The notes under the pieces: generated by a model | What the model was told of the DNA's origin: nothing | Databases searched by the model: none | Seen by the model: the letters and a program-made list of their open reading frames with translations, nothing else | In this document: one piece after another, positions 1 to 25,301 of the stretch | Numbering within the stretch: position 1 is the stretch's first letter | How the letters are laid out: the number at the start of each line of letters is the position of its first letter | Source of the DNA: a virus | Taxonomy: Duplodnaviria > Caudoviricetes | Length of the DNA stretch: 25,301 bases | IMG/VR virus record: IMGVR_UViG_3300042481_000276 | Span: 1-25,301 of that record | Strand: one strand, 5' to 3' | Position numbers and translations under genes: made by a program

Positions 1-118
1 GCGGGGCGGTGGGGTGGCGGGGGGGGGGGGGGGCGCGGGAGAGATAAGCTGAGTCCAACTGGTTAAACGCCCGCCATCACGACGATGGCGGGCTCATTTG
101 AGGATAGGAGGGGAAGTG

Positions 119-427
119 ATGGCGAAGAAATTACACCGCGAAGATGCGAAGAATCTGCCCGCCGGTCAAAAGTTGGGATGTCAACTTTCGCCCGATGCTT
201 CGGCGTTGCTTGGAGCGCTCGAATACACGCTCCACTGCGGATCCGGCGTGATTGTCACCCGATCCATCGTGGCGCTGATCGACACGCTTCCACGCTCGCA
301 GAGTGATGGGATCGTCGCGATGATGCGGTTAAGAGGGGCTAGTTTATCGCGGCTGAAACGGTCGATCCAGGCGGTTGAAAATGTGGCTGAAACGGTGGTC
401 GATGGTGGGGCAGGGGAGGGGGCGTGA
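119..427 (+). CDS. hypothetical protein
   Basis: ATG at 119 follows GGAGGGA, giving about 102 aa. No recognisable motif. Confidence 0.45.
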   Translation: MAKKLHREDAKNLPAGQKLGCQLSPDASALLGALEYTLHCGSGVIVTRSIVALIDTLPRSQSDGIVAMMRLRGASLSRLKRSIQAVENVAETVVDGGAGEGA

Positions 428-440
428 AAATTATTTTGAG

Positions 441-486
441 ATTGTCACATAAATAGTCTTGACTCTGTATCAGAGTGTGATAATCT
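441..486 (+). promoter_or_regulatory. sigma70-like promoter with overlapping operator-like dyads
   Basis: TTGACT (459-464), 16-nt spacer, TAATCT (481-486) preceded by TGn. Perfect inverted repeat ACTCTG-tat-CAGAGT (462-476). AT-rich intergenic region. Confidence 0.6.
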
Positions 487-538
487 ATAAGTGTAAGGGA
501 AAGAAAAGTAAGAAACACCTAACAGGGAGCCGGAACAA

Positions 539-835
539 ATGAGCTACACGATTGAGCTGCGGGAAAACAACGGTGGCACTTACTTGGTGCTGCTTAAGGG
601 CAAGATTGTGGCTAGCAAGTGGGATTGCACGCCAGAAGACATCCAGAATTTCGTTTCTGACTCAGATCCAGCGGAATGGGACGACCAGATGCGATACGCC
701 GACCCTGAATTAGCCGTAGATACTCCAGAATCCTTTGGAGAGTTGTTGGCCACCCGTAAGCCAGATGGGGAACTGGTAATCAACGACGAGTCCAGCTACG
801 CAGAGCGACTGGCTTTTTTTGGTGTCCAGTCCTAA
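539..835 (+). CDS. hypothetical acidic protein
   Basis: 98-aa ORF with a GGGAG RBS; first gene after the promoter. Confidence 0.75.
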   Translation: MSYTIELRENNGGTYLVLLKGKIVASKWDCTPEDIQNFVSDSDPAEWDDQMRYADPELAVDTPESFGELLATRKPDGELVINDESSYAERLAFFGVQS

Positions 836-858
836 CACCACTAACCGGAGCCAGACCG

Positions 859-1065
859 ATGATTTCTGACTTTGTCGCCTCAAAAGACCGCCCTGAAGTG
901 ACCCACATCCCCACCGGCATGATCTGGGAGTTCAAACGAACGCCCGAGGGCTATTGGGACGGTTTAGTGATCAATATGGATAAGTGTCCCAAGTGGCCCG
1001 CCGATCGACTAGCCAGGCTGTGCAGTCAGGCTGGTGAGGCCCTGAAACAAGAGTGGAAACTATGA
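859..1065 (+). CDS. hypothetical protein
   Basis: 68-aa ORF with a GGAG RBS; its stop overlaps the next ATG (ATGA). Confidence 0.7.
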   Translation: MISDFVASKDRPEVTHIPTGMIWEFKRTPEGYWDGLVINMDKCPKWPADRLARLCSQAGEALKQEWKL

Positions 1066-1283
1066 CCGACCCCGTCAAACGTGGCCCCGGCAGGCCCCGT
1101 GTCGATAAAATGCAACGTCAACGCCGAGTTTACAAGCTGACCGAAGCGGCGGGTCTTGCCGAGCGGTTCGCTTTCAGCCTGACGCCGGAATTACGGGCGA
1201 AGATCCGCCGCGTTGCTGCGGCTCGCGGAATCAGAGAGGCAGAGGTGGTGCGGAAGTGGTGTGAGGATGCACCGGAGTTGTGA
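1062..1283 (+). CDS. small DNA-binding protein (AT-hook-like GRPR plus ribbon-helix-helix-like region)
   Basis: KRGPGRPR motif, then FAFSLTPELRAKIRRVAAARGIREAEVVRKW, a CopG/RHH-like pattern. ATGA-coupled start at 1062. Confidence 0.6.
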   Translation: MTDPVKRGPGRPRVDKMQRQRRVYKLTEAAGLAERFAFSLTPELRAKIRRVAAARGIREAEVVRKWCEDAPEL

Positions 1284-1402
1284 TACAATCCAGCCTCACA
1301 CAACTGGCGAAGGCCAGAGCGGAATTGTTGGTTGGTATGTTTGCTGACTGGCAGGACCGCAAAAACGGAGACGCTCGGACGGGGATGTCGTATTCAGGAA
1401 GT

Positions 1403-1447
1403 TAAAACCCGCTATTTCCTAGAAGGTTGAGCGGGTTTTATTTATTT
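1403..1447 (+). terminator. intrinsic terminator of the plus-strand cassette (possibly bidirectional)
   Basis: 11-bp stem TAAAACCCGCT/AGCGGGTTTTA followed by TTTATTT. Confidence 0.65.
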
Positions 1448-1455
1448 GTAGGCAT

Positions 1456-1483
1456 AAAAAAAAGCCGCCCCGGTTAGGGCAGC
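1456..1483 (-). terminator. intrinsic terminator of the late operon
   Basis: Minus strand reads GCTGCCC-taaccg-GGGCGGC-TTTTTTTT at the stop of the last late gene. Confidence 0.75.
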
Positions 1484-1812
1484 GAGATGAGGTTTGGACA
1501 GCTTTCGGCAACGCTTTCCCGCACGGGTGAACCGCGTTGGTTACAGGTCCACCAGAGCACATCACTGGCGACCGATTGGGCGGTACATCCACAGCCCTCA
1601 GAACCAACTTGCCGACCGTTGGCCGCCATCACCGGCTCGCCACGATTGACGCATGATCTGCAGGTCTTGCCGACCAACTGCGTTTGCGTGGTCGGAGCTG
1701 GCGTGAGTTCCCACGGTAACGGTTGATATGGGACGCAGACCGACACCATCGCTTCGGTTGTGGCTACGCCGCGAATTGGGCAGTGACCGGGATGTGTGCA
1801 TTGGCAAATCAT
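1474..1812 (-). CDS. Cys-rich hypothetical protein (last late gene)
   Basis: ATGA overlap with the upstream gene puts the start at 1812 (MICQC...). 112 aa with 10 Cys. Confidence 0.65.
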   Translation of the reverse strand: MICQCTHPGHCPIRGVATTEAMVSVCVPYQPLPWELTPAPTTQTQLVGKTCRSCVNRGEPVMAANGRQVGSEGCGCTAQSVASDVLWWTCNQRGSPVRESVAESCPNLISLP

Positions 1813-3119
1813 TCGCACGCAGTGCTTTCGCCCGCTGAACAGCATTGAACTGTAAGTGATTCGAATACTTGCGGGCAGGGTGAATACTTGATTGATACCG
1901 GCACGGTGATTGGGCCGGTCGTGCAATCAAGTATGAGGCCGTGTATCGCCTGCTGCGTAATTGAGTACCCGGAATACCAGTTTGCAGGAGTTCCGCCGCT
2001 GCCTGAACCCTTGCCCATTGTTAACTTTAGTTGCCCGAAACCGTCACATGGGTTACAAGGATCGAACACGTCTGGCCCCCAGTTGCAACCGCCATTGATC
2101 GGTATTTCTTGCCAAATTAAAGTTAACGAGAAAGGTCCAATATCTGCCGCCCAAGTGCAAGCGCCCGGACTCTGTTGGCATGCTGTGACGGTTTGAGTTG
2201 TCCCCCAATATGGCGCCATGTCCGTGTAAAATTGACCAGGGCAAGTGTCATCCGGATTGTCTGTTAATGTCGCTACGAATTTTGCAGTAAACTTCAAGCA
2301 TTTGACTTGCGTTAACCAGGTCGGACAAACGCAAACCAGCGAAGATTGCGAAGAAAAACCGAGAAACCGGACACCTTTGCAATTGGTCGGAATGTTGCTA
2401 TTTAGTGTCAGGTTTGCACTCTCAGTAGAGTTGCCATAATAAGCGTTGTACAGCCTGCGAAACGCTGTTGCAGATCCTCCATTAAGCTCAGTGGCCCAGT
2501 GTCCAAAGTCCCGCATATCGAATTTCTTAATATATTTGTAATTGCAAACATCGTAGGCGGCCCAAGCGTAAGGCGGCGCGCAAAAGTCAGTCCCATTGGC
2601 CGTAAATGTCGGCGGCTTGGCAGGTACACCGGGACAGTCTTTGTAGTCGGCCCACGGTCCTAAAAGCATGATTATCGGATTGCTTTGGGTCTTGGTGTTT
2701 GTACCACCGCCGCCACCACTTGTGATCACCCATTCACCCGTAGTCAGCGACCGTTCCGCCCTATGGATCGCGTTGTCTGTGGTGCTGAGAGTCCCGTTGT
2801 TTGGCTCAATTGCGAAATCGTCCGTGGCGTTTGCAGTCCGTGTGGTGATATTTCCCCACGTCGCACTGATTGTGGCATTTGGATTACCCAGCCGATCCAC
2901 CTCAACCCATCCGTAACGCACCGGCGTTTTCGCTGTGTCCTTTTCGGTTAAACGGATGTAAATCACTTCGGGCGTGCTTAACTCAAGCTCATCATAACCT
3001 GCGGACCGGTTGAGGACGGCACGCCCCGAAACACTTAGCGGTTTACCGACAGCCAATTCATTTAATTTTACGGCGGTTAGTCGTTCGCCCCTTTGGAACG
3101 GTCCTTCTTTTTGAGCCAT
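1809..3119 (-). CDS. putative tail tip/fibre protein with Cys-rich C-terminal region
   Basis: Lies after the tape measure. N-terminal FQRGERLTAVKLN, a GGGGG linker, and 18 Cys after the linker. Confidence 0.6.
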   Translation of the reverse strand: MAQKEGPFQRGERLTAVKLNELAVGKPLSVSGRAVLNRSAGYDELELSTPEVIYIRLTEKDTAKTPVRYGWVEVDRLGNPNATISATWGNITTRTANATDDFAIEPNNGTLSTTDNAIHRAERSLTTGEWVITSGGGGGTNTKTQSNPIIMLLGPWADYKDCPGVPAKPPTFTANGTDFCAPPYAWAAYDVCNYKYIKKFDMRDFGHWATELNGGSATAFRRLYNAYYGNSTESANLTLNSNIPTNCKGVRFLGFSSQSSLVCVCPTWLTQVKCLKFTAKFVATLTDNPDDTCPGQFYTDMAPYWGTTQTVTACQQSPGACTWAADIGPFSLTLIWQEIPINGGCNWGPDVFDPCNPCDGFGQLKLTMGKGSGSGGTPANWYSGYSITQQAIHGLILDCTTGPITVPVSIKYSPCPQVFESLTVQCCSAGESTACE

Positions 3120-3137
3120 TTCATCGCCCTTTTGTGA

Positions 3138-3587
3138 TCAAGATACCAGCATGGTCAGCACAGCAATGTTGCCGTTGGTCCCTGCGGCTGTGATTGTGTT
3201 GCCGCTTGCGATCGTCAGTCCGGCGGCCGAACGGGTCGTCCATACCAGGCTTGTATCTGGTGCCAGTCGACAAGCTGGAAAGCCGGTGATATTGCTGGTG
3301 ATTGTGATATTGCCGTTCGCTGAAGAATTGTACACCCGGACAGCCTTCAGGGCCGTGTGTGCGAAAGCAGCTCCGGAGGTGCTCGTGAGCGAACCAAGCG
3401 TGATTGTGGTTGAGTTGCTGGCGATCGTGATTGCTTGATCGAATGCGGCTGTGAGGTATCCAGCTCCCGTGCCGTTCTCGAACGTGTAATTGTCACGCTG
3501 GCTTGTGACTGCCGATATGACGGTCAGCCCGACGGATGACACTGAAGTCGCTGCGAACGATGTGTTGACGCTTCCTGTGATAGGCAT
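3138..3587 (-). CDS. putative minor virion/tail protein
   Basis: 149 aa, S/T/A/G-rich, AGGAG RBS, in the tail region. Confidence 0.6.
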   Translation of the reverse strand: MPITGSVNTSFAATSVSSVGLTVISAVTSQRDNYTFENGTGAGYLTAAFDQAITIASNSTTITLGSLTSTSGAAFAHTALKAVRVYNSSANGNITITSNITGFPACRLAPDTSLVWTTRSAAGLTIASGNTITAAGTNGNIAVLTMLVS

Positions 3588-3599
3588 GGGATCTCCTAC

Positions 3600-4469
3600 T
3601 TAGTATGATGGCGACCATCGTGATGACGGTGGGATGATGGTAAGCGGGCTGATATCTGTACGCCAATAGATCGGCGTGTTGCTGAGGTCGGTGTATCGGT
3701 AGAGCTGACCGTTGCGAGCCATCGCGACATTCCAGCCTGACTTTTTCCACTTGTAAACGAGCGTCACGTCGAGGATGGCCGTACCGTCTGACATTTCGCG
3801 GCGCGATGTGCTGACGCCGTCAAACAAGACCGTTTCAGCCCCGCATCCCCACATCGTGGCAATATTGACCTTGCCGATCCGGTCGGCAAACATGCCCGAA
3901 TTGACATACCGGCAGTTATGCAATGTGAGTGACAGATTGAACGTCGGGGCGCGAATGAAATCGCTCCCACTTGAGGGTTGCGGTAAGTCCGCAGGTACTG
4001 ACTGGGCGCCACCACTTGCTGTAGCTGTGGCCCACTTAACAGCCCCGGATGGGATCTTGATCATCTCCGCAGCGTACTGGACCTGAAACGAACTCATTTC
4101 AATCGGGTTGGCCGGATCAAACTGAGTTGCAACCGGTTGTTCGTAGGCGACACCAGGAGGCGTGGAAACGATCGACGAGAACGTCACGTCCACAAATGCC
4201 GACTCGTAATATTCACCCGGTGCCGATCCGATTCCGGTTCGGTCCTTATGTCCCACCGGCTCGATATTGGCCGATGTGGCTCGCATGTTGGGTGACGCTG
4301 GCCACGCCCATGGCGCACCATCGAGCAAGCCAAGTGCGGAATTGACAAAGGTGAACGCATCCGCCCAATCGACTTTATACCGCACGTTCGATGACAACCC
4401 CTGAAGGTTTGCCGTGATGCGTGGCGATGGGCTTGCGGCCTGTTTATAAGGTACGGTCGGTGCTCCCAT
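3600..4469 (-). CDS. putative distal tail/baseplate hub protein
   Basis: 289 aa directly after the tape measure (TAATG coupling); function inferred from synteny. Confidence 0.55.
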   Translation of the reverse strand: MGAPTVPYKQAASPSPRITANLQGLSSNVRYKVDWADAFTFVNSALGLLDGAPWAWPASPNMRATSANIEPVGHKDRTGIGSAPGEYYESAFVDVTFSSIVSTPPGVAYEQPVATQFDPANPIEMSSFQVQYAAEMIKIPSGAVKWATATASGGAQSVPADLPQPSSGSDFIRAPTFNLSLTLHNCRYVNSGMFADRIGKVNIATMWGCGAETVLFDGVSTSRREMSDGTAILDVTLVYKWKKSGWNVAMARNGQLYRYTDLSNTPIYWRTDISPLTIIPPSSRWSPSY

Positions 4470-5773
4470 TATCCTAGCCCCTTAATTTCATCGGTCATTC
4501 GGCGAATCTCTTCGGTTTGTTTTTCGATCGCCTTGACTGTCGGATCGTCGCCAGTTCCAGCGTTCAGATTGCGGTTGAATACGTCCGAAGATCCGACGAC
4601 TTCGGTTCTGGCTCGCTGTGCTGTGAGCTCATCAAGCCGCTCCTGAGCCTTCCCTTTGTCCTTTTCCAGCGATTGCCGCTCCAGTTCCGTGGCCACCATT
4701 GCATCATATTCATCGACCATACTTTTGGTCTCCGAACTGGCCCGATCCTTTTCGATCCTCAGCAGTTCCTGAGCCGATCCCGTGGCCCGCTCATAGTCGT
4801 CGGCCATCGCCTTGGTGCGTTCATCCTTCAGATTCAGCATTCCTTCGACCTTCTTTGTGGCAGCCGCGTCGCCCTCACTAAAACCTCCGTAAAGTTCACG
4901 CGATTGGGTCTTGGTCATGCCCGCCTTACGGCCTTCGGTTTCCAGCTTGGTTCGCAGATTGTCGCCACCACCGTATTTATCCACGGCGGCTTGATAGACC
5001 TTTTTATTGATCACCTCCGCTTCCATCCGTCCGGTCGTTTTGTCGTTTTCTGCCGTAGAACCCTTTTGAAGCCATCGCATATCTTTTGCGGCCTTGGCAC
5101 CCATCTGGAATGATTCCGACATGGCTGCCGTTGCGGCGGTGGCTTTCTTCATATTGATTGACGCGGCCTCGGACTCTGTGGCGGCCATGCCAAAAAATCG
5201 CGAAATGGCATTTAAACTGGATTCAGAGGTGATATTGTGAGACTGGGTGCGAGTGGTCAGGAATTCCGCGTCGGCTTTTCGACCTTCAGCCATTGCCGCC
5301 GAATGACCACCACCACCCATCATCCCTTTGACAGAATTCGCGGCCTTTTCAGCGTTTGTACTGACCAGTCCGAGGCTGGCGGAAACAGAGTCTGCCAAGC
5401 TCTTGACCAGTGGTAAACCGACCTGAACGGCGACAGCAATCAAAGTCATCTTGCCAGCCAGGGCGGCGGCAACATCCGTAGACTTGCCCATCGCACGGGC
5501 AATGGACATGCTGACGCCTTCCACGTTATTCACCACGCCCATCAGCCCACCAGCCTGAAAATCCTGCACACCGCGGGAGGCTTGCAGAAGCGCCATGTTG
5601 CGGTGCTTTTGTGCCTCGGCATCCTGACTTGGCCCTGCGGTCGATTTATTCAATGCCGCTTGCATCTTCTGACCAGCCTGCTGAGCCTGCACAACCGCTT
5701 GTGCAAGCCCGGCCCTGAGCTGGTCATCTGATATCCCAAGTTCAACCGAGAGATTTCCGACGCTCGTAGACAT
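4469..5773 (-). CDS. tail tape measure protein (short, about 434 aa)
   Basis: Typical N-terminus MSTSVGNLSVELGISDDQLRAGL; Ala-rich and helical; follows the chaperone genes; GAGGGG RBS before ATG 5773. Confidence 0.8.
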   Translation of the reverse strand: MSTSVGNLSVELGISDDQLRAGLAQAVVQAQQAGQKMQAALNKSTAGPSQDAEAQKHRNMALLQASRGVQDFQAGGLMGVVNNVEGVSMSIARAMGKSTDVAAALAGKMTLIAVAVQVGLPLVKSLADSVSASLGLVSTNAEKAANSVKGMMGGGGHSAAMAEGRKADAEFLTTRTQSHNITSESSLNAISRFFGMAATESEAASINMKKATAATAAMSESFQMGAKAAKDMRWLQKGSTAENDKTTGRMEAEVINKKVYQAAVDKYGGGDNLRTKLETEGRKAGMTKTQSRELYGGFSEGDAAATKKVEGMLNLKDERTKAMADDYERATGSAQELLRIEKDRASSETKSMVDEYDAMVATELERQSLEKDKGKAQERLDELTAQRARTEVVGSSDVFNRNLNAGTGDDPTVKAIEKQTEEIRRMTDEIKGLG

Positions 5774-5774
5774 A

Positions 5775-5957
5775 TCAATCCCCTCGATTGCGTGAAGCAC
5801 CGTCCATGATCTCAAACAGTGCCGTAACAGGCATATCCATCAAGTCTTTGTAGCCGACGTGCATCTCGCTCATCATATAGGCGATGATGCGACTCCAATC
5901 GGTTCGCTCGCGAGGTCCGCCATCGTCGGCTGACCTGCGGCGTTCTCGTCTTTTGGG
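5775..5957 (-). CDS. tail assembly chaperone -1 frameshift extension (gpGT-like)
   Basis: The -1 frame from CCCAAAA (5957-5951) is open to TGA 5775: RRERRRSADDGGPRERTDWSRIIAYMMSEMHVGYKDLMDMPVTALFEIMDGASRNRGD. Confidence 0.75.
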   Translation of the reverse strand, partial: PKRRERRRSADDGGPRERTDWSRIIAYMMSEMHVGYKDLMDMPVTALFEIMDGASRNRGD

Positions 5958-6382
5958 TCGGTTTCATTTGCTCCAAATGCAATCAATTGCATCTCGACCA
6001 CATCGGTCGTGGTGGCGTTTTTGGCGATCACCAAGATTTCATTCGGCTGTAAGTGCGGGTTATAGTGCCGCAAAACCGCCGATAGAAATGCAATCCCGAA
6101 GTCGGCTTTCACGAGGAACTTCTGGGAACATAACGCCGTGATGGCATCAGGTGGCCAAAAGTGAGTCTCCTGAAGTGCCTTGGAAACAAGCTGATCAGCC
6201 AGTTCCTTACCGATCTGTTCCAACGCCTTGGAATCTTGAAGGATTTCATAGGGCGTTTTGAGTTCAGACAAATACGACTCGATTTCAAGGGCGGCCCCCA
6301 GGGTGAGTTTCCCCACCCTGTAAGGTGTGCCGTTGAAATCGCGAGTAAGGACAGGATTCGCGATCTTTGCAGGATTAGCCAT
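5873..6382 (-). CDS. tail assembly chaperone (gpG-like)
   Basis: Between tail tube and tape measure; contains the slippery site C CCA AAA in frame. Confidence 0.75.
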   Translation of the reverse strand: MANPAKIANPVLTRDFNGTPYRVGKLTLGAALEIESYLSELKTPYEILQDSKALEQIGKELADQLVSKALQETHFWPPDAITALCSQKFLVKADFGIAFLSAVLRHYNPHLQPNEILVIAKNATTTDVVEMQLIAFGANETDPKDENAAGQPTMADLASEPIGVASSPI

Positions 6383-6385
6383 GAA

Positions 6386-6739
6386 TCAATTACCGTTCCC
6401 CTGAAACGTAATTGTCACGGGAATAGCCCCGTTGACTTGTGCCTGGCCGTACGAAATATCCTGCACATAGGCCGGAAACGCAGCCCCACCACCGGTCCAC
6501 GAGAGCGAGCCGTTGGCCCCCATCGCCGGTAGTGTGCTGTTGGCTGATCCGACATATGTGGTGACGGTGGCTTTTCGATCTTTGAGCGTAGGCGTAACAG
6601 ACTTGTAGCCAGCATCGGCGGTTGTGGTCGTATCGGCCAATTCGACCGATTCGGTATAGCTTGCCGAGGCAGCTGCGATGGACGCACCACCAAACGTGAC
6701 GGTGGTGGAAAAGAACGTGGTCTTGGGCGTAGATGGCAT
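6386..6739 (-). CDS. major tail (tube) protein, minimal size
   Basis: 117 aa with the pattern ESVELADTTT...GYK...TLKD...TITFQGNG; position fits. Confidence 0.7.
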   Translation of the reverse strand: MPSTPKTTFFSTTVTFGGASIAAASASYTESVELADTTTTADAGYKSVTPTLKDRKATVTTYVGSANSTLPAMGANGSLSWTGGGAAFPAYVQDISYGQAQVNGAIPVTITFQGNGN

Positions 6740-6756
6740 GGTTCAAGCCTTTCGGG

Positions 6757-7131
6757 TCAGGTAGTCCAGCGGAATTCAACAGGGACAGATGAGGACCACA
6801 AAGCACCTTGATCGGTGTAGTTTACGTCGATCTCGGCGGATTGCACTAACGACGAATCAATGCCCGTGATGGCACCACGGTCGAACGCATCGACCAGAGT
6901 CTGAGTGTTTGCAATGATTGCAGTATCAGAGATATCGAACAGGTGAAATGTGCCTGTCATTTGCCAATCACGGTAGGTGGTGGTCGGCTCGTTTGGCGTG
7001 ATGCTCGAAAGCCTCAGAACCGCGTAAGGTGGCTTGGCGGTGCCGGGCGCCAGTTGAAACGACAGCGGCAAAAGCGGGAATATCGTGGCCCATTTCGAGC
7101 GGATATTCTGGATTGTGGTATTGATATTCAA
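6757..7131 (-). CDS. tail terminator/completion protein
   Basis: AP...PPYAVL motif, 124 aa, immediately before the tail tube gene. Confidence 0.65.
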   Translation of the reverse strand: MNINTTIQNIRSKWATIFPLLPLSFQLAPGTAKPPYAVLRLSSITPNEPTTTYRDWQMTGTFHLFDISDTAIIANTQTLVDAFDRGAITGIDSSLVQSAEIDVNYTDQGALWSSSVPVEFRWTT

Positions 7132-7454
7132 ATCTGTTCGTTCGCCCCCACATTTAATCGGGTGTACATGGTCCCACGTGGCCCATTGCCGGGCACTACG
7201 GCCATGACTTCAAGCCAGACGCCGTTGTAGTTGATCCGGTCATAAGCCTTGGCAGCGAACAAACCGTTGACGTAGATTGCCGCCATCACGTTGTTGCCTT
7301 CAGACTGGTTTACAATTGCAACGGAATCGCTTCGGAATTGAACGAACGCGGACATCGCGACACCGGTGGCCGGATAGGTTCGGTTGATCCCTCCGAGTGT
7401 TGCGGAGACGGTTTCTATGGCTGCGAAGTAGTTGATTACGTGAGGCGTTCGCAT
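7128..7454 (-). CDS. head closure / head-tail adaptor (SPP1 gp16-like)
   Basis: 108 aa with a DRINYNGVWLEVMAV pattern; synteny. Confidence 0.6.
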   Translation of the reverse strand: MRTPHVINYFAAIETVSATLGGINRTYPATGVAMSAFVQFRSDSVAIVNQSEGNNVMAAIYVNGLFAAKAYDRINYNGVWLEVMAVVPGNGPRGTMYTRLNVGANEQI

Positions 7455-8065
7455 TATTTCGCAGCCCTCTGAAGTGCTAGGGCGAATTGAAACATGATCG
7501 CTTCCTGTTGCGACTCGAACGCCGGCCGCATGTACGGACGTGGTGGAAGTCTGATTAATCCCTTGCCGCCAAGTTCTTGGATTCTGGCGTACTTCAAACC
7601 TTGCTGCGGACCGATCCTAGCTTTGTAGTCACCTTGACTGTATTCAATGTTGATTTTCTGTAGATCGCCGTGTTGTTTATGCGGTGGTGATCCAGCCGGT
7701 GACGATTGTACCCACCGATTGAGCGGTGAACCGTACCAATAAATCCCCTTCATTCCGTTATGCGAACCGCCCATCGTGAGTGATGCACCGGTCTTTACGC
7801 TTTTAATCGTTTTCAGACCCTTGATTTTGGCCATTCCGTTTGAGAATATCAGGGCATTCTTTTGGGTCTTGTTTAAACCCTTGAAAGCCTTGCTTGACGA
7901 GCGATTCAAATCGCGTGTCGCTGCCTTGCCAGTCACGTTCAACAGGACAACTGCCGCCCTTCGCACTAGCCTGGCTGACTTCTGGACGGCCTGTCTAAGT
8001 TCGCCCTGTAATCGGGCTGCAAATGCACCACCCTGCCAATCAAGTTTAAATGTCGCGTTGATCAT
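7454..8065 (-). CDS. HK97 gp10-like neck/virion morphogenesis protein
   Basis: Motifs SPAGSPPHKQHGDL, YARIQELGG and PPRPYMRPA. Confidence 0.7.
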   Translation of the reverse strand: MINATFKLDWQGGAFAARLQGELRQAVQKSARLVRRAAVVLLNVTGKAATRDLNRSSSKAFKGLNKTQKNALIFSNGMAKIKGLKTIKSVKTGASLTMGGSHNGMKGIYWYGSPLNRWVQSSPAGSPPHKQHGDLQKINIEYSQGDYKARIGPQQGLKYARIQELGGKGLIRLPPRPYMRPAFESQQEAIMFQFALALQRAAK

Positions 8066-8400
8066 CCGATCACCACCACTCGATAAGGTTGCAACAGTTG
8101 CACCGCCATCGCAGGTAAACCGCCGCCGGTGGTGGACATCTGGTAGGTCGCAGAGTAATCGCCAATTCGTTCACTGGTCAGGATGCCGGGATTTTGTCCC
8201 GCCGTTCTCAGGTGCACCGCCGTCAATGCAATCGCCAACTTGACATCGGCTGTCAAATCAGCAGGCAAAAAGGACCGGGCACAATATTGGTCGATCAATG
8301 ACGATGCCGCTGACAGGTAGGCCACGGCGGCGGCAGCGGACCAGGTGCCGATCACATCGGTATAGGTTGTGGCTTCAGATTGCGAGATGTAAGCGGCCAT
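8062..8400 (-). CDS. head-tail connector (HK97 gp6 / SPP1 gp15-like)
   Basis: Motifs ASSLIDQYCARSF, SERIGDYSATY and LLQPYR. Start MAAY at 8400 with a GAGG RBS. Confidence 0.75.
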   Translation of the reverse strand: MAAYISQSEATTYTDVIGTWSAAAAVAYLSAASSLIDQYCARSFLPADLTADVKLAIALTAVHLRTAGQNPGILTSERIGDYSATYQMSTTGGGLPAMAVQLLQPYRVVVIG

Positions 8401-8410
8401 GATTTGCCTC

Positions 8411-8453
8411 AAAATGTAAATGAAACCCGGCGGGCAGGGAAGGACCCGCCGGG
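8411..8453 (-). terminator. intrinsic terminator/attenuator after the capsid gene
   Basis: 9-bp stem CCCGGCGGG/CCCGCCGGG followed by TTTCATTTACATTTT on the minus strand. Confidence 0.7.
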
Positions 8454-8479
8454 CTGACTACCAAACCGACAAACCAAAC

Positions 8480-9886
8480 TCAAACAGCTTCGTGAACGAT
8501 CTGGAAAGCCTTAGGATCACGCACAGCGCCGCCGAAACGGTAGCTGAATGAAACCCGAATTCGGTTCTTGTAGGCCATCGAAATATCATCGACCAGAACC
8601 GTAAAGCCCTGACGCAGAAGCAAGAAATACTCGCTGAAATTGCCGACGATAATTGACTTCGGCGATCCCGACCCAGAGGCTGGAACGAATTCGTTGAAGT
8701 AAACTGGAGATCCAAGGATGTCCGGTTGTGGGGACTGCGTGTATCCAGCCAAACTGTTTGGCAGGAACAATGGGCGGTTAGCACCGTCCAAGAGTTGCAA
8801 CAGCTTACCGTGCGTGCCGCGAGCCATCACCCATGACAGGTTGGGGCTGTACTGTTGGCGAAACGCGTAATAGGCATCCGTGATCTTCGGACCTGTCAGC
8901 GTGTTTGCCACGCCGGTCTTGGTGATACCGATGTTGGTGTTGGTCAGGATCCCCTCGGCCTGAATCGAGCCGGTGACACCGGTGATGATCTCGTCATCCA
9001 GAACAGCGGCAAAGGCTTTTGATGCCTCGCCTTGGAGATAACTGGACAGACCCGGCGCGTCTTGAAAAAAGTCACGAGAGACATCCGCAAACATCGAGCC
9101 GGTGTTTGCATTAATCACCATTTGGCCAAACGGCCCGGTGTCCTTCTGGTTCGCGGTTCCGTTCGGGCTTTCACCTTTCGTTGGGCGGAAAGTCGTGCCA
9201 TAACGTGTGTCAGAATTGACATCGTTATTCTTGGGGATCGTCACCGAACTGACGTTCGTGGAAAGGGTTTGGCAGATTCGCGGCATCACGGGCTGGACAG
9301 TCCGAGGCGTGATGATATCGAAGCGAAAATCAGGGGCTACGGCGTTCGATCCCAGACTGGTCGAGGCAAGGTACATATCCTTGCGAAACGGGGCGAAGAT
9401 CTCGTTTGGTGACAAAGTTCTATCGCCACCCTTGCCGTACCGTTCAAGGACATCGCGATGATTGCGGCTCTTGACATCTTCCAACTTACCACGCGCACCG
9501 AGGAACGACTCAAAGGCCTTGTGGTAGTCGTAACTGCCCATGACCTCAGCGTCTGAGAGTGTGGCAAGCTCGCCACCTGAAACGACCTGGCCAGACTGAC
9601 GGTCAAGTACAGCGGCCTTACTTGTGGCCTGTGGGCGTTGAGGTTGTTGCGAATACTTTTCAACCATTGCGTTCGCATTTTCAAGCGCCTTGACCAGTTG
9701 ATATTGCCCGTCACAGGCTTCAAGTTGGTCAATGGTCGATTGCAATTCACCAGACTTTTCGGAGCGGATTTCGTCCGAACCGGCGATCATTTCATCTCGC
9801 AGCGATTTGACTTTGTTGGCCAAAACAAGGCGATCTTCGGCGATTGTGGCCGCCGAACGGATTTCAGAAGCAGATGCAATACTCAT
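8480..9886 (-). CDS. major capsid protein, HK97 family
   Basis: N-terminal coiled-coil delta domain, then DDEIITG, LLDGANRPLF, ILGSPVYFNEFVP, IIVGNFS and RFGGAVRDPKAF. Confidence 0.92.
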   Translation of the reverse strand: MSIASASEIRSAATIAEDRLVLANKVKSLRDEMIAGSDEIRSEKSGELQSTIDQLEACDGQYQLVKALENANAMVEKYSQQPQRPQATSKAAVLDRQSGQVVSGGELATLSDAEVMGSYDYHKAFESFLGARGKLEDVKSRNHRDVLERYGKGGDRTLSPNEIFAPFRKDMYLASTSLGSNAVAPDFRFDIITPRTVQPVMPRICQTLSTNVSSVTIPKNNDVNSDTRYGTTFRPTKGESPNGTANQKDTGPFGQMVINANTGSMFADVSRDFFQDAPGLSSYLQGEASKAFAAVLDDEIITGVTGSIQAEGILTNTNIGITKTGVANTLTGPKITDAYYAFRQQYSPNLSWVMARGTHGKLLQLLDGANRPLFLPNSLAGYTQSPQPDILGSPVYFNEFVPASGSGSPKSIIVGNFSEYFLLLRQGFTVLVDDISMAYKNRIRVSFSYRFGGAVRDPKAFQIVHEAV

Positions 9887-9901
9887 AGCAGGACCTTTCG
9901 T

Positions 9902-10531
9902 TTACCGCTTGGCGGCGGTCAGAATCGAATCAGCCAATTCAGCCCGTTGGAACAGTTCCAGCAGGCGATCGGCATCCACCACCGGGGTCGGTGTTTCAAG
10001 TGATTTCACCGTGAGAATTCCAGCGTCTTTATTGGCTGGGATCGGCACAAATGAAACTTCGAGGATTTCATTTACCTCGGAAATCAAATTCGCTCCACTC
10101 TTGGCAAGTTGCTTCTGAGTGCCTGTGGGCTTGTAGTTGTAGCGGTTCCAGATTTCGAGCACATCCGCTTCCTTGATCTTGCGAGAGGCGGCCCGAAATG
10201 AAATCGACATTTTATTGACGGCTTTTTCCTTCAGCAGTTGCCGTATTCGCTGGCCTGTTTCCGTGGCCGAAAATGAGCCATCGACCAGCAGTCCGTTGCG
10301 GTCCTCGCGTGCATCACGCATGGTGGCAGCCACGGACATCGTCTTATTGATGTGGTCGGCAAGTATCACCCCGCCATCATCCAGAAACTCTGGCAGGGCC
10401 TTGTTATAGGCACCCGGCAGGATCATGTCACCTTGCCGGTCAATGTTCAAAAACCGGCTTGCATAGGCTGTAAAGCCCCCTGAATCAGACTCTGACAAGC
10501 CTGATTCGATTGCTTTTGTCATCAGATCCAT
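9902..10531 (-). CDS. prohead maturation protease, HK97 family
   Basis: Motifs GFTAYASRF..IDRQGDMILPGAY, LADH, MSISF and EVSFVPIPAN. Confidence 0.92.
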   Translation of the reverse strand: MDLMTKAIESGLSESDSGGFTAYASRFLNIDRQGDMILPGAYNKALPEFLDDGGVILADHINKTMSVAATMRDAREDRNGLLVDGSFSATETGQRIRQLLKEKAVNKMSISFRAASRKIKEADVLEIWNRYNYKPTGTQKQLAKSGANLISEVNEILEVSFVPIPANKDAGILTVKSLETPTPVVDADRLLELFQRAELADSILTAAKR

Positions 10532-10534
10532 GTA

Positions 10535-12274
10535 TCAGGACTCCAGAATTCTGCCAGTTTTTGTGAACGACTTCGCGTTGCCGATTGCAACCGATAAATA
10601 ACCGCCTTGATCAGCCGTTTCGTAATCTGCTTCAGATGGTCTTAAGTAGCCGTTTTCACCGGGCTTGACGGGCGGTTTGAGGTTCTTTGGCATCTCGTCG
10701 TCGAATACTTCCAGCAGCGAACAGCGGCAGTTGCTTGAAACGATTCCGTTTGCTATAATGTAGGTGCTTTGTGATGTTTCAAAATCGTAAACAGGAATTA
10801 CACCTTGCGATATACTGATATCAATCTTGACGATCTTCGTGCAGCTTACGAGTCCGGGGACAGCGTCCTGAAGATGTCGAAGGATTTCGCTTTGTCTAGG
10901 TCTGGAATCACACTCCGACTTAAAAGGATGAGCCTCCCCATCCGCACCGGCTCCGAGGCTAATGTTGTCCGGATGTCGCGACTGTCCCCAGAGGGCCGCA
11001 GCGTCCTCACGAGATCGGCCAACAAGGCCGCCTGTGGCCGAAAGGCAAGCATCGAGGAACGTGTCAAGAGAGCCAAGACTGTTGAGCGTATCGGCGGAAT
11101 AGCGACCAGCGACCACGAGAGGCAACTCGGACGGCTGTTGACCGAAAGAGGCGTCGCGTTCACTGCTCAGAAGGCGTTCGGCATCTACAATGTCGATATT
11201 GCCATGACAACCTCTCCCATCGCCGTGGAGATCTACGGGGGAAGCTGGCACGCTTCGGGGCGGCACGGCGCTCGCCATGCGGATCGCGTCGAACACCTGC
11301 TCAGCATTGGCTGGACAGTTGTTATCGTTTGGGTAACTACCAAGTGGGGTAAGGGGGTCCATTTGGATGGCCGTGCTGCGGATTATATCGTCACCCTCTC
11401 GAAGGTCTTGGGCAGACGCCCATCCGCTAGAGGTCAATATCATGTGATTCGGGGTGACGGTGAATTCGCTTCCGTCAGCAGTGCAAACCCTCACCAAGCT
11501 GCCCTGATACTTGGCAGACATGGCGGAAATCAAACCAGAGGTAATGACGGGCGTTTCGCCTAGTACGCAACCGGGATGGAAAGGCGGGAACTTCAGGTCC
11601 TTGTAGGTCTTATTGTTACCGTTCGTTCCGAATGTCCCGCCCTTGGGGATAATCGGGCACAGCCGATAAATCATGTGACACATGGGGCAGGCGTCACCCG
11701 AGACGAGTAACTCCCATCCGGCAATGAAATCAAGGCTTTCGGCGGCCTTAACCAGTCCGGTGTTGTAAGCCCGTGCTGATTCGGTGATTGCAATCCGCCG
11801 TGCTCGCCAGCGTGCATTGTCCTTGATCCAAGTGCTGATTCGGTCAGTCAATTCGCCCGCCGTTTCACCGGATTCAATGGACGCTGCGATATCCAGACGC
11901 ATGCCTTCCAGCGTCTTGAGCGTGTCGCTGGTGAATTGTTCGATGGTCTCGTTACACAGGTCCAGAACAGCCTCGCGAGCGGCTTGAAGCACCTCAGGAG
12001 CACGGACTAGCCATTGATCGGCATCCTGCTGATCAAGCGACACCAGCAGTGACCGGCCTGACTGGTCGATCCATGCCTCGATGACGGGAATGAATTTGCC
12101 AGCCATGTCCAATGGTGCGGTGAACGGGTCGGCTTCCTTCTTACGGTCGTAAATCGCGAGCCACGGTCTTGCCACGTTGTTGCCCAGTTCCGTCAGGATG
12201 CGGCGGGCAATACGCTCCAACTCCGTGCCGCTTGGCATGGCATTGAGCCTGCTCTTAGGTGTTTTGCGTTTCAT
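10535..12274 (-). CDS. MuF / SPP1 gp7-like head morphogenesis protein precursor containing an intein
   Basis: RARRIAITESARAYN, CPMC, and the PPFHPG|CRC motif interrupted by a 280-aa insert. Spliced product would be 299 aa. Confidence 0.9.
   Translation of the reverse strand: MKRKTPKSRLNAMPSGTELERIARRILTELGNNVARPWLAIYDRKKEADPFTAPLDMAGKFIPVIEAWIDQSGRSLLVSLDQQDADQWLVRAPEVLQAAREAVLDLCNETIEQFTSDTLKTLEGMRLDIAASIESGETAGELTDRISTWIKDNARWRARRIAITESARAYNTGLVKAAESLDFIAGWELLVSGDACPMCHMIYRLCPIIPKGGTFGTNGNNKTYKDLKFPPFHPGCVLGETPVITSGLISAMSAKYQGSLVRVCTADGSEFTVTPNHMILTSSGWASAQDLREGDDIIRSTAIQMDPLTPLGSYPNDNNCPANAEQVFDAIRMASAVPPRSVPASPVDLHGDGRGCHGNIDIVDAERLLSSERDASFGQQPSELPLVVAGRYSADTLNSLGSLDTFLDACLSATGGLVGRSREDAAALWGQSRHPDNISLGAGADGEAHPFKSECDSRPRQSEILRHLQDAVPGLVSCTKIVKIDISISQGVIPVYDFETSQSTYIIANGIVSSNCRCSLLEVFDDEMPKNLKPPVKPGENGYLRPSEADYETADQGGYLSVAIGNAKSFTKTGRILES
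10731..10759 (+). promoter_or_regulatory. sigma70-type promoter for the antisense endonuclease, inside the intein C-terminal codons
   Basis: TTGCTT (10731-10736), 17-nt spacer, TATAAT (10754-10759) with extended TG (10751-10752). AGGA at 10793-10796 lies 8 nt before TTG 10805. Confidence 0.75.
10805..11563 (+). CDS. HTH + Vsr/DUF559-like endonuclease (putative homing endonuclease) antisense to the intein
   Basis: N-terminal HTH-like region (LRAAYESGDSVLKMSKDFALSRSGITLRLKRM), then SDHERQLGRLL..G..F.AQ...IYNVDIA...IAVEIYGGSWH...DR..HLLSIGWTVVIVW. Confidence 0.85.
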   Translation: MRYTDINLDDLRAAYESGDSVLKMSKDFALSRSGITLRLKRMSLPIRTGSEANVVRMSRLSPEGRSVLTRSANKAACGRKASIEERVKRAKTVERIGGIATSDHERQLGRLLTERGVAFTAQKAFGIYNVDIAMTTSPIAVEIYGGSWHASGRHGARHADRVEHLLSIGWTVVIVWVTTKWGKGVHLDGRAADYIVTLSKVLGRRPSARGQYHVIRGDGEFASVSSANPHQAALILGRHGGNQTRGNDGRFA

Positions 12275-13069
12275 TTAATTTATTGCGGGTGCCGTGTCAG
12301 GCGTGATCGTTGCAATTGCCGAGACGGAATAGGCATCAAAACCCCATCCTTGAATATTCTTTTCGCACAACCACGCACGCCCATTTTGGCCCCATCGCGT
12401 GCCCCAACTATTTTGCCACCTGATTAGCCATTGCCCATCGCTGGCCTTCCGCATCCCTAGTCCGCCCATCACAGCGTGATTGTGCGAGCCTGACCTGTTG
12501 GACGGGCAGCCGTTGGCGTCGAGTGCGTTGAAGCCGCTGTTGACTGGGACAGAGAAATTGAACGGTCTTCGCAGCTGCGTTGCAACGCACAAATCATCCC
12601 ACGTCAGGAGCGTCGTACCGATTTCAATTTTGAACCGTTTGCAGTCATTGCGTGCCTGTTGCTTGACTGAGGACGGGTTGATTGTGCCGAATGGAACCAG
12701 CGAAGTCTCGCAAGTGCCTGACTTCTCCAAGAGTTGCAACGCCTCGGCAATGCTTGACCCGGTGTCCCAGCCACGGCACAAGTCGGCATAGATCAGCCAG
12801 GGAGACAGTTCGATATGCGGCTGACCGGCAATCCAGCGAGCCACCTCCAGCGATGTGGCTGCGGCGTGCCCATTGCAGGCACCAAACTGGCCTTGATCTT
12901 TGATCTTGATTGGGAAGTTATCTGACTTCGTTAAATCGAATTCCACCCATTCGCTTTGTGGGATGGCCGGGAGTGGTTGTGAACCGAGTTTGAGACTGAT
13001 CGACGGTGGGCGGTTGCCCATGCCCCGCCAATCGTGGCCGAAGCAAGGGAATAGTTCAGGCTGGCTCAT
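12275..13069 (-). CDS. papain-like (C1 family) cysteine peptidase
   Basis: IKDQGQFGACNGHA (oxyanion Gln and catalytic Cys), NHAVMG (His), WQNSWGTRWGQNG (Asn). ATGA-coupled start at 13069. Confidence 0.9.
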   Translation of the reverse strand: MSQPELFPCFGHDWRGMGNRPPSISLKLGSQPLPAIPQSEWVEFDLTKSDNFPIKIKDQGQFGACNGHAAATSLEVARWIAGQPHIELSPWLIYADLCRGWDTGSSIAEALQLLEKSGTCETSLVPFGTINPSSVKQQARNDCKRFKIEIGTTLLTWDDLCVATQLRRPFNFSVPVNSGFNALDANGCPSNRSGSHNHAVMGGLGMRKASDGQWLIRWQNSWGTRWGQNGRAWLCEKNIQGWGFDAYSVSAIATITPDTAPAIN

Positions 13070-13836
13070 CTTCCACACACGCAACTGAGTTCAGGTTCGT
13101 CGTCGCGAAGGAAATTCGATTGCATCGCATCATTCTCTACGAGAGTCTTCCAAGAGAAATTCCGGCCCAAACCTTTGGCGGTTGTAAGTGTTTCTTTCGC
13201 TGTGTCTTCCAAGGCGATAGCCCTTGCGAACAGGTCAGGATGATTTTTTGACAATTCGATCACCTCAGATTTCTTGTGGGCAGGACAGAAGAAGCAGCAC
13301 GACTTTTCAGGGACTTCTATTCCCTCGTTCTTGATGAGTGACTCGCAAAGCCTTCGGTCTAATTGCATCTCGATTAGCGGATATCGTAATTGGTATTTGC
13401 TTGGATAGTCGTCGCGGAACTTCTTGGAGCGTGCCAGATCCCGTGGCCCGTTGTCGAACCCGATGCACTTAATGACCTTCTCTTTACCGCTCCAGCACTC
13501 AACTGCCGGTTCCCAATTCTTTACCCACCTGTGTATCGGCTTGATCTTGTAATCACCGGAGCATTGATTAAACCCGTAAGCGAGTGAGGGCAGCATTTTG
13601 CGGTCTAAACAGTAGTCTTCCAGCGACTCTTTTTTTCTGACCTGAATGATTTCTGAATGTCCGTTTGACACTAGCCAGTCAGATAGTTTCTGGACTGTCG
13701 CGTAAGTCGAATCCTTTTCGGCTCCCGTGTCGGCAAAGATGACAGCGTCAAAAGCCTGTTCCGTCTTGACCATCGCTATCACGAGTGCGGTACTGTTGAT
13801 GCCTCCCCCGTAACTGATGATCGTTGGCTGGCTCAT
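13066..13836 (-). CDS. PAPS reductase-family (PP-loop, Cys-cluster) protein
   Basis: Motifs IISYGGGINSTAL, VIFADTGAE, YPLIE and KSCCFFCP. Confidence 0.8.
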   Translation of the reverse strand: MSQPTIISYGGGINSTALVIAMVKTEQAFDAVIFADTGAEKDSTYATVQKLSDWLVSNGHSEIIQVRKKESLEDYCLDRKMLPSLAYGFNQCSGDYKIKPIHRWVKNWEPAVECWSGKEKVIKCIGFDNGPRDLARSKKFRDDYPSKYQLRYPLIEMQLDRRLCESLIKNEGIEVPEKSCCFFCPAHKKSEVIELSKNHPDLFARAIALEDTAKETLTTAKGLGRNFSWKTLVENDAMQSNFLRDDEPELSCVCGR

Positions 13837-14348
13837 TTGATCGCCTCCAAGATCGCCATAATATCGGCCAGGCTGGTGGGTCGAATCACCTTGACCAGCT
13901 TACCGGCTGCGTCCTGCAATATCACACACGGCGTGCCGGTGGCCTGTAGTGACGCCCGAAATCCAAGGCTGTCGATATCGGCCTCTGTCGTCAGATACGA
14001 TCGGTAGTTTATCGCCTTGCGTTCGACCTCTGTTCTGAGGGCGGAATCGGTGCGCCACGCTGCTTGATCGGGGTTGTCTGTGTCAACGATCACGCTCAAC
14101 CACTTGACGCCCGTGATGGTATCAGGGATCGGGATCGGGATCGGTCGTGGTTGTGGTCGCGGCTCGTCACCAGACCGCAGGATCAGTACCGAGCCGGATT
14201 GTTTGCCGATCAGGTAGGTGTTGCCACCGTCAACGACCATCCACGATGATTCTGACATGGCGGGAAGGCTTGTCGCCTGCCCCGTGTCTGCCATCGCGGG
14301 CATTGCGACTAGCGATATCAGCAGTGTGACGATGAACGGTTTGAGCAT
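13833..14348 (-). CDS. secreted protein with Pro-rich linker and thioredoxin-like C-terminal fold
   Basis: Signal peptide ending AMA, linker PRPQPRPIPIPIP, and GTPCVILQDAAGKLV. No CxxC motif. Confidence 0.55.
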   Translation of the reverse strand: MLKPFIVTLLISLVAMPAMADTGQATSLPAMSESSWMVVDGGNTYLIGKQSGSVLILRSGDEPRPQPRPIPIPIPDTITGVKWLSVIVDTDNPDQAAWRTDSALRTEVERKAINYRSYLTTEADIDSLGFRASLQATGTPCVILQDAAGKLVKVIRPTSLADIMAILEAIK

Positions 14349-14376
14349 GATTCCTGCCAATATCAAGAGGGTTAGT

Positions 14377-14541
14377 TTAGAGGCCCAACCGACTTTTTAA
14401 GGCGGTCAATAACTCAAGGTGAGCCGCCTTTCTTATCTGAGCCTTTTCGTCTTCGGATCTCAGGGCTGCTTCGGCGAGTTTAGCGTTCGCGGCTGAAACT
14501 ACCTGATCAATCGCCGCGAGGATTTCTGGGTCCATTTTCAT
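14377..14541 (-). CDS. small helical hypothetical protein (not in ORF track)
   Basis: 54 aa, MKMDPEILAAIDQVVSAANAK...LKSRLGL; ATGA coupling and a GGGG RBS. Confidence 0.6.
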   Translation of the reverse strand: MKMDPEILAAIDQVVSAANAKLAEAALRSEDEKAQIRKAAHLELLTALKSRLGL

Positions 14542-14783
14542 TCCCCCTTGTAAACGGCGTGCATCTGTGACTTCTGACCGTCAATCAATTCGCCGAGTTC
14601 GTCTGCACTGATCGTACCAGGCTCGCCGGAATCGAGATTGTCAGCGATTCGCCTGAGTAGGGCTGGCAATACCGCATGAATCAGCGGCACGGCCACCAGC
14701 CTGATCAGGGGCCAAAGGATCGCGAACGGAATGAGCGGAAAGCCCATGTTGTTGCGGTCATCGGCTGAGGCGGTTTGTGTCAT
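14538..14783 (-). CDS. small membrane-associated hypothetical protein
   Basis: ATGA-coupled start; hydrophobic segment GFPLIPFAILWPLIRLVAVPLI. Confidence 0.6.
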   Translation of the reverse strand: MTQTASADDRNNMGFPLIPFAILWPLIRLVAVPLIHAVLPALLRRIADNLDSGEPGTISADELGELIDGQKSQMHAVYKGE

Positions 14784-15004
14784 TTGCATTTCCCGCCATA
14801 ACAACCGATTGCAATTGGACGGCGAAAGATGTTCGGGAACTGCCGTCTTGTAAGCTGTGGAGCTATCGCAACGAACACGACTGGTGCGACTTGCGTGCTG
14901 TTGATGGTTGTCACGGTGGTGGCAACTACCGAGGAATTCTCGGTAGTTGGACACTGACCGTTCTGGCACGCTTGAGCGGCAACGATGATGAATTCTGCGA
15001 GCAT
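14780..15004 (-). CDS. small hypothetical protein with short Cys motifs
   Basis: 74 aa containing CQNGQC and CYGGKC; AAGG upstream. Confidence 0.55.
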   Translation of the reverse strand: MLAEFIIVAAQACQNGQCPTTENSSVVATTVTTINSTQVAPVVFVAIAPQLTRRQFPNIFRRPIAIGCYGGKCK

Positions 15005-15071
15005 GTGATGAGCCTTGTTTTAAAGTGTAATTGCGGATGTTCCCGAAATCTGCTTCGGGAACATCCCGAAG

Positions 15072-15344
15072 TCAATCGGGATCTGGGAACCGTCGCTCAA
15101 GTTCTTTGAGTTTCAATTCCTTTTCGATCGCCATTTTTTCACGTTTCAAGCGGATCGAATAGATCGCCTGTATCACTCCCGCTGCCGTTGCCAGCATAGC
15201 GGGAATAGACCTGATGAATGCAATCACAACTGATTCCTCCGGCTGAATTGCAACTTCTGCAACCGTCCAACCGGAATATAAGAACCAGATTGGGACAGTG
15301 AGAAGCGAATAATCAGCCGGCGTGGGAATATCAGTCGGTTGCAT
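15072..15344 (-). CDS. membrane protein (holin/antiholin-like)
   Basis: Two hydrophobic segments and a charged C-terminal tail. Confidence 0.55.
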   Translation of the reverse strand: MQPTDIPTPADYSLLTVPIWFLYSGWTVAEVAIQPEESVVIAFIRSIPAMLATAAGVIQAIYSIRLKREKMAIEKELKLKELERRFPDPD

Positions 15345-15349
15345 TTATG

Positions 15350-15571
15350 TTAGCTCAGTGATGGTGGAAGTTTATCGCCTGACGCGAGGTAACGGGCAAG
15401 CTGGGCGACTGCAAATACAATTGCAATTCCAAGCGGTGCGATGGTATCCACAATCTTAGGCAGATCCGCTTGGATTACACCCACGGCTGTAATAGCCCCC
15501 ACAATAGCAGCACGGATGATTGTTGTGCGTGCTTGGTCAAGGTTAACCTGACCTAAAACATCTTTGATCAC
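15350..15571 (-). CDS. putative holin
   Basis: 73 aa with two predicted TM helices. Confidence 0.5.
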   Translation of the reverse strand: MIKDVLGQVNLDQARTTIIRAAIVGAITAVGVIQADLPKIVDTIAPLGIAIVFAVAQLARYLASGDKLPPSLS

Positions 15572-16032
15572 TGTTTTTCACCTTTCGTTTGCGGTCTCTT
15601 GCGAAACTCCCAAGGTGGTTGCACATTGGGATCTGACCACAAGCCCCGGCTGGCTGTCTTGGCCTGTGTCTGAGCGGATTGTAATTCTTTATCGCGTTTG
15701 GCGTATTGTTCATACCAATGGGCCATGCCAGTTTCGACCATCGTCAGACTGGCATCTTTGCCAGCGATTTCAACTCTCGCCAGCAGTCGTCCGTAGCGGT
15801 CTTTTTTGCCCGGTTTGATGGTGACGTTTTGGCCGAATACCAGTCCTGATAGGGCTTGTTTACTGGCTTGGCCGAACGGTTGTTTCAGCTCTGGCGAGTC
15901 AATGCCGTCCAGCCTGATCTTGATTGTTTCATCTGTCCTGACCGTGATCGTATCACCATCGTAAACGGCGATTACTTTGGCTTCAAAGGGTGGGGCGAAC
16001 GTGAGCAGGAGCGTTGCAATTGCAATAATCAT
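15568..16032 (-). CDS. thermonuclease (staphylococcal nuclease-like) with N-terminal hydrophobic/signal segment
   Basis: Motifs VYDGDTI, IRLDGIDSPE, DRYGRLLA, GLWS and PWEFRK. Confidence 0.92.
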   Translation of the reverse strand: MIIAIATLLLTFAPPFEAKVIAVYDGDTITVRTDETIKIRLDGIDSPELKQPFGQASKQALSGLVFGQNVTIKPGKKDRYGRLLARVEIAGKDASLTMVETGMAHWYEQYAKRDKELQSAQTQAKTASRGLWSDPNVQPPWEFRKRPQTKGEKQ

Positions 16033-16235
16033 TTATCCCCCTTTGGAACCGTAAAACAGTGGCCCAGCACAACGCCCATTCCTACGGCAAAGCCTAGGGA
16101 TCGCTGATTGACTTCCCAGATTGCCTCGCTCCAGGTTGTGCCGCCTGACTGCCATTTGTAAAGGTCAACCAACAGCAGCACGATGGCTGCGGTGATTAAC
16201 GCGATGAAATTTGTGGCAGCAGTCCTGAATTTCAT
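16029..16235 (-). CDS. small two-TM membrane protein (holin-like)
   Basis: 68 aa from the ATGA-coupled MKFR start; two hydrophobic segments. Confidence 0.6.
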   Translation of the reverse strand: MKFRTAATNFIALITAAIVLLLVDLYKWQSGGTTWSEAIWEVNQRSLGFAVGMGVVLGHCFTVPKGDK

Positions 16236-16750
16236 TTCACGCACCTTATGAGGATCGCCAAAGCTGACAGTATGCCGAGCAGCCATGTACTAGGCTCTGG
16301 AACGGTGTTTCCAGTGATTTGGAGTGACAAGCCGGTTGCGTTCTGCGCCCACGCAATTGGGTTATCTGCCGAAATACCAAGGTAGTAAGTCGTATGCGGG
16401 ACCATCGGAATATCGAGGTGAAAAAATGGGATGTTGGAGAACCCGATCAGGCTCACTTGGTCGGATGGAGTGTATTCCAATCGCATCTCGGTCATCCACC
16501 AGTCCACAGGCTTTTGCAGCAAGGGATCGTAAAATGACAGGTACAACGATCCGGTAAATCCGGCTGGCTTATAAATATTGAGCCTGTAATCCCACAGCTC
16601 GGTGGAGTCGCCAGAATTGAATGCCTGATATATCCACTGATCATGGCCCGTGTAGACAAGCCCCGTGATCGGCTCGGCTAAATTATCAAACAATATCTCC
16701 GAGCCTTGTACCGGCAGTGCCAGAAATAGCAGGAGCAGCAACTTTTTCAT
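16232..16750 (-). CDS. PEP-CTERM sorting-domain protein
   Basis: Signal peptide MKKLLLLLFLALPVQG; C-terminal VPEPSTWLLGILSALAILIRCVK. Confidence 0.88.
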   Translation of the reverse strand: MKKLLLLLFLALPVQGSEILFDNLAEPITGLVYTGHDQWIYQAFNSGDSTELWDYRLNIYKPAGFTGSLYLSFYDPLLQKPVDWWMTEMRLEYTPSDQVSLIGFSNIPFFHLDIPMVPHTTYYLGISADNPIAWAQNATGLSLQITGNTVPEPSTWLLGILSALAILIRCVK

Positions 16751-17301
16751 AGTGTTCCGTTTGCATTTGGAGGTATCGCCCACAACACGGGCATTTCGGC
16801 GGCGAATTGGGCGGGTGTGGGTACACTTCGAAGTCCCGCCAGCACGTCTGATTCGATCTTGTAGGCAACTTCGTAGCATCTCTGCCTGAACGACTTAGCG
16901 GCAACCCCGTCAGCGGCCCATTGCGGTACCGGACTGTCAAACCATGTGATGGCCGATGAAATAGAATCGAAGTCGCGTGGTGCAACCTGGGCATCCATGT
17001 GCTGATCCAAGAGTTGCTTGAGGATCGCTTTTTGTGACCTTAAATAGCCCATCTGTTCATCAGGCGTGAGCGTGACCACAGCCCATGTTTCAGTGACCTT
17101 CGAGCCTACCAGTTTCAACGTCTGAAGCAGTCGAGTTGTGGCTGGATTGATTGTCGGCTTAACCGATGGCGTGAACGGGTAGAAGCCGTATTGAGCTAGT
17201 ATATCGGCGTCCAGCGTGTGGAAGTTGCTGACGTTGGCGAAGGTCGTTGGCAACACTTGAGGTGATCCGATTTGACCGTTTTTGACTTGGCAGAATTGCA
17301 T
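16747..17301 (-). CDS. putative fibre assembly chaperone/accessory protein
   Basis: 184 aa after the fibre/lectin genes, with an LDQHMDAQV..RDFDSISSAITW pattern. Confidence 0.5.
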   Translation of the reverse strand: MQFCQVKNGQIGSPQVLPTTFANVSNFHTLDADILAQYGFYPFTPSVKPTINPATTRLLQTLKLVGSKVTETWAVVTLTPDEQMGYLRSQKAILKQLLDQHMDAQVAPRDFDSISSAITWFDSPVPQWAADGVAAKSFRQRCYEVAYKIESDVLAGLRSVPTPAQFAAEMPVLWAIPPNANGTL

Positions 17302-17309
17302 CTAGAGCC

Positions 17310-17984
17310 TCAAGAGTTGGGGAATGCGGTTGTTGGAACTGTGATTGTGCGGGCCACGCCTATTGTTGCTCGGAAGTCGTCGATGTAGCCTTTGAAATAT
17401 CGATGGGTGGGAATTGGGAATCCGATTGTTGTCGCTGCGGTAACGCTAAAAGCGTTAGCCCCAGATGCCACTTGCGTGCCGCCGACATAGATTTTGTAGT
17501 TATTCGACGTATCTCTAGTGACTGCAACGTGATACCAAGTCCCTGCTGTGATAATAGCTGGAGAAATAACGATGTCCGTCTGCGGATAGCGCATGACACG
17601 AACCCGTCGATTCGACAGAACAATTCCAAGTCCATTAATACTGTGAATGATCGTTCTGTATGTTTCAATGTCGTCTGGCCTGACCCAGCACTCAATTGTG
17701 AAAGCAGTTCCTGTGCCTGATGGCATCCCGCCTGAAAGAGACAGGTAATCTCCAGTGCCGTCAAAGTACGCTGCTGCCCCACCAAAACAGCTTTGGGTCG
17801 TGGATATTTGTGCGCCGTCTACGGCAGTAACTGTTTTTACATTTGCCGAATTATCTGTAAAAGTCGTGCTTCCATTTGCTCCATCCATGTGTAGTAGTAA
17901 GGAGACTGAGCTAAAGTAAGGATCACTTGGAACGATACCTCCACCACCAGACTTTTTTGCATTCCTGACAATGTTGGATAGCAT
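17310..17984 (-). CDS. LamG / concanavalin A-like lectin-domain virion protein
   Basis: DPYFSSVSLLLHMDGANGSTTFTD, FDGTGDYL, FTIECWV, WYHVAVTR and GYIDDFR. TAATG-coupled start at 17984. Confidence 0.85.
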   Translation of the reverse strand: MLSNIVRNAKKSGGGGIVPSDPYFSSVSLLLHMDGANGSTTFTDNSANVKTVTAVDGAQISTTQSCFGGAAAYFDGTGDYLSLSGGMPSGTGTAFTIECWVRPDDIETYRTIIHSINGLGIVLSNRRVRVMRYPQTDIVISPAIITAGTWYHVAVTRDTSNNYKIYVGGTQVASGANAFSVTAATTIGFPIPTHRYFKGYIDDFRATIGVARTITVPTTAFPNS

Positions 17985-18883
17985 TAGAAATTCTGCCCTC
18001 CCACATAACCCGTCCAGCTCGTCCCCGCATCGCTCGTGAAGAAGGCGAACGTGTCGATCTTGCCAGATGTCAATGTCAGCGTTGGAGCCGTGCCGCCAGC
18101 CCATTTAATGGATGCTGGCCAAGTCACTGCCCATGCTGTGCCGTCAGCCGTCAGGATCAGTGTGAACGATCCACCGGAACCGCTTGCAGGAGGATTGGAG
18201 ATCGTCAGGGTGGTGATGGCTGCGTTGAGCGAGACCGTAAAGATATTGGATATTTCGAGATTTAATGTCAGCGTTCCGGCTGAGATCGTTGGGCTGGAAA
18301 TGGTTTCGCTGTAATCACGAAGTTTAGCCCGAATCAGTTCCGTGTCGAGCAGATCCTGCGGCCCCGTAAGGTTGGCGTAATTGTAGTTTGCCGTAGGGAG
18401 ATAGGTTGCTGTGGCGTTTGCAGTTGTCAAATAAACCGTTAAGTTTGGCGTGCCTGTCAGGTCGGTATAATTCCCAGATGTCGCCACGTTGGCAAGAGTC
18501 GGTTTGCCTGTGATGTTCGCGTACGTTAGGTTTGCGGGCGTGAGATAGTTGCCAGATGCAGCGTATCGCCCGTCGGCATAGTCGCGTGTCAGGATTGAGT
18601 TGGCTGACCAGACTGTGACGTTGTTGAGCGTGGCCGATGAGGTTGTCAGCGTGAAATTCTGTGGGAAAAGAGCGATTTCCGTAACGTTGCCGAGGTTGTC
18701 TGTCGAGTACATGCCTGCATTCTTACTGATCTGGTAATTGGCGTAAATCGCGGTCCCGTTAGAATCCGTCTGGCCTGTGGGTAGGTTGGCAACAACGTAT
18801 TGCCACCCGCCGACACAGTGGGTTCCATTGTTTGGAAACTCTTGAATAACACCTTTGTGTTGCTTGCCAAAGATTAAAGACAT
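17984..18883 (-). CDS. putative fibre protein
   Basis: Y-x-[ND]-[LI]-TG-x-P repeats; C-terminal domain VTWPASIKWAGGTAPTLT...DTFAF typical of fibre tips. Confidence 0.7.
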   Translation of the reverse strand: MSLIFGKQHKGVIQEFPNNGTHCVGGWQYVVANLPTGQTDSNGTAIYANYQISKNAGMYSTDNLGNVTEIALFPQNFTLTTSSATLNNVTVWSANSILTRDYADGRYAASGNYLTPANLTYANITGKPTLANVATSGNYTDLTGTPNLTVYLTTANATATYLPTANYNYANLTGPQDLLDTELIRAKLRDYSETISSPTISAGTLTLNLEISNIFTVSLNAAITTLTISNPPASGSGGSFTLILTADGTAWAVTWPASIKWAGGTAPTLTLTSGKIDTFAFFTSDAGTSWTGYVGGQNF

Positions 18884-18884
18884 G

Positions 18885-19640
18885 TCAGGACCCCTTGAAT
18901 GTCAGAGGTGCAAACAGAGTTTTCGCAACTTCGAGCGTAACTACCTCGTCGCCATTTACCGTGACGAGTCCGTTGGTCAATATCGTGACTCCTGCGCCAT
19001 CGACTTGCATATCGGTCGAAATGTCGTCAATATAGTTTTTGAAGTATAATCTTGCACCACCAAAAGCAGCGACATTAAACCCGGCAGTAAAGCTAAGGTT
19101 CCCAGACCGATCCGTCCTGGCATATCTTAGGGTTGCCCCCACGACTTCAAGTTGCTCTTTACCAATGTCCATTGCCGGATCGTTGTAAGTCTGGGTATAC
19201 CCAGCAACGTGTCCCCCTGCAACACTGGTAATTGGATTATATGCCAAACCAGAATATGACTCTAACAGGACGGTACTGTTGTTTTGGCCCGCTGTTGTTC
19301 GGTTGGCCCTCAGGCCAGCAACGTATCGAGCATTGCTACTTCCAAGTCCGTTGGGTATCTGGCTCACCCCGTAGGTGACGTTCGAAATCTCGATCATCCC
19401 GTTCTGAGCCGACAGCAGCCCATTGGCGTTGATCGACAGATTATCACCAACAATGACCCCGCCAAGAGTGGTGGTGGTCGCTGGCGATAAGACTGAGCCG
19501 GGGCCTTGCGGTCCCTGTACACCCATCGTCAGCACTTCGATTTGCTTATCACCAGTGACTTGGATGGTGTCGGTCGTGCCGCTGCCTGTGACCGTCACCA
19601 CATCGACGCGGGTTTCCGTGACTACGACGATATCAGACAC
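18885..19640 (-). CDS. putative fibre/virion appendage protein
   Basis: Collagen-like stub GVQGPQGPG and the motif PATTTTLGGVIVGDNLSI. Confidence 0.6.
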   Translation of the reverse strand: MSDIVVVTETRVDVVTVTGSGTTDTIQVTGDKQIEVLTMGVQGPQGPGSVLSPATTTTLGGVIVGDNLSINANGLLSAQNGMIEISNVTYGVSQIPNGLGSSNARYVAGLRANRTTAGQNNSTVLLESYSGLAYNPITSVAGGHVAGYTQTYNDPAMDIGKEQLEVVGATLRYARTDRSGNLSFTAGFNVAAFGGARLYFKNYIDDISTDMQVDGAGVTILTNGLVTVNGDEVVTLEVAKTLFAPLTFKGS

Positions 19641-19977
19641 GTGTCACCTCCGGTGATACGGTCAGTGTGCCGCTCAAAAGCCGTGTGACCGCACCGCTGC
19701 CAAACAGGACTTCGAGGTCGTAAACTCCGTTGACCAGATTGGCAGTCACAGCAGGGTCAAGGCTGATTGCAATGTTTCCAGTGGTCGCGTTGGCGATGGA
19801 TAGGCAAGCCGATGGGGAAGTGAGTGACAGAGTCGTGTTGGCATCCGCGTAAGATGTGCGGACCATCAACCGTGCCGTGCATCCGGCCAGGTTGACGGCG
19901 ATGTTAGCGGACTTCCACTGAAGCGAACGGGCGAATGTGGCACCGGCTTCAATCTCAAGGTTGTATGTTCCGGCCAT
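19633..19977 (-). CDS. virion structural protein (fibre adaptor-like beta-sandwich)
   Basis: TYNLEIEAGATF...VNLAGCTARLMVR...GVYDLEV...RLLSGTLTVSPEVT, a pattern common in phage structural proteins. Confidence 0.65.
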   Translation of the reverse strand: MAGTYNLEIEAGATFARSLQWKSANIAVNLAGCTARLMVRTSYADANTTLSLTSPSACLSIANATTGNIAISLDPAVTANLVNGVYDLEVLFGSGAVTRLLSGTLTVSPEVTRV

Positions 19978-21285
19978 TTATTCCGCCTCCATTTCCACAT
20001 CGGGTGTCTCAGTTTCCGCAGGTTCTTCCGGCTCCACAGCCTCAGCCGCCGGAACTTCCTCCAGCTCACCAAGGCCCAAAGTCGCACGCGCTTCGTTGAT
20101 GGTAAAGATTCCTGCACCGACACCAGCCGTGGCGATGTCCATTAGTGCTTTTCTATCAACGGACAGCTCTTCGATCTGAGACGTGTCAAACCTCACACAC
20201 AGCTCTGGATTAGGCTGCGATGTCACGCCGTCGCAGGCAATGGGAAGCGTTTGCACCAATCGAGTGAGTTCACCGGCCACCAAGTCGAGGAACGGAATCA
20301 CCGCGTCCCGCCATGATGCCTTGTTAGCCTCAACCAAGTTACTGTAAGTCCTGCCTGTATCCGGCTGTTTGAGGCTCATAGGTGCCCATCCTAGCACACC
20401 ACAGATGCGGGCGGTGGCTAAATCGGCCATTTCGCTGACAGATAAATCTTTGGGCGAAAAGCCCGGTGATTTGATATCCATTTCGCTAGTCCCAACGAAT
20501 GGCCTGCCCACCGCTTTACCGCTCACTGCCCGTGCCAGATCAGACTGGACTTGCGAGAGTTGCAGGTCGGATAGATTGCCGACCGTTTTGAGCGACACGA
20601 TCAACGATGGCACGCCGGATCGGCTCAGAACAGTCGTCTCGTATTGACCGATGATTTTGACCAGTGCCATCTCAGCAACAACAGAATCGAGCACCGAAAC
20701 GCCACGCGATTGGGCATAAGATGACCGCCCCTGACGGTAGGCCAGCATCAATTCGGCGGGAACACTGTAGTTGTAAGCTCGGCCCCAATCGCTTCCCATC
20801 ACTGGATATTCGATCACCTCGTTGATGCTTTCGCCCATGATCGGACGCATGATCCAGGGCGACGGGATTGGCATCAACTCAGTGACCGCATTGCCAGCGG
20901 TGTTAGTGATCACCTGCACATAAGCGTTGCCGTTATCGCATAGGCTGGCGTACAGGTGCTCCAGCACGGTCGCATCTGACTCACCCGGTGACGGACGCTG
21001 CCAGAGGTATTGCAAAGGGTGATCGACCGGCTTAAACCCGCCATCCTCGTCCCAATAGCCCACCTGCATGATGGCTTTGGTAGCGTTGCGACGCATCGCC
21101 TGTATCGCGGCCTGAACCACAGAAACCTGTGTGTAAGGGCGTGCCAGCGTCATGTAATCGTTAGATAAGCCAGTCATCATATCCACCGACCATGATGACG
21201 CGGCAATATCGGCGGTGTTGGCAGTGACGCCAGCCCTCACGGACTTGGTGAACCGGTCTCGGATGTTGTCGAACAGTGTTGCCAT
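19978..21285 (-). CDS. portal protein (HK97-like)
   Basis: HPLQYLWQRPSP, LCDNGNAY, RGVSVL, ICGVLG, TYSNLVEA and FTINEARATLGL. Confidence 0.9.
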   Translation of the reverse strand: MATLFDNIRDRFTKSVRAGVTANTADIAASSWSVDMMTGLSNDYMTLARPYTQVSVVQAAIQAMRRNATKAIMQVGYWDEDGGFKPVDHPLQYLWQRPSPGESDATVLEHLYASLCDNGNAYVQVITNTAGNAVTELMPIPSPWIMRPIMGESINEVIEYPVMGSDWGRAYNYSVPAELMLAYRQGRSSYAQSRGVSVLDSVVAEMALVKIIGQYETTVLSRSGVPSLIVSLKTVGNLSDLQLSQVQSDLARAVSGKAVGRPFVGTSEMDIKSPGFSPKDLSVSEMADLATARICGVLGWAPMSLKQPDTGRTYSNLVEANKASWRDAVIPFLDLVAGELTRLVQTLPIACDGVTSQPNPELCVRFDTSQIEELSVDRKALMDIATAGVGAGIFTINEARATLGLGELEEVPAAEAVEPEEPAETETPDVEMEAE

Positions 21286-21291
21286 AGTGGT

Positions 21292-22644
21292 TTAGGAGAC
21301 CCATCTGAACGGTTGTACTGAGGAGAGATAGCTGAACGTGTCGGCAGCAGCATCGACTTGATCGTCATGCTTGCCGGTTGGGAATGAGCACAATTCGTCG
21401 ATGAAATCACGGTTCCAGTCGCCTTTTTCCAGCTCAATCGAACCGGATTCAAAAGCAGCGGCCATTGGCATAGCCCGCACTTCTTTTGAGCCTGTGGGGC
21501 GTTTGCTGATGACTCCATAACCGATCAGGTTGCGGGTATCGTGCTGGACCTGATCGACACCCGCGGAGCCGGGGTCTTGTGCCAGATGGACGATCGTTTC
21601 GCGGCCATCAGTCTCAGCAATCTGACGCTGAATTGTGCGACGGGTAGCAGGCGACCACTGCCCGCGTGAAACGTGCTTGATTCGGTAGATGTCGCCGGTC
21701 CTGCACATCCACACACCGGCAGTGTAATCACCACCACCGACCGTTGCGGCTGTGTCCCATGCTCGGCATGAGTTGGAGTTGAGTGGTATCGGCGATGGAT
21801 CGATGATCCTGAACCATTCCGGTCGAAAGAAACCGCCATCACGTGGCGTGGGTGTCTGCTGATAGAGGGCTGAAAAGGCGTAGGAACCGACGGTCTTTTT
21901 GATCCGGTCGAAGTCTTCCACGGAATACCGTTCCGGCCACAGCGCCTCACCGGGCTGACGACCGATCAGGTCATCCGCTTCAGCAATGGCCGGAAGGCTG
22001 ACCACATCCCACTGTTCGCCACCGTCATTGGCCTGTTCGAGCAATTGGCCAGCCAAGTCGAGAGAGTGCCAGCGTGTCATGATCAGGACGATTGCCGCAC
22101 CAGGGTGAAGGCGTGTGTAGAGGTCGTTTTGAAACCAATCCATCACCCTGGCACGATAGGTGGGTGATTCGGCCTCAGCACGCGACTTCACTGGGTCATC
22201 GATAATGACCAAATCAGCACCGTAGCCTGTGACACCAGAGCCGACACCAACCGCATAAAGCCCGCCACCGTGTTCACTTGACCACTGATTCTGTTTGTTT
22301 TGGTCGTCGGAAAACTCGAAACCGAATTCCTTGGCGATCCGGCGTGTCTGACGCGAGAAAGTGCAGGCAAGAGAGTGATTGTAGGCTCCAATGATCACCC
22401 GTAAACTCTGGTCCAGCAATAACCTGTAACCAGCGTAATGGATCGTTGCCAGCTCACTCTTGCCGTGCCTGGGCGGCAAGAAGAGCATCAACCGTTTGCA
22501 ATCACCGGTCGTCACCCTGTCCAGCGCCCGGCGGCATTCCGCCAAGTGTTCGGGCGACCACTGGTGTGCTGGTGTTGCCGCTTGAAGGAAGCGGTTTAGG
22601 CCCCTTGGAATTAACTGTTTTGCGTGGTGGCGTGTCGCACTCAT
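21292..22644 (-). CDS. terL: terminase large subunit
   Basis: Walker A LPPRHGKS, Walker B IIDDP, nuclease motifs RAWDTA and HDDQVDA. Confidence 0.95.
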   Translation of the reverse strand: MSATRHHAKQLIPRGLNRFLQAATPAHQWSPEHLAECRRALDRVTTGDCKRLMLFLPPRHGKSELATIHYAGYRLLLDQSLRVIIGAYNHSLACTFSRQTRRIAKEFGFEFSDDQNKQNQWSSEHGGGLYAVGVGSGVTGYGADLVIIDDPVKSRAEAESPTYRARVMDWFQNDLYTRLHPGAAIVLIMTRWHSLDLAGQLLEQANDGGEQWDVVSLPAIAEADDLIGRQPGEALWPERYSVEDFDRIKKTVGSYAFSALYQQTPTPRDGGFFRPEWFRIIDPSPIPLNSNSCRAWDTAATVGGGDYTAGVWMCRTGDIYRIKHVSRGQWSPATRRTIQRQIAETDGRETIVHLAQDPGSAGVDQVQHDTRNLIGYGVISKRPTGSKEVRAMPMAAAFESGSIELEKGDWNRDFIDELCSFPTGKHDDQVDAAADTFSYLSSVQPFRWVS

Positions 22645-22915
22645 TATCGAGACTTGCCCAGTCGATTTGGGGTTTATCGCTGATTTCGATGTTCGTCGTC
22701 ACCTTGCCGTCCATCCGGTCCCAGATTGCTGACCAGTAACGGAAGTCACCTTCCAGAGCCATCTTCAGGCCCTTTTGGACCATCGCCCGTAGCAGTTCTG
22801 GCTTAGATTCCAGCTCTGCTTCGAGGGCGATCTGGAGCGGCTTTTTTGGACGACCACCGGTGTTTCCAGAGACGCCTTTGGGCCACGGTTTAAGGTTTTG
22901 GAGGTTCGGTGGCAT
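22502..22915 (-). CDS. terminase small subunit (putative)
   Basis: N-terminus NLKPWPKGVSGNTGGRPK and WDRMDGKV; directly upstream of TerL. Confidence 0.75.
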   Translation of the reverse strand: MPPNLQNLKPWPKGVSGNTGGRPKKPLQIALEAELESKPELLRAMVQKGLKMALEGDFRYWSAIWDRMDGKVTTNIEISDKPQIDWASLDNECDTPPRKTVNSKGPKPLPSSGNTSTPVVARTLGGMPPGAGQGDDR

Positions 22916-22918
22916 GCG

Positions 22919-23614
22919 TCACTGTTTTTCCATTGGGGGTAGTGGCGGGTTCAGAAGCGTTCGGGTCGGAGTCGCACCGCCCCCTTCTGACTGGATGCCA
23001 GACGTGCCGCTGTCAGCACTTCGAACGCGTTTTGGATACGGTTGTCTGAGTGGTTCGATCTTGGCTCGCATCTCGTCATCAAGGGGCATGAGATACTTGT
23101 GCTTTGCTGACTTCGGGACATTCCGAGATCCTTCAGGCAGATTTGTTCCATAAAGGCTGTATGCTTGCCTTCGATGCATCATTCGGCCATTCACGACGAC
23201 ATTAGACTCACCGCCGTGCGTTCCTGTGAACGGCCATCCGCAAGCCTGGTAAATCCCGCCATGATGACCTTGCCCTGTATCTGCGTAGCTGACGACAAGC
23301 CGAATTCCTGGGCAAGCCTTTTTCAGAAACTTGATCGCAAGAGCCAAGATCTTGCTGACTTCGTTTGCGTGATTTCCGAGAGCCACCCTTGTCAATTCAC
23401 AGACCTCGACAGGCTTTAAGCTGTACGGCTTGTGAATGTTCTGATTTGCTCCAAGTGAAAAATAGACACAGCCTATGAACCGTCCGCTTTCCCATGCACC
23501 AATTTTTACCGACTTCCCCGCCGGAAGGGACTTAGAGTAATGCCAATGCTCAACAGCATATTTTGCTGCCTCATGAGTGCACCAATCAAGTTTGAGTTCA
23601 GGGCGTGAAGACAT
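22919..23614 (-). CDS. mom: Mu Mom-like DNA adenine hypermodification enzyme (GNAT fold)
   Basis: Motif series matches Mu Mom as I recall it: HYS, ELTR, VVSYAD..QGH.G.IYQA.GW...G, HKYL, QPYPK. Likely start MSSRPE at 23614. Confidence 0.85.
   Translation of the reverse strand: MSSRPELKLDWCTHEAAKYAVEHWHYSKSLPAGKSVKIGAWESGRFIGCVYFSLGANQNIHKPYSLKPVEVCELTRVALGNHANEVSKILALAIKFLKKACPGIRLVVSYADTGQGHHGGIYQACGWPFTGTHGGESNVVVNGRMMHRRQAYSLYGTNLPEGSRNVPKSAKHKYLMPLDDEMRAKIEPLRQPYPKRVRSADSGTSGIQSEGGGATPTRTLLNPPLPPMEKQ
22956..23028 (-). tRNA. non-canonical tRNA-Gly(UCC)-like element nested in the mom-like gene
   Basis: Acceptor stem GCGTTCG/CGAACGC plus U73; D stem GTGC/GCAC; anticodon stem TCTGG/TCAGA with loop CATCCAG; T arm GGCGG-TGCGACT-CCG(A)CC. 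73 nt, no encoded CCA. Confidence 0.8.
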
Positions 23615-24107
23615 GACCACACCCCGGGCATTCAGTTTTAGCCTTCTCATCAAGCCTGCCTTGATCATCAATCGAGCCAGGCTGAAAGTCGGGTGTCAGC
23701 AACTCGCTCCCCAACCCCTCCACAAGTGCGTCAATCTCGCCATCACTATACCCTGCCGCAGCCGTATCGAACTCCTCCGATTGCAACGCCCGCAAGGTCT
23801 CAGCCAGCGCCGTGGTATCCCACTCGGCCAGTTCCGCCGTCCGGTTGTCAGCGATGGCGTAAGCGGTCGCAGCCGATCCAGTGAGCGACGACTCGACCAC
23901 CTTGATATCGCTCCACCCTAGTTTGACTGCGGCCATGTACCGACCGTTGCCGGATAGGATGATGCCCTTGGAGTCGATCACAATCGGGTGTTGCTGCCCA
24001 AACTTGCGAAGGCTGGCAACGATCGCGTCAATGTTCCGCTCCCCGTGCTTTCGCAGGTTCGCAGGGTCCTGAGATATCGAGCCGATGGCGACTGTCTTGA
24101 TTTTCAT
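23598..24107 (-). CDS. ParB/Srx N-terminal domain protein
   Basis: DPANLRKH, SLRKFGQQHPIVID, LSGNGR, IADNRTAELAEWD and C-terminal CPGCGHVF. Confidence 0.88.
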   Translation of the reverse strand: MKIKTVAIGSISQDPANLRKHGERNIDAIVASLRKFGQQHPIVIDSKGIILSGNGRYMAAVKLGWSDIKVVESSLTGSAATAYAIADNRTAELAEWDTTALAETLRALQSEEFDTAAAGYSDGEIDALVEGLGSELLTPDFQPGSIDDQGRLDEKAKTECPGCGHVFTP

Positions 24108-24574
24108 TTGAGCTTTCGGGTCCTGCGTTTAGCCTTCTTGTCGCGTGCCTCAGCCTCAGCTTCAGAAGCCTCAGCGAAAATATCGTCGATCCGCTCGTGC
24201 TCAAGTTCTCGCTCGAAACCCGTGGAATGGCAGGCAGCACAATAGAGCCGAGACCCGCGTTTGATCCCACGGCAACGATCACACGTGGCCGGGTCCTGAT
24301 CCTGTGTCTCAGGCGTCCAATCACCCTGGCCGAACACGACGCCAATCACGGCGGGTGCTTTGCGTGATTTAGTTGGGTCAACCATCTTGCGATACGTGTT
24401 GCGGCAGACGCCGAGGACTCGGCAGGCGTCTGTGTCTTTCACATTTTCGAGCAGAAGGAGAAGCGCGAAAGCACGTCGCACAACTGCTACATCCACTTTA
24501 GTGCTACGCCCGCGGTTGCCGCGGTTGCTGAGATTGCTGAGGGCAACCTTGACGCCAGAAGTGTCAACAAGCAT
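24104..24574 (-). CDS. putative DNA-binding regulator (HTH + Zn ribbon)
   Basis: HTH-like DTDACRVLGVCRNTYRKM, CDRC...CAAC and a basic tail. Confidence 0.6.
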   Translation of the reverse strand: MLVDTSGVKVALSNLSNRGNRGRSTKVDVAVVRRAFALLLLLENVKDTDACRVLGVCRNTYRKMVDPTKSRKAPAVIGVVFGQGDWTPETQDQDPATCDRCRGIKRGSRLYCAACHSTGFERELEHERIDDIFAEASEAEAEARDKKAKRRTRKLK

Positions 24575-24808
24575 GGTGTTCGCCTCGCGTTTTACCTATA
24601 AGGTGTGGTACGTGTTCACTTTCGGTGAAAATAAAGTCGTAAGTCATGGTGTGGTAACGAATTAAAAAATATTAATTTTGTTCACGCCTCCTGCGGGTGT
24701 GGGACTCCACCAGACTGACCGGAGGTAACGGGATCGGCCCAAGATCGGCAAGGTTGGCCTTGTCACCATGCAATGCCCGAAGCCGTGACCATTTGCGGCT
24801 CCGGTGAA

Positions 24809-25033
24809 TTAGTTGGCATCGCCATTCCCTTTCAGTTCTCGCTCGTTCTTGCATTTGGTTGGGTCCCACTTCGGCTTGGGGTCTGGATCGGACAGGAAAA
24901 CGGACGAGACTTTGGTGATGATGTCGGGGTCGTCCGTGTCCACTTGGTAGGTCACAATGTGGTTCTCCTGCCTTGCGCCGTGCAGGATCATGTTCCGAAG
25001 TGCGTGAAATGCAACCATAAATCGTGCCATCAC
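24809..25033 (-). CDS. hypothetical protein
   Basis: 74 aa, coupled to the upstream gene's stop. Confidence 0.55.
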   Translation of the reverse strand: MMARFMVAFHALRNMILHGARQENHIVTYQVDTDDPDIITKVSSVFLSDPDPKPKWDPTKCKNERELKGNGDAN

Positions 25034-25284
25034 ACACCACCTGCCACGCGTGACATCATGAACTCGTGATACTTGGCAATCGCGAACGCCGATCTTTTGT
25101 CCGTTGCTCCCCTCAGCAGGTAGAGTGGATCACCCTTTTTACCGGACGGCCCGTAGATTGACTCTAAGCCAGCCCTCAGTGTCGCGTCAGTGAGTTTACC
25201 ACCGGCGGTGATCCATTGACCGTAATCACGCCGAGTGTAGACGGTGAGCGGTATTTGCTCGTACTCGGCTGTAACTTTCACCAT
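25030..25284 (-). CDS. hypothetical protein (may extend beyond the window)
   Basis: 84-aa ORF at the window edge. Confidence 0.55.
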   Translation of the reverse strand: MVKVTAEYEQIPLTVYTRRDYGQWITAGGKLTDATLRAGLESIYGPSGKKGDPLYLLRGATDKRSAFAIAKYHEFMMSRVAGGV

Positions 25285-25301
25285 GCCGATAAACTGGCTG
25301 G

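Follow-up and report, generated by a model that had tools for sequence, protein, structure and literature searches.

Full inteins of actinobacteriophages that carry a VSR-like homing endonuclease on the anti-sense strand have been described by Gosselin, Arsenault and Gogarten (bioRxiv 10.1101/2025.01.02.630785; hereafter Gosselin 2025), and all inteins of the minor capsid protein (IPR006528) in that report have non-canonical endonucleases. The locus described here lies in the record IMGVR_UViG_3300042481_000276, of which the whole stretch analysed, 25,301 nucleotides long, is called the window. Its intein resembles those of Gosselin 2025 in being unsplit, in having no in-frame endonuclease and in containing a VSR-like ORF on the anti-sense strand, and the two also share the top structure match (1CW0), the link to 3R3P and a patchy distribution, which is taken there as homing. 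The doubt about novelty expressed in the initial annotation was therefore justified, as inteins with an anti-sense VSR-like gene had already been reported. Unlike the actinophage inteins, the present one comes from a phage with close sequence in lake metagenomes, and the layout extends far beyond actinophages. Moreover, Gosselin 2025 states a tendency of the secondary ORF to lie outside the splicing domain, whereas the ORF of the window crosses block B. Promoter, ribosome binding and penultimate have 0 mentions in the main text of that report, and the putative start signals in blocks F and G, the double coding of block B and a main -35 register that excludes the penultimate His go beyond that main text.

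The EDxHD endonuclease I-Bth0305I (PMC3239194) and the fractured-gene endonucleases (Dassa et al. 2009, PMC2677866) are similar to the nuclease of the window in that a Vsr-like domain follows an N-terminal DNA-binding region, and they are also tied to self-splicing elements. However, they reside in group I introns or are free-standing between split-intein halves, whereas the window gene is antisense in an unsplit intein; they are associated with NUMOD repeats and phage late-promoter hairpins, whereas the window gene has an HTH, and in its family the final Asp of EDxHD is not conserved. An endonuclease in another frame of an in-frame insert is also found in anti-sense LAGLIDADG inteins, in the cyanobacterial dnaX intein, whose +2-frame endonuclease has putative Shine-Dalgarno motifs (bioRxiv 10.64898/2026.09.14.751524), and in the ShiLan insertion (PMC11855218), but their nucleases belong to families other than the Vsr-like one. 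The dnaX and ShiLan endonucleases are encoded on the same strand and that of the window on the opposite one, and the ShiLan insertion is without a splicing domain.

We consider, with a probability of about 0.85, that the locus is a mobile MuF intein whose homing endonuclease is the HTH plus Vsr-like gene on the opposite strand, with start signals in the C-terminal splicing codons.

The MuF intein and its predicted antisense nuclease gene

The host gene, the intein and the parts of the nuclease ORF are located as follows.

10535-12274, minus strand: MuF-like minor head protein precursor, 579 aa (Phage_Mu_F in Pfam, E 4.5e-4; PHROG 115 minor head protein, E 3.7e-11)
11570-12274, minus strand: N-extein, part of the MuF ORF
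10535-10729, minus strand: C-extein, part of the MuF ORF
10730-11569, minus strand: intein, 280 aa, 840 nt, MuF residues 236-515, no in-frame endonuclease
10805-11563, plus strand: antisense ORF, 252 aa, predicted homing endonuclease, TTG start, codon register shared with the intein
10805-11092, plus strand: N-terminal HTH/helical region, residues 1-96, predicted DNA binding (helices of the model at 8-96)
11102-11467, plus strand: Vsr-like nuclease domain, residues 100-221 (E105, D131, E142, H149, H154, R161)
11480-11563, plus strand: tail of the nuclease ORF, residues 226-252, over intein block A (pLDDT < 50)

The prohead protease and major capsid genes lie downstream of the MuF gene. The initial annotation had described a 252-aa ORF on the opposite strand, wholly within the intein, with an HTH-like N-terminus and Vsr/DUF559-like motifs, and this description is confirmed. 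The antisense frame matched MTES_1575 (E 5.6e-7) and DUF559 (E 2.2e-4) in Pfam, and the profile matches were 3hrl (E 2.6e-5), Vsr 1cw0 (E 4.4e-5) and I-Bth0305I 3r3p (E 0.037). When the structure model (pLDDT 77.9) was aligned using VIA-align, Z was 11.2 with Vsr 1cw0 (rmsd 2.7, 115 residues), 10.3 with 3hrl and 9.9 with I-Bth0305I 3r3p (rmsd 2.7, 95 residues); Foldseek with the same model against the PDB gave nothing at E <= 0.001, the best value being 1.1e-3. Residues 1-44 matched the GcrA DBD (Z 5.7) and the Tn3 resolvase HTH (Z 5.0) weakly, and HTH-like helices occupy the place of the NUMOD families, for which there was no Pfam match at E <= 0.01.

Relatives were compared using 55 inteins taken from the best 80 of 154 matches, a choice that favours intact genes, and counts over them are not independent events because the inteins are related. 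E105, D131, H149, R161 and W176 are kept in 55/55 relatives, and E142 and H154 in 54/55; all seven are outside the search patterns used to collect the relatives, while the conservation of Q122, Y128 and N129 is discounted because these residues were in the search pattern. The catalytic residues were mapped by profile alignment to Vsr, not residue-wise to I-Bth0305I.

The TAG stop of the ORF is the complement of intein codon 3 (CTA), as had been annotated, and the shared codon boundaries also stand, but the length open on both strands is 756 nt, the earlier value of 759 counting the stop codon. Both strands are open across blocks A and B as claimed, although the part over block A looks like a low-confidence read-through tail. 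In the relatives the stop lies at various places between the N-extein and intein codon 30, and the last 27 residues are likely read-through to the first stop, judging from the model. The last helix and strand of the Vsr-like domain are coded opposite intein codons ~35-67, block B included, and the ORF crosses block B in the window, in 55/55 relatives and in the Gordonia phages Sedona and Malisha.

The antisense layout was found in 70 of the 80 loci chosen by splice junction alone, and it occurs in Salmonella, E. coli, Vibrio, Pseudomonas and Gordonia phages; in Gordonia phages including Sedona, Keitabear and Malisha, both frames have homologues in MuF. The nuclease is annotated in one of the six GenBank records examined, as a hypothetical protein.

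Predicted start signals of the nuclease in blocks F and G

Two predicted signals precede the nuclease ORF or include its start codon.

10731-10759, plus strand: predicted promoter in blocks F/G, TTGCTT (10731-10736), 17 nt, extended -10 TGCTATAAT (10751-10759)
10793-10807, plus strand: predicted Shine-Dalgarno AGGA (10793-10796) over block F, 8 nt, TTG start (10805-10807)

The -35 box of the window matches at 3/6 positions, and a stricter stock promoter scan of 10400-12400 gave 2 sites versus 1.2 expected, the TTGCTT site not being among them. Among the relatives, 30/55 had a promoter score of at least 10 of 12, compared with means of 1.1, 2.2 and 4.0 (maxima 5, 8 and 10) under three synonymous-codon null models in which the amino acids were fixed; the model giving 4.0 drew on the pooled codon usage of blocks F/G. 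A perfect TTGACA-17/18-TATAAT was present in 13/55, and neither promoter type in 19/55. GGAGG was found in 25/55 relatives versus 3.9 expected, and GGAG[G/A]T stands 5-7 nt ahead of ATG or GTG at the place of the window's start codon in 29/55. In the loci picked by junction, a promoter-like site was found in 34/66 with the nuclease and in 0/9 without it (Fisher p 0.003). The RNA fold of the start region was -12 kcal/mol for 66 nt, a value without shuffle control, and no regulatory hairpin is claimed. The enrichment suggests that a host RNA polymerase of the sigma70 type would initiate in blocks F/G on the opposite strand, and that translation of the nuclease would begin at the Shine-Dalgarno sequence and start codon over block F.

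It is rather unlikely, but the most plausible of the alternatives, that the element homes with its nuclease expressed by read-through or phage-specific transcription and that the promoter-like sites in F/G are a by-product of the amino-acid sequence. The weak -35 box of the window and the 19 relatives without a scored site fit such a by-product, as do the searches for the host, in which the capsid gave only distant matches in the phage collection and the N-extein none. However, the enrichment persists when the amino acids are fixed and the codon usage of the blocks is pooled (30 versus 4.0), 13 relatives have a perfect site, and the promoter registers differ between lineages; in addition, every annotated gene of the window except the nuclease is on the minus strand.

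The main -35 register rules out the penultimate His. A -35 box was found in 24/45 with a non-His penultimate residue and in 1/45 with His, but this link is partly built in, because a His codon cannot give TTGACA there, and the lineages are also related; the p-value is therefore not counted as evidence. On balance we favour a joint reading in which blocks G and F would form a backward cassette for the nuclease, block B would encode the last strand of its fold, the -35 box would have cost most lineages their His, and those that kept His or, like the window, gained one codon would have rebuilt an extended -10 in a different register; in this reading the antisense design would be the dominant type of intein at the MuF site of phages. 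No description of an embedded promoter or of the loss of the His was found in the open papers and preprint main texts searched.

Empty alleles and intein/extein discordance

The search for MuF alleles with and without the intein, proposed in the initial annotation, showed that 38 of the 43 close alleles are without it and have the exact junction HPG-CRC. Sequence close to the window is present in lake metagenomes, and one lake run contains a contig joining the exteins without the intein alongside contigs spanning it. The inteins of three relatives (L027, L031 and L045) differ at 1-2 of 840 sites and their N-exteins at 47-57 of 705; likewise, the window and L015 differ at 0/271 intein sites and 56/705 extein sites. 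The 700-nt blocks adjoining near-identical inteins have 26-71 differing sites, and the presence of near-identical inteins in divergent exteins fits recent homing. A single clade of all five intein-plus rows was rejected by the AU test (p 1e-8), as was that of the trio (p 0.003), while a clade of the window-type pair was not rejected (p 0.07); discordance of the trees may also come from ordinary recombination, because these phages are mosaic. In three intein-plus pairs the C-extein side has 32-45 identical bases, a number that reaches 32 or more in 16/173 empty pairs; with only about two independent events, this is a weak hint of co-conversion. No palindrome was found among the invariant positions around the empty site, and no target symmetry is claimed.

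From the fold, the conserved catalytic residues and this discordance, we suppose that, when phages with and without the intein meet in a mixed infection, the nuclease would introduce a cut or nick near H-P-G/C-R-C of the empty MuF allele, and that repair would then copy in the 840 nt. A nuclease that is real but serves repair or attack on rival phages, with ordinary recombination spreading the intein, is improbable. Vsr is itself a repair enzyme, the exteins are mosaic, and the terminal Asp of EDxHD, D160 in the window, is K in 26 and E in 15 of the 55 relatives. Nevertheless, the score for Vsr mismatch repair (TIGR00632) was 18.5 bits against a cut-off of 97.85, all relatives examined are nested in a host gene whose frame stays open on the opposite strand (80/80, and 13/13 in prokaryote contigs), the inteins are near identical despite the differences in the adjoining blocks, and the element is absent from most close phages. 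The self-contained, double-coded homing element that had been proposed is thus the favoured prediction, in line with the fold, the selection on the nuclease frame, the precise empty alleles and the intein/extein discordance.

Splicing residues and selection on the two frames

The junctions of the intein are FHPG/CVLG ... VSSN/CRC, and the exteins add up to 299 aa. A class 1 intein has Cys or Ser at position 1, a C-terminal Asn and Cys, Ser or Thr at +1 (PMC4031507); the window intein has Cys1, Ser279-Asn280 and then Cys+1, and the assisting residues Thr B:7, His B:10 and Asp F:4 are present as Thr39 and His42 in block B and Asp262 in block F. The penultimate His (G:6), which is usual but not obligatory, is replaced by Ser279 in the window and is non-His in 47/55 relatives. 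Consequently, of the earlier description of intact splicing blocks without an in-frame LAGLIDADG or HNH domain, the second part holds, with no Pfam match to either in the intein frame, but the first is short of one His. The insert is likely a class 1-type intein, predicted from its residues to be self-splicing. The head operon would give the 579-aa precursor, from which class 1 splicing would yield the 299-aa MuF, as the motifs and the exact intein-less alleles suggest.

There is only a slight chance that the insert does not splice and that MuF tolerates it or is inactivated, as has been suggested for the methylase insertion of ShiLan and its hidden HNH gene, although out-of-frame endonuclease insertions without splicing domains are known (PMC11855218), the penultimate His is absent, and the TIGR and Pfam scores of the intein frame are at or under cut-off (Intein_splicing, E 2.7e-7, under the gathering cut-off). 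Inteins without this His are known to splice (PMC4031507), and the intein frame matches profiles of solved inteins (best E 1.2e-8). Furthermore, C1, H42 and N280 are invariant in 55/55 relatives (C1 and N280 also served to define the bounds), and dN/dS of the intein frame between the window and L027 was 0.10 over codons 31-66 and 0 over codons 256-280.

In the same comparison, dN/dS was 0.22 for the nuclease frame and 0.62 for the intein frame in the linker, and 0.16 and 0.64, respectively, in the Vsr core. The calculation on both strands, which had been recommended, indicates purifying selection in the nuclease frame (0.16-0.28). Block B carries both frames.

11444-11455, both strands: double-coded block B, intein T-P-N-H (minus) and nuclease V214-I215-R216-G217 (plus)

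Because dN/dS of the nuclease frame over intein codons 31-66 was 1.0 (few sites), the double constraint on block B is taken from family codon counts only: in the 55-relative set, the Thr39 codon is ACC in 51/51 (extein baseline 0.30) and the Asn41 codon is AAT in 48/50 (extein baseline 0.42). Judged from these sequences, it is the nuclease frame that sets the sequence in the middle of the intein and the intein frame that does so at either end, and block B is under constraint from both.

As for breakage of the antisense ORF in homologues, antisense-stop codons at intein positions 31-155 numbered 0 versus ~138 expected in the 55 non-redundant inteins, whereas of the 13 tblastn matches in contigs of prokaryote genomes, 5 contain 1-2 stops (tail stops or decay possible). 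Elsewhere in the window, 13 coding stretches on the minus strand hold 127 in-register antisense stops in 4362 codons, from which the chance that 252 codons stay open is about 7e-4. The ORF length is thus moderate evidence only, and it is the match to nucleases and the pattern of selection that settle the matter. A shadow frame, open since TTA, CTA and TCA are rare, in a degenerate intein with filler, can practically be dismissed: although in-register antisense runs of up to 211 codons, the longest seen, arise by chance in the window, the nuclease fold, the invariant catalytic residues, the low antisense-frame dN/dS, the missing stops and the single frame that holds all nuclease matches of the junction-picked loci contradict it.

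The layout known from actinophages now extends to a large family found in many groups of phages, among them the lab-growable coliphage Snoke and Jerseyviruses, and its antisense nuclease is mostly overlooked by gene callers. The predicted signals offer a concrete, testable proposal for how an antisense intein endonuclease may be expressed, and the locus would be a natural case in which one set of codons supplies catalytic residues, promoter sequence and the fold of another protein. The family is also a source of many uncharacterised Vsr-like nucleases, predicted to be site-specific, with known empty target alleles.

The MuF intein and its antisense nuclease

The window is a 25.3-kb tailed-phage contig whose terminase, portal, prohead protease and capsid genes all lie on the minus strand. 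The features considered here are as follows.

10535-12274, minus strand: MuF-like minor head protein precursor, 579-aa ORF
10730-11569, minus strand: intein of 840 nt, MuF residues 236-515, junctions FHPG/CVLG and VSSN/CRC
10805-11563, plus strand: antisense ORF of 252 aa, in the same codon register as the intein, its stop being the complement of intein codon 3

The initial annotation described an intein without an in-frame endonuclease, and in the Pfam search the intein frame indeed matched Intein_splicing (E = 2.7e-7) and no endonuclease family; this intein contains one additional Ile (YIIANG). The in-register 252-aa ORF inside it was confirmed as well, and the probability that an equally long antisense frame is open by chance was about 7e-4, as estimated from 13 further coding stretches in the window. 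From the genetic code, an in-register antisense gene should be easily fitted into an intein because only TTA, CTA and TCA need avoiding.

The Vsr/DUF559-like nuclease attributed to this ORF agrees with Pfam (MTES_1575, E = 5.6e-7; DUF559, E = 2.2e-4) and with a 10-sequence nuclease profile, which matched 3hrl, E. coli Vsr and I-Bth0305I. In the structural model (pLDDT 77.9), the N-terminal part is helical with an HTH, as the initial annotation had suggested, the nuclease domain extends to approximately residue 221, and residues 226-252 form a low-confidence tail. The model aligned with Vsr 1cw0 (Z 11.2, rmsd 2.7, 115 residues), 3hrl (Z 10.3) and 3r3p (Z 9.9). The same three entries ranked highest in a Foldseek search with the model, where no entry reached E 0.001. 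Among 55 non-redundant relatives, five residues (E105, D131, H149, R161, W176) are invariant and two more (E142, H154) almost so; K or E is the usual residue at position 160, so that the final Asp of EDxHD is not conserved. Identity with the Vsr repair enzyme was rejected by the family score (18.5 against a cut-off of 97.85 bits).

The stretch from the portal region to MuF carries, within 12275-14366, a gene for a papain-like C1 peptidase (12275-13084, minus; Pfam E = 1.7e-8) and a PAPS-reductase-like gene (13066-13836, minus; PHROG 424, E = 7e-29). About 6 kb of accessory genes set portal and MuF apart; those in the region 15568-19640 (minus) include a homologue of staphylococcal nuclease (15568-16032), a lectin-like gene (Laminin_G_3, 17310-18104) and a tail-fibre-like gene (17984-18883). 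Relatives differ in the gene upstream of MuF, because a contig in sequencing runs X3, X4 and X6 departs from the window exactly where MuF starts (loose end 12273). A Mom-family DNA modification gene (22919-23671, minus; PF25680, E = 2.4e-41) lies directly upstream of the terminase genes and adjoins a ParB-N-like gene (23598-24107).

Spread of the layout and selection on the two frames

Scanning viral contigs with a profile confirmed 154 relatives, and every one of the best 80 has the opposite in-register frame open over the whole match. Intein bounds were located in 73 of these 80 (the other seven were excluded), leaving 55 inteins at <90% identity; these are related sequences ranked for full-length match, so that their counts are not independent events. 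In prokaryote genome contigs, an open in-register frame with an intein C-terminus was found at 13/13 matches, five of which contain 1-2 stops inside the match. GenBank phage records matched the nuclease in 124 cases and the intein in 109. All six records examined (E. coli phage Snoke, Salmonella phage PK2, Gordonia phages Sedona and Malisha, one Pseudomonas and one Vibrio phage) have the same layout, the nuclease stopping at intein codons 2-16; the antisense ORF is annotated in PK2 (L056:1504-2313), as a hypothetical protein, and uncalled in the other five.

When loci were picked by the splice junction without use of the nuclease (39 of 64 parts covered, 119 loci, 80 with full flanks), the nuclease was present in 70 of the 80, with the in-register antisense frame every time; the 10 without it may not all be MuF inteins. 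Two junction-picked loci, L161 (about 1140-1624), an apparent 161-aa mini-intein, and L166, a 396-aa intein, have neither antisense nuclease nor promoter-like site. Loci L112 and L135, excluded from the counts as their bounds were not found, read H-P-R-G-K-A-E at the N-terminal junction, where others read H-P-x-C; they may be class 3-like, or their junctions may be shifted.

Calculation of dN/dS on both strands, as the initial annotation had proposed, used the window and the related locus L027 (96 differences over 840 nt). The nuclease frame gave the lower value in the linker, codons 67-243 (0.22 vs 0.62 for the intein frame), and in the Vsr core (0.16 vs 0.64), whereas at codons 31-66 the intein frame was lower (0.10 vs 1.0); codons 256-280 showed zero amino-acid changes in the intein. 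Across the 55 inteins, codons with a stop as complement numbered 0 against about 138 expected at positions 31-155, and 1 against 194 at positions 156-255, and the position of the nuclease stop varies from the N-extein to intein codon 30. Consequently, of the proposed both-strand open frame across blocks A and B, the stretch opposite block B is maintained and that over block A looks like read-through. Stop-complement codons were enriched at codons 1-10 (41 vs 10.9 expected) and 256-280 (99 vs 37.9), which fits selection for the nuclease stop and the promoter boxes.

The family codon counts show that block B is double-coded. Thr39 is ACC in 51/51 and Thr37 in 31/31 relatives (baseline 0.30), and Asn41 is AAT in 48/50 (baseline 0.42); these codons fix nuclease G217, G219 and I215, respectively, while Thr46 uses all four codons across the family.

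Predicted start signals within blocks F and G

The final 27 codons of the intein, when read on the strand of the nuclease, contain predicted expression signals. In many relatives, TTGACA arises from S-S-N or V-K-N codons, TATAAT follows 17-18 bases further in S-L-Y, GGAGG lies within D-L-Q, and ATG lies opposite the His codon of G-H-V-Y, as its complement. Of 55 relatives, 30 scored ≥10/12 for a promoter, against 1.1, 2.2 and 4.0 under three nulls in which amino acids were kept and codons redrawn; the site is perfect in 13 of the 55, and 19 have no scored site. GGAGG occurred in 25 of 55 (3.9 expected), and only 1/412 extein control segments scored equally high. Among junction-picked loci, a promoter-like site was found in 34/66 with the nuclease vs 0/9 without (p = 0.003).

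The main promoter register is incompatible with a penultimate His codon, and the penultimate intein residue is Ser or Lys in 47/55 relatives. Inteins keeping His (e.g. Jerseyvirus, Snoke, Vibrio) often have TGnTATAAT in block G instead. The window uses a third register, with a predicted promoter of TTGCTT at 10731, a 17-base spacing and TGCTATAAT at 10751-10759, followed by a predicted AGGA at 10793 and TTG start at 10805. A stock promoter scan of the window did not list the site at 10731-10759, the -35 of which is weak.

Empty alleles and a proposed route of homing

The search for MuF alleles with and without the intein found both: it was absent from 38 of 43 close alleles, which read HPG-CRC (N-exteins 87-100% identical), and present in five, one identical to the window. 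In loci L027, L031 and L045, the inteins show 1-2 differences in 840 sites and the N-exteins 47-57 in 705; likewise, the window and locus L015 differ at 0/271 intein and 56/705 extein sites. If the identical copy is set aside, each intein-plus allele has empty alleles as its nearest neighbours. On an N-extein tree of 32 rows (11 with identical or near-identical partners omitted, last 45 bases trimmed), a single clade was rejected for all five intein-plus alleles (p = 1e-8) and for the L027/L031/L045 trio (p = 0.003), and was not rejected for the window-type pair (p = 0.07). Between the two clades, the intein has a synonymous distance of 0.37-0.41, a value lowered by the overlap, and the extein one of 1.2. 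Near-identical inteins in divergent exteins are the pattern expected of recent homing, though mosaic recombination could also contribute.

One lake metagenome held a contig joining the exteins and other contigs covering the intein. Runs X3 and X4 contain a variant contig covering the middle of the intein (window 11105-11387) with 26 differences; in addition, it lacks one base at 11212 and has one base inserted behind 11215, and together these two indels restore both frames.

The precursor would most likely splice by the class 1 route via C1, T39, H42, D262, N280 and C+1 (for residue roles, PMC4031507). A dedicated promoter in blocks F/G would drive the nuclease gene, and the nuclease would cut or nick the empty allele close to the junction, in the manner of I-Bth0305I with its intron (PMC3239194); repair would then copy the element in.

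The initial annotation had asked whether the arrangement is new. The layout is already known, because Gosselin, Arsenault and Gogarten (bioRxiv 10.1101/2025.01.02.630785) described full inteins whose VSR-like endonucleases are encoded anti-sense and match 1CW0 and 3R3P, non-canonical endonucleases in all minor capsid inteins, and two VSR-like clusters with signs of transfer; promoters and the penultimate residue go unmentioned in its main text. According to that paper the second ORF is typically located outside the splicing domain, whereas here the antisense frame stays open over block B. Free-standing Vsr-like genes occur between split inteins (Dassa et al. 2009, PMC2677866), hidden endonucleases are reported on the same strand (PMC11855218; bioRxiv 10.64898/2026.09.14.751524), and PMC8425127, in the portion consulted, notes the Jerseyvirus intein but not its antisense gene. 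The intein-nuclease element is real and under selection, and it is probably still mobile; what the present analysis adds is the breadth of the family and a quantified case for start signals and nuclease fold elements within the splicing blocks.

Follow-up and report, generated by a model that had tools for sequence, protein, structure and literature searches.

Mom of bacteriophage Mu modifies adenine in double-stranded DNA by placing on its N6 a glycine taken from Gly-tRNAGly; the enzyme accepts all three E. coli tRNAGly isoacceptors and rejects Gly-tRNAAla, as stated in PMC13219725. An earlier note on the locus described here had named this donor correctly. How the phage taps Gly-tRNA without fighting translation was left open in that 2026 paper, with late expression suggested (PMC13219725). 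A competition of this kind has been described in staphylococci: in vitro, EF-Tu withholds Gly-tRNA from FmhB, a transferase that depends on tRNA (PMC7826273). The affinity of EF-Tu is set by the T-stem pairs 49:65, 50:64, and 51:63 (PMC7826273, PMC11231383), and the dedicated tRNAGly species NP1–NP3, which serve the glycyl transferases FmhB, FemA, and FemB, escape EF-Tu with altered first T-stem pairs (A49–U65, U50–A64, and A51–U63). According to the same source, these tRNAs are chromosomal and free-standing, have a UCC anticodon and glycine identity, and carry the altered T loop (TGC or TGT) to which the earlier note had pointed (PMC7826273). A third system concerns gene arrangement. In Alphaproteobacteria, the whole tRNASec gene, selC, can lie in the 3′ end of selB, whose product is the protein using this tRNA, so that selB acquires a read-through tail; variants with the stop codon inside or before the tRNA and antisense variants also occur, and Mukai proposed an either-or model of processing (PMC8124441).

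Here we describe a phage locus in which a tRNA-Gly-like RNA lies within the reading frame of a mom gene. The ingredients are known, namely a tRNA-dependent Mom, nonproteogenic tRNAGly, and a tRNA situated within the gene of its partner; we did not find their combination, or the RNA family itself, in print. Our literature search returned no published report of a mom-embedded tRNA-Gly-like RNA, and subscription papers and some supplements may bear on this point. The RNA is not mentioned in the main text and two supplementary files of PMC13219725, nor in the accessible parts of its 2023 preprint and of PMC5389517.

The mom gene of the window

The window, by which we mean the whole 25,301-nt stretch of DNA analyzed, is a linear virus record with a head and packaging module on the minus strand (Table 1). 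The start of mom overlaps the last codons of a ParB-like gene, and its stop lies 3 nt ahead of a DUF5681 gene that, judging by its position, presumably encodes the small terminase. A promoter scan of 22600–25301 gave no sigma-70-like site, which does not argue against a separate promoter, and three terminator-like sites, the same number as in shuffles.

Table 1. Features of the mom locus, in window positions
Feature	Position	Strand	Basis
mom-family gene, 231 aa	22919..23614	-	PF25680 E 1.9e-41; PHROG 1384 E 3.9e-55; 8bv8 match
Folded Mom (GNAT) domain, residues 1–195, QPYPK end	23030..23614	-	Pfam match 7–195; pLDDT; Mu end
tRNA-Gly-derived cloverleaf, 73 nt, within mom frame	22956..23028	-	sequence, fold, covariation, model R1
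Anticodon-like loop, UCC at 22995–22993, A replaces U33	22991..22997	-	sequence; family counts
T arm, U54-G55-C56, bulged A 22966 between pairs 51:63 and 50:64	22964..22981	-	sequence; bulge in 74/77 of family
C-terminal tail, 36 residues, translated across RNA, predicted disordered	22922..23029	-	pLDDT <50, residues 200–216, 218–222
ParB-like gene, upstream, overlaps mom start	23598..24107	-	PHROG 620 E 1.5e-43
DUF5681 gene, starts 3 nt past mom stop	22502..22915	-	PF18932 E 8.9e-7
Large terminase	21292..22644	-	Pfam Terminase_6N/6C; PHROG 38 E 2e-100

The gene at 23614–22919 is mom, in agreement with the earlier note. Its product matches PF25680 with 142 bits (cut-off 27.1), and its sole sequence match in the PDB is Mu Mom (8bv8, E 2.6e-6). 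Mu Mom is also the best Foldseek match (E 4e-11, TM 0.63–0.72) of the AlphaFold model, which has the GNAT fold and a pLDDT of 88.5, with block means of 86–98 up to residue 190. Six aligned residues are shared by the two proteins: H58/Y59, R111, S124, D149, and Y159 of Mu Mom correspond to H25/Y26, R76, S87, D112, and Y122 in the window, so that the catalytic R111 and S124 are present as R76 and S87. R151, however, which is essential in Mu, is replaced by G114 (and is not an arginine in the other non-Mu-type rows of the alignment), and neither W48 nor W181 of Mu is retained. Because these three residues are not kept and glycyl donation is known from Mu Mom only, the modification activity of the window's Mom clade is presumptive.

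The two proteins also differ at their C termini. Mu Mom ends in QPYPK followed directly by a stop codon, as the earlier note had it, and uses host tRNAGly, whereas the window frame runs 36 residues further, through a tRNA-Gly-like RNA. The QPYPK codons end at 23030; a single C follows, the 73-nt cloverleaf begins at 23028 on the minus strand, and the ORF continues through it to a stop at 22921–22919. This arrangement, which the earlier note had pointed out, is confirmed by the sequence.

Other genes of the window were noted in passing. The ORF at 16879–16232 (minus strand) ends in what we take to be a PEP-CTERM-like sorting motif, hinting at a Planctomycete-like host; it has no family match in PHROGs. 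A PAPS-reductase-family gene (13836–13066, minus strand; Pfam, PHROG) stands amid the head genes and is a possible second DNA-modification function. A DUF559/Vsr-like endonuclease ORF (10805–11563, plus strand) lies antisense inside the intein of a MuF-like head gene (12274–10535, minus strand) and is probably of a known kind; antisense VSR-like endonucleases in inteins are described in bioRxiv 2025.01.02.630785.

A conserved tRNA-Gly-like RNA family

The cloverleaf of the window has a 7-bp acceptor stem followed by A8-A9, a D arm with a 4-bp stem and an 8-nt loop without the G18G19 pair, and a 5-bp anticodon stem closed by the loop C32 A33 U34 C35 C36 A37 G38. A 4-nt variable loop leads to a T arm with a 5-bp stem and the sequence G53 U54 G55 C56, in which one A (22966) is unpaired between positions 63 and 64. 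The discriminator base is U73, and CCA is not encoded. Bacterial glycine identity rests on G1–C72, C2–G71, C35, C36, U73, and G10 (PMC9976931); the window copy carries all of these together with G3–C70, and the glycine set that the earlier note had read from it, including the anticodon UCC, is present. Canonical tRNA marks are absent, with A8, no GG in the D loop, A33, UGC in the T loop, and the bulged A.

Taken alone, the fold is modest (z −2.22, with 7 of 200 shuffles equally good). Default ARAGORN calls no tRNA in the window, and an Rfam (RF00005) search gives no tRNA match at the cloverleaf. At a relaxed threshold of 85, as envisaged in the earlier note, ARAGORN does call tRNA-Gly(tcc) here, but as 1 of 10 calls in the window, which is too noisy to serve as evidence; in mitochondrial mode the cloverleaf is 1 of 3 calls. 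One assembled contig of a related strain spans the element, and contigs cannot show RNA ends.

What raises the cloverleaf above chance is that it is conserved and covaries in homologues. A protein search of IMG/VR supplied the best 80 of 148 loci, with 47–100% protein identity. The covariation alignment comprises 37 distinct copies of 73 nt, taken from the window, from 35 viral loci, and from one cultured phage, and is nearly gapless; 96.1% of its 777 cells are paired, and 15 of 21 pairs show compensatory, two-sided changes. None of 500 shuffles scored as high, slid controls reached 34–42%, and RNAalifold returned the same cloverleaf unprompted. A covariance model built on this alignment, R1, scores the window copy at 89.2 bits with the window sequence in its training set. 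It matches 61 of 61 viral loci (19 of the 80 having been omitted as duplicates), 35 of which are training rows and 26, all matched, are new; two score only 28–31 bits. One seed word of the first protein search overlapped the element, a bias that was handled by a tail-less query and by the RNA-first searches below. The tail-less query found the element directly after mom at 13 of 13 GTDB loci (one cut by the contig end), from genomes labeled with several phyla. The window cloverleaf belongs to a conserved RNA family.

Among 12 cultured-phage records, R1 matches Martha, Wyborn, Salinibacter phage B2_17, and a more ordinary, antisense tRNA-Gly(CCC) in MenE and finds no match in phiEf11, Mu, JD024, Pan3, VSiP, P12002L, DSL-LC03, and PK3.6. 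Pan3 has a short unbulged form that R1 missed and a sequence parser recognized. A model search of four genomes matched three and missed a known element in the fourth (G002), so absence is not something that this tool tests.

To describe what the family keeps, we counted 77 unique elements found via the Mom protein, dropping the distant L088, L090, and L091 and the broken copy L078. Anticodon loops were located by pairing and not by sequence; 60 have seven nucleotides, and 17 of the 77 were parsed as 6 or 8 nt. The acceptor end is close to invariant, with G1–C72, C2–G71, and U73 in 77/77 and G3–C70 in 76/77, and C35 and C36 occur in 60/60 seven-nucleotide loops, so the NCC anticodon and U73 that the earlier note singled out are retained. 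The bulged A of the T stem is found in 74/77 (it is missing in Martha, Wyborn, and Pan3), C51–G63 in 72/77, and G50–C64 in 74/77, where T. thermophilus GlyRS reads C50–G64.

Other positions drift. U8 occurs in only 4 of 77 elements and U33 in 16 of 60 loops, the wobble position is A in 32, U in 23, C in 3, and G in 2, and GG is seen in the D loop of 10 of the 54 long forms; in the short forms, which make up the other 23 of the 77, the D arm is reduced or missing altogether. The T loop starts with TGC in 30, GGC in 17, TTC in 14, and something else in 16, and TGC or TGT, as in staphylococci, accounts for 35 of 77, among them the window copy with TGC. Thus, A8, A33, GUGC, and the T-stem bulge, which the earlier note took as lost translational features, all stand for the window copy, but GUGC, the most frequent T-loop start (30/77), does not hold family-wide, and 3 of 77 elements lack the bulge; what marks the family as a whole is its glycine identity set together with a bulged T arm. 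CCA is encoded in 39/77, comprising 16/54 long and 23/23 short forms. These counts indicate that a free aminoacyl end is under selection; the 38 of 54 long forms without CCA set off the short forms, which are perhaps poor substrates for the CCA-adding enzyme. At two metagenomic, Mom-linked loci with encoded CCA (L657 and L677), the anticodon arm ends in a loop of 3 nt in which CC is lost.

As a control we used 64 unique ordinary phage tRNA-Gly, found with a corresponding pattern in which the T arm is unbulged and has TTC. They share the acceptor end, U73, C35/C36, and the cloverleaf with the family, but they keep U8 (62), U33 (62), and the D-loop GG (61), and none has A34. C51–G63 is found in 16 of the 64, so this pair alone is no bar to EF-Tu. 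U33 and the tRNA elbow are required on the ribosome. It is highly improbable, in our estimation, that the element is an odd but functional tRNA-Gly refilling a pool drained by Mom. Such a tRNA would suit the more canonical members that lie 5′ of the Mom domain (U8 in 12/12), the annotation of the B2_17 copy as tRNA-Gly, and the tRNA-Gly(CCC) with U33 that lies antisense beside mom in MenE; it would not suit a family whose wobble base is most often A34, in which 44/60 have lost U33, and in which 6–8-nt loops and D-armless forms are common, none of which marks the 64 ordinary tRNA-Gly.

The resemblance to NP1–NP3 is closer: glycine identity, the TGC T loop, altered first T-stem pairs, and a tRNA-dependent glycyl transferase as partner that competes with EF-Tu. 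The phage RNA is, however, viral and nested in the enzyme's own gene, has G–C/G–C/C–G pairs plus the bulged A, leaves the wobble base free, includes D-armless forms, and would have DNA as its target. Because the T-stem pairs differ, we liken the phage RNA to the staphylococcal lineage but place it outside.

Association with mom and nesting in its reading frame

The link to mom was approached from the RNA side as well; the counts that follow hold among the matches listed, with flanks obtained for 80 of ~120 loci and contigs recurring between sets. With the first RNA pattern, 73 of 80 loci have a same-strand Mom gene, all 73 above the Pfam cut-off, and 6 of the other 7 have less than 340 nt of upstream flank. 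This pattern fixed the anticodon loop, so anticodon counts from it were not used. A second pattern, an 18-nt T arm, is silent on anticodon and acceptor; among its viral cloverleafs with full flanks, Mom lies within 1.2 kb in 64 of 65, and all 55 seven-nucleotide loops read N-C-C. Metagenomic loci with a cloverleaf and full flanks gave 37 of 39, as against 0 of 62 for ordinary phage tRNA-Gly over the same 1.2 kb.

The association is one-sided. No element was found at 45 Mu-type Mom loci, many of which lack the 3′ flank, or at 80 cyanophage-type loci within the flanks examined, and phiEf11 is without it inside the window's own clade. At L107 (the same contig as L361, with the same element in L613) and at L622, the 1.2 kb around a bulged RNA contain no Mom; at L107 it sits between a 360-aa ORF, glycosyltransferase-like by eye, and terminase-like genes, and these RNAs possibly serve another partner enzyme. 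In a quick-mode tree of 163 of 365 proteins (after dereplication, with loci without flank removed), carriers form three or more groups that stand well apart: the PYPK clade to which the window belongs, a clade beside Mu/JD024, and several lineages with a 5′ element. L394, L400, L414, and L078 carry the element even where the tree labels them "none," and change counts from the tree were not used. The element counts are not independent events because the sets share contigs and ancestry.

The tie to mom also bears on whether the RNA could be a decoy or nuclease-proof stand-in that absorbs host toxins or anticodon nucleases aimed at tRNAGly and so spares the host glycyl supply for Mom. Free drift at 32–34 and 37–38 would, we infer, blunt anticodon-loop nucleases, and U73 and G71 are also read by the Gly-tRNA-acetylating toxin TacT (PMC9976931). 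A decoy, however, gives no reason for a tie to mom rather than to other late genes (64/65 versus 0/62) and fails to account for the spread of one T-arm design over prophages in genomes from many phyla, and we regard it as quite improbable.

The element is nested in the mom frame at either end of the gene. Among the first-pattern matches listed, 20 of 73 loci have it 5′ of the Mom domain, mostly ending 1–7 nt before it, with in-frame start codons upstream of or within the RNA. No stop interrupts the Mom frame across the element in 124 of 147 3′ cases, compared with 79 and 51 for the alternative frames; for the 5′ cases the figures are 31 of 31 against 2 and 4. The Mom frame spans the element fully in 122/147 3′ and 31/31 5′ cases; shared ancestry inflates these frame counts. 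In the remaining 23 of 147 3′ cases, the mom stop lies inside the element, and in 69 of 147 an ATG occurs within −4 to +8 of the mom stop. The nesting looks selected.

Individual loci show further arrangements. L061 (474–1738) has tandem mom genes and an RNA with the second only, the mom stop lying inside the RNA, and the RNA itself is in tandem at L062 (1373–1517), L214 (970–1108), and L141, the copies being 6 nt apart in the first two. In B2_17 (L086, 1288–1823), whose copy is an R1 training row annotated as tRNA-Gly, the RNA lies just past the mom stop; the annotated mom CDS shifts frame ahead of the PYPK end, and this conserved end is found in a different frame, with its stop immediately ahead of the RNA. 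Microbacterium phage MenE is without a nested element, and its annotated tRNA-Gly(CCC) (L084, 1866–1940), antisense and 32 nt past the mom stop, recalls the reversed selC cases.

Could the conservation be a by-product of a conserved peptide tail, or of the decayed remnant of a tRNA from an integration event (attP)? In 120/147 3′ and 31/31 5′ cases the T arm has one and the same reading frame, and P216 is invariant in 41 aligned Mom proteins. The constant T-arm frame may reflect a need to avoid stops or a coupling with the gene that follows, and the short peptide may have a role of its own. Covariation is two-sided, however, and the tail is predicted to be disordered. Across loci the 5′ half of the element is read in all three frames, and C51–G63 is fixed although C51 and G63 fall mostly at third codon positions (placed from counts that include pattern-found loci with fixed bases and serve only for this purpose) and the usage of these codons across the gene body is 31% and 27%. 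For these three reasons (two-sided covariation, different frames of the 5′ half, and fixed third positions), the peptide is not the cause of the conservation. As to integration, the neighbors are ParB and terminase genes, and no integrase is found among the window genes classified by Pfam and PHROG. A by-product is scarcely credible and is largely refuted by the two-sided covariation.

A further question is whether the RNA acts in cis only. As part of the mRNA it would mimic a tRNA, be a target of RNase P cleavage or of binding by GlyRS or Mom, and in this way limit or time Mom and the coupled downstream gene, without ever donating glycine. The open Mom frame and the ATG near the mom stop agree with such a signal, processing would delete the stop codon in the 3′ class or the start codon in the 5′ class, and the model proposed for selC in selB is the same (PMC8124441). 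But a signal needs neither an encoded CCA nor an invariant U73, and the element is also found just after the stop (B2_17), with the stop inside it, and in tandem. We consider a purely cis-acting role unlikely; a cis-acting role is compatible with donation, and one element may do both.

A candidate glycyl donor outside translation

The reading that we favor, and think probable, is that the nested RNA is a non-ribosomal glycyl donor for Mom, cut from the mom transcript and charged by the host. Host RNase P and 3′ trimming would free the RNA, CCA would be encoded or added (for the window copy it must be added), and host GlyRS would charge it with glycine. The bulged A lies among the pairs 49:65, 50:64, and 51:63, and the bulged T stem together with the lost U33 and elbow would bar the RNA from EF-Tu and the ribosome. 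The pool of Gly-RNA would thus be free for Mom, which would use the glycine to modify adenine in DNA. Release would cost the transcript its stop codon in the 3′ class and its start codon in the 5′ class, so that any one transcript would serve as a source of complete Mom or of the RNA but not of both, which would set the ratio of enzyme to donor. The either-or model for selC is the same, but tRNASec is translational and has its own elongation factor, whereas the RNA described here is viral, seems not to decode, and can also be nested at the 5′ end.

Several points go against a donor. The chemistry can proceed without a private donor, since Mu Mom works with host tRNAGly and has no such RNA, and phiEf11 does without it too. 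The window copy has no encoded CCA, and neither R151 nor C50–G64 is kept. In addition, 3 of 77 elements are unbulged, L657 and L677 have no CC loop, and the RNAs of L107/L613 and L622 have no Mom nearby.

More tentatively, and with rather less confidence than doubt, we can picture enzyme and cofactor as a widespread one-gene unit, in which an EF-Tu-proof, orthogonal glycyl carrier is recognized via its invariant bulged T arm and is preferred to, or replaces, the host tRNA. Such a unit would be a module of several deep Mom lineages, placed at either gene end and shrunk to D-armless and even anticodon-less forms.

Overall, the RNA family was overlooked by default annotation in the window, and some of its copies are annotated as plain tRNA-Gly, yet hundreds of viral contigs are involved (an estimated ~940 IMG/VR stretches for one strict pattern). 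With the cultured carriers, Arthrobacter phages Martha and Wyborn, donation is open to direct test, and an aminoacyl carrier that is by nature orthogonal to the ribosome would be of interest as a tool. A donor of this kind would be to viruses what the cell-wall tRNAs are to staphylococci, and a second tRNA of the bacterial world nested in its partner's reading frame; it would also account for the unusual extensions that many Mom proteins have at the C or N terminus. To the question of how a phage taps Gly-tRNA without fighting translation, the RNA family points to an answer other than late expression: a non-decoding carrier brought along inside the gene of the enzyme.
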